From positions 1 through 62,599 of the forward strand of contig JAAPAO010000147.1 in assembly GCA_013115145.1 (NCBI GenBank): 62,599 bases of DNA. Direction: 5' to 3'. The DNA comes from Perkinsus chesapeaki ATCC PRA-425 (taxonomy: Eukaryota; Protista; Perkinsozoa). A program made the position numbers and the translations under genes. Under the pieces are notes generated by a model, which searched no databases, was not told the origin of the DNA, and was given only the letters and a program-made list of their open reading frames with translations. This document shows, one piece after another, positions 1 to 62,599 of the stretch; the stretch's first letter is position 1, and every line of letters begins with the position of its first letter.

Positions 1-540
1 ATGATCCAGACTGAACTTGATCACAACCAGCATCGCATACGACAGGCAAAGGTGCAGCGATAGCCACATCACACGAACATGTCACATTCGTGCCATGACA
101 AGTCGGTTGATCCTGCCAATACTTGCAATATGACCCAAAAAATGTCGATGAACATTCACTGAGGCAGATGCTGACAGGACGTGGGTTGATGGAGGAGATG
201 ACTGTGTGGACGGCAGAGAAGACGACGATGCTGCGAATGCTAAGCATTTAGACTTGATGCTGGCAAAGCTAACAAACATCACATTTAGAAGTTAAACAAT
301 AAAAATGAGAATAAAGTTGAAGATATGCTTGATTTCTCAGCACGGTCTATCATATGGAGAAAAATGCTTAGCTAGTTGATAAGTGGATAGCCTCGATTGG
401 AGGAGCGGTCCTATGAAACCGTCGACAGTTTTCCTCGAGAAGTATCTTTGTGTTTGCGTGCGTGCGTGTCGTGTACTAATCACGATCTCCAAACAATTCT
501 ACGAACAGGATGAGTGGTAAGTTAATTTTCTGGCTTAGAC

Positions 541-1686
541 AAGTCATATCGAACCTCAACCGTATCACGGCTGAGAACTTCATGACAGTCACTGCTAATC
601 TGGCTGAGCTGGAGGTAATACTATCAACAGTTTATCGCTCATTAGTGTTTGTTTCAGATTGATGAAGGCTGGAAGCTTGAACTGTTGGCTCGTATGATCT
701 TCGACAAGGCCATACAGGAGAGCTGCTACTGCGAGATCTACTCTGATATGTGTATGCAGCTGAGGCGTGTCCTACCCGATTTTGAGGGGGACGAGAGCAG
801 CAAGTCGATGACCTTCACGAGAGCCCTTATCACCAAGTGCCAGGAAGAATTCGAGGCATTACCGGTGGACTTGAATCCGTTTCCGGAGGAGAGAGAGAAG
901 GCCAACGGTGATGCTCAGGAGCTTGCTATCATTCGTTCCAAAAAGAAGGAGCGTATCTTGGGTAACATGAAGTTTTTTGGTCACCTTTGCCTGAGGCAGC
1001 TATTAAGCGTGAAGGTTATTAAAGAGGTTGTGAGCCAGTTGGTGTTCGGTTCTAACGAGCCTGAAGAGCACTGCATCGAGTGTGTCTGCATATTACTTCA
1101 AAACATTGGCTCAACATGGGACCGAACTGAACGTGGACGATCTCTTTGCACGACATTTTTGGGCCGCCTGAGAGAGCTTAAAAGCTTGAACTATCCTAGC
1201 CGACTGAAGTTTATGATCCAAGATCTCATCGATAATAGGGCCAGAGGTTGGAAGGACAGACAGGGTAATCCTGTTGATGGTAGGAGCAATAATGCCTTGA
1301 AGGTTACCATACAGGGCCGGAAGGACAGCGAGAGGCAAGCTAAGATTGAAGAGGCTGAAAGAAAGATGGATGAGTTGGCTATTAAAAAGAGAGAGCGAAA
1401 GGAGGCCCAGGAGAGTGAAGTGCTGGAGGCCCGGAAGATGACCGAAAATCTGGTCAATCGGGGTGCGGAAGATCCTCTAGAGGCGCTCCTCGATATGAGA
1501 CTGCTACGAAAAATGGTGCTGCACAATTGGTATTCTCAACCATCAACCGATAAGACTGGTCAGAAAGCTCATGAATTCGCTGCTGGAGGGGCGAAGGGCG
1601 TTCTTACTGCTAATCGAAGCGGAGATGGTGATAGAGAGCTCTGCAGGCCTGAGAGCTCTGTGGTGTCACCATCACCTTCCCACTAG
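541..1686 (+). CDS. eIF4G-like MIF4G-domain protein (5' part unresolved)
   Basis: Exon ~541-623 encodes ISNLNRITAENFMTVTANLAELE, the MIF4G start motif. The 649-1686 ORF has IFDKAIQE..YCEIYSDMC, KERILGNMKFFGHL and SRLKFMIQDLIDNRARGW, all typical MIF4G helices. Confidence 0.75.
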
Positions 1687-1698
1687 CTACCGTGCTCA

Positions 1699-3986
1699 CT
1701 AAAGGTGCTGCTTACTCCTATAGTTTAAATTTAGCAACTCGTACCATTGATCATGGGTAGCAGCTTGACCATGACCATCCCAGTGGCCCTGTTGTTGGTG
1801 TTCCTTATTGAGAGGCTGCCTGCGTATTTCTTGTCTTTCATTTACAACCTCTGCTGCACTGCGTTGTAGACAACGGCCACCTGTCACCGCCGCCCTGCTC
1901 TTCTATCTGCACTATTCGTGGTAGTGGTTACTATTGTGATAACCGCAAGAGGAGGAACAGTAACAACATCTACCTTGGTAAAGGCAGTTTGTCGGCTATG
2001 CTCCTTGACCACTGTGATCCGTCGCTTGGGTTGAAATATTAGTAGATGCACCACCCGGTGATGTACTTGCGACGGTCGCTGAGGGACTGAAGCCTTTTTC
2101 GTCGCCATCTGCCTCGGTGACTGTGTTCCGCTAGACTCTAGCGGCTAGAGTGTTATTACCCTGGCTGTTGCTACTGATGGAGTGATTGCTATATTATATG
2201 AGGGACCAGCCGCTGCTCTCTTTCCTCATAAGTTGCTGCTGTATCATTTTCTTTTTGCTTCCTTTCAACCGTTATTGTCGTCGATTATTGCTACATCTAT
2301 TTATACCATGATAATCCTGACTGGTGGCGGGGCAGTTAGTATACCCAAAGGGTTACTAAACCTCTTAATTGGTCCCTCTCCCTCGGTCGATGATGAGTAT
2401 ACCTCCTGATATTAATACGGCTTGCTACTGGTTTGGACATGTCCTCCTGCTCTTATTACCTCAAGTCGTATGTATGGTTAATGCCATTACCAACTATAAC
2501 AGAGATGGGGATAAGATGATGAGGTTGAAAGTGAACAGCAGTATTGGTGCTTATTGCATCGCTGATGGTAATCTGCTTTAGTTGTACTATAGCTGTCAAA
2601 AATGATTAAATAACTGTTGTCGTATACATTATTGATCATTATTATCTCATTGAGAAGCATCACTCTAATTCGACAGAGTGGATGAAACTTCTGGGATCTT
2701 TCTTGTTTCTTCTACCACTGTATCATTATCATAGTTGCTATATCTATTTTGCCGATATACCAGCCACTGTCTCCAGCACCTTTGATCGGCAGTGGTGGCT
2801 CTAAATAACGTATGTCGATGTGGTCATACGGCATGAGTACAACTACATAACATTACCAATACTGGTATGAGTCATACCAGTATCGGTAATGTTATCATTC
2901 TCCTACTACTCCTCGCTGTTACTCTGATCGTGGCTGCTGCTGGCGTGGGAGAAGTTGACTGTCAACGTTCCCATTGTTGCTGACAAGCGATGCTTCTCAA
3001 CCCGAGAATCTACTGTAAATCAATATTGATAATAATACACGTTGAGTTATGTCTCAAGTACTCCAATGGGTAAGATAGCCTCTCATATGATACAGTACCC
3101 ACTGTACTTCATCGCCCTCACAGTGCACCGTGACAAGACTGTTCCTCTTCCAAGGCCCACTGTTAAAACTGAGGGGCCGCAGGAGAAGGTCGTAGCCTAC
3201 CGGACCTTGCATTAAGCCACCAGACAAAATTCTTCAGTGGCCCTCACTCGCGAGGCCACGAGGTCCTCAAGACTATCCCCGTATCCAAAATACCTTCGCG
3301 AGCCGATCCTTGTAACACAACAATTAATACACTCATGGGCTAATCATCTGGCTTTTCTGCAGTTGGTACCGATAGCGGACCACCGCCACACAATGTGCGG
3401 CACAGATACCGTGCAGTGCCGAATAGACATCTAAATGAATGTATATATATACATACAACAGTAGTATCATGAGTATATACATATCCAGTCAATAGTCGAC
3501 CGCAGAAAATGTGCCAGAACAAACCAGAAGGGAAAAAATCTGCAGTGATGCCTCAACTTGAGCCAAGACTACATGATAACGAGCAAATACAGCAGCGAAG
3601 TGAACTGCCTCCACGCTACAGTTGAAGCACTCCTGTCTTCGTATTCACTTTTCGTAATTCTTGTGCTCCTCGCATTGCAGATCTCTCCTTGTACAAGTAG
3701 TCCTTGTAAAGCGGCGCAAGATGAGTTACTAATGTTCGTTCTATGGTCGATGAAGGTGGAGGCCGAAGCGGTTCGCCATTGGTGTGGTTTAGGGTCACGC
3801 CATCTACAACATAACTTCATGCTCTCCTTCGTACTGGATCATCAGAGCTTCAGCTGCTATCGATAAATCCATTTCGTACCCCGACATACAGGCTTTGTCT
3901 TCACATCTTTTTCTGCGTCCCCTTTTATACAGGTTTCTCATTTTCTGAATCCTAATCTCATCTTCCCCTTCTTTCCGGCATACCAT
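1699..3986 (-). CDS. Putative multi-exon hypothetical gene
   Basis: Several short minus-strand ORFs (1699-1887, 1884-2108, 3569-3820, 3804-3986) are separated by intron-like tracts. No family recognised. Confidence 0.3.
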
Positions 3987-4320
3987 TCTTGCGTGAAATG
4001 TCTGTCATAACTCGATCCGCTGGAACCAGATGATTTACCCATGCGCTCGTATTCTTGCTGTTGAGTTTAATGAGGATCGGCTCGCGAAGGCAAACACACG
4101 TAGTATGTCACCAATCGCTATTATTCCCAAGAATGCATAGGCACTCACACTCAAAGCAACGATAACTCAAAGCTGCAAGATGCCTTCTATCTTTCACCGT
4201 AACTTAGTCGACTACGATGACTAGTGCAGTCTATCCGTATTGCTTCACTTGCTCATTTGACTGACAACACTGGATAACAATTTAGCCTTTAGAAACCAGT
4301 AAACGTATTATTTAACAAGT

Positions 4321-6067
4321 CTACAATCTTCTGTGGCATCCTTCACTAAAAGTCTGATCCGTAGGCTCCCTTTTGGAGAGGACGCTCTTCAACCTTCTCA
4401 ACCTGACAAAAGCAGCATGCTTAAGGGCATCACACAAGGCTCCTACTATTTTCTCGGAGATCTCCCTCACAGCTTCAGCTGGCTTTGAGTTCGGTCCAAG
4501 CCCGATAATCGGCAGACCTTTCTCGCAGGCAGTTTGAAGGTCATTGTTGAGCGGTATCGACCCGAGGAAAGGTACCTGAAGCAACGTACTGTATAAGCAC
4601 CAACCGTGCAGCGAAGGATCCAAGCTCACGTCCATGTCTTTGCACATCTGCTTCGCTCCGCCGGTATTCGGCATAAATATTTCGCTCACTTTACCGCAAC
4701 AGGGGCACTCGAAGCCACTCATATTTTCGATGACCCCAATTACAGGCAGACCGACTCCTCGGCAAAAGTTAATCTCTTTACGAACCTGACAAGAAATTCA
4801 TTGACTCATAATACACACCACTGTCTCACATCTTGAAGAGCCACTTCCTGTGGAGTTGTCACGAGAACAGCGCCGTCTGGTTGACAATCTTTGAGATAGT
4901 TCACCATTGATAGATGCTCATCGGAGGTTCCTAAAAGCAACCGTTTGGGACTGAACTTATCCCGACCAAAAAGGTAATCGTAAATGCACCCAAACGCAAT
5001 GATAAACAAACCCGAGTTCCAAAGATGATTTCTCGTTCGTCACCGAATCGCGGTCAAGCTCCAGAACGCAGAAATATACGCCTGCAGCACATGTCAACTA
5101 CAACGAGGGCTTTCTGACAACATATCTACTCCGCAAGGACAACGAGTTCCTGTCTGATTCGTTCGTACATAAATGAAAGTATGCATAAGCCAAATACCTC
5201 TTGAATACGGCGCTATATCTTGTCCACTCTAACACATCTAACTGAATGATGATGCTGCTGCCTACCTGGTGGAGTGTCAACCAAAAGGAAGTCTAAATTG
5301 CCCCAAGTGACATCGGTAAGGAACTGTCTAATCAAACCGTGTTTACGTGGTCCACGCCACACAATAGCATCATCCTGAACAAACCAGTCATGACCAAGCC
5401 TCCGCAGTGGGTGCACCAACCTTATTAGTCAGCATGAAACCGATGCTCATAACAGCGAGCCTATCATCGACATAAACTGGTTGCCAACCTTCAGCTGATT
5501 GGTGTACTTCACCGTCACTGATACCCAACATTCGAGGGATACTAGGTCCGCAGATATCAACATCGAGCAGGCCAACATCTTTGCCAGAGTTCGCCAAGGT
5601 GAACGCAAGCTGCGACGAAACCGTCGATTTTCCAACACCTCCTTTTCCCGATAAAATAAGAATCTTGCGTTTAACCTAAACCAACCAATGCATCCAATCG
5701 ACCTCGAAAAATATCTTACATTTCTCAATTTATAAGCGACCTCATTAACCATAGGATCTTCCTCCTTCCCAGCGCCACTAGCGCACGCCTTCTGATTCGG
5801 GCATCCAGCACATCCATCAGCCTTCCCCGCCTCGTCGCTGCCCACCCCAGGGCACGACTCTGGTGCGTTCTCCGGCACGGCGTCGGCCTGCTGCTGCTTC
5901 CCAGCGCTCACCGCAGCTTTTTGCTGACGGCGTTTGAGCTGGTAGAGTTCGTAACGATCTCGAATGGCAGGTAATAAATCACTCGATGCCCATAGAGCAA
6001 CACCAGCACCGATTGTCGCTCCAAGAATCAGCGCTCGCGTATCTAAGCTCGACGTGGAATCAGACAT
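4321..6067 (-). CDS. NBP35: Cytosolic Fe-S cluster assembly factor NBP35/NUBP1 with N-terminal hydrophobic anchor
   Basis: Motifs across exons: [36 protein letters not shown] (P-loop), [54 protein letters not shown] and [12 protein letters not shown] at 6067 is followed by [17 protein letters not shown]. Confidence 0.92.
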
Positions 6068-6080
6068 TTTAGAAGTAAAA

Positions 6081-6152
6081 GATACTCTGCGCACTATAAA
6101 GAATGATACTCCGCGCACTATCAAGAAAGATACTTTGCGCACTATATAGATT
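6081..6152. repeat. 3 x 24-nt tandem repeat upstream of NBP35
   Basis: Units gatactctgcgcactataaagaat / gatactccgcgcactatcaagaaa / gatactttgcgcactatatagatt. Confidence 0.9.
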
Positions 6153-6261
6153 TGAACTCGATACTTCTTCCTTCTTTCCCAATAGAAACGTTTAAGTGAT
6201 GATTCCAGTATAAGACAGTATAACAGTATAGACGTGTGGGGTCATCTTTCCTCCTCCTCTC

Positions 6262-9200
6262 TTAACGACGCCTCTTCCCTCGAGGGCCCTTCGAGATGCT
6301 AAGCTTAGATTTCTTGGACACCAATCGTGCCTTCTTCTTCTCCTCCTCGCCTGCCTTCACCACGCGGTCAATACTTCTGATAGATTCCGACTTAAACCTG
6401 AGACCACCAGTACCAAACACCAAGGACCAGAGACTTTCGGATTTTCGCAATTTTTGATATTTCTCCCACGTCTACATTTCGTGCTCCGCCGGATGAATTC
6501 TCCCACGGAAGGCTACACTATCTTTCAGACGTTTTGTATTCCATTGCAAAGCATATCCAGAGATGTTCCCAACTACGCGAGAGAACGCGAAAATTTCCGT
6601 AAAGATAAAATATTCGTAAATTTCGTAAGATTCTCTTGAATCCGGCAACCACCGTATCGATGACTTACTTCTCCTTCACAAGCTTTGGGTTAAGCCTGAC
6701 ATAAGCATACGGTTGAAGAGCTGCCGACTGCCTCTGAGCATCGCCGGACCCACGGTTCTTAGAACCTGATTTGACGGAAATATGGTATAATAAATACCGA
6801 TGCAAGGTGATGGTGACCTGGAGCGCATTGATCAAGTCCTTTAACTTCATGCTGAAGCCTGGCTCGACGAGCCCCCTTCTTAGCTGCCCGTATCTAATCG
6901 ACAGCCTCGCAACAACAAAGTAGTACCGTCGCCACATTCGAAATCATTCATCGATTAGCACACATTTGACAAATACAGATACCCGATGCAATAAAATAAT
7001 TCGTATTTTCCTATTTCCCACTCAACATTCAGTGCTGCCCTGCACTCAACATGTTATACAAAATTTAAAATGGCAACACTAAACAATATAAAAATACCAA
7101 TTATTCTATTTTATTGCATCGGGCCGCACACACCGAAAGTATTGGAAAATATTTATTAAAAAACGGTAAACGATGCCTTCATTTGCCGCTAGGTAAACCC
7201 TACACTGTGCTCAAGTCAGCGGGAGAGTTTCAATCAACTCCACCAGGGAGACCAGCGAATGTGATGCACGACAAAAGGCATACCTCAGCCAACCGTCCGA
7301 GGCCCTTCTTCTTTATAGCAATAGCTGCATCCTCCATTTCAGGCTTCTTATTAGTAGTAGGTTCCTCAGGCGCCTGAATCATAGCTTGAACCATGCAAGA
7401 TGCGAACTGGGTTGAGCTCACCTCAACTATAATCTTCCCATCTTCCTCCTTTAATATCCTATTCCCCTCATTAACCTTCCGTCTCCCCTTCATACTCGTT
7501 GTTTCCTTAACTCCCTTCTGTCCCCCTCGACCCAACAAATCCAAAGGCTCCTCCCCATTCTCATCGATAACGAAACCGCCCTTGCCGTCGGCACCCTTCA
7601 CCCCTCTTGTGACGTGACGCCTTTCATCATCCTCATCATCGTCATCCGAAGACTCAGACACGTCGACCTAAATCCAAACAAAGTCTAGTCGAGCTCCTTG
7701 GCTGCACTCGAAACTAAAACAATCTCACTGCCTTAAAAATATCACCCCTACACCCGAATTGAGAGGAAATTTCAACTTGTGAAATATTACAAAATTCTCA
7801 TTCTCAGGACGACCCGGCGTAGAACGCAGGTTCGAATCCCAGGTAAGACAAGTCCTTGCTTCAAGCGTCCAATGAAGAAAGCACCAATTGTGCCTTCTGT
7901 CTACTTGCGGTAGTCATTATCCTTTCTCTCACTTTGCAGTTCCCTAGACCCCCCCCCCCTCATTACCTCAGCAGCTCCCTTATCACCACCACCGGCAGCC
8001 GCTCTCTCCATAATCCTTCGACGCCTTTCACGCTCCAACTGCTTTTGAACCTATCAGACCCAAAACCTTGCATCAACCTAAGATACTCGGAATCAAATCA
8101 TTATCTACAACAATTCAACCACCAAACCAAAACGTCTGCAGTAGTTGAGGTTGATATACTACATATGACCTTAACCGGCTTTACCATCACACGAACTTCT
8201 GATATCTTATAAAATAAATCCCGATACAGAATAATAGAACATCCCGAACATCATATCCGAATATTTCCTCCAATTTAAGGAGCTTGTTGATGTTTCTTTG
8301 ACAGTTGAGCCTCTAGACTGTATAAATGGTGACAGATGTGCCAGTGATGTATATTCTCGCTCGCCCAGTGAATTTTCGCGAAACTGACAGAAATTGCGCG
8401 GTTACAAAATTATATATAAAATATCTAATTATAATATTAAATTAATTATCTAATTAAAATATCTAATATCTAATTATATATAAATTATCTAATTATTAAA
8501 ACTATATTATTACGTAAGCTGACCAATACAATAGCCTACTATCAATTCCATAACCGCTCACCACACTGCGTCTCCCCCTCATTACATGTTTAACCAATGG
8601 TCGATGCTCCTCTGGTGTTGCTGCTGCCAGCTCAGCCCAACCAACACGCTTCCCTAACTTCTCCATCAGTCTTCTCATCCCCATCTTCATTTGCATTTGG
8701 CTCCTTCCTTCCGCGCTTAATGTCAACTTAGTGTACATTTCAAGACATTCGTTATTAAGGCCATCACCAACACGCAAACAGGATCGTGCCTGAAAAAATA
8801 CTAGTTATAATTTTTTCAAAAAATTTTTCCATTTTTACGAAATTTTTACACTGATTTTGCCCACGAAACCAGAACACCACAAAGTATGAAAGTTGATAAC
8901 AGGTAAGTGAAGAATCATTTTATGATGATGTGACGGCACGCGCCACATTATTATTAATGATACTTCCATCTTCACTTACGAAAAGTAGTGATGAGTTGAC
9001 AATTTGTGTGTCTCGCATAACCTCTAGTCGAAGAAGTCCTCCCTTTCAAGCAAGTACAAAATTTCCCCCTTCACAGGCTTGATACCACCATCATCCATCT
9101 CCCATTATTACAAACAGTAATAAGCTCTTGAATAAAGGCTTCTCGATGGCCTTCCCATCAGCCCGAACCATCAACACGGTCTTAACCACTTCACGCAAGA

Positions 9201-12200
9201 GAGCCACCTTCTGTGTCGATTCTGACGATGCCCCACCCGACACTGCAAAAGGGTTGCTAGCAGTTTTCGCAGACACCGAGGCTTCGACTGGCCAGCATTG
9301 CTCTACAACCAGCCCTGACAGGCGTTGAGGAAATGCAAGATTCACCAAGATTGCAAGATTTAGGGTCTCTCACCTAGTGTCTCCACTGAAGCACATACCA
9401 TATCAATTGAACTTCCCGCTAGACCAGCGCAAACGATATTGATGAGAGCCAGCAGAGAATTATAAGATGAAGAGCATCGACGGCAAACGTCTGTGAGGAG
9501 GGCCCAACCGAGGACTCGAACCTTGAAGTGTGGGAACAGTTGATGGATGAAGTAGTCAAGATACATAGGTTATCCCAATAGGTTTAGCTTTCCCTTGAAA
9601 ATGAAGGTGAGTTTTCATCAGCGCAAAAGTGATCGAAAGATATCCTGTAGATTGCCATCAGCTCAGATGTTTGAATCGTTATAACTTATACACAGAAAAT
9701 ATTCACCAAAGCCGCAGTGCATTTCCTAACTTCGCAGAGGAGTCCTCTTCCTGGATCAACAAGTGATGGAAAACTGCAATGAAATTTCTGCTATGGAATA
9801 CTTGAAGGAAACGTCGAGTTCATTCCTTCTGAGAGCATCTCCGATCCCCTCAACCCTCCTCCTCCCACTACCTGTGCGCCTGGATCCCTAGTAGCTACCA
9901 TCGCCTCAGGTATCAATGCAGCCATCACAGCTTGCTGCTGCTCTTCATTACCCTCCACTGAATGCATCAACGATCTTGTTAACAACAGTCGATGCTTGAT
10001 CGTCTGCGCTGACGATGGCACTGTGTTGAGCAAACCCAGGAGAGTCTGGATAATCGATGACATGAATCAAGTTAGTTGAGTTGCTACTTGAACAGAATCC
10101 AAGTTGGAGAAGTCGCCGGCCTCAACTGCAATACGTATCGCTCGATAAGCAGCCTTTTGTAGCCTTGAAGGGGCCGAGGAATTCCTAAAGAGAGATGATA
10201 AAGGAGGTATATATCATCGAGGACAGGTGGGTCAAGACAATGTTAATAATGATATGGTATATTAATTCGAGCAAAACAATATTTCTGATTGCCCCACCGC
10301 TATGAGATACTGTATATTTTATGCCAAAATGTGTCATGTGAAAATCACATACAGTATGACAACATACAAATCGATCAACCGTTTCATGTATAACTGTCAC
10401 GACCCCTTTCTCTATCCCAATTACTTCATTAACGGTGTAAAAACCTTGCCAACAACCAACTGCCTCCCAGACGCCGGTACAGCCGGCAACAAAGCCAGAC
10501 AAAGCTCGCTAAGATCGGATACGACCTGATGATGATGAGGAGGAGATGATGATGATGATGATGAGAGCAAAGTGCCAAGTGTTACGGTTGACATACTTCG
10601 GTAGAGTTAGGCTTCTGGCTTTCCTGAATAAGCTGTTTCGTTACGTTAGTGAAGACAGTCTGGAGAACTTGCACACTGCAGCCACTAAAAAGACGCGACA
10701 ACCATGATTCGAACCAGGATGCAACGGGTCTTCAAACAATAGCCTTAACCACTAGACCATTTATTACCTCTTTGCCACAGCTGTAATTGCCTCCACTACA
10801 AGATCCCTAACCTTCACACTCCCCTCGCCCATATACATCGAACCTGCATCATAAACAACAATACTGGCAGCGATACTGTCATTCAAGCCGCGCTCCATAA
10901 CATCGCGAGGATACCCACAAAAACATAAAGACAGAAAGGTTTTTCCCTTTCGATAATAATATTACATCTATCCATACCTCTATATTTTATACACAGTATT
11001 ATTAGTATTATAACATCTTGTCACTTTTTTGTGCGAAGCGCTGTCTCCCTAGCTCACGTTACTCAATAAATCCTGTAAGGCTTTTATATATTTTTAATGA
11101 CTTCTGATATCCTTGCGTCAACTCCGGGAACGGCTACTAACAGCTCTAACAATACTAGTAGAATATACTATTATCAGACGATAATAGGAACAATGAATCC
11201 TAATAAAACTTTGTATCATATCAATGTATTATTAGACTGTAATCTTAATAATATATGGATTTAATTAGTTAGTTCAATTTATTAGTTATTATGAATAATA
11301 ACTAATGAATAACTCTCAATATTTAATAATAGAGATATCCAATGATAAATTAGAACTTCTAACCAACTTCCCCAACAAACGCACAGACAATATTTGATCT
11401 ATAATTATATATATCAACTTAACAGTTGTTAGTCTTTCCCCCAATTCAGCCTACATAAAGGGTTTATAAACTTGTCCCCTATCGCCAGCAGCTCCTTGGG
11501 AACAGCCTTTCTATCCGTATACTGTCTTGAGCACTCCTCACCAAACACCCTCAATGATCGCAGCGCTGACTCTTGCACCTAACCAATGAGACATGTCAAC
11601 GTGGACCTTCACCGGCCGATGAATTTCATCCTGAGCGATACACATATTGGCCAGCCGATACCACAAACCAACTTTGACAAAAGGCTTAATACATCCAAGA
11701 TATCGGCGCCAAGATATCAGTAGATAGTAATGAAACGGTTGATCGATTTAGTGTCATGTCTTCGATTCTCGTTCTAGTACTTATGTTTTAAATTTCGCTC
11801 GACAATACTCAATATTGAGTGAGACACCTAAAAAATACGAAATATTCTATTTCATTGCGTCGGGCTGTATTCCTGAACCTGCTGGGAAGGAAGTGAGTGC
11901 CGATCGAAGAATAGCTGCTGCGCCTGCATGCTTGTAATCTTGTCGGCCTGTTCCACTACAAATCCCCTTGCAAGACTACTAACAGGCCTTTCTTGATAAG
12001 TTCCTCCCTTCCCTACCATCCAACAACACTTTAACAAGGATGAGCTAGTAGGCAACAGCCTATTCTGGATGCTACTACGTATCAACGTATCACGCCCGTT
12101 GCTGAACCCCAGACAACGACCGATCAAAAGAGCACGCGGAAAAATTTCTAGATGACATCGGGGAAAACTCACGTATATTAAATCACATCGGATCAAATTA

Positions 12201-13529
12201 CTATGTAAGTCCTATTAATAGGAACAGGCATCTAATCCCGATGTACCGAAAATACACCTGTTAGATTCCACACCCCATACAGTGGATATTACTACAAAGC
12301 TCCAGAGATGGTATTAACCAAGACAAGAGTGCCGCCACTATAAAGACATGAATACATCCCCTCTCCTCCCGAAGTACTTCAGGTGTCCGTTGATTATGTG
12401 TTGTAGCCGCTCCAAGCAATGTCTTACCAAGAATGCTATTCTGCATAGTGAAGGCTCCTGGCATATCCACACCTAAATTGACCGTCATTTTCTGATGGAA
12501 AAAACCGTAAAATGTATCCCTACAGCCATCGAGCATCGAAGGTAAAACCTCCCAAAGCTGCTCAACAACAGTAAACAGCTTCCTAGCTCGCGTAGGGTCC
12601 GCTGACTCATCTGATAGAAAAACCGTATTTCCGCCGTCTCTCGTTTCCCTACTGCTCTTAGCGATGCCATTAACGAACACCGCTGCTGGCAGCATCATAT
12701 TAACCCAATCGCTCAGCTGGCATCCGCATCCTCCCGCTGTCCTTATCAAAGGCAGCAGCCACAGCCGTGTTTCTACCGCGAACTCAGAGGTATCTTTCGA
12801 CCCTAGAAGTCGCCAAAGTCGAGCTGCCGGATCTTCCGCTGTCCCCGATGACACAATCTTCAGAGGTGCCACTCTCAAAACCGGCGATATCGAGAAAGTT
12901 AGAATCAATTCAACCCCTGAATGCAACTTTCAGCCCATCCTATCGAACTACCGTCTACCTGCATCAACTGCCGCCTTTGTGGTGTTCGCCGGGGAGCTCT
13001 TCTTCGCCACCCCTCTGCGATAGGAACTGACCGCAGAGAGTAGATCTCCCGTAGTGCCGCTCAAGACTGCAGTGTTGAATACGAAGTCGATGAGAGCTCC
13101 CCAAACTGGGTGAGAATTCAGCAGTGCGATCTGAACCGGAGTACACGCAAACTGGTGGAGATGGCTTGGCTGGTACCCTCCTGGATGAGTCTAGCTCTTT
13201 GCGGAGACCTTTAAGAAGATCTTCGAGGACCGGGAACAACAGGGTGGCCCATTGCGGCTTCACGGTAGCGTTATTAAGGGATTCCATACTAAGAAATGAG
13301 AAAAATAATATATAAATGAAATGGGGAAGTGGCGGCATAAGATTGAATTTAATCCAGATTGTGTGTACTATTTCTCATATGACAATCCTCAGATTTTCAG
13401 CTGCTTCCGATTATACCCCAGAAGGCGTATCCCTCTCCCTCCCTTATAACTACATCGCCGCCGCCTTATCAGCTTGCACAGTAGAATCCTGACCCTTCAC
13501 AAAGGCTGTAGCTGCCTCAGCCAGTGCTC
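6262..13529 (-). CDS. RRP12: RRP12-like ribosome biogenesis HEAT protein (many exons; 5' end probably up to ~13.9 kb, unresolved)
   Basis: The C-terminal exons have RRP12-like signatures: HRPLVKH|VQKQLERERRR, EPLDLL, DGKII and GSGDAQRQSAALQPYAYVRLNPK. Several internal exons join in frame across GT-AG introns, e.g. 9315-9373, 10685-10767 and 7668-7966. Confidence 0.75.
7826..7850 (+). other. tRNA 3'-end-like B-box element, antisense within an RRP12 intron
   Basis: GCAGG TTCGAAT CCCAG GTAAGAC A, lying inside the phase-0 intron 7668-7966. No A-box is visible. Confidence 0.55.
9315..9373 (-). mobile_element. 59-nt RRP12 intron carrying the shared 35-nt introner-like core (copy 1)
   Basis: Core 9325-9359 reads atcttgcaatcttg-gtga-atcttgcatttcctcaa on the minus strand. 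The flanking exons join in frame (ETL|GLVVEQCW). Confidence 0.6.
10685..10767 (-). pseudogene. 83-nt RRP12 intron consisting of a 73-nt tRNA-shaped element
   Basis: A-box TGGTCTAGTGG, fully pairable D-stem GTCT/AGGC, loop TT-GAA-GA and B-box GGTTCGAATC at canonical spacing, followed by TCTTTTTAG. The exons join in frame (AVAK-S-GCSVQ). Confidence 0.75.
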
Positions 13530-13910
13530 CTAGGAATACATGGACAACTGAAGGGACGGGTTAATAAATGGGAAGGGAGTGATAGTTACCATTATGGTCG
13601 GTGACAGTCGACATTACTGTCGATGGTGGCAACTAAAAATACGGATATTATTAGGCACTCAAACGCTACAATAGGTCCCTCAGATACACGGTGGTTGATT
13701 TACGGAATGGTAGGGAATGTAATTATAGTTTAAAACAAGATTCAAAGTAGGTTAATTGGATGTCCTCAGTTGAATAATCTATCGTTCTCTTTCGCGAATT
13801 TTATGGCTACTCTGGTCGCTGTACCATCCTCGGGCTTAGTGCTCAACTGATACCTTCATCTGCTACTATTTCCATCCTTTCCATAACCACAATGTCCTGT
13901 CACGCCAGAC

Positions 13911-13993
13911 ATCGAAATCGCTCATTTGGGCGAGCGCTATTTCGACTTTATAAGGATTAAACACCCTGGTTCGATTCCCACACCACGCATTTT
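13911..13993 (+). pseudogene. Degenerate tRNA-shaped element in the RRP12/GGC1 divergent region
   Basis: D-arm GCTC-ATTTGGGC-GAGC, B-box GGTTCGATTCC (13968-13978), 3' end ACCACGCA followed by TTTT. Acceptor and T stems are largely unpaired. Confidence 0.65.
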
Positions 13994-14171
13994 ACATTTT
14001 TCTGAACCACCGCGTTCATTACTGAATGTACACTCCTTCGCAACGTTACATTATAAATGGTTAAAGCGGTTCTTGGATATCTTACGGAATAAACCACGAA
14101 TCTTAGGTTGATGCAAGGAAGATTCCTTCCCCTGCAGTTTTTCTACCTTTGCTCTCTCGCCCCCATCCAAC

Positions 14172-15887
14172 ATGTCTCCGCCTCATTACAGTAATCAATC
14201 AAATGGCAACAAAACCTACGCTAGGGTTGTCGGCTCTGGTGTTGCGGGCATGTAAGCTAACCTACTTAGTATCCTATGTTGAAGCTTGCTTTTCCTGTCA
14301 GGGCTGAGTTGTGCATCTTTTATCCGGTGGATACTCTTGCCAAGCGATTGATGAACTCCAGCGCAACTCTAAATATGAACAATTGGCAAACGGTAAGATT
14401 CAAATCAGGTTGATTCGATGCCCTTCGTTGAATAATCGATCATTCTCTTTCCTCAGATTGTCTTCCAACAAGAGGCCGGTGCAGCCACTATCGGTGGCAT
14501 TCGAGGTTTCGTCGGCAAGTGGGCAGCTCTCTTCCCTGGTTTTGGTTATGGTGCCCTCTATAAGATATCTCAACGAATCTATAAATTTGGTGGGCAACCT
14601 GTCGTCAAGGAAGGTCTCGACAAATACGTTTTCCCTGCCGAACGGACCCCGACCCAGCAGTTCTGGTGTAAGCATGTCAGTTGATTCTATACTTCATTTA
14701 TCTTTAAGTTTCTCATGCTTCCATGGTAGCCCTACTTCTTGTCATTATTATAGTACATCTTGAACGTCTTGTGCTCATCTTTGCTACGTTTTATGCTTTC
14801 TTCGATATCCTTTAAACTGGGCATAGAATTGTATCCTAAAAGTTGTAGTTCATCCCCTCCATAGAGTATCTTTCCGTTACACTAAACAGGGCTCAGTCTT
14901 CCACGACGTGTATAATGTTTTATCTTCATTGCAGAGTCGGTGTTGCTAGCCCTCCTTTGTAGCCGTATGTTTCTCAGAGCTCATCTTATTAAGAGCGTTG
15001 ATTATCCTTTGGTCAGGTAATGGCTTGAGTGGTTCGCTCATCGGCGCCGGTGAAGTGGTATTGCTTCCATTTGACGTAACTTTCTTCTAAATAACCCATT
15101 TAATGCCCATTCCTTCAGGTGCTGAAAATCAAGTATCAGACCAATCCCGAGTACCGCAAGCTCAACTTCGCCCAGGTCTGCCAGAGGGAAGGCCTCTCCT
15201 CGCTCTACGCTGGTGCTGGTGTCACTGCCGCACGTAAAGGGAAAGTCGGTAGATCCCGAATTTGATTTTTTGTTGATGTTAGGGAACACTGCGGGCTCCT
15301 TTATGCTTTTTGGTGTCAACTACGCGGTTAAGCATAGTCTAACTGATGGCAAGAGCGGCAAGCCTGGATTCGTACACTTTGCTATTTCTAGTAAGGAACT
15401 GCTTGAAAACGACAGGCTAACAATTGCCGCTTCGCTTCTGTCAAAATGCGTCATTTCCATCCACAGAAGCCTAATGCCCTCCGTTTTACTGTGAAGTAGG
15501 AGGATGTCTTTTCATTCATATTTTCATCTTTTCATACCGATTTTCTCTCCAGTTTGTCTTGAATAACTCTCATTCCTTCCCTTTCCTTTAGGTACTGCGG
15601 GATCGGTGGCCAGTATTCTTGTAGCATGCCCTCTGGATGTGGTCAAGACACGCCTCCAGTCTGGCAACTACGCAGGATCCTCTGCACTTCGCATAATAGG
15701 CGATATCGCCGCGAAGGAAGGCCTCGGAGCATTCTTCAAGGGAAGCGTAAGCAGCAGCATTGTTGCTGAATGGTTTTTGTCGATACTGTTTTTTCAGATT
15801 CCGAAGGTTTTATCGGTCGGCCCGAAACTGACGTTCTCATTCACCCTGGCCCAGTACCTTATCGATACGATGGAGAGAATCTCCTGA
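14172..15887 (+). CDS. GGC1: Mitochondrial GTP/GDP carrier (Ggc1/Yhm1-like)
   Basis: Exons give ARVVGSGVAG, ELCIFYPVDTLAKRLMN, FPGFGYGALYKISQRIYKFGGQP, VLKIKYQTNPE, RNTAGSFMLFG, PLDVVKTRLQ and GPKLTFSFTLAQ, colinear with yeast Ggc1. Confidence 0.85.
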
Positions 15888-16562
15888 GCAGGTCTAATTC
15901 ATTCCATTAGTTTTAGGTGTAGCTTATGACATAGTTTCAGATGAAATAATCACGTTTCTGCAATATTTTGATGAGAATTAAGTTAAAGTCAATTAAAGAC
16001 TAGTCAACTATATAAGCTTGATATTTCTTCAAGCAAGAAATAATACATTAAAGTCCGACAGTACATGTTTTTGACTTGGCGGCAACTGATGATGCATAGA
16101 CAGTCGTCCTGCCACGTTGGAGAGTATTTCGTGGGTGAGATTAGTGTTCACATTTAAGCTCTCCTGGTGAGGCTAGTGATAAAACTAGCTCAAACGGTTT
16201 TCAAAGAGTGCGCCAACTAACTTTGGGACTTATAAAAGATTGCTAAAGTTTGGTTTCAGGCAATAGGAAGATCCCAGGTGTTGAATGATGCTGGTACTGT
16301 CTCGAGTGCCAGCAAGCGGCGGTACTACCTCTCTACGCCATTTCCACTAGTATCCGATAAGTGCTGCCGTCGCCAATCCGAGGGCCTCGTCAAGCGACCG
16401 TCTCGTCTCATCCATATTTCCTGTAGTGTCTCTCTTCTCGTATCACCATTTGTGCTAGCATTTTTGCACTACGCTGGAGAGTGCTGCACTGCGCTAGCTA
16501 CTGCTGCTCGCTCAACCCCGACGCCCAACTACAAGCTGTCATTTCCCCTTAGTGCAAATCTT

Positions 16563-17417
16563 ATGGGTTTCTGTACCGGCGTTTCCAAGTTCTTTCACTA
16601 CATCTTCGACACCTTCCTCTTCCTTGTGGGGGCCGCCGTCATGGCCATTGGTATCTATTTGGTTGCTTCTAACTACGAGGGTTTCATCGAAAAATGGTTC
16701 CTGTGGGTTTCCATATTCGCTGGAGCCCTCCTTATGATCTTTGCTATCATTGGTTGTGTTGCCGCTTCGAGCCAGACGAAGTGGGTTTTATGGCTCTACT
16801 GGATCATACCGGCTTTGGTCTTGGTTCTATTCCTTGTCACTGCTATCGGTATATCAGTGTACTTCTCCTATACCGACTCGTTGGCCGACAAGACTGCGGG
16901 TCAGCTGAACGCTCTAGATACCGGCTCTACGCTATATGATGTTTATGACGATATGCGCGAGGGCTACGGTACGCTGTGGGAGAAGCAAAACTGTGACGTG
17001 AATTGCACTATTAATAATCTTGCTGCTATCGAATGTACCGAAGTGATCTGTGATGATGGTACAGTAGAGGATTGGATGAATGATTGGATTGAAGATGCCT
17101 CCCCTGGTATATCAGCATCATCATTTGAAGTATGTCGTGAGCTATCTATCAACGCTAAGGGTATTGAAGGTAGCGAATCGGCTACTAGTGGATGGTGTGC
17201 TAGTAACATCGCCGTCGTAAGTGATATTAACGACTGGATGCTCGGTTTCATGATCGGTTTATGGATTGTTGTTGGTTTTATTCTCCTCGCTTTGGTTGCC
17301 AATTGCATGCTGATTATCTTCCGGAAAAAGGACAAGTCAAGAGCCGCTGACGTAGCCCCCGTAACGGCGACTAACACTCAAGCTGCGCCTTCTGTTGGCA
17401 CTCCTCAGGAGGTTTGA
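16563..17417 (+). CDS. Tetraspanin-like 4-TM protein 1
   Basis: Intronless. Three N-terminal TM helices, a Cys-rich large loop (C..C..C..C..C..WC) and one C-terminal TM. ATG at 16563. Confidence 0.8.
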   Translation: MGFCTGVSKFFHYIFDTFLFLVGAAVMAIGIYLVASNYEGFIEKWFLWVSIFAGALLMIFAIIGCVAASSQTKWVLWLYWIIPALVLVLFLVTAIGISVYFSYTDSLADKTAGQLNALDTGSTLYDVYDDMREGYGTLWEKQNCDVNCTINNLAAIECTEVICDDGTVEDWMNDWIEDASPGISASSFEVCRELSINAKGIEGSESATSGWCASNIAVVSDINDWMLGFMIGLWIVVGFILLALVANCMLIIFRKKDKSRAADVAPVTATNTQAAPSVGTPQEV

Positions 17418-17543
17418 TTAATTCAACTATTTTTACCTCTCAAGAACAGTTTCTCGTACTATCATCTTTACTACTACTTTTTTGTGTTCGGCCTCCTTCT
17501 CTTGATGTCTTCTTTCCTCAGGTTTCCCTCTTTACATTTCCAA

Positions 17544-18314
17544 ATGGGTTTCTGTTCCGGTTGCTCAAAGTTCGTTCACTACATCTTTGACACAGCCCTC
17601 TTCATCGTCGGTGCCGTCATTATGAGTATGAGTATCTATCTTGTTGCCTCCAACTACAACGGTTTCGTCGAGGAGTGGTGGGCGTGGGTGGCCATATTCG
17701 CCGGTGTCTTCCTTATGGTTGCAGCAATAATAGGTTGTTTTGCTGCCCACAGCAAGAAGAAGCTTATCCTCTGGCTCTATGAAATAATACCGTTCGTGGT
17801 TATGGTTCTCTTCATCATTGCTGCCATTGGTGCCTCAGTGTATTTCTCGTATACGGATCGTTTGGCCGACAAGACTGCTGCTGAGTTGAACTCCTTGGAC
17901 ACCGATTCTAACACTTATGACGTCTATGACGACATCCGTCAGGTCTACGGCACTCTCTGGAAGGACCAACAATGTAACGTGAATTGCACTATTAATAATC
18001 TTGCTGCTATCGAATGTACCGAAGTGATCTGTGATGATGGTACAGTAGAGGATTGGATGAATGATTGGATTGAAGATGCCTCCCCTGGAATATCAGCATC
18101 ATCATTTGAAGTATGTCGTGAGCTATCTATCAACGCTAAGGGTATTGAAGGTAGCGAGTCGGCTACTAGTGGATGGTGTGCTAGTAACACTGCTGTGATC
18201 AGTGATGCTAACGATTGGACCCTCGGTTTCATGATAACCTTCTGGGTGCTCTCCGGCTTCCTATTTATCGTATTGATTGCTAATTGCATTCTAATTAGCC
18301 GCAGGAAGGGCTAG
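17544..18314 (+). CDS. Tetraspanin-like protein 2
   Basis: Paralog with the same topology and a 213-nt loop tract nearly identical to gene 1. Confidence 0.8.
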   Translation: MGFCSGCSKFVHYIFDTALFIVGAVIMSMSIYLVASNYNGFVEEWWAWVAIFAGVFLMVAAIIGCFAAHSKKKLILWLYEIIPFVVMVLFIIAAIGASVYFSYTDRLADKTAAELNSLDTDSNTYDVYDDIRQVYGTLWKDQQCNVNCTINNLAAIECTEVICDDGTVEDWMNDWIEDASPGISASSFEVCRELSINAKGIEGSESATSGWCASNTAVISDANDWTLGFMITFWVLSGFLFIVLIANCILISRRKG

Positions 18315-18480
18315 TGTCCCCTGCGGCGTTGTGCGCTGGTCTTCGCTGTTTCCTTAGTTTCAATAACCTCTAATTTTTAACGCACTCATATCGTCTCTCA
18401 GTGTACCTCCTTGACCGGTGTTGTGTAGGCGAAGCCACTCTGTGTTATTTGTTTTCAGATTTGGTTTACTATTTCTTCAA

Positions 18481-19344
18481 ATGGGTTTCTGTACGAAATT
18501 TGCCAAGTTCATACACTATATTATGGACGTTATAATATTCCTCATGGGTGCCGGTATCCTAGCCGTGTCTATCTATCTCCTGGCATCTGATTTCCAAGGC
18601 TTCGTCGATCAATGGTGGGTTTGGATCGCCCTTGCCGGCGGTATCGTCCTTATTATTGGCGGCGTTCTCGGTTGCATCGGTACCAAGCTCGGCGAAAAGT
18701 GGGTCCTCTGGATTTACAGTATTCTTCCGGGTATCATGCTCGCTATTATTCTCGCTGGTGCTATCGCCTCCTCGATTTACCTTGCCTATACCAACGATCT
18801 GAATGACAAGAATCCGGCGGAGCTCAATTTGCTAGATAACGACTCTAACGTATTCGAAGTCTACGAGCACATTCGGCAAGGTTACGGTAACTTTTGGCGT
18901 GACAACAGTTGTAACGTCGTTTGCTCCGTGACAAGCTTGGCGACCTTGGAGTGCGGTGAGGTGTCCTGTAATGACGATACTGCGGAAGATTGGATGAACG
19001 ACTGGATCAAAGACGGAGCTCCTCGCGTTTCGGGTCCATCCTTCGAGACTTGCCGTATTCTTTCTCTAGGGGCGAACGGCATCGGTCTCAGTGTCCCCGC
19101 TGCTACCGGTTGGTGTGCTAGTAATACTGCGGTTATTGACGATGTTAATGATTGGGCATTGGGGGTGATGATTGCTCTCTGGGTGGTTGCTGGTGTTCTT
19201 ATTCTTCTACTTATCGTCAATTGCGTCCTCATCAAGCAGGACAATAAACAGAAGTCTCGAGGAGTGGTTATCGCACCGACCACGGCGAACACGTCTGCCG
19301 ATCCTAACGCTTTCGTGGGAACGCCTGCGAACGTTGAGGTTTGA
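18481..19344 (+). CDS. Tetraspanin-like protein 3
   Basis: Paralog starting MGFCTKFAKF with the same Cys pattern. Confidence 0.8.
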   Translation: MGFCTKFAKFIHYIMDVIIFLMGAGILAVSIYLLASDFQGFVDQWWVWIALAGGIVLIIGGVLGCIGTKLGEKWVLWIYSILPGIMLAIILAGAIASSIYLAYTNDLNDKNPAELNLLDNDSNVFEVYEHIRQGYGNFWRDNSCNVVCSVTSLATLECGEVSCNDDTAEDWMNDWIKDGAPRVSGPSFETCRILSLGANGIGLSVPAATGWCASNTAVIDDVNDWALGVMIALWVVAGVLILLLIVNCVLIKQDNKQKSRGVVIAPTTANTSADPNAFVGTPANVEV

Positions 19345-19714
19345 TAAGTGAATATTAGTATTTATCATTTAATTGTGATGTGATTGCTATAATGTGAGTG
19401 AATGCTAGTCAGTCTACGTTCTTTGCTTCCTAGTTTCATTAACTATAGTTTCCTAGTAGTCTACTCTAAGCCTTGTGTATTCAATTTAATCGGAAAAGGT
19501 TTGGCCTAGCCTACCAGTCACGATCACATTCGTATAATTGATTTCGAACGACTGACGTATTTGATACTCGACTCAAATCCAACCTCATTTGGTAACTTAT
19601 CAACATCTCTATACTACACATGAATATGTCGCTTCGGAGGTGTAGACAACACAGTGTTGTTATTGATAAGTATTATTGCAACCGTTTCAGCTACTGGCTT
19701 TGTTACTGGCCTCA

Positions 19715-20530
19715 ATGTCAGCCTGCTGTAGTGAGTTCTCTGCATGGATCAACTACTTATTCAGTACACTAGTATTCACCCTTGGCGGCCTCATTGTTGC
19801 CGCTAGCATTTGGTATTTATTTTCTGAGTTCAGCGATCTCGTTGAGACCTGGATGATATGGATAGCTCTCGGTGGTGGTATTTTACTGATCGTGCTCTCC
19901 ATTGTAAGCTGCTGCGCCGCCAAGAAAAGGAAGAAGTGCCTATTGGCGTTCTTCTGGTGCCTCGCTCTCGTGCTCTCCGTGGTCTTCTTGGTTGGCTCTG
20001 GTCTATCTACGGCCTTCTTCAGCGTCACCAACGAGTTGAGAACAACTACACTCCTATTCGACAGGTTGCCAACATTGGAGGCCGAAGCCTACGACATCAT
20101 CCGCAAGGGCTTTGTCGAGATTTGGCAGTCTGACAACTGCGATGTTTCGTGCGACTACGAGGAGCTTAAAGCAGTTTCATGTGAAGCTGCGACCTGCGAG
20201 ACAAACGTTGTCGAAACCCAGATGAACGATTGGATCAAGTCCGGTTTGGTTGAAGTCTCCCCCGATGTATACGAACACTGTGTGAACGTGACCGAGTCCG
20301 TCGATAATTTTGAAAGCAGTACCATCTTGGCCTGGTGTGCCAGCAGCACTGCAGTTATCTCCGACGTTCGAGACTGGTCACTGTGGGCGATGGTCACTCT
20401 GTGGATCGTCACTCTCTTCACATTCATGCTGGCGATTGCCAATTGCGTTCTGTTCTGCAGCCACCCACTCGGGGGCGACAGGCTTATGAACGTGCCTCTG
20501 GCGCATTCCGTTAACGTATTGAAGGTTTAG
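19715..20530 (+). CDS. Tetraspanin-like protein 4
   Basis: Paralog starting MSACCSEF, with WCASSTAV motif. Confidence 0.8.
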   Translation: MSACCSEFSAWINYLFSTLVFTLGGLIVAASIWYLFSEFSDLVETWMIWIALGGGILLIVLSIVSCCAAKKRKKCLLAFFWCLALVLSVVFLVGSGLSTAFFSVTNELRTTTLLFDRLPTLEAEAYDIIRKGFVEIWQSDNCDVSCDYEELKAVSCEAATCETNVVETQMNDWIKSGLVEVSPDVYEHCVNVTESVDNFESSTILAWCASSTAVISDVRDWSLWAMVTLWIVTLFTFMLAIANCVLFCSHPLGGDRLMNVPLAHSVNVLKV

Positions 20531-20939
20531 GATAATATTCTTTATTATTTTTAATAAGCTCCTCGTCGTCGTCGTCGACGTGAGCTCCATGAAAAGTAGA
20601 CTGATGCTATCTCATGATAGCCATCTTGAACATCGAATGAAGTGACTTTAAGGCGTCTGTGATGCGTGATAATAATTACCTTACAATCTTGTTGTTGTGC
20701 CGTCAATAAGTTCTCCTAACGGAGTGAGTTATTGAAAAAACAGTCAGGGAAAAGGCTCTGTAATCCACACATACTTACATAACGCTTTTAATTCGGCAGG
20801 AAATCGTCGGTCTGAGGTAGCTCAGGTCGATAACAGCGAACGCGAGTTGTTGGCAGAATCGGTATAGCTATCCTTAGCCAGATACCCTCTGTATCCTAAC
20901 GCTTACTGCTTCTCTCTGACTCAGTTATCTTTCCAACAA

Positions 20940-21821
20940 ATGGCCTGCTTCACCGTTTCTCTGAAGCTTATCAATTATCTGATAAGTGCTCTGCTCGTTC
21001 TTATTGGTATCGCTCTCGCTATTACTGCTATTGTCGGCCTTGCTACACCCAACAATGAAGCCTTCACTGCGTCTATGATAGCTGTTCTGGTCCTCTGTGT
21101 CCTCATCGTCATTGTTGGTGCCCTTGGTGCATGTGCCACTAAAAAGGGCAACAGGATCCTTCTCGGTATCTTCTGCTGCGTTGCCGGTATCTTATTTGTC
21201 CTCTGTTTCTTGTCGGCCCTTGCTGGGACGACTATCATGTCCCAGACACACTACCTCGCCGACCTCGATAACGCTGGTCTTAACGGTGTTGACCCCGACT
21301 CCGTTCCCGGTGGATTTTACGTCCTCACCAGAGACGCCTATGCCGGTTTCTATAGCTCACAGCATTGCCGAGGGCCGAGCTGCCGCTTTGTTGAAGGCGA
21401 ATTGAGATGCCCCATACCTATTCAGTGCGACACTAACAGCCTCACCAAAAGCCTAAACGACTTGCTTTATACCGCCATCAAGCGTGGTAATCCCACGGCA
21501 AGTTCACTGTCAGTCTGCGAGAATGACCGTGGCTTAGACGACCCGTTTTATCGTCAGTCAGGGGCTGTTAATGCCTGGTGTATCAGCCGAACTGCTGCTA
21601 TGGCCAGAGTTGATGGTTGGACCCTTGGAACTGGTATCGTTCTCTGGGCCCTTACTGCCTTTCTACTCTTAATATCTATAACTAACGGCCTGCTTGCCTG
21701 CACTCTTCAGAGGAAGAGTGCCATCAAGGGCGGTGTTATCCTCGCGATGCCCGCTGGAACTCCACAAGTGCCACCTTCAACTCAGGATGCTCAACCGCCA
21801 GTTGTCGCCACCAACGTATAG
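20940..21821 (+). CDS. Tetraspanin-like protein 5
   Basis: Paralog with GALGACATKK and WCISRT motifs. Confidence 0.8.
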   Translation: MACFTVSLKLINYLISALLVLIGIALAITAIVGLATPNNEAFTASMIAVLVLCVLIVIVGALGACATKKGNRILLGIFCCVAGILFVLCFLSALAGTTIMSQTHYLADLDNAGLNGVDPDSVPGGFYVLTRDAYAGFYSSQHCRGPSCRFVEGELRCPIPIQCDTNSLTKSLNDLLYTAIKRGNPTASSLSVCENDRGLDDPFYRQSGAVNAWCISRTAAMARVDGWTLGTGIVLWALTAFLLLISITNGLLACTLQRKSAIKGGVILAMPAGTPQVPPSTQDAQPPVVATNV

Positions 21822-22062
21822 CTCTTTTTAACTCGCTTACCGCAACTTTTGTAACCATCTCGTTGAGTCACCATGCTTGTAATCCGAGGAATGCCTGTCG
21901 GAGTTGTGTTTTCCGAATGGGGAGCGCACAATCTCGCACAACTTTTCGATGTACAAGTGTTATCAGCTGCGACAAACAGGGTATCTTACCCCACTGCCCT
22001 CGAGCCGGCATTGCTCTGGTCCATTGGAAGGTTCATTTTCCTGTATGTAGTAGATTTTTTGT

Positions 22063-22845
22063 ATGATATCCTCTCAGAGACGCCTGAACGTCATCAATTA
22101 TACTATTAACGGTATCCTAATATGCATTGGTGTCGTCCTCATATCATTCTCTTTATACGCATTAGTCTCTAAAAGGCTTAGCCTAACACGGCACGCTTGG
22201 TTGTATGGTATTCCACCGGTTGGCGTTATATTGATACTTCTTGGTCTTCTCGGGTGTTGGGCCACTAAGAGGCGTAAGCTCGTTGTTATGGCGTACTACT
22301 GCGGCATAGCAGCACTGTTATTCGTCTTTGCCTTCATTGCTGCGCTTGGTTTTACCTTGCGTGCCTCTGATACCCATTATCTTTCAAATCTGGCACGAAG
22401 TGATCTCAACACTCTCGATAAGAGGCCCGCCAAGACCTATGCTGGCATCAGGGCATCGTATGCTGCCTTCTACACTTTAGATGGCTGCTCAGGACCCTCT
22501 TGTTCACAAGATGCCATTTGTACCAATATTCGTTGTAGTTCACCTCCGATCACGGAAGCCCTCAACTCGTGGCTGTCACCCTCCCCAATAGCCAGCTCTA
22601 CCTTCGACAAGTGTATAGCTGATGCCCTCAGTGATGAGCAGTTCGACATTGCAATCGCTGAAGGATGGTGCTCTAGTAACATCACAGTGCTCGATCTCGT
22701 CAATTACTGGACAATCGCAATTCTAACCGCTTTATGGTTCTCCGCCTTGTTCGTTCTCCTTGTTTCTACTAACAACGGTTTAATCGTCTTTTGCAGCGCG
22801 GATAGCGACGACCATTCCGAAGAGATGGATGGTGTTTACATATAA
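22063..22845 (+). CDS. Tetraspanin-like protein 6
   Basis: Paralog with GLLGCWATKRR and WCSSN motifs. Start uncertain. Confidence 0.75.
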   Translation: MISSQRRLNVINYTINGILICIGVVLISFSLYALVSKRLSLTRHAWLYGIPPVGVILILLGLLGCWATKRRKLVVMAYYCGIAALLFVFAFIAALGFTLRASDTHYLSNLARSDLNTLDKRPAKTYAGIRASYAAFYTLDGCSGPSCSQDAICTNIRCSSPPITEALNSWLSPSPIASSTFDKCIADALSDEQFDIAIAEGWCSSNITVLDLVNYWTIAILTALWFSALFVLLVSTNNGLIVFCSADSDDHSEEMDGVYI

Positions 22846-23275
22846 AACCATCTACACTTTAAACTCCCCTATTCGCCATTGCGTTTTTTAAATCCATTGC
22901 TTTGGGTATACATGGTTTATTACCCTTTCGGTGCTCACCGTGGGTAAACTCCCACCGCACGACGCGAGGCTGCTGACGTAGCATTGCGCATGCGTGCAAA
23001 TATTGCACGCATGCGCACCGCCCCCGAGACGGGCAATGTGCATTGGTAATCATTTTCAAGGGGTCGTCTACAACTAATCCGGAAGTGAGGAAAGTGCCCC
23101 AGTGTTAATCCATTCGTTGGAGGGCAAGCGATTTTAATAGGTGCCATTTAAAAAAGCGGAGGCCTTCAGGATCTCCGAGTAACCGGATCCATGACGTTTC
23201 TACTCTTATGGATTCGCTTGTGATACTGTTGACGACTAAATGTGTTATATCTAAGTTAGCTCATTTTATTCAATA

Positions 23276-24130
23276 ATGGCCGGCTGTTGTATTGCAACCT
23301 CTAAGCTCATAAACTACTTCATCAACACTATTATATTCTTATTAGGAGCTCTGGTGACTGCTGTGGCAATCTATCTTCTGGTCTCCGATTTCAATAAGCT
23401 CCTACGAGAGTGGTGGATTTGGGTTGGCGTTGCTGCCGGCATAGTCCTTATTATTGCAGCATTGCTCGGCTGTGGTGCCACTCATAAACAGAACAGGTTC
23501 ATCCTCACAGCGTTCCTCTTCCTGGCGGGAGTTGTCTTCACCCTTCTCTGCATAACTGCAATTGCCTCCACTCTCTCATTGAGTCACGTTAAAGCTATAA
23601 GCGAGCTCAACAGCCCACAGCTTAACGCGCTCACTGGTCGCAATCAAAGCACCTACCGGTTCATTCGCCAAGCCTACGGTGAGATCTACAACACCGCCGA
23701 ATGTACCGGCGGTATTGCCACCTTCTCGAGCGGCGCACCTTCCTTCACCGCGATCCAGTGCAAGGAGTCCAATGCCATTGCCAAGACCCTTAACGGTTGG
23801 CTTAATGCCGATAGGTCTTCGGGTATCACCGCAGCTTCATTCGCCATTTGCGTTGCCCAAGCTGGCGCAGATGAAGAATTCGAAGGTGGTGTTCCCGCGG
23901 CAAACGCTTGGTGTGGAAGCAACACCACTGTTATCAAGCTAGTCGACAAATGGAGTCTAGGCATCCTCATCGCACTCTGGGTTATCACTGCATTTGTCCT
24001 CATCGTTGGCATCGCCAACTGTGTTCTTATATCCGGCAATAAGAAGAAGAAAGGTAAAGTCATAGAGAAGCCCCAAGGGGTCGTATACGGCCAACCCGCT
24101 CACGGTGGTGTCCAAGTTGTCAGGGTTTAA
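23276..24130 (+). CDS. Tetraspanin-like protein 7
   Basis: Paralog starting MAGCC, with WCGSNTTV motif. Confidence 0.8.
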   Translation: MAGCCIATSKLINYFINTIIFLLGALVTAVAIYLLVSDFNKLLREWWIWVGVAAGIVLIIAALLGCGATHKQNRFILTAFLFLAGVVFTLLCITAIASTLSLSHVKAISELNSPQLNALTGRNQSTYRFIRQAYGEIYNTAECTGGIATFSSGAPSFTAIQCKESNAIAKTLNGWLNADRSSGITAASFAICVAQAGADEEFEGGVPAANAWCGSNTTVIKLVDKWSLGILIALWVITAFVLIVGIANCVLISGNKKKKGKVIEKPQGVVYGQPAHGGVQVVRV

Positions 24131-24351
24131 CCCTACTTACGTACTCAAGGCCTTATTTGTACTGGTCCCTCCACACCAGAGGGCCTACGCTTGCTCTTTT
24201 GTACCTTCATTACTTCCCTCTTCTCCTGCTGCAGTTATTGCGCAGCTGTTGACGGCCTGTGTGTCGTCTAGACGGACAAAGCTGCAGCGTCGAGTTCAGT
24301 TTTTATAATAAGAACGATTATCATTCATATAGCACTCGAGTTCATCCCAAA

Positions 24352-25194
24352 ATGGCAGGCTGCTGTACAGCAACTTCGAAGCTTCTCAACTATCTGGTCA
24401 TGTTCGTGGTGTTCCTTGTTGGTGCCCTTGTACTGGCCGTATCGATATATGTCCTGGCCTCCAATTTCCGTCATCTCCTAAGAGACTGGTGGCTATGGGT
24501 TGCCGTGGCCTCGGGAATAGTTATCATTATTGTATCACTTCTTGGATGCTCTGCCACTAGGAAGCAAAACCGTTGTCTCTTATCTGTCTTCCTTGTTGTA
24601 ATCGGAGCCCTCTTCGCCCTGCTCTGTGTAGCAGCGATTGCTTCCACTATCTACATGAGTAATCTCAATAGGATTGGTGATATGAACTTCAATCAGCTTA
24701 ACACACTCACAGGTTCTGATAGAGATACTTATGACTTTATAAGACAGTCGTACGGTTCCACCTACAATACGACCAAGTGTTCCGGCGGTCAGTGCCGCTT
24801 CATCGGTCCGGCTATCGCTTGCTCGGCTATCACCTGCGAGACATCTTCGAGTGTCGCTAATACTCTCAACGAGTGGCTCTCAGAGGGTCTCAAGGCTCCA
24901 GGCATTACTCAACAGTCTTTCGATACATGCGTATCATTGGCTACATCAGACACTTCCTTTGATGGTGGGCAGAGTGGTGCCAGTGCTTGGTGCGGTAGCA
25001 GCACGCGTGTGATCGGCCTTATTAACGGTTGGTCCCTCGGTATGTTGATTGGTTTATGGGTCATCACGGCATTTATATTGATCCTTTGCATTGCTAACTG
25101 TGTTCTGATATGCGGAAAGAAGAGACAACAACATCAACAAGGTGTGGTGATTGCCAAGCCCGCCGAGCACGTACAAGTCATCACTAAAGTGTAG
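24352..25194 (+). CDS. Tetraspanin-like protein 8
   Basis: Paralog starting MAGCC, with WCGSSTRV motif. Confidence 0.8.
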   Translation: MAGCCTATSKLLNYLVMFVVFLVGALVLAVSIYVLASNFRHLLRDWWLWVAVASGIVIIIVSLLGCSATRKQNRCLLSVFLVVIGALFALLCVAAIASTIYMSNLNRIGDMNFNQLNTLTGSDRDTYDFIRQSYGSTYNTTKCSGGQCRFIGPAIACSAITCETSSSVANTLNEWLSEGLKAPGITQQSFDTCVSLATSDTSFDGGQSGASAWCGSSTRVIGLINGWSLGMLIGLWVITAFILILCIANCVLICGKKRQQHQQGVVIAKPAEHVQVITKV

Positions 25195-26303
25195 TGTAGC
25201 CTGGCTTCTTCAAGGTCCAGTTAACTGTCTTCACCGGGTTGAAGGCTTAACACGCTTATTGCGAACAACATTAGGAGGGGTGTTTATAAGTTTATTCTTT
25301 ATCGCTGCGATAACATTACCAATATCAATTGTTTAATGCAGCTTCCGCTTTCCTATTTCGCGTTAGAGTCAGAGTAACACCAAAAATATGATGCATTACA
25401 TCCAGGCGGGACACGGCGATCCAGGCACAAGGCGCAGCGTAGTCATAACACAACGAGTACAGATTGGTCCCATAGTGAATGAGATGGGACAGTATCACTG
25501 CCGCAGTGAAGAGAGTGAGTAATAGGTAAAGTAAAAGCACAAGTGAAGTTACTCGATGGTACGACAATTGTGCGAAAGACAGGAATTGTGTGAGCTGTAT
25601 TAGTGCAGCGGTGGTGTGCCTCTCAGTAAGTATCAGATGTCCGGCGGTTTGCTAAATTGGAATGGAACATCTCCAAGTGGTCGAAAACATATTGTTAATT
25701 GTACTCGAAGGGTTGTAATATAAACCTTGATATCAAAGCGAAGTGTTATCAGACGCATCTGCCCAGAGAACACTTGAAATCCCTCAATGGATCACACACT
25801 TGTAGCCACCGCTACCGGCATAGGCGTTTCTCGAAGTTCCACATCATACACTGTTTGCTATATTACATGTACCGTATCTCACGAACCTCGCCTCAATTCT
25901 TGCAAGTTATCCATAACACAACAGGGCGGAGCAATAACGAACTTTTAGGAGTATGATCCTTGAGATCAAGTATGATCTCAGAAAAATAGAAACAGGTCTT
26001 TCGGCCAGAGTATTAGTCGACGGACTAGTACCAGAGCCGGGCTAGCCAGCCGGCCAGGCAGTGCATCACTGCTCGCTGGCCACCGAGAGGAAATGAAAAC
26101 ATCGTCAGCCTAAGCTCGAGGATGATCTATTTGATATCGTTGCACTCGTCAACGCCTTGCATCAACCTTCTTGTGAAGGCTGTGTCGAGCAGCATGGAGT
26201 GTGAAGATTTGTAACAACTACTAAGGCATGAGAATGTCCAAGAAAGGTGCCTGTCTAGATGATTGAGGGTGGAGTTACCGAAGACTTAGATCACATCTGA
26301 TTC

Positions 26304-26378
26304 AGAAAGCTTCAGAGCAGTTGGTTTTGCTTCCTCAGATGATCTGAAGACGCAAAACCAACTGCTCTGAAGCTTTCT
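26304..26378. repeat. 75-nt inverted repeat (perfect 27-bp arms)
   Basis: agaaagcttcagagcagttggttttgc (26304-26330) and its exact reverse complement (26352-26378). The spacer also pairs partly (tcagat/atctga). Confidence 0.95.
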
Positions 26379-26439
26379 TCGAAATTGAAGAAATCGCCCC
26401 AAGCAGGGCAAGCGGCTTTACCTCTCTCTACGAGATCAT

Positions 26440-26930
26440 CTACAGTCTTACGTTAGGATAAGCAGTTAGCTTGTACTCTTCACCAGGGCCTTGGTATACC
26501 AGCGTATAGAGCATGCAATCAGTATCTCCGGAAGCACAGCCAAATCTCACGTAAACCGTATGATCGAGGTGTATATCATACTGGATCTTCACGGGTGAGT
26601 TGGTTTCTTTAATGAGGAATCTCCCGGGTACAAGAGGTAGCCATCCAGAATCATGGATCCTGTCTTTCAGGATAAGGATCGTCATGCTCTCCCCAAAAGG
26701 TCATTACCAAGTTGCCGGCGTTATTGACGTAGAAGGAGAGCAGGTCATCGTCAGTATGGCGAGGCGAGGGCACACCTTCCTAGAACGAGCCACCCAGGCT
26801 ACATGGCGCTCATCCGACCTTCCGTCAGGGGACTCATGGACAAGACCGTCATGGGGCTTTCGGGGTCCCTTAGCATAAGAAAACCTCGTAACGTTCACAA
26901 CCACAATCGATGGAGAATATACCATACCCT
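26440..26930 (-). pseudogene. Pseudogene of the 27-32 kb secreted-protein family
   Basis: GYGIFSIDCG, VAWVARSRKVCPRL and WLPLVPGR..IQYDIH..VYVRFGCASGDT..QGPGEEYKLTAYP occur in different frames with stops. The C-terminus is truncated. Confidence 0.75.
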
Positions 26931-27325
26931 GTTTGAAGGATCTGGAAATAGGTTCGGCCATTTCATAAAACTAGCTCACTATCATGCACTCTACAAATGT
27001 ATTATCCGCACAGTCACGCCCATCATAGGTGTTATCTAAGATCATTTGATAAATGTTCGAGACTCATCATAACACAACAACAAGCAACGGGAGTCAAGAA
27101 TCTGTATCCAGCAGCTCTGACAAAAGCTTCGCTTAAAAACTGTGAGAGCGGACCCCGCTCAGCGGAGACTCGAGTAAAAGGATACGACAAACTGGTCTCG
27201 AGTAAGGTGTTTCGATACATAACATCAATATATATTCATTCAGATATATCATCCTTAGAATATAAAGTATAAGAGGGATCCCCAGAATATAGAGACGCCG
27301 TGGGGGTAGCTAGTATCCGGAAGTC

Positions 27326-28066
27326 TTAGAGAGGTTGTTTAAAAAGACGATCTTTTTCGTAGTTACCGAAGGCGTATACCACATCCGGAGTAGCAAAACC
27401 AGCCGTTATAAAGCTTCCGTAGAAATCGAAGTAATCAGTCCACATAGGGCAGACTGACTTGAACTTCGTAACGAGATCATCCACGGTGTTACGTCCAGGA
27501 TAAGCCGTCAACCTGTACTCTTTACCAGGGCCTTGATCTGACATAACTGAAATCTGAAATCTGACATAAACCGCGTTATCAGGATGTATATCATATTGGA
27601 TCGTCCATCTGGACATGCTTGAATTGGTCATGTATCTCCCGGGAGAAAGCGGTAACCACTCACGCTTCAGGACGACATAATTCCCTCCAAGTTGAGTTCC
27701 AAGGTCGCCATCACTATTGATGTAGAAACCGAGGAGGTCTTGAATACCGAGGTTGAGGTGAGGGCATGCCTTTTCAACACCAGTTAGCCAGGATACAAGG
27801 CGCTCATCGGAGAAATCGTCAGGGAACTCGTGCACTTGACGGACCTGTTCGGGCTCCCTCCTCAAAGGGAATGGGCCATCTTCAAAAGGCTCGCGTCCGC
27901 AGTCAATCGAGAAAACACCATAGCCATCATTGGTAGTGGTGAAGGTCATCTTTAATTGAGAGGGACCATCCGATATGTAGACGAAATTACCATAGTCGCC
28001 TGAGGGTGAGGGAGGGGGAGCGGACGAAGGCGGAGGAGGAGGGGACGAGGCTCGATTGGCTACCAT
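27326..28066 (-). CDS. Lineage-specific family member (signal peptide replaced by Pro-rich N-terminus)
   Basis: Intronless 246-aa ORF with DYGNFVY, DGPFPL, REWLPLSPGRY and QGPGKEY motifs. It has an internal deletion relative to the 29738 copy. Confidence 0.7.
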   Translation of the reverse strand: MVANRASSPPPPPSSAPPPSPSGDYGNFVYISDGPSQLKMTFTTTNDGYGVFSIDCGREPFEDGPFPLRREPEQVRQVHEFPDDFSDERLVSWLTGVEKACPHLNLGIQDLLGFYINSDGDLGTQLGGNYVVLKREWLPLSPGRYMTNSSMSRWTIQYDIHPDNAVYVRFQISVMSDQGPGKEYRLTAYPGRNTVDDLVTKFKSVCPMWTDYFDFYGSFITAGFATPDVVYAFGNYEKDRLFKQPL

Positions 28067-28239
28067 TGAACCGATTGTCGTGAGGTAAGATAGGGACGTT
28101 CAGGTGACTGAGCTAGCACGTTGTCAGGCTTACTCAATAATCAAACGCGTATACTCTCTGATGGTGCTTCATTGGGGTCCACAGGTAGCCACTTCCAGTT
28201 GAATCCCACTCCTGTTGCTAACGATGTTTCAGGTCACTC

Positions 28240-28976
28240 GCTGTCTCGAATTCCTACATGATTTGCTTACTTTCGGGCAAAACATATATGCCCGAGGTCT
28301 ACCTTATAGAGTACTATCCCACTCAGGACAGACAGTTTTAAACTTCGTAATGAGGTCATCCACGGTGTTAGGTCCAGGATAAGCAGTCAACTTGTATTCC
28401 TTACCAGGGCCTTGAGATACCATATTATAGAGCATGTAGCCAGTGTCTCCGCTTTCACAGCCAAATCTAACATGAGCCGCATGATCGGGATGGATATTAT
28501 ACTTAAGAATCAACGAGGACTCAGAAACTAACAGGTACCTCCCTGGGGAAAGCGGTAACCATTCCCGCTCAAGCTTGATAAACTGGCCTCTGAGTTTAGT
28601 TTCAAGGTTACCCTCACGAGTGACGTAGAAGAAGCGGAGGTCATCAATGGCCACGGTGAGGCCAGGGCATACCTTTTCAACACCAGCTAGCCAGGCCGCT
28701 TGGCGCTCATCAGAGTGATCGCGAGGAAACGCGTGAATCTGACCACGCGGGATTCCTACAGGGTCCCTCCTCAGAATGAATGGACCAGCTTCGTAAGCTT
28801 CGCCACCGCGGTCAATCGAGAAAAAAGCCATAACCCTTGTCGGTAGCGTTGAATGTCGTCTTCATTTGAGAGGGACCATTCGACGTTTAAACGAAGTTAC
28901 CGTAGCCGGCTGGGATGGGTGAGTTTGCACCGGCAATGGAAATGACGGAAGAGAGAGCGATGAAGGATAGAGTCAT
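28240..28976 (-). pseudogene. Pseudogene of the secreted-protein family
   Basis: MTLSFIALSS..GYGNFV is followed by TAA where paralogs have Tyr. There is a frameshift at GYG-FFL and a premature stop after CPEWDSTL. Confidence 0.8.
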
Positions 28977-29085
28977 GAATAAAGGAGAGAGTTTGCCTGA
29001 GAGTGGAAGCATAATTGCCAAGCCTGCTAAGGAATCCGGAAGGGCCCCTGGAAGAGTTGTGTTCTTTCAGTCGTCTCCAATCCCG

Positions 29086-29140
29086 TCGAGACGAGACATT
29101 GACAGGCTGCAGGTGACGCGCCACATCGAGACGAGACATT
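29086..29140 (-). promoter_or_regulatory. Two copies of the upstream motif AATGTCTCGTCTCGA (40-nt period)
   Basis: The motif also occurs upstream of the 29738 gene (29592-29603) and the 31428 gene (31239-31252). Its core GTCTCGTCTC is upstream of tetraspanin 1 (16400-16409). Confidence 0.5.
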
Positions 29141-29737
29141 TTCCGGCAGACGCGAGTGCGGTTACAAATTGTAACTTACAATATGGTCGATTGGTTACCA
29201 CTGAAGCAATTGCAATAAGCTAAAGATGAGACTCTCTGATGACTGAGCTAGCATCTTCAGCTAGCGACGTGTGTTTTTAGGACGACGTGTGGAGAGCAGA
29301 CGGATAAATGGTAAGAGACAAAACACGTGGCCGTCTCATGATGTGACCTTGTTTTGGAAGGACGATCGTTGAACGTCACTGTCTCCACATAAGTTAGCTG
29401 TCGAACAAAGTAAACATCTTGCGCCATCTCGCACTATAATCTAAAATGTCGAATGCGATGTACTCATGAGCATCCCACAGAGAGTACGAGACCATTGAGC
29501 CCTAATGCGGCAGCGCTGTCTCACTACTGTCGGCCATCATGCAATATCACCTCTCGGCTGCCGAGTGATGTCCGTCTCGGCTGCCCGGTAGTGTCTCGTC
29601 TCGGCTGGCTGGCGGGCGATATCGCATCCACGCCTAGAGAGAGACGGTTTGTAAAGCAGAACGGATTCCCCGCAGCAAAGATATCGTCGGATTATTATCA
29701 AGTCTGTGGTCCCTCAGGGAAAGTTTCCAATTCCTCT

Positions 29738-30511
29738 ATGGTTTTCTCATTCATCGCTCTCTCTTCCGTCACTTTCATCGCCGGATCAGCCTCGCCCTTC
29801 CCAGAAGATTATGGCAACTTCGTTTACACATCCAGTGGCCCCGATCCCGTAGTAGTGTCGTTTAGCGCTACTAAAGACGGGCATGGTACATTATCAATTG
29901 GTAGTGGCCAGAGAACTTACAACGACGGCCCCTTCCCTCTGGTCCGAGACCCCGAGAGTATCGAGTACGGTGCGATCTATGAACCAGTAGACGGTTACAA
30001 TGATCCTCGTCCCCAGGAATGGCTTGATGGAGCTCGGGAGATATACCCCCATCTTGACTTTCAAGATCAAGACTTCGCAAGTTTTAGCCTCGATAATGAT
30101 GGCAATCTTGAAACTGAGATTGAAGGAGAATACACCACCCTAAAGAGGGAATGGTTACCACTCTCTCCCGGGAGATACATGACGGATTCTAGCAAATCCC
30201 AATATACGATCCAGTATGATATACATCCTGATAACGCGGTTTATGTTAGATTTGGCTGTTCTTCCGGAGACACTGGTTATATGATCTATAAGCTGGTATC
30301 TCAAGGCCCTGGTAAAGAGTACAAGTTGACGGCTTATCCTGGACGCAATACTGTGGATGATCTCGTCACGAAGTTCAAAACTGTTTGCCCGGCGTCGGCT
30401 GATTCCTTCGATTTTGAAAGCGACTTCATTACGGTTGGTTTTGCTACTCCGGATATGTTATATGCTTTCGGTGACTACATCTACGACCGTCTTGTCAGGC
30501 AACCTCTCTAA
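29738..30511 (+). CDS. Lineage-specific secreted protein
   Basis: Signal-peptide-like MVFSFIALSSVTFIAGSAS followed by the family motifs. Intronless. Confidence 0.8.
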   Translation: MVFSFIALSSVTFIAGSASPFPEDYGNFVYTSSGPDPVVVSFSATKDGHGTLSIGSGQRTYNDGPFPLVRDPESIEYGAIYEPVDGYNDPRPQEWLDGAREIYPHLDFQDQDFASFSLDNDGNLETEIEGEYTTLKREWLPLSPGRYMTDSSKSQYTIQYDIHPDNAVYVRFGCSSGDTGYMIYKLVSQGPGKEYKLTAYPGRNTVDDLVTKFKTVCPASADSFDFESDFITVGFATPDMLYAFGDYIYDRLVRQPL

Positions 30512-31427
30512 ACACCGCCTATGACCCGTGGAGGGCGGCTTACTCTTCATCGAGTTTCGTCATTTAACACTTCCCCTCATTAAGTAGTTGATATTCTTTA
30601 AGACCTTGATGGGCGTAGTACGTCCGACGTACCGATGATACCGATCGGAACATCTTCTTCAAGGCTACTTTCACCGTCTTTTATATATTCGGGACTTTCC
30701 GGTATTCCTGTTGAAGCTCAATACACTCCAATTTGTTGCTATAGTTTGTTGTGTTGGTGCTCAGTTATACAGCTGTAGTCAAACGAGGGGGGCCAGTCGA
30801 TTAAGTTCCGCTAATAAGATAAGTTAATCGGAAAGTCTCTATCGAATAGGGACTGTGAGAGGTGAAGGGCTCGAGAATTACCTTTGAAGATTTTCCGAGT
30901 CTCTAACTCCACAAAAAGAATCTTTTTAAAAGAATGTCGGAATCCTTCCTACTTGATAATTTGGGCACCTTATAGCGCAATCAAGCAATGCAGGAAAGTG
31001 AACAGTCAAGCAGAATAATGCCGCTTCTCCCGCAGTCTTTCGTCTTCGACTCGGTTCATTAGAAGATCTTGTAAGCGAGCCACGATCTTCTTAGTGGGAC
31101 TTCCACGGTGGGAGCTATACCTCGATGATATGTCTATTTCAGACATCTGTTTCACATCACTACTGCGAAAATATCGCAAAAAGTGGTCCCATGCTTTAGC
31201 CTCCGTTGGGGGTCCTCCGCTATGGCGCTTGATAGATCAATGTCTCGTCTCGGCGTCACCCCGAGGCTATGTCACGTCTAGGGCAGCTTGGAGACGCCTT
31301 AATCGCCACAGACTTTTCAGCGATAAGAAATGGAAAAATGTCTTTTGGGCTTGGACCGAGTTTAGTGGTCTTGCTAACTATCTCAGTTCATACTAGTTTG
31401 CTCAGGTATATTTTTTATACTCCTTCG

Positions 31428-32195
31428 ATGACTCTATCCTTCATCGCTCTCTCTTCCGCCACTTTGTTCGTCGGATCTGTCGCCCGCTTCCCGGCCGACT
31501 ACGGCAACTTCGTTTACGTGTCCAAGGATCCCTCTCCGGTGAGGATGACATTCAACGCTACAAGAGATGGGTATGGCAAGTTCTCTATTGAATGCGGTTA
31601 TCGACGCTACGAAGACGGTCCATTCCCTCTAAGCAGAGACCCTGAGGAAATAGAGTTCGGTGAGATTCATTCGTTCCCCGAGTTTGACTATGATGTCCGT
31701 CATCAAACCTGGCTGGCTCATGCCAGATGGGCATGTCCACACCTCGAGATAGATGACCAGGACTTCAGATTCTTCAACGCCGATAACGATGGCAACTTGG
31801 AAACCGAGCTTGCTGGCGAGTACACCGTCCTTGAACGGGAATGGTTGCCTCTTTCTCGTGGAAGATACATGACTGATCCCACTAAGGCCGCGGTCCATAT
31901 CCAATACGACGTGCTCAGCTCCGACTTTGCTTATGTAAGATTTGGCTGTGATACCGGGACCACCGGTTACATGCCCTATAGACTTGTATCCCAAGGGCCT
32001 GGTAAACTAAGCAAACTGATGCCCTACCCTGGACGTAGTAGTGTGGACGACCTCGTTAGGCAGTTTAAACGAGCTTGTCCAGTTTGGGCTGACTCCTTCG
32101 ACTTTGACGGGAACTTCAGGACGGTTGGTGCAGCTACCCCTGATGTGCTATACGCCTTCGGTGACTACATCTACGATCGTCTTGTTCTATCTTAA
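31428..32195 (+). CDS. Lineage-specific secreted protein
   Basis: MTLSFIALSSATLFVGSVA followed by the family motifs. Intronless. Confidence 0.8.
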   Translation: MTLSFIALSSATLFVGSVARFPADYGNFVYVSKDPSPVRMTFNATRDGYGKFSIECGYRRYEDGPFPLSRDPEEIEFGEIHSFPEFDYDVRHQTWLAHARWACPHLEIDDQDFRFFNADNDGNLETELAGEYTVLEREWLPLSRGRYMTDPTKAAVHIQYDVLSSDFAYVRFGCDTGTTGYMPYRLVSQGPGKLSKLMPYPGRSSVDDLVRQFKRACPVWADSFDFDGNFRTVGAATPDVLYAFGDYIYDRLVLS

Positions 32196-32647
32196 TTTGT
32201 AAGCACCACGTTTTCATCGCTCAAACGCTCGGTATTCTTGTAAGACCTGGATGGATGCAATAACATCCTACTCGAGGCTCTTTTTGCTCGCAACATCCTT
32301 TTGAACCTCATAAGGTTTTTTATCGAGCATTTACACCGCAACTCTTTTATATGCTCAATGAAGCATTTTTAAAAGTTATTATGTGTGTTGTTACCGAGTA
32401 GTTATCAAATGATGATACGTAGAAATAAGCTGCTGCTAAAGATACTCTTCGTCCTATGCTATGCCTTAGCTCAGTATTGAATAATACGCTTTGTATTGTT
32501 GTTATGCTTCTGCATTGCAGCTTCCCTGCTAAGATGATCACCCCAGTGGTCTTGCTGTGGATTATTAGATATTCGCTTATGTTACTTTTCACTTTTACAC
32601 AACATTAAGACATTCTAACCGAAACATCCAACATGACTTGCGTATAT

Positions 32648-35600
32648 TCACATATACAATTGACGATTCCACTTCCGTCTGCCAGCCAATCTCTTCGATT
32701 CGTATTCCCTCCATCGCTGGATCGATCGTGGAACACCTCGTGTCATAGCCTTCGACCAATTCTCCTTTCTCTTTTGTATTCTGGCTGCTCTCCTTTCGTG
32801 CATCGGCGTGGTTGCCCTCAAGGAATTAAAATGGCTACAAAAACACAAAGCTATACCAACAGCAGCAGCAGCAGCGCTTCCTTACAATCCCCATTTAATC
32901 TTGCCCGGCCAATTCATAAAAACTCTTCTACAGAACGATTTTCCCGCTGCAAACCGCCGGCCCGCGCCTCGTTGGTATCTACCGAGCTAGATAAAGAGCT
33001 AAAGGAGAGAAGTTCGACAACACCTCTGAATTGGTAATGCCCAGTCCAGTCTCGCTTTATAATGAGCATGCGGCGGCAGGTCATCCAAAACTTCTTTCAG
33101 TGTGTTGATGGCTTGCGTTTGGCTGGAGTACTTCCAACCGTAGGCTCGCTCCAGAACGTTTATTTGATGTCGTGTAAGGCGTCGATACACAGGGTCCTTG
33201 GAGAGGCTGTGGGCAACACGCTGAAGTGTAGGGTATCTATCACAGGTTCGATCCCGGCAACCGTCATTTCACCATCTACCTCATCATCCGCTCCTCAGGG
33301 TCAATTGAACGGCCAAACTTGGTGCCACCTAACACGCCCCGAGGTTGAGCAGCCGGAACAAATCCGAAATGGTTGTTGAATGGATGATGATATCTCCATT
33401 CTGGCCGAGGAGCTTTGAACTCCGGAGAAGACGAAGGCCTAACAAGATGGCATCCAAGATTTCAAAAAAGCCATAATCTCACTCTTCTGATTTCTCGATC
33501 CAATCCATCACCTGACAACAATAATATGGTTAGTGTGTGAGTTGCCAAAATCATGTTCATTTTCGTCAATGTTTCATGTTTGTGAGTTAATTTGTTTAAT
33601 CAGTGAAGTAATAGTGCATATAATTCCTCCTCCTCACATCAGCGACTCTATCCAGTTTCTGTCCAAGCCTCTCTCTCGGATCATGTGACCACTCTGTTAT
33701 TCCTCTGAATGACATGAGGGGCTCCAGAAGGTCTGGTGGCATCGGCGCCTTGCTCCTCAGCCGCACCAAATCTGCACATCATTCACCATTCCTCCCTATC
33801 CTTCTCATCTCACCATCGCTCGTGTCGAGTGTGTAATCGATCATGCTCTCATCCAGTTGATTCCTCGCACACTCATCTCTCAACAGTCGTTCCCTCGTCT
33901 GCCGCTTCATCATGTAGGGTGCCTCGTAATCCGACAACTCATTCGTGAGGATCGGCCTGGCCTATCAACAACAATAACTTCCCTACTAGAAAGACACGTT
34001 GCTCGATGACATTCCTCGTACCGATTTCAGTACCCCAGAGTCACCCTATCTGTTGACCACATAACGGTTGCATTCTATTTATATACTCCACTAGCATCAG
34101 CAGTAGTAGTAGTTTATGTTTGAGAGGAGACAGACTCTTTCCGGCTTCCCCAAACCGCAGCGCTCACTTTCCACACCACCGGCAGCAGCAGACCAGTAGA
34201 AGATTGCACAGCAGGTTATCATTTTACAACAGGGGGAGCGCAATCCAGTAAATCCTCTACAACTACTTATTAAATAGTATATACCGACCTCACCTCAGCT
34301 GTGACATGCTTCCTCATCGCCCTCTTCAACACGTCCACAAATCTATCGCTATCATGAGGCACCTCATCAGCTCCTAAACTCTCGGTAGTATGCCGATATA
34401 TTTCAGAATACATCTCAGCTTTGAACATATCTTCCACCAGAGACTTCGTTACACCGTCTTTAAATCGCCAATGCGCAGCAACATAGTTGGGCTCTGGTTC
34501 CTCATAACCCTCATTCTCTGTCGTCTGCATTTTCTTTGCCATTTTTTGTCGTCTTTTAGTCATCCGAACTCGCCGTCGAGTTGCCCAAACTTGGGACATG
34601 TATCGATTGTATTCGGATATAAAAGCCCTGGCAAGCGGTCAACCATCCGTCACGCGCCACGAAATTATCCTCACTTTTTCTCCTCAAGCTCTAGGTCTCT
34701 ACCTTTTGGAACATTCCTGTCCACCGGCAATGACGGACTGAACGACAATTCTCATACCAAACTTTTCCCATCGATCCTATAAATCCACACAGTAGCAATG
34801 ATGATGACCAGGAAGAGCAGAGTGTGTAAGTGAAGCAACTATACGCCGACCAAACTACAACAACTACTACCATTCACATGTGTACCAAAGAGCCCTTCAT
34901 TAACCATTCCAGAAAAGAAATGCTCCTAGTTGTTGTTTGGCACTAAAGTGGTTGACAAGAATTTATCGCGCGCTGAGTAGTTAATTCTCGTATGCAGCTG
35001 GTAAGAGTGTGAATAGGTCACTGAGATGATGACGTGTGTACATCATCAATAACAGTTATACTCACAATACGCTGAGCGCATGAAGCCTAATATGTGATAT
35101 TGAGATCGAAAAAACCCTAGTTGATAAGAATTTAACGAATAGTGTATGGTATTGTGCGAGCTTGATAGCTCTGTTATACGGCAAGTTACAATAATTTTAG
35201 CATCTATCAACATACTCAATCTCATCCCCACCACCACCGCCTGGTCGATGTTGTGTCCTCTTAACCCCAAATGATGCCTTATAGTAATCCCACATACTCT
35301 CACTCGTCTGTGGCTTTGGTAAATACTGTGCCACATCCTGGAAGCAAGTAACCACACTACCATAACATCTGCAGCCGCCACGGACCTACCCTCAACCATT
35401 CACTGTACTCTGTAGTCGATGATTGCTCATTGCCTTCCTTATTAACTCTACTTGCTGCCGGATGCTTATTACTTCTAGATCGAGTCATATGACCTGATAG
35501 ACACCATACCATCTACCTTCACCACACACTATTCATGTCCACAAATTCTAACGTCAATTCTCTCCGAATCGTATACACCAATCATAATTGCATACCGACT

Positions 35601-35730
35601 TCTAGCTCATATCGATGCCACTGGTCCTCCCTCACCTCCTCCTCGTGCCCTATCCAACCTCTGCTGCTGCGTAACTCTCTGTAGTGCTGCTAATATATCA
35701 TCATTAGCTCCACCGCTGCCCCCACCTACT
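32648..35730 (-). CDS. Multi-exon hypothetical protein (possibly a C-terminal extension of the mS35-like gene)
   Basis: Exons join in frame across introns 34628-34674, 33207-33279 and others, and the product ends RKWNRQLYM*. Confidence 0.55.
33192..33279 (+). pseudogene. tRNA-shaped element antisense to a 73-nt intron
   Basis: ACAGG TTCGATC CCGGC AACCGTC A TTT lies within intron 33207-33279, whose exons join in frame (ERMM-S-LSKDPVY). Confidence 0.55.
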
Positions 35731-36149
35731 GCCAATTTAATAGGGGACCTCCATAACCATCTACTTGACATTAAAAAGTAACTTATATACCACCGAGTCT
35801 ATACTAACCACTGTCAGACCCAATCAGTGGTGTACCATTATGGTAGATATGTGGTATCGAGGAAGACCTAGTAGACAGGTGTTATCATCATCAATATCAT
35901 TTAGTTATAACAGGAATCAAATCCAAGCAGCACGTTAATCCAAATATCTATCTACAGTTGAAACCAGACCTACCTCACCGAATGGGTATATAAAATGCAC
36001 CCTTTAATGCTGATAGATGAAAATGCAGAACATCGGATGCCGGGGTTCCGTGAATATTACCATTAAGCTCCATCATCCCTCTTTATCAATATATCAGTAT
36101 TAATTAAATAATGAAACTAAACACTTTTCTCCCTCAGAAACATGGAAAC

Positions 36150-38416
36150 TCATTCTGCCTTGTCTGCGCCAGAGCTCACCTTCCGCCTTCCCCTCCTTCC
36201 CCTCCTTATCGGTGCTCCCAGCGGTGGTGGCTCCTCGGCCTTCATCGCTACCGTACTGGTGACGGTATCATCATCCAGACCACTCGGAGAGGATGAACCA
36301 CACTCACGGACGAGCAGCTCAACAAGGTCACCCAAATACGCAGCGTTCTGAGGCGAAAGTAATGAAGATGGTGGTGGTCGGAATTATGGTAAAATAAAGT
36401 TTCCCACGTGAAAGATCCACTCCAGTGTGAACTATTGGTAAGCTTCGAGTCGAATGGAAAGACTCTTCGTTCATTTTTCGCTCCAGGAGGCTGCTGCCGT
36501 TTGAAGAAGAAACAACTTTATGGAGTTACTTGAATGAGAAAGGATAAGAGACATTTAACTGCATGAAGTACGAGTTTTTCATTGTACTTGAGAACGTCTA
36601 CACGACCACCATCAAAGGAACATTACCGACTGACAACAAGAAGCCATTTCTGTAACACTGCGTCTCTACGATCAAAATGACGCCCCTATCGGATGCCCTA
36701 TGACCTCCTTACTTGATTCCTATTATCAAAAGTATCAGCTCTTATTGCTATAACACCAGTATCCTTATCATATCGTTTACCACCAACCACTTCACTCATT
36801 AAATTAGCCTGTCTTCTATTCCCAACATCTGTTGCTTTAAAGCATGCTGTAACACCCTCCATGGATCCTTCATACCGATTTGGGTTCCTTTCGACCGTAG
36901 GTGGCCCCCACCACCTGAACGCCACCCTCCTTAGTATTCCCCGGCTTCCATCAACTTTCCCTTCGATTCGACTGTTCCCCATACGGTAGTATACGCAAAG
37001 CTTCACAGAAGTGCGTGTCTAATAGAGACATTTTTACGAGAGAGTATTCCTACAACGAAAAGGGAACACATGGAGATGGCATCCTTGCGGTAAGACCTGA
37101 ATGTTTCCCCCTCCCAACTCTTATTACGCTTTATAATGTATAGTGTGAGGGAACCTAAACCGGTGATCTTCTATAACACTTCGTGGGAGATGGCTGCCGT
37201 GTTGGAGGGCTGTTAATCCTGTTACGAATTGAGATTGGTCTCTGAGAATGACATCAGCTAGGCACCTTGAATTTAAATATCATATAGTACAAGGGGGAGG
37301 AGGGTAAGTTGGCAGTAAATGCAACGAAGCCCTACACGTGCGTGGATACTTAATGACTTGATGATGACATCCGCATACAAGGAGGGGCTGTTGGTAACTC
37401 AACACAACAGAGCCCGACTCCTACTGAGTGACTGTCGTCCTCATACAAGTAATACGATGACGGCAAGTAAATTATATAGCAACTTGCCTAACTCACAGTG
37501 GTGGAGGTTATTCATTTGCCATCAGATGGACCAACACAGCGGAAATGAAGCTTATTGAGCTTAAATAATAAAGTAAAATAATACGTTGCGGGAATAACTA
37601 TTATTTCATCAGCGAGTGACTACAATTTACTATATAATAGAGGCCTGTCAATTAAGTTAAGATGATGAATGTAATAATCCCCCCCTCCGCCCCCCTCCGC
37701 CTTACATTCCCGCATTCTCCTCTTCAATCTCTCTACTAGGTTTGGTGGTATGAGTTAAACCCGCAAACTCATACATACGATGTAGGGTGTATCGTCGAAA
37801 ATCTTTTTTACGACGAATCTGATGTCGAATCATGCAAGATACTCGCGAGGTTAACGATAGCGTGAACCAATCAAAAATCGCCCATATATTGCTTTGATAT
37901 CCATTTAAATATAAAACTCTTATGTTCATATAATAATATACTACTCCTATTAGCGAGTAAAGAACTGAGACTACATCGATTAAAAGTAATACTGCAATCC
38001 AATCTTTAGGATATACAAGCCAAATGTAGATCGTTCTCTGTCATTTACTAGTCCCTCGCTAGTATGCCAGCAGTAGATCACCCGCTGACACTGACCTGAT
38101 TCCTATCCTGTTTGGTTAACCTAGAGATATGTTGTCTGATATTCTTAGCAATCTCATATGGGCTCTGTGGATTGCCTATCCTATCCTCCAACCTCATCGG
38201 CGGGAGGCCCTTCGTCGCCAAGTGCTCTGCCGTCGGTATTATCTTCTTCTGTTTCCTTTGCTTAGGTTTGGCGAACCATCTCACACTTTCCCCTCCAGCA
38301 CTCCGCAACCAACCAGATGACAAAACAGCAGGAGAGCTGGTCAAACAGAGCCGGCCGTGGCAGCCTCTAGCGGTGGACGAAGGGAGGAATCTAGTCGAGC
38401 CGCGGCCTAGTGACAT
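36150..38416 (-). CDS. Mitochondrial ribosomal protein mS35/Rsm24-like
   Basis: FKATDV..GKRYDKDTGVIAIRADTFDNRNQ|NAAYLGDLVELLVRE resembles the mS35 (MRP-S28) domain. The N-terminus is Arg/Ser-rich, like a targeting peptide. Confidence 0.6.
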
Positions 38417-38681
38417 TACAAGGCATCAACAAGGGGAAAGCAGACTACAATAACATGATAATGAACATTATGAGCTAATAGATAATATATATGTAGAACA
38501 ATAGTAGACGTGACGTAGACCCCATCAGCTCATTCAGAACAGTAATACGCACTTCACCAGCCTACTTTGCACACTAACTCTCAGAACTCCTGAATTTCGT
38601 TGAAGGTATTACTTCACTTACGAGTAATAACAATGTCATCTTTCCTCACAGTGTAATCCTCACATGCTTAATCGTATCCCA

Positions 38682-40904
38682 CTACTCGAAGCCAATCCTC
38701 CAGCTTCCAGAAGGTTCCTTCCATTTAAACAATACCGATTTCCCCACCATAGCACAATAATGTCCAACAACAGAAATAATAATATAATATTAACGACGTC
38801 GATGAATTGCCGCTCCATAGTTAACGCTTAACCGCCGCCGCCGCCGGGCTCCTCCTCGATTTAACATCCTCAACCCATTTACCCTCCCTAGTGCCCTCAC
38901 GATACCATATACGCACCTGATATCACCAACATCTCTATCACCTTCACGCGCCTCGAAATTATCACCTGCCCGCCTTCTTGAGCTGTAGCCAGTATTGTGC
39001 CCGTAAGGTCCCATGCCACCCTCCAGACTGGTCCAGCATTTACACCCAGATTTAGCGTTTGAGAGAGCGTAAGACAGCCTTCTATGGAGCAATCAAAGAT
39101 ACAAACTAGGTTACTTGCACCACATACAACTAAGATGTCAAATGGTCTAAGGAAAGAAAAACTAATTAAAATAACTACTACGAGATTGATAAAGAGTTGA
39201 TTTTCTTTCTTAACTCTGAGGAGGCCTAATTAACATACAACAAGGCCGCCGGCTGCATACGAATGTGACCAACATGGAACTTCTTTAGGGCTCCACTGAG
39301 GCTTAGTAATCGACCCCCCTCCTATTATTATTACCTGCATAAATTAGGTGCCCAAGCCACGTCCTTAGCAGCCACCATCCGTCCAGTACTATCCTTACAT
39401 CCTACTACACATGACCTCTCCTGCCATCTACCCCCACCACTAGCGATATCTGATCCACTCTTTCGAGCAGATTGATTATTATCCAACAGCTTCAACAGGC
39501 CACTATGCCCAACTACTGCCAATCGTTCACATTGAACCAGTGAACTTGGACACCAAGATATAGCTGTTGCACCGACTGGTAACATCCTGAAGTGGGGGGA
39601 AATTATTATCTTAAAAACAACATACTATTGAACTAGATTGTTTACAACACCACTGTATGTGATATCATCGCCATACTTTTATATAACTTTACTACATCTA
39701 CACGCTATCCATTCCAGATCTATGCATCTACCTCATTACGACAAGAGAGCAACAACAACAACAACAACAACAACAACTTGCAATCATATAAAAACGCCGC
39801 CACTGCCCATCCAACTAGCCTCCCCTAGCCACATCCTGGCCTTTTGGAAGGCGTCCTCCTCCTCCTAGTGCTGCCGAGTTCGCCACCATCATCTAGCCCC
39901 CCCTTTACTACGTTTTCTCCGTACTGTGCGTTGAGTCCCCGCTAATAATACTAGTCGGCACCGGTGCCACTGCTGCCGCTGTGTTCAGGGAATTGGCTCG
40001 AAGTCTGCTAACTGTGATGACATCCTCCAACACCCACGTGGCGAGATTCACTGGATCCATAGCTTCGTAACTAAACTGTGAATTTGGGGGATCAAACCCG
40101 ATATCCGTTCGTTTTTACGTTCTGACGCAACCGCTGGCACTGCAGGAGGCGAGCTTGAGACCCCATCGACGAGGCGCAAACTGAATGTCAGTCACTGCAT
40201 GCGAAGAGTCTGTTAAGCATGCTCTCTTTCTCCACCTAGTAGTCATAGCTGACATTGACCAGTCTAGTATCTTGCATGCTACAACCTATGATACTACCCC
40301 CATTACGACCCTTCTCGTTAGTTCTCCTCGTATCATCATCATATTCCTCACAGCTCCATATCGACACAACTCGATCCTCGCTACAACTCGCTATTATCTC
40401 CCCGAATTCAGGATAAGCCCAATCTAACAAAATGTCACAGATAAGCAAGACTACTACACCACGGTTTTTTTCTTAAAAATGGACGCTTCGAAAAATCTGC
40501 CAGTGAAGCGAGTAGACACCCCTCGCGGAGTGACCCCAGATGATAGGAAGTGAACATCCCCGCGTTATTATTACCAAGCCTCCATATCGGGGCATTATGA
40601 GCAGATGCAATACATGCCTCTAAAACCCAATCATCTCCATCCTCGCTCACTCTCCATATCAATATATGCTGTGCTGATGTGCACATCGCTCTGAGATGCT
40701 TAGTATCTTGCACGGTTAACCTCAAGATACGCCGACTCACACTTTATCTCCATAATAGCTGAAGCTGACATCATGTACATAATCGCTATCACTCGCAACC
40801 GGAACACCAAACTTCGAATCCAATAGCCTCCTCGGCCTGTGAGAGGGCTCCCCCGCTGCTGCTGCTGCTGCTGTTGGTGTTGAGGTGGGCGGCAGATCTA
40901 CCAT
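38682..40904 (-). CDS. SEH1: WD40 nucleoporin Seh1-like
   Basis: [69 protein letters not shown] and DVAWAPNLCR. The 3' end is approximate. Confidence 0.75.
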
Positions 40905-41416
40905 CCCATAACCTACCAGTCCTTTCTCCCCTATGTGACAGGAATCTTAACTCAAAACAGTTAGTCGTTTTAACAAAATCACGCATCCATCATCACTTTT
41001 ATCATCATTATATTGTTGACCACCGCCACCACCACCACAAGCATATTGATAGGCCTAGTTTCGTTTTTATGCTTTTTCTATCAGATAATCTATCTTCATA
41101 AGCTAACATCATCTATTCACACACATCCCTTTAGTGCCTAACCCACCAAGATCGCATAACCGATCGGGTTAGAACATAATAACGTCATAAAAATTAAGAT
41201 CAAACATATAGACTCCTCATCGTAGACTACTACTGCCACCAAACAGCAGACTACTATTCACTTCTGTGATATATAAAATAAAAGACGACGACCACGACCA
41301 CAGCAGCAACGATGACCAACATATCAAATTCAAAGCAGCAGCAGCCGCTACCACCACCACCTCGGGAAGGAGGAGGAGGCAGTGGTTGCCACTACCACCA
41401 CCGCAGTAGCCAACAA

Positions 41417-44230
<2,814 letters not shown>

Positions 44231-44523
44231 TATTTTTATCCTTTTTTATTAGCTTATAATCCGTTCTAGGAATAAGAACAACGGGGCAATTACCGCTGCA
44301 ATTACTAACTGAAACCGCCACAAAGTACACCAACTTGACCTATTTTGTATCTTTCCCCTCTACAGACAGCGTAGCCATCACTACTATTCTTCCCCTAAGC
44401 TTTATAGACCCTATAAAAGCCCTACGTAGCCCACAGACCACCAGAGCCTCACGGTCGCCAACAAAGAACCAACAAACGTCGCCGATCGCAAACCGCATCG
44501 CAGAATGCGCTCGCCTTCGTAAT

Positions 44524-44596
44524 CGATTTTATCCCGATTTCCAGTTCGTGCGCACTTCCATGGCAAAGGTCCCTGGTTCTATCCCCGGGCGCGGTA
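44524..44596 (+). pseudogene. Degenerate tRNA-Gly(TCC)-like element in the PABP/NOC3 divergent region
   Basis: CT-TCC-A loop sits exactly 20 nt before T54. T-arm CCTGG TTCTATC CCCGG has 4/5 pairs. 3' end GCGCGGTA. No clear A-box. Confidence 0.5.
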
Positions 44597-44648
44597 TAAT
44601 TTATTGTCGCCCTTAGAGGCTTCTCTTAGGTGTTTACTGTCATATTTG

Positions 44649-46770
44649 ATGGTCATTAACGATCGTCTACGTCCTCTTTTAGAGAAGCTTAATAAGCCAG
44701 GGGCAATAACACCGGAAAAATGCGATGTTATGGACAGGTGGTTGGCCACCGCAGCCGAGAAGATATGTTCAAGTCCAAACGAGAATATAGATTGGATACA
44801 GCTTGTTTGGGCCATCTGTGATAACTCAGCCAAGACCGATAAAGCGCTGAGTAGAAGAGCTGTCCTCACCGGTGTTGCTATTATTATTGATATAATACCA
44901 GGATATAAAAGCACCGCTGTGGGGGTACAAAGCAATAAGAAGATTAGTAAGCAGGCCGAGGAGATATTGAATTACGATACGAAGCTGGTTGAGGCTTACC
45001 AAGGCCTCCTAACAAGATTAAAGACGATGAAGGAAACGCGTGGCATGTGCGCTTTGATGAGATGCTCTTCGTTATGGTCATTCAACCACTTCGACCGCTT
45101 ACTCTCTATGGTGATATCCACCGGAGCTAGCGGCAATCAAACTGCCATACAGACTCTGGCGGAAGTTCTAAAGGAGGATGAGGCGGTCGAATTAGCAACT
45201 AAAAATATAGTTATAATGATAGGCCGCCTAAAAAGCCCACAACAACTACTACACGTCGCACCACTCTTACGGTTGGCTCGAACTGATACCAGCAGTAACA
45301 TAGTCGAAGAGCACAAAAGCGTGTCGGTGAGGTTTGCTTCTGGGGAGGAAGATAACGACATTAATCGTGACTTGGATGCCGGCTTTGCTGGGCTTAATAA
45401 AGAGCGTGTTCGCAAGGCTGAGGCGGTGGTCCTGGCCGAGGTCCTAGTTGTCTATCTACGTGTGCTGCGAACTGCTCATCTTTACCCAAAGGAAGTGGTG
45501 ATAGCATGTTTGAAAGGGATAGGGGAGAAGGCCAACACGGCCAACTTGGAGTTGGTCATCGAGATAGCTCACGAGCTTCGGGACTTCTTCACAGAACAGT
45601 TACAGAACGCTGCAAATGGTAATGAGAATGCACCACTGTTGGCAGCCCATGCGGCATTGGCGCTACTTAAACTGGCTGGATCATCGGCAGGGAAAGCTAT
45701 AGGAGAGGTTATAAGGGATGATGATGATGGGGGGAAGAAGGCTCATACCGTATTTTACTTTATTAGTTATTAAATTCACCATAAGGCAGTCTAGACTTTA
45801 CCGACCGTTTTTCATTGTTTATAGAATACCCATTTCTAAGTTGGCTGAATCTTAAAAGATACCAAACAGGTTAACTACACGAAGCCTTCGAATCATCTCA
45901 TCATTTCCGCATTCAACGTTTGTATTGCCAATATCGTCCCCCGTTATCTTAACGGAGGCATCCAAGTTGCCTTTCCTCTCATCGTCGCATCACATTTCGG
46001 AGCAGCCTTCGAGTTTATCTTTCAAAATACTAAAAACATACTTGCCAAGAGAATGCAACCATCCTTTCAGTATCTCAGTTAATGGTTGTCATATTATAAT
46101 TCTCATAATACTAATTATATATATTATATAGTGCATCCTTTGTGTTATATTACCAATAGTATCGCCCACTAACTTTACACTACTTCCCACCTTTTCCCTG
46201 TTTCAGCCAGTTCAAGGTGCCCTAGCAACGTGCCTTGAATCCCTCCCAAAGCTCCTCCGTCTCTTATTAAGCCAAGAGGATGCCACAGACCTCCTTGAAG
46301 AGCTATGTCGTGGGGTAATGGGTGTCGATGCTACTCTCGGTGGCAGTAAGAATGCCGCACCGTGGATGGCCAAAGCAATGGGAGAGGCTTTGGTCACCGC
46401 ACCATTTGGAAGGAAACCAGCACATACGCTTTTGGAGATCCTCACCAAGTAGCTAGAGGTGTCAGAATGTTCACCAGTATCCTTCAGGTTCGGCTCTGTT
46501 CGAGGATGCCTTGATGAAGAGGGCATGATCGTTGGTCTGGACTACACCCACCCCGTTTGCCTGTATTGGACGGTTGTTGCCGCCAGGTAAGACATCTGCA
46601 TGATGACATCTCCCCACATTTGAAAGGTACCATTATGACCCCGAGTGTTCGAAGGTTATTGTACCTCAACTTGAGCGTTTCTCTCGAGATCTGGACCGGA
46701 ATCGCAGTGGCGGTCAGTCTGGCAGTGGATCGACGGCTAAACGTGGAATGGTTGAAGCAGGTGGGTGAGG
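44649..46770 (+). CDS. NOC3: Nucleolar complex protein 3 (NOC3/CBF family)
   Basis: IIIDIIPGYK, KKISKQAEEILNYDTKLVEAY, AHAALALLKL and LYWTVVAARYHYDP across introns. Both ends are approximate. Confidence 0.7.
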
Positions 46771-46894
46771 TGAAGCACCCTGGTTCGATCCCCTGTTGGG
46801 ACATACTCACTCAACCATGCTAAAGCTCAGAGAAGTAGGAGCGATGTTAGCAGATTCTTAAAACTCAAATTTCTCATTTTTCAAATTGATCCCA

Positions 46895-47425
46895 TGGGAC
46901 TCGATATCAAGTCGAAGGAGCGTGTATAACAATATATAATAATAATAGTACAATCGGTAAATAATATACGTCTCCAGCCAGAGTCATCATCGAGATAATG
47001 CCGGTAACGTCGTCTGCCCGTTTCCACCATTTGATATAAGACGGTATCACTTTAGTTCATTTCATTTTATCATCCCACGCCACCTTTACTATTGAAATGA
47101 TGGCAAAGCGTTGTTCTGGTGGCTGGGAAATACGGCATTCGACGGTTCATCATCCAAAATGACAATCCCCGAGTCGGTGAATATTTCTCTCAGATGAGGA
47201 GGAGGGGGAGGATGACATCACATTGGCATTATCGGAAGTTTGGCTTTGGTCTGATACATTACGGAGTAAACGTCGGCGGTTATCTACGAAGCAAAGCACT
47301 ACCAGCAGTACTGCGATCAAGCACGCAGCATCACGCTTCCAGTAGGCCTTCCTGTGGTGGGAAAGGGATGGTGTTTTATTAGGCCGGTCAATTCTGCTGA
47401 GGGCTGGAAGGGACGTCTATTATGA
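46895..47425 (+). CDS. Small multi-exon hypothetical protein
   Basis: MGLDIKSKER start. A later exon DEEEGEDDITLALSEVWLW..ASRF|QPVNSAEGWKGRLL* joins across a GT-AG intron. Confidence 0.4.
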
Positions 47426-47664
47426 TCCGCCACCACCGACTACTTACATCATTAATAATACGCCTTACGTTTCTATTATTAAAGTCTTGTGCTAGTTACC
47501 ACGTGGGTTCGATCCCTGGCAAGGGTATTATATAGATAACATCATTAAAATGCAACTTGCCGAATCACTGGGCTAAGACGCGCTTTTAATACCTATGCCA
47601 AGAGAGACGCGAACGTATTGGTCTCGGAAATTGGAGAATTATGGGACTGAGATATTCTATAAAG

Positions 47665-49635
47665 CTAGGCGTGAACGGTCCAGAGAGCTATGTTGCTCAT
47701 CGAGCAGCGGCAGTCTGTGTGGTAGCTTACTGATGGTGAAATTGACATTAACCAAAGTCCGGCAGGGATTGTAAAAAAAACAGTCATATTAGAGGGATGC
47801 AGCATCATCATCTTGGTTATCAATTGGAGCCCATTTGTTACCGATTGGACTGCTGTCACCATCAGCCTTACCAAAGGCATTACCACCCCAATTCTGGAAG
47901 TGGCACCTCAAACCAAGATACCTATAATTGAGGAAATGCAAGATGTAGCAAGATTGCAAGATATTACGGTGCTGTGGTTCCTCCTCTCATACCAATTGTA
48001 GCGGCTATCATGCCAGACATTTGAGTCCATGATTTTGCAGCGACTGTTAGACCGACACCGGAGACTGTTGAGAGACGGGCTTTAAGGAGCCAGTTCTGGG
48101 AAGGATGAAAAATAGAAGGTTTCAAGCGTTATCGAGCTTGGTATGCCGATTCATGCGGAGGGCGAGCTCACTTTGTTGGGCTGCCAAGAGGCTCCAATGG
48201 CGACCTCAGAAGTGCCAGTGTCACCATGACGATTAGCTTCCACGGCTAAGTCAACGTAATTAGCGACCGCAGCTACATGCTTGTCTTCGAGGATATTATA
48301 ACACTGAAGAGGAAGGCAGCTACAGTCTAGCAGGGAACGGTGCGAAATTATAAATCCTATGGTTAATTATCCGCGAAGGTTCGATCCCCTCACCTTTCGT
48401 TTAATAACGATTAGTTGATGATAGGCTGCCATCACCGACTCCGTGGCGCTATTGTACTCCGCCACCAGCTGATAGTCTCCCCCTTTCGAGATGTAATTAG
48501 CATTCTCCATGGCAGACGAGAATGCACCAACGCAGCGGTAACTAAAGCTTCAATGTGACCTAAAGATACTCCAGATTGCTCACCCGGAAGATTTTCCTGT
48601 CATGCTGACCCAGGCTTGGATTCCTCCCGATAAACCTTAACACGTTCACAGTGAACCACATTACTCGGTCGAACTCACCGAAGTTGGTCCGCCCCCAGAG
48701 CCATCCAGAAAACAGGGGCGCCCTTCGAGTGTCCTCAGAAATGGTTGACGATGATGATGCCACCGAGCTACCACTCACACCACAACTTTCGCTGTTAGAA
48801 GCGGTTGATGTGCTATGGTGAGATGAGGGAAGATTGCTACCAGACGCCAGGCAAATACCGTAGGATGAATTGTTATAGTCAACACGAACGCCTGACGAAC
48901 ACGAGTCGATGCGCTTGGTCGATGGTCCGTCTCACCGAGGTTGTTGTCATCGATACCAGTGCCTTGACCAATCGTACCGAATACGGCACTTGTTCCTTCA
49001 TTATTGATACCAACTGGGCGAGAAGCGAAACCACTGGCCGACAAGCCACCAGCGGTTGTAAGGCGAACGCGGCCGGCTGCGTCCAGGGGTGACCAGGGAC
49101 CGCTGAGAAGGGAGGGGGGGGGTGTTGAACGATACCAAGATAGGCTAGTGGCTGCTTACTCTTTTGGTAAGGACACCTTAATCTGTAGGCCGTCCCTTCC
49201 TGTGTCCAAACCATCAACCTTGCTCATAGCGCCTTTGAGGTCCACACAGTACGGTATCTAAGGATGTACCTCACAGACCACCGACGAGGCTGTTGTTGGC
49301 GTACAGTGACATTTGCCTCTACCTTAGCGAAGGGGGGCTGCTCTGGTGCCACCGAAAATGACAAGTGTGTCTGAAAGGAGAAGTCCGGTAGTTGGCATAA
49401 ATAACAAGTTGTTGTTTACTGCTTCTGCAACACATTCGTTAAGTACTCTCCTTCTTGCTCTTTGCAGCAGGAAGTGCTGGGAAAGTGGTTTAGTGTATCG
49501 CTCTACAGTGTCATCAATAACAGTTCGGAAACGAGGTGGTACTAGAACAAACGACGGCTCTGGTGCCGCATCAGGAGATCTGAAAACACCGCCGATGTTA
49601 CTCAGCCAGCCTCGAGCATTTGGCTGGTCCGTCAC
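47665..49635 (-). CDS. OM47-like mitochondrial outer-membrane beta-barrel (porin-related)
   Basis: PEPSFVLVPPRF, YHQLIVIKRK|CYNILEDKHVAAVANYVDL and IGASWQPNKNWLLKARL..AAKSW recall plant OM47 (from memory). The 3' end is uncertain. Confidence 0.55.
47922..47967 (-). mobile_element. 46-nt intron carrying the shared 35-nt core (copy 3)
   Basis: Core 47928-47962 reads atcttgcaatcttg-ctac-atcttgcatttcctcaa. The donor was chosen because it keeps the frame (GTTAP|YLGLRCHF). Confidence 0.55.
48321..48402 (+). pseudogene. tRNA-Ser-like element antisense in the 90-nt intron 48304-48393
   Basis: GCGA..AAATCC..CCGCGAAGG TTCGATC CCCTC ACCTTTC G TTT aligns with the class II tRNA-Ser layout. T-stem has 4/5 pairs. 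Confidence 0.6.
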
Positions 49636-49698
49636 GAATATCGAACGTGTCGTTGTATAATATTGAAGCCAATGTTAGTCAGGGATACAATCGGCCTT

Positions 49699-50690
49699 AT
49701 TTATCGAACCTTGGAGGCATTATGAGTGTTTGGATATTAACTGCTTTCCTCCTCATTGGAACAATTCCACTACTACATCGCTGCAATGTACGCTCGTTAC
49801 TGCTCACGATGCCAAATCTAATTTATTAAATTTCACGTGCCCTCTGATTAAACATTGGAATACTAACGTCGAGGAGATGTATTTCACAAAGGCAGCAGAA
49901 GTAGGCAGGAAATGTACTGATACACTACTGAAGTCGATATGCCATGGCTAAAGCCATTGAAGAGCCATGGCCCCGGAGGAGGGGCACTGGTGGGATTGAT
50001 CAGCACTTACTCTGTATTCACTTTTGTTGTTGTTGTCGTAGTGGTGGTGGTATTGCTCATGTCACCTGTAGGGGTTTCTGATGTACTCATAATAAACAGA
50101 GTATCAAGGATACCAACAACTACAAGTCGAAGCAATAGTAAACAAGATGGGCTTCAGGCTGGGAAAGTTATGAACCTAAAACCACTCCCGCATACGTGAA
50201 CTGCCATTTTCGGTATTGGATATGAGCGCAGCCACTCAGCTTTACCAAGCCCGGAATTCTTTTGAGTAGTTAGATTTGGTCAACGACAGTGTAGAATGTG
50301 AAGGAGCTGGTTTAACCCCTCCTTACTATTATAACACAACAAGTGATGCGAGCTGCGCAGTAGTAGTAATTATGATTATCACAAAACCTTACCAAAGGGC
50401 GGGGTCCTTCTTAACCGTGAAGGAGGGCTTCAATGAGAATGGACAAGCATTTGCAAGAATGATGTTATGACTACCGAAATATTAATGTATTTGAGGAACA
50501 AGTATGGAAGGATAATAATATCGCTCAGTCGTGATGGAGATCGATGAAGACGTTGTAATGGTCATCGTCCTCAACCATATAAGAAGTGAACAGAAGAAGG
50601 ATAAGAATCAACTAAACCCTGGGAAGCAGCAGCAGACGCCTCGCTCTGGAGGAGGAGAAGGCCGCTGAAGAATATCAAGAATGCCTTTTC
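49699..50690 (-). CDS. Putative small multi-exon hypothetical gene
   Basis: Exon-like pieces: a hydrophobic AFLIFFSGLLLL segment and a final FGIVSS..MPPRFDK*. Not fully joined. Confidence 0.3.
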
Positions 50691-50790
50691 ATGATAACAG
50701 TTACAAAATATCACGTTTTTGATAGTATACCAGTGATGTGGGTTTTAACAGCATCATCTTCGATAACAGCAGCAGCACCAGTGGGGCTTA

Positions 50791-51660
50791 TCACACTTGG
50801 ACAACCTTGACGCCATTTGGTGGCACTTGAACAGATGTCACAGTGGCAGTCTGAGGATAGGCCTGCTCTTGATGCTTCTTATTCTTTTTACCACAAATAA
50901 GCACACATGTGAATACAACAGGTGGTAAAGCAAAGAAGGCAACAACCCACAAGCCAATCAAAGCACCGAGAGCGTAGTCGCTGACAGTACTAATAACTTC
51001 TACGTTACTTGCGCACCATCCGTTGGCTGCAGCCACATCACCGTTGATGCCGTCGGCATTCACAGACTCCTGCAGACACTGGTTGTATGCAGAAGAGGTT
51101 TGCCTTACAAAATCGTCATCGTTCAAAGTAGTGCCACCAATGACCCACTTGGCCATTCTGTTCTCGACATCGCTGTTATCACAGGTAACCTCGCCGCACG
51201 TCACGAAAGCATTGTCGGGCGTGCAAGTGACGTTGCAGTTATCATCGCGGAAAACTCCACCGTACCCTTCACGAATGTGATCGTAGGCACGCTTATTGTC
51301 ACCACCGAGATAGTTGAGCTGCGCTGGTGCCATATGCTTCAAATCGTTGGATATACCATAGAACGAGCTAGCACCACAGGCAACAACAATATAAAGGCAA
51401 AGAAGGCCGGCTGAGACCAACCAAAAGATAACTAGCATACAGCGATTCTGGTTCTTAGTCGCAAAGCATGAGATAACGGCGAATATCATCATTATGAAAC
51501 CGACAACGACGGCAATCCATATCCACCACTGCTGCATGAGATCACGCCAATCGGACTGCAAATACCAAATAGAAATACCGGCCACTACACCGCCGAGGGC
51601 AAAGAGGAATATGTTGTAAACATAGTTGATGCCCTTGGAACAATTTGTACAGCAACCCAT
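50791..51660 (-). CDS. Tetraspanin-like protein 9
   Basis: Intronless ORF starting MGCC, 4 TM, WCASN motif, ends VVQV. Confidence 0.82.
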   Translation of the reverse strand: MGCCTNCSKGINYVYNIFLFALGGVVAGISIWYLQSDWRDLMQQWWIWIAVVVGFIMMIFAVISCFATKNQNRCMLVIFWLVSAGLLCLYIVVACGASSFYGISNDLKHMAPAQLNYLGGDNKRAYDHIREGYGGVFRDDNCNVTCTPDNAFVTCGEVTCDNSDVENRMAKWVIGGTTLNDDDFVRQTSSAYNQCLQESVNADGINGDVAAANGWCASNVEVISTVSDYALGALIGLWVVAFFALPPVVFTCVLICGKKNKKHQEQAYPQTATVTSVQVPPNGVKVVQV

Positions 51661-52115
51661 TGAGAATAAATAACCTTAAAATGAACAGTGACTAGCAGGA
51701 GCACACTCAGTAGTAGACAGGGAAAAGCTAAACGGTAGAGAGGGCAACACAAAAAGGAGCGTCCCTAACACAATTGTGGAGTGAGTCCTGTCTCTGATGG
51801 GACAGGAATTTTGCTCAACTTCTCCGCCACTCGGACCCTATATGTATATTCGACACCTCAATCAGGAGGAGATTTTCCGACGCTATTGGCTATGGTACAT
51901 ACGCTTGCTTAAAGTAGAGCTCAACAACAAGAACGGTGGGTCTGAAAAGCTTTGCGCACGCGTGCTACACAACCAGAAAGCCATGGCCACTCGGTCGAAC
52001 TCAACAAAGGCGATTTGAGAAAGGCAATGTGCCGCCAAAGAAGTATAGGCGACTGAGCGACAAATAATTGTATATAATCATTACTGTATGAATAGCAAAC
52101 GAGGATCAGGAGGAA

Positions 52116-53045
52116 CTAAATGCGCACAACCGTGACGTTCTCAGGTGGGGTTTTTATTGGCGCTCCATCATCGTAAACGTCATCAACTTGGACACCACCA
52201 TCATTTGCCTCTTCATGGACCACATAGGCATTTGCCTGCCTTTGCCTTCTAGCCGACATCAAGTAAAGATCATAGGCCATAGGGACCACAGCAAACACCA
52301 AGGCTACCCAAAGACCTATCATAGCACCCAAAGCATAGTGGCTGACATCATCAACAACCGAGGCATTGCTGGAACACCATCCTTGAGCAGCTTCTTCATT
52401 CATTCGCATACCAGCGGTAAGGATGGTCTCGTCCATGCAGTCGGTGAAAGTGCTGGCCTCGGATACGCCAGAGGTCTGATAACTTCCCTCTCGGACCCAA
52501 TCGTTCATTTGGTCCTCAACTCTCGAGTTCAAACATGTAACAGTAGAACAAGATACGGTAGTGTTTCCAACATCACAGCTCATTCGGCATCCTTGATCGT
52601 TCCACACTTCACCATAGCCCCACCTGATGTGGTCATAGACGCTCCAATCGGCATTGTGAATGTAACCGATGTCATAGGCTGACTTATGGGTTAGGTTGGT
52701 GGTGCTGGCGTAGTAGACAGAGGAACCACAGGCAATTATTAATAGGCAGAAACATATAGCAGACCAACACATCCAAATGAACATCAGCATCACCGAGTTG
52801 CGCTGCTTGGCTTGGACGATTTCGAAGAGGGAAAGAATCATCATACCAAAGCCGACGAATAGAGCGATCCAGACATACCACACTTGCATTAATCGACGGA
52901 ACTTTGCTTGAAGATACCATATAGCGATACCAGCAACAACACCGCCAGCTGCGAAAATTAGGGCATTGTAGAGAAAGCTCGAGCATCGGCTTGAAGAGGA
53001 TGACGAGGTGGTAGCATCATCATCAGTGCATTCGTGAATTTCCAT
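52116..53045 (-). CDS. Tetraspanin-like protein 10
   Basis: Intronless, 4 TM, WCSSN motif, ends VVRI. Confidence 0.78.
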   Translation of the reverse strand: MEIHECTDDDATTSSSSSSRCSSFLYNALIFAAGGVVAGIAIWYLQAKFRRLMQVWYVWIALFVGFGMMILSLFEIVQAKQRNSVMLMFIWMCWSAICFCLLIIACGSSVYYASTTNLTHKSAYDIGYIHNADWSVYDHIRWGYGEVWNDQGCRMSCDVGNTTVSCSTVTCLNSRVEDQMNDWVREGSYQTSGVSEASTFTDCMDETILTAGMRMNEEAAQGWCSSNASVVDDVSHYALGAMIGLWVALVFAVVPMAYDLYLMSARRQRQANAYVVHEEANDGGVQVDDVYDDGAPIKTPPENVTVVRI

Positions 53046-53693
53046 TACAAAGTGTTGGTATTATTAAACTGAGTAACAGTCGCAATGAAGGCACTAAGTG
53101 ATGCCAATTGTAACTTTCCGGAAGGGTCTGGGTCTAGAATTCCACAATTAAGCCAAGATGGAATGATGAGGTACTTCTTAGCAGCCTCTTCTCAGCCATC
53201 ACGCGAGCTCTGCAACTCACCAAGGAATTCACACATTTTCATGCGAAGACGTACAAAAATCGAACAATACAATTTTCTCGTCGCCAACACGTGTAGGCAT
53301 TGATCGGCAGTATCATCTGCTACGGTGTTGATATGACGTCGGCAGTCGGTGCTAGCCGTAGCAGACTGAAGCCTGCAAGTTTGCAGGCAGAAAAACAAAT
53401 ACGAAATCAAGTCAAATATATCGAAAGTCATCTCCCTTGGACGATCGTCAGCACTGATAACACAACTACAGTCGATAGTACTAGAGAAGACACTCACCAC
53501 ATTTTTTTATAACTGCAGCAGTTCAGAATCACAGTTCCGCACTTCTACTAGAAATGAGATAGATTTGACGAGCAGCCTCCCGAGACGGAATCAAAATAAC
53601 TTGCTCGATATAGAGAGCGCTATTGGAGCGCATGAAACGGAAAGATACAAAATAGGTTAGATTGAGACCCCTACGGAGGGGCAACAAAATAAA

Positions 53694-54527
53694 TTAAACT
53701 TTAACGACTGTGACGCCATTGCCAGCCGGAGTCTGGACCACATCAGTCTTCGGTGACACCACAACTCCCTTCTTGGGCTTATCAGACCAAATCAGCACAC
53801 AATTGCCGACAGCCATTAGCAGGGTTAAAGCAACAACGCACCAGAGAACGATCATAGTTCCCAAAGCATAGTCCCAGAACCACTTGATAGCATAGGTATT
53901 ACTGGCGCACCAAGCCTCTGAAGCGGTTTTATCCTTATCATCTTCAACAGAGTCAGCAACACAAACCGTAAAGGCAGGGACATTGGTGGTCCACCAGTGG
54001 GGGCCGATCCAACCGTCAAGCCTGTCCTCGATGTCCTCGGTGTCGCACGTAATCGAACCACACTTCACTTCACCATTCGAAGCATCACATTTAACGTCAC
54101 AATCATCGCCGGTGAATACAGCAATATAACCATCACGAATCTGCTTATAGACATCTTCCTCGTAACCAGAGACAGCATTGAGCTCCTCGGCAGACATGCC
54201 TTTGAGGCTGTTAGTGCCAGAGAAGAACATACTAGAGGCAATGGCGCTGATAGCAAACAGTACAAACAGGACGACTGCCGCAATCCATAGGAAGGACAAC
54301 ACACACTTATTCTGCTTAAGCGAACCGAAGCAACCAACGAATGATAACAGCGCCAAGAGGATACCAGTGATGACAGCGATCCACACCCACCATTCGGGGA
54401 TGAAGTCACTGTAGTCGCTGACGAGGTACCAGATGCCCATGCCGGCTACGAAGCCACCGACGACGAATAGTAGGAAACAAAATATAATATTAATAGATTT
54501 GCTCAAACATTTACAGCAACTCGCCAT
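53694..54527 (-). CDS. Tetraspanin-like protein 11
   Basis: Starts MASCCKC, 4 TM, WCASN motif, ends VVKV. Confidence 0.82.
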   Translation of the reverse strand: MASCCKCLSKSINIIFCFLLFVVGGFVAGMGIWYLVSDYSDFIPEWWVWIAVITGILLALLSFVGCFGSLKQNKCVLSFLWIAAVVLFVLFAISAIASSMFFSGTNSLKGMSAEELNAVSGYEEDVYKQIRDGYIAVFTGDDCDVKCDASNGEVKCGSITCDTEDIEDRLDGWIGPHWWTTNVPAFTVCVADSVEDDKDKTASEAWCASNTYAIKWFWDYALGTMIVLWCVVALTLLMAVGNCVLIWSDKPKKGVVVSPKTDVVQTPAGNGVTVVKV

Positions 54528-54910
54528 GGAGGAGGTAGAATTAAAATCAACTGAATAAGAATGGAAGTGTCGGTATGAAAGTCGAACTACCAACTACTAG
54601 CATGTGCTAGTCGATTGCGACGACACAAAAAAGGGGACAGCTAATGTGAGAGCCACCGGTACAAATACCGATATGGGCTCTATTGCACTTTAGGAAAAAA
54701 CTCGAAGCTCAAGAAAAAATTTCCCAGAAACAATAGCGATAAATAAATTCCTTAAAGCGACTTATTCACATTCATTTAACGAATGAATTTCATTATCGAG
54801 GATAATTGTACAACGTTAAGATGGTGGTTCAATCGGTTTCTTCGAACCAACTACATAGACCTACTGTGAGACCTTTGCTAGTGGAATCTAACTGCTCTAT
54901 TGGATACATA

Positions 54911-56200
54911 CTAGGTTAACTCAACACCCATTGGTGAGACAGAGAACACAAACGAACACTGCAGCCTCAATAACGAGAAAGGAACTAGATAACAACCATC
55001 GTTGATAATAGCAGCAGCAACTACTGCTGAAAACGGTAAAAATAGTCTATAAAAAGAAGTACTGTGAAGTTGTACAGTTATCCATACCATTCTTTCGCCA
55101 CAAACCAAGCCAATAACCCCAAACAACAACGCCACTACACAAAAACCTCTCCACCTTCACAAACAGTTTTAATAAGACTATAACCGTTGTCCAATGATAA
55201 GCGTCTAAAGCAATACGAGGGAATGCTAACCTCGAATAAGATGTTACCAACACCCGTTTTGGGAGAGCAATACAACTCAGAATAGAAACAATAGACTATT
55301 GAACATGAACAACAACAAGAGTAGAGGTGATATCCTAATCCTTTATCGGGCAGAAGCCAAAAGCCAAGGAGCGACGGAGACAAGTAATGGAAACCGTCAA
55401 GACCTCGGAATTAGCACGGACACTCCGACCCCTGTTATAATAGCTTTACCGCCCTCGATAATAACCGATAATGAAAATACTAATTATTATTGTTATATAC
55501 GGACGATAGGAGATACTATAGAAACAACCACACAACCATCAAATCTGTCATCTCCGAAGGTCGTATGTATATAACGATAATAATAGTAGTAATTGACATT
55601 ACGGTGGGTAAGAGTAACAACAGCAGTAGTTGGAGCTACAAATGCATTATTACTATATAGGGATCGAAAGGCCAGCAACAATATCAGCATTAGAAGGAAT
55701 TGTCATCATCATCTCCTAATGGGGACGAATGTCTTAGTTATTCTTAGTCTTAGGCCTTTTCTACTAAATTGGTATAAGTATGATAGTATAATAAAGGACT
55801 GTTATAGACAACAGTCCTTATGGGGGTGAGGGAGAACCCATTCAACGATAATAACAGTTAACTTCGACAACGACGACGACAAATAACACCAACAATTAGC
55901 AGGCAGTACCGCCGCGGTCTCTACTATGACCGTCAGCAGCAGTAGCACTGTGTTGATGAATACAATATTATTATGAATGGTAGTAGTTGGAAATACGGCG
56001 TTGTGACCCTCTTAAGAGCGCTCGAAAGTTAAGAAAGAAAAAGAATCGAAGCGCCCTTTTCCAACCACACCGATAGTTATGATGATGATGATGAATAGAA
56101 AGTGGTGGATATACAGCAAAATAGAAACATAAGTTAATGGCAGCAGCAGCATGGGGAAAAATACAATAGTTACTTTAATAACATCATCATCATGGCTTAT
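54911..56200 (-). CDS. Possible multi-exon membrane protein (unresolved)
   Basis: Several short hydrophobic minus-strand ORFs in AT-rich intron-like context. Confidence 0.25.
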
Positions 56201-56285
56201 CCTGTAAAGATTAGTAGAGGAGATAGACTAGCACAGAAACATGAGTAAAAAAGGAAGGCATTGTCATCCGCCAATACATTAGCAT

Positions 56286-59037
56286 TCAATGTTGTAGCTC
56301 AGTTACTGGCTGATTTGATGGTGTTCTTATTAACACTTCATCCGCTTGATACTGCTGCCGGACTTCAGCGCTCATTGGCGTTGACGATGACATCGATGTT
56401 ATCCCACCATCATCATCATCATCCGACTCGCTATCATCTTCACTTTTTTTAACTTCATCGATACTATCATTATTTTTACGATCTTTTCCTAACAGCCGTT
56501 TGACAGCTTTACTCGTACTGTGATAAAGGTACTTCACTCCACGGATGAGGGGACCGAAGCATATCATCATATCCTGTTTGATATATTGCATACCACGATA
56601 GAGATCCTCCTTTACACAATAGAAGCATAAACTCGCATAAAGATAAGCCACAGCGCCAATGATAGCCCATGCATACCTAAAAATAGCACCATCTAGGTTC
56701 GAACCTGGAACGTTATCATGAAGGCTTAAAAGCCTAACCAACTGATCTAAATAACCTCCTCCTCATTTTCTTACCATGGCCAGTCCAGCGGCACCAATGT
56801 GGTGATGATGAGGTAGACGTTAATGGCCAATATGATAAGAGCCAACATCCATATGAATGCACTCCACCATCGATTTAGGGCGAAACTGACGATACGAGAA
56901 AATAACAGGAAAAATACCGACAATGAAAACTAATTCGGAAAAGCCTTTGCCTCCTTTTTTCACTACTTACTCTCCCATAACCTTCTTGCTCATGGAGTAA
57001 TGCAATAACGGTAATAAGGCAAATGGAAGTTGAATAGACTGAAGAATATTCAACCATGCATTAACCCCATTCATACCCGAAATGGCACTCTAAACAACAA
57101 CAAATAATAATAATAACAATAATAACCCTTAGTAACAATATTACTACCTCTAATAAAGCGATCGCAAGTGCTGGGCCAAGAGCTATTGTTCGGGTTAATA
57201 GCACACGCACCCACATAGAGATCTTAATATGCATAAATCCCTCCATCACATACTGACCAGCCATTGTCCCTGTTAAAGTACTTGCTTGACCGGCAGCTAA
57301 CACACCAACTGCGAAGATATACTTCATAGCATCAGATGATCTGTTATAGAAGGAATCCAAGAAGGCAGTGGAAATGTACACATTATTATTACATAACAGA
57401 CGATAGCGCCTCAGCTGCATTTTCTAGGCCAACCATTGCACATATACCCGTCTCACCATAGCCAGTAGTACACTGGCAAATTGGATCGGATGGATCACAG
57501 GCATTCACACTCCAGTCTGAAAGATGCAAGCAAATTACATATATATTATGATCGTATCATTTATATATTAACAATGACGTAGAATAGTCCCCGAACAGCT
57601 CCCCCAAACAGTTTTTTGGCAGCCTGTATAGATAACCGACTTTAAGCTCACTTACCTACTTCACAGATAGAGATTTAAATAATCTTTTACTTAATATCTG
57701 TTAATTTATTACGAATAAATATATATAATATTTCTTCAGTTTAAATATAGTTCTAATAATACGGCCAAGTAGAAAAGCACACAAAAGATAATTAATCTAC
57801 CAAGCCGTGTACAGCATACACCGTTATTTCCTAATGTGACAGCGTCAAAACAGATGTGGAGCAGGGCTAATCAAAAATTTCCCTTCTTTATTACCATCAG
57901 GGCTACTAAGGCATGCCAATGGCCCGTTAGATTTCCTAGCGCAATGCTCTGAAAACATACCGTATGCAAAGGAGCACACCACAGCCATATTGATAATGAA
58001 AGATATCAGAATAGACGAGCAAGCATCGATACTCAAATACCTAACAATGGGGAATACTCATCCACTTTCATCTGCTTCTAAAAATACTACTTATTTGCCT
58101 GCCTCACCATCTCATGATTTTTACTATCGATATTTCTTGACTGCACTAAAGCGGAATGTAAGTATAGATTATGTGGCATAATAACCGCACCAACAATACC
58201 AACCAACTGCATAATAGCATAACTCGACACCTCAGGTATAAATCCCTTAGCCACATCAACAGCCGGTGGAGAGGTAATGGCCATATTGGCAAAGAAGCAT
58301 CCCATCATAACCATAATAAGTATAAAGATGAATGCCTCCATCACTCGCATACCATGCCAGATTTGGATAAAGAGGAACGTCAGCGTATCAGCAGCGGTGA
58401 TGAGCACACCTATCCACATATCGATCCCAAACAGCACATGGAAAGCTGTGGCGGTGCCAACGACTTCTTGAATGTCCGAACCAATGATGGCAATCTCACT
58501 CATAATCCATAATATATTCGATACTTTCCTGGAATACCCTCGACGACAATTCTCAGCCAAACTCTCACCGGTAGCAGCACCAATTCGACATGCACATATT
58601 TGTAACATCAAACCAGCAACATGTGCCAAGAACAACACCCACAGCAACTGGAAACCAGTAAAGGCACCTGCTTGCAGATCAGCTTCAAGGTTACCAGGAT
58701 CTAGATAAGCTAATGACATTAGCCAACCAGGACCAGTATATTTAAAGAATGTACGAAATGAGAACTTAACCCCAGGTGGATCTATTGGTAAATCAACTCG
58801 ATGGCCTTCCCTAATAATCGGTCCAGGATCCTCATCATCGCTCATACCGCTCTTCTCTTTAGGACTCTGTGATGCCATGGTAGTATCGTCGTCACCAGCA
58901 TTAACATTAACCAATGACCCAGTAGAGAATGTAGTCGTTGTCGATGATGGGCTCGATTCCTCAAAACCACCTTCAGCAGGTGGTGGTAACGTGGCTGGTG
59001 CTGGCACGTCTTCAGCAACACCGCTTGCATTTGACAT
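56286..59037 (-). CDS. NRAMP: NRAMP divalent metal (Fe/Mn) transporter
   Basis: [54 protein letters not shown] and [21 protein letters not shown]. Confidence 0.95.
56677..56774 (-). pseudogene. 98-nt NRAMP intron ending in a 73-nt tRNA-shaped element
   Basis: A-box TAGATCAGTTGG, B-box GGTTCGAACC 46 nt after T8, 3' end TGGTGCTA followed by TTTTTAG. The exons join in frame (DWP-W-YAW). Confidence 0.75.
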
Positions 59038-59274
59038 GACCCCTATTGATTATCAAAACTAAAGAACTGTTAGCGGCATAAATCAGTTAAGCTAGAGCAA
59101 CCCCAAAGCCATTTTACTACAGCACTGTCTAACATCACCACCCAACTACGATGTGCTAAAAGCGCGCGCCCAGTTGATCGATTTCGAACTCAACTGCGAA
59201 TGTAAGATACTCATTAAAACAGCACTAGTAAGAGTATAAAATGAATCTTAGCTTCAACCGTGCGTTTCACAAAC

Positions 59275-61266
59275 TCAATCATCTTCATCCGAGCTTGAAC
59301 CAGGCTCAGATATTTCGCTTTCTTCTTCACTCATCTTTCTCACTACACCATCATCTTGAACGTACATGAACTTCTTAACCTTTGCCGTATTACCGGTATC
59401 ATACACATAAAACTTGGCATGTTTATGCCTGAGAAAATAATAAGAGATAATAAAAACGACAACAATTCATAAAGTATTAATCCTCAATGTAAGTCGCGAC
59501 TTAATCATCTCAATGGAACTTATAACACACAAGAGTTATTATAAAAGTTAATAATAGTGTTAATAAGTGTTAATAATAGTGTTAATAATAGTGTTAATAA
59601 TAGTGTTAATAATAGTGTTAATAATAGTGTTGATAATCCTTAACATATATGAGTAATACCATATAAGTCACGACTTAACGATTTAAACGAACCCTATAAT
59701 GGTCATATATTTATATCCAGTTCATTTGATAAATGATGATGACCAAGTATGATTATAAAATAATAGTCCACCACCACCACCCACTGTCTACTTACGCCAT
59801 TGTCATATCATTAGCTAAGAAATCTGATATGGCTTGAACGTTATGATGGTCATCATCAGACATACCAAATGTAAGGTCAGCATAAGACATGTTACACATT
59901 ATCTTACTTCCTTTACGTCGAAGCATACGAAGGTGACGGGCCTCGGATGCCACCGAGTCTGAAGGGGGTAACCAAGTGATGATTTGATGGAAATATGGTA
60001 TGAATAATTAAGCTTCATCAAATAGTACTGTGATATGTCAATGCAGCTTGGTAAATATATTTCGATAGTTCAACACTAATTCTGGCGGCCCCTACCATCC
60101 AGTAGAGCGGACTAGATATTAACCCCAACAAATGGCCATACCAGTGCCCATCACATCGCACCGCAACCTACCAGATCTTTGCGTTCTCGGGCATCTCAGA
60201 GGATCATCAGCCTCGCTCAGTTCCTCGCCACTATCAAGCGCCTCATTTCTCGATATTATACGTTGAATCCTCTCAACAGAACTGTCGATAAATTTCCGCA
60301 TTGCAATCTGCTTCGCGTCTTCGCTTGGCAGGTTGCCATAAAGATCACGGAACTCGTTTGATGATACAGTAGCAAATTCACACAAGGAGATGTACCTATA
60401 GGAAGTAAACCATTCCACAACAGCACTTCTAGTCGATTTCCGAAATACAAGACTATGGAAATACGAGTTACTGCGGACGTCGATCCCCACACGTGAAGCG
60501 ATATTCCAGTAACCATTTGGTCTACTGGACAGCCCCTTCATCGAGTAGATCTTGCAGCATTCTAAGTATACCCTAGAAATGATGACTCTATTATCTTCCT
60601 CAATGAGGCCTCCTCATCTCATGCGCAGAATTTCCAACATTTCTCCGGTTTCAAAGGCGAACCGCAATAGATACCCACTTTTCCAAGGACATCGGTTTCG
60701 ATCCATGAAGTCTACCATACCACTCGAGATGCTTATACCTAACCAAGACCCGAATACTTCACCGCCACCGCCGCCTCACTTGAAGAATACATTTTCTTTA
60801 TTTCATCCTCATCCAGTATAACAGGTATAAGTCTGAGAATACTTCGCCTCAGAACTGCTGAAGGATGACCGCGCGCCGTAATAATAGCGAACAGCCTCGC
60901 GTGGGCCAAGCACTCCTTAAATGAGTTGTACGAAGGCCCAAATTGGCCTGAAAGATTTGGAGTAGTCAGATCTTCCATCAACCTGACCATTACCCTTCTC
61001 AATAGCTTCCACAGCATCCCTATAAAATAAATCATGCTCATCATGCATGTCAGCAAAGGTCTCCTCCCAGCTGCCATTCCGTGGCTTCAACCCTGGGCTA
61101 CCCCGGAGCTTAGCAAACTCTAATAATGATATTATAATTGCTATAATGGTATTACTTTACCTTGTGTGGTTATATCTTTGGGCTCACCATCTATCTCAAC
61201 ATGGACCTTAGTCGGCATGAACAGGATGTTGTCGTCCCAATCAAACATATAAAAGCGCAATTTCAT
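59275..61266 (-). CDS. HAD-superfamily phosphatase-like protein of phage/bacterial type
   Basis: Spliced product has FYMFDWDDNILFMPTKV (DxD motif I), FAIITARGHPS (motif II) and FGMSDDDHHNV (motif IV). Confidence 0.65.
59547..59636. repeat. 12-nt minisatellite (aataatagtgtt)n in an intron
   Basis: About 7 units, one shortened, inside intron 59429-59795. Confidence 0.95.
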
Positions 61267-61313
61267 TTTCCCCCGAGTCAAGAAGAAGAAAAAAGCTTGC
61301 TAAAATGCATGGA

Positions 61314-61404
61314 GACTGCCGCCAAAATTGCAGTCTCAGCACGCATTTCGTGGCGCGCAAGAGGTCACTGACCGCAGGTTCGATCCCGGCACAAGTCATC
61401 TTTT
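61314..61404 (+). pseudogene. Class II-like tRNA-shaped element filling the METTL/HAD intergenic gap
   Basis: GACT..(61314) can pair with AGTC. T-arm GCAGG TTCGATC CCGGC has 4/5 pairs. 3' end ACAAGTCA followed by TCTTTT. Confidence 0.55.
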
Positions 61405-61410
61405 GTCTAC

Positions 61411-62116
61411 TCAACAAACTTGAACGTATGAAGCTCGAAAAGTTCCAAGTAACACTTCACAAGGAGTACTGGTATCACCCGAAGAACCTTTGTATTTAAT
61501 AACAGTCAATGGATTCAGTTTTGGCATCAAAACATCCTCAACGAATCGACGATCATCATCGCTACGTTCTTGATAGGCAATCGCCACCTTAACGCCATCA
61601 ATAGGTCGCAGGCGAGCAAATGCCTCTAAGCAAGATAAAAACTTATCAAACAGATGAGGATCGTAGAGAACATCTGTGCCAAGGATGAGCCCCGGCGGAT
61701 TAAAGGCGTACTGGTGAACAGGATCACCCCATGTATAAGCATTAACCATCACACGGTCATCAAGAGAGTTGTAGCTGACGTTCTCTTGGGCGAGCTCGGT
61801 GCATTGTGGAAGATCCGTTAAAATAACGGATAGGTTAGTATGTGTTTTGGCCAGCATTATGCCAGCCACACCGACACCACAACCAAGTTCGAGAACTGAA
61901 GAAATGAATACTAATAGATATAGTGTAGAGGTGATCACCTGTGTTGCAATCCTCGAAGTAATCTGATAAGCCTTTGTATTTGTTTGGTTCCCCTAGCATC
62001 TCCGCAAATCTATCGCCGCTAGCCCAACGCTGCGTACCTGAGATGAACTGGTGAGGAGTTTTCGAGAACCTGCTTGGAATTGCTCGGATGTGGTGATAAC
62101 GTTTCATGTGAGGCAT
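61411..62116 (-). CDS. METTL21/EFM-like lysine methyltransferase (Methyltransf_16)
   Basis: VLELGCGVGVAGI, VILTDLP, YTWGD and ILGTDVLYD motifs. The upstream exon joins in frame (EDCNT|VLELG). Confidence 0.85.
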
Positions 62117-62513
62117 TTTAGAAGAGGAAAGCTGCCTGAGCACGAGGGCCTCGTGCTAGGTCGAAATTCCCGAGTTTTTGACCTCCCGAAAAATTTTCAC
62201 CCGCAGAGCTCGTGTGAAGACCATGGGTTGAGTAGCGGCACATACCTCCGCCAGTTTAATTCTGACACATCCCCGAATATACCCTTAAAATTTCATCATC
62301 AAACACTTCCTGGTTGGGGAGAAACTCTCATTCGAGATCGGATGAAAAGTTATGGGACACCCTTTATTCGCCAAATACTCTTCGACTGTTGTCAACACTG
62401 TTGAGCAGCGTGTGCGCCTTAGTGCATGCGTAAGATTCTACGTAACCTGCCCGAGTTGCTCCGTTTTGTCTTGCCTGTGTCTATCCAAAGGTCTACACCA
62501 TTTTAAGAACTAG

Positions 62514-62599
62514 TTAGTAAAAGCCAAGACCAAATTAATATAGCCCAGAACAAATTAGTAAAAGCCCAGAACAAATTAATATAGCCCAAAACAAATTAG
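62514..62599. repeat. AT-rich tandem repeat with alternating 21/20-nt units running off the window
   Basis: ttagtaaaagccaagaccaaa / ttaatatagcccagaacaaa / ttagtaaaagcccagaacaaa / ttaatatagcccaaaacaaa / ttag. Confidence 0.9.

What the first reader, a model, noticed from the sequence alone, without database searches (positions are those of the whole stretch)
9315..9373. Introner-like 35-nt element, copy 1 (RRP12 intron)
Seen: ATCTTGC(A/T)ATCTTG-N4-ATCTTGCATTTCCTCAA occurs with identical length in short introns of three unrelated genes (RRP12, PABP, OM47-like). The copies match at 30-31 of 35 positions. All are on the sense strand and end 6-12 nt before the acceptor AG. The core has three ATCTTG repeats. 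Its TTTCCTCAAC resembles the U12 branch consensus TTCCTTAAC, although the donors are U2-type. Established: near-identical introns at unrelated loci are the hallmark of introner elements. Inference: a recently active intron-generating element, or a strongly conserved splicing signal.
Basis: partly seen in the sequence, partly recalled or inferred. Interest (0 to 1): 0.78.

Follow-up and report, generated by a model that had tools for sequence, protein, structure and literature searches.

The report
Old conserved repeat inside tiny Perkinsus introns
The 35-letter repeat is real and belongs to a family of several hundred copies that nearly fill this shellfish parasite's tiny introns in either direction, but it is an old element kept by selection, not a newly jumping intron-maker or a special splicing signal.

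Summary
Observation confirmed. The 35-mer sits at 9325-9359, 41591-41625 and 47928-47962 (minus strand), each in a short GT..AG intron (RRP12, PABP, an unidentified gene).

It is one family of a few hundred copies in this 41.7 Mb Perkinsus genome: 296 core matches and 319 composite matches, against 0-2 in reversed controls. The unit is modular: 1-3 ATCTTG(C) repeats spaced 8-10 nt, then an almost invariant box ATTTYCTCAACGC.

"Recently active introner" is not supported:
- Only about 30-38 nt is shared; the rest of each intron is unrelated.
- The 4-nt spacer is as diverged (0.64 per site) as the flanks (0.70), while the blocks differ by 0.03-0.13.
- There are no target-site duplications or terminal inverted repeats.
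- At both loci I could test, another Perkinsus species has the element at the same place.

"U12-like branch signal" is not supported either. Copies occur about equally in sense and antisense introns (32:27, plus some in open frames), donors are U2-type, and no U12 or U6atac RNA was found.

Best reading: an ancient dispersed cis-element under purifying selection that works in either orientation, probably a protein-binding DNA site. In sense introns its box also lies where the branch site must be.

The scan had noted other conserved intron-repeat families in this genome, but not this one. I found no paper describing it.

The parts
9315..9373 (-). 59-nt phase-1 spliceosomal intron of the RRP12 homologue (GTGAGA...CTGTCAG) that holds copy 1
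   Evidence: sequence; in-frame exon joining, 65 codons on the shorter side; P. olseni RRP12 protein P0123 is collinear across the junction ...ETLG|LVVEQCWP
9322..9361 (-). Element copy 1, three-unit form: AA-ATCTTG-CA-ATCTTG-GTGA-ATCTTGC-ATTTCCTCAACGC
   Evidence: exact match to the 35-mer and the 19-nt core; family profile
41579..41653 (-). 75-nt phase-1 intron in the MLLE/PABC domain of the poly(A)-binding protein gene; holds copy 2
   Evidence: (flanking exons match Pfam PF00658 positions 2-34 and 36-54)
41589..41625 (-). Element copy 2, three-unit form with spacer AGCA and box ATTTCCTCAACG
47922..47967 (-). 46-nt intron (GTAATA...TTATAG) of an unidentified gene; holds copy 3 (alternative acceptor at 47894 not excluded)
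   Evidence: (74-nt alternative); frame check done by hand; no Pfam match for the flanking exons
47926..47962 (-). Element copy 3, three-unit form; the box ends CAATT instead of CAACG (2 mismatches)

Best explanation
The three 35-mers belong to one family of a few hundred short composite elements in this Perkinsus genome. Each element has one to three ATCTTG(C) units spaced 8-10 nt apart, followed by a box ATTTYCTCAACGC. Most copies lie in the organism's tiny introns (about 43-75 nt), nearly fill them, and occur in either orientation; a few lie in open reading frames.

Shown:
- The family is old: it is present at the same sites in another Perkinsus species.
- The blocks are held constant, while the spacers, flanks, number of units and distances to the splice sites drift freely. 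That is purifying selection on the blocks.

Inferred:
- Conservation is equally strong in both orientations, and there is no RNA fold and no snRNA pairing. The selected function therefore most likely acts on double-stranded DNA, as a binding module for a sequence-specific protein with tandem half-sites plus a box. Tiny introns would be the places in a compact genome where such a site can sit without disturbing coding sequence.
- In sense-oriented copies only 3-15 nt remain before the acceptor, so the pyrimidine-rich box ...UUYCUCAAC probably also serves as the branch-site and polypyrimidine region.
- The family probably arose by an ancient dispersal of copies before the Perkinsus species split. 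It is not active now.
For: Family size and specificity:
- 90 copies of the 35-mer at up to 3 mismatches, 296 of the 19-nt core at up to 2 mismatches (74 exact), and 319 of the relaxed composite pattern.
- Reversed-pattern controls gave 0, 0 and 2.

Structure:
- The family has sharp edges and unrelated flanks.
- The two halves are obligately linked. Of 33 sites found only by the 5' half, 29 carry the box, against 2.4% by chance.
- In the box, T3, T4, C6, T7, C8, A9, A10 and C11 are 93-100% conserved, while position 5 is a free C/T.

Age:
- Spacer divergence is 0.64 per site, against 0.70 in flanks and 0.03-0.13 in blocks.
- There are no TSDs or TIRs.

Context and orientation:
- 64 of 94 copies lie in a plausible short in-frame intron, against 35% of control positions: 32 sense-only and 27 antisense-only.
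- Pfam-anchored frames confirm both orientations.

Cross-species:
- The intron read-through ORF P0122 from another species reads SCNLDKSCISST just before the conserved exon. This equals the frame translation of a real three-unit copy from this genome.
- P0121 has SVEDMQG where this genome encodes SVEEMQD from an antisense copy.
- Both are reciprocal best hits at 65-68% identity, with no closer paralog in this genome.

Other:
- The introns show no RNA structure.
- There is no excess pairing to U6, U4 or U2.
Against: - Cross-species conservation was tested at only two loci, and only at the peptide level, so synonymous-type differences are hidden.
- No binding protein is known and no known DNA motif was matched.
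- Tolerance of 8-, 9- and 10-nt spacing fits an RNA-binding protein at least as well as a DNA-binding one.
- A DNA site has no obvious reason to prefer introns so strongly, unless exons and short intergenic regions exclude it.
- Intron and strand classification rests on an ORF-joining heuristic with a 35% background rate.
Confidence: 0.55

Rival explanations
1. RNA-level splicing module. In sense introns the pyrimidine-rich element supplies the branch site and polypyrimidine tract next to the acceptor. In antisense introns the same DNA gives a purine-rich GAGGAAAUGCAAGAU tract next to the donor and acts as an intronic enhancer. Selection would then act on RNA in both orientations.
For: - The box end of the element always lies nearest a splice site: 3-15 nt from the acceptor in sense copies and about 6-10 nt from the donor in antisense copies.
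- Tiny introns leave no other room for a branch site in sense copies.
- Flexible unit spacing is typical of RNA-binding proteins.
- Copies are enriched in introns.
Against: - It needs two unrelated RNA functions to constrain the same bases equally.
- Some copies lie in long open frames.
- About 30% of copies could not be placed in an intron.
- CUCAAC pairs poorly with a canonical U2 branch-recognition sequence (my own reckoning).
- The geometry follows from intron size alone.
Confidence: 0.2
2. Fossils of an ancient introner or MITE-like burst, with no present function. The copies look conserved because of low mutation, gene conversion among copies, or generic constraints on tiny introns.
For: - Hundreds of copies lie in unrelated genes in both orientations.
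- Copies cluster regionally: 8 pairs within 15 kb against 1.9 expected, and 5-7 copies in some stretches of 12-20 kb.
- Related lineages have introners (PMC7789003).
Against: - Neutral fossils shared across a split with 65-68% protein identity should be unrecognisable, yet the box is 93-100% conserved.
- Spacers inside the element are saturated while the blocks are not, which gene-conversion tracts would not produce.
- Unit number differs between orthologous copies while the box is kept.
Confidence: 0.12
3. A recently or currently active introner that creates new introns.
For: Near-identical 35-mers in introns of three unrelated genes within 39 kb; 74 exact 19-mers genome-wide.
Against: - Flanks within the same introns are unrelated, and spacers are saturated.
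- There are no TSDs or TIRs, and splice sites are not at fixed positions.
- Orthologous presence was found at 2 of 2 tested loci.
Confidence: 0.04
4. U12-type (minor spliceosome) branch-site signal, or an element that pairs with U6/U4 snRNA.
For: - TTYCTCAAC matches TTCCTTAAC at 8 of 9 bases.
- The minor 9-spaced form contains UGCUAAUCUU, a perfect complement of this genome's U6 AAGAUUAGCA.
Against: - Donors are GTGAGA, GTGGGT and GTAATA, not RTATCCTT.
- No U12 or U6atac was found (the tool warns this does not prove absence).
- Half the copies are antisense.
- Duplex energies with U6, U4 and U2 are no better than for shuffled elements.
Confidence: 0.03

Closest known systems
Introner elements (Micromonas, Aureococcus, fungi, dinoflagellates; Amoebophrya 'invasive intronic elements', PMC7789003)
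   Same: Many copies of one short sequence make up much of the introns of unrelated genes; both orientations occur; the lineage neighbours dinoflagellates, where introners abound.
   Different: Only a 30-38 nt block is shared, not the whole intron. There are no TSDs or TIRs and no fixed splice-site positions. Internal spacers are saturated. Copies are shared at orthologous sites between species and show position-specific constraint. Some copies lie in open reading frames.
Other conserved intron-repeat families noted by this scan in the same genome (tRNA 3'-half/B-box introns; 40-43 nt hairpin-ended units)
   Same: Short elements fill tiny Perkinsus introns in either orientation, are clustered in places, and are reported as old and kept by selection.
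   Different: The sequence and architecture differ: tandem direct ATCTTG units plus a box, with no inverted ends and no tRNA or B-box similarity. I did not test those families' claims.
U12-type branch-point sequence (TTCCTTAAC)
   Same: 8 of 9 bases match the box, and in sense copies the position is close to the acceptor.
   Different: Donors are U2-type; no U12 or U6atac snRNA was detected; half of the copies are on the antisense strand.
Clustered transcription-factor binding sites with tandem half-sites (for example SPE2-type repeats bound by ApiAP2 proteins in Plasmodium; recalled from memory, not tested)
   Same: Short direct repeats at roughly helical spacing plus an adjoining box; orientation-independent conservation; several hundred sites per genome.
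   Different: No sequence match to any known motif; the location is inside introns rather than upstream of genes; no binding protein is known.

Membership tests
Introner element | Copies at unrelated loci are near-identical over the whole intron | tested here: not met
   The information content falls to background outside about -10..+20 around the core; flanks differ at 0.70 per site and the internal spacer at 0.64 per site.
Introner element | Transposon hallmarks (TSD and/or TIR) or splice sites carried at fixed positions | tested here: not met
   No TSD above shuffled pairings (best z about 2.5 over 100 combinations), and the ends are not inverted repeats. The donor lies 0-20 nt and the acceptor 3-17 nt from the element.
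Introner element | Recent gain: element-introns absent at orthologous sites in close relatives | tested here: not met
   At 2 of 2 testable loci the element is present in another Perkinsus species. The three window copies could not be tested.
Introner element | Many copies in introns of unrelated genes, in either orientation | tested here: met
   hundreds of copies; 32 sense, 27 antisense. Hosts include RRP12, PABP, an RNB exonuclease, dynein heavy chain, an AAA_5 protein and a mitochondrial carrier.
U12-type intron signal | 5' splice site /RTATCCTT | tested here: not met
   Donors are GTGAGA, GTGGGT and GTAATA.
U12-type intron signal | Minor-spliceosome snRNAs present in the genome | tested here: inconclusive
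   RF00007 (U12) and RF00619 (U6atac) gave no match, while U2, U4 and U6 were found. The tool warns that a blank does not prove absence.
U12-type intron signal | Motif confined to the sense strand near the acceptor | tested here: not met
   Antisense copies are about as common and as well conserved as sense copies.
MITE | Terminal inverted repeats flanked by target-site duplications | tested here: not met
Selectively constrained cis-element (conserved non-coding element) | Position-specific conservation with free positions inside the element | tested here: met
   In an unbiased set, box positions are 93-100% conserved except position 5, which is C/T at 14:14; spacers are free.
Selectively constrained cis-element (conserved non-coding element) | Kept at orthologous sites across species while the surrounding non-coding sequence diverges | tested here: met
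   The core of the L110 intron is translated identically (SCISST) in P0122, at the same distance from the acceptor, while the exons are 68% identical and the unit number differs. This is one intronic locus plus one in-frame locus, at the peptide level only.
Selectively constrained cis-element (conserved non-coding element) | A trans-acting factor binds it | not testable with these tools
   Needs EMSA, DAP-seq or footprinting.

The most novel reading that the evidence does not exclude
Perkinsus uses its tiny introns as slots for orientation-independent, protein-bound DNA elements. The ATCTTG-repeat/CTCAACGC module would be one of several such families (alongside the tRNA B-box and hairpin families) that mark genes or chromatin domains and have been kept since before the species split. 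This would be a genome-wide layer of intragenic architectural or regulatory sites that explains why these introns persist.
Probability: 0.3. Interest if true: 0.75.

Novelty: new variant of a known kind. Interest (0 to 1): 0.55.

Why it matters
- Repeated introns are usually read as evidence of recent intron gain by mobile 'introners'. Here the same first impression turns out to be an old, constrained element.
- This warns against inferring activity from identical short blocks. It also points to a function for sequence inside very small introns.
- If a factor binds these sites, Perkinsus would offer a tractable case of introns retained because they carry DNA or RNA signals. Perkinsus is a transfectable parasite of oysters and clams and a sister lineage to dinoflagellates.
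- Together with the other intron-repeat families noted in this genome, the element suggests a general organising principle of the genome.

Tried and rejected
- Codon-usage scoring of the flanks to call the gene strand was too weak (85 of 97 copies ambiguous).
- Loose ORF-joining and loose splice grammar gave too many false positives. They were replaced by a stricter test with controls.
- U6/U4/U2 pairing: the perfect 10-nt complement to U6 occurs only in the minor 9-spaced form, and duplex energies are no better than for shuffled elements. Rejected.
- Spliced-leader relic: the SL exon ACCGTAGCCATCTTGGCTCAAG (PMC3101222) shares only the hexamer. Rejected.
- General hexamer enrichment: ATCTTG is only 1.24x over expectation in the window. 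Rejected.
- An inverted ATCTTG..CAAGAT family in the window: one instance, not significant.
- Rfam: nothing at the element.
- RNA folding of the three introns: z-scores from -0.5 to +0.6.
- Metagenome scan for the element: 0 matches.
- Host-gene function: diverse, no regulon.
I used ORF calls from other assemblies that read through the intron instead.
- The representative search for window copy 1 returned only a spliced P. olseni model and two spurious repeat proteins, so conservation of copy 1 itself stays untested.
- Spliced gene models were examined exon by exon, by reference.

Full report
OBSERVATION

The pattern ATCTTGCWATCTTG-N4-ATCTTGCATTTCCTCAA occurs exactly three times in the window, at 9325-9359, 41591-41625 and 47928-47962, all on the minus strand. 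No shuffle gave a match. Read on the minus strand, each copy lies in a short GT..AG intron.

- Copy 1 is in a 59-nt phase-1 intron at 9315-9373. The P. olseni RRP12 HEAT-domain protein (P0123, KAF4693760.1) is collinear across the junction...VCASVETLG|LVVEQCWP....
- Copy 2 is in a 75-nt intron at 41579-41653. It splits the MLLE/PABC domain of a poly(A)-binding protein: the upstream exon matches Pfam PF00658 positions 2-34 and the downstream exon positions 36-54.
- Copy 3 is in a 46-nt intron at 47922-47967, with an alternative acceptor at 47894. Its host gene has no Pfam match, so 'OM47-like' is unverified.

The relatives found are Perkinsus olseni and P. marinus proteins at 67-79% identity. 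The genome is therefore a Perkinsus species distinct from both. Earlier notes of the scan call it P. chesapeaki.

THE FAMILY

In the whole 41.7 Mb assembly:
- the 35-mer has 90 copies at up to 3 mismatches;
- the 3' core ATCTTGCATTTCCTCAACG has 296 copies at up to 2 mismatches, 74 of them exact;
- the 5' half ATCTTGCAATCTTG has 106 exact copies;
- a relaxed composite pattern has 319 matches, some of them nested.

Reversed-pattern controls gave 0, 0, 0 and 2.

A profile of 61 copies shows sharp edges. Information rises at about -10 and falls to background by +21 around the core, and the flanks are unrelated.

The architecture is modular. One to three ATCTTG(C) units are followed by a box. The unit next to the core lies at -10 (54 copies), -8 (34) or -9 (15). 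About 60 of 108 copies have three units and 44 have two.

The two halves are obligately linked. Of 33 sites found only through the 5' half and absent from the other lists, 29 carry the box ATTTYCTCAACGC within 32 nt, against 2.4% by chance. In this unbiased set, box positions T3, T4, C6, T7, C8, A9, A10 and C11 are 93-100% conserved, while position 5 is C or T at 14:14.

CONTEXT AND ORIENTATION

Ordinary introns here are tiny; clear PABP introns are 42-53 nt. I applied a strict test: a GT[AG]N[GT] donor, a YAG acceptor, length up to 130 nt, and at least 30 stop-free in-frame codons on both sides.
- 64 of 94 copies lie in a plausible intron, against 35% of random positions in the same loci.
- 32 copies pass only in sense orientation, 27 only in antisense, and 5 in both.

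Typical predicted introns are 43-60 nt, so the element nearly fills them. One example is GTAATCTTGCGATCTTGTTGAATCTTGTATTTCCTCAACGTAG in C2791.

Pfam-anchored frames confirm both orientations:
- sense in the window genes and next to an RNB-domain exon (L005);
- antisense next to dynein heavy chain (L017), a mitochondrial carrier (L009), a hydrolase (L025), and inside a 780-aa AAA_5 open frame (L106).

In sense copies the box end lies 3-15 nt from the acceptor. In antisense copies the same end lies about 6-10 nt from the donor. A few antisense copies lie in long open frames and read SVEEMQD. One acidic ORF (L108) has five or six such peptide repeats.

Host genes are functionally diverse. Copies are clustered: 8 pairs of exact cores lie within 15 kb against 1.9 expected (P about 9e-4), and some stretches of 12-20 kb hold 5-7 copies.

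AGE: EVIDENCE FROM WITHIN THE GENOME

In 38 three-unit copies, the mean pairwise difference per site is:
- 0.03 and 0.06 in the first two units;
- 0.13 in the core;
- 0.64 in the 4-nt spacer;
- 0.70 in the flanks.

Recent copies of a master element would share the spacer as well as the blocks, and these do not. No target-site duplication exceeds shuffled pairings, the ends are not inverted repeats, and the distances to the splice sites vary. These results contradict a recently active introner or MITE.

AGE: CROSS-SPECIES EVIDENCE

I therefore used ORF calls from other public assemblies that read through tiny in-frame introns.

(1) L110:2376-3053 is exon, then a 48-nt phase-0 intron holding a sense element, then exon, all in one frame.
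- The only hit, P0122 (68% identical), reads ...RSCNLDK-SCISST-F|QPDDEPGPGQY, where this genome reads ...[12 protein letters not shown]|QPDEEPGPGQY.
- SCISST is the frame translation of TCTTGCATTTCCTCAACG.
- A real three-unit copy of this genome (L011) translates as SCNLDKSCISS, identical to the sister peptide.
- So the orthologous intron in the other species carries the element at the same distance from the acceptor, with three units instead of two.

(2) L106:3473-5812 is a 780-aa AAA_5 frame with an antisense copy encoding SVEEMQD. The ortholog P0121 (64-65% identical over 99% of the length) has SVEDMQG at the same place.

Both proteins hit back only the queried loci in this genome, with no closer paralog. 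They are therefore orthologs from another species. The element was present before that split, and its box has been kept while unit number and surroundings changed. This evidence covers two loci at the peptide level. The three window copies could not be tested.

RNA-LEVEL IDEAS

- Rfam finds nothing at the element.
- The three introns fold no better than shuffles.
- U2, U4 and U6 were found in the genome, but U12 and U6atac were not (the tool warns that a blank does not prove absence).
- The 9-spaced minor form contains a perfect 10-nt complement of this genome's U6 AAGAUUAGCA. Over 108 copies, however, duplex energies with U6, U4 and U2 are no better than for dinucleotide shuffles.
- The spliced-leader exon shares only the hexamer (PMC3101222).
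- Half of the copies are antisense and equally conserved, so a single strand-specific RNA function cannot explain the constraint.
- In sense copies the box is nevertheless the only sequence placed where a branch site must lie, so it probably doubles as one. This is an inference.

INTERPRETATION

Shown: a modular element of a few hundred copies, mostly in tiny introns, in both orientations, with position-specific constraint, and shared between species at the two sites tested.

Inferred:
- It is maintained by purifying selection for an orientation-independent function, most simply a protein-binding site on double-stranded DNA.
- It probably spread by some copying process before the Perkinsus species diverged.

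The main rival is a dual RNA role: pyrimidine-rich near the acceptor in sense copies and purine-rich near the donor in antisense copies. Neutral fossils, a live introner and a U12 signal are poorly supported.

LITERATURE AND EARLIER NOTES

Full-text searches found no description of repeated or conserved intron elements in Perkinsus. The closest work concerns introners in Amoebophrya and dinoflagellates (PMC7789003). The scan had noted other intron-repeat families in this genome (tRNA-derived and hairpin-ended) as old and conserved, but not this family.

LIMITS

- Strand and intron calls are heuristic.
- The family size is a lower bound.

Noticed in passing
L108:3487-4428 (+) = G000:C3043, about 5486-6427: A 314-aa acidic open frame with no Pfam match contains five or six peptide repeats of the type SVEEMQDEQDL. 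They are encoded by antisense copies of the element whose units are spaced 9 nt apart, so the element reads in frame.
   Followed up: partly
L141 (G000:C3225:10815-10965) and L034 (G000:C167:64167-64300): Two element copies in opposite orientation sit in adjacent tiny introns flanking a micro-exon of about 43-55 nt. In the pre-mRNA they could form a stem of about 35 bp that loops out the exon. Among close pairs there are 2 inverted against 4-5 direct, so inverted pairs are not clearly enriched.
   Followed up: partly
L111 = G000:C2990:17856-18062 (-): The only U2 snRNA candidate (79 bits) reads ATCAAGTGTATGTATCTGTTC where canonical U2 has the GUAGUA branch-recognition sequence, and it has a local duplication of AGTGTATGTATC. 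A weak U4-like hit lies about 550 nt away (C2990:18611-18727).
   Followed up: no
window 40691-40740 and 40264-40297 (-): Candidate tiny introns contain TATCTTG...GCAAGATAC, the same hexamer as an inverted pair. They may belong to the hairpin-ended intron family noted elsewhere in this genome. Only one exact inverted instance was found in the window.
   Followed up: partly
window 8384-8513 (-): A 130-nt, very AT-rich candidate intron in the RRP12 region is built of TAATTAGATA-type tandem units.
   Followed up: no
L106:3473-5812 (+) = G000:C178:54072-56411: A 780-aa uninterrupted exon of a midasin-like AAA_5 protein is unusually long for this intron-rich genome. The antisense element in it is either coding or a 51-nt in-frame intron with a non-canonical AAG acceptor. 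The ortholog keeps the frame open too.
   Followed up: partly
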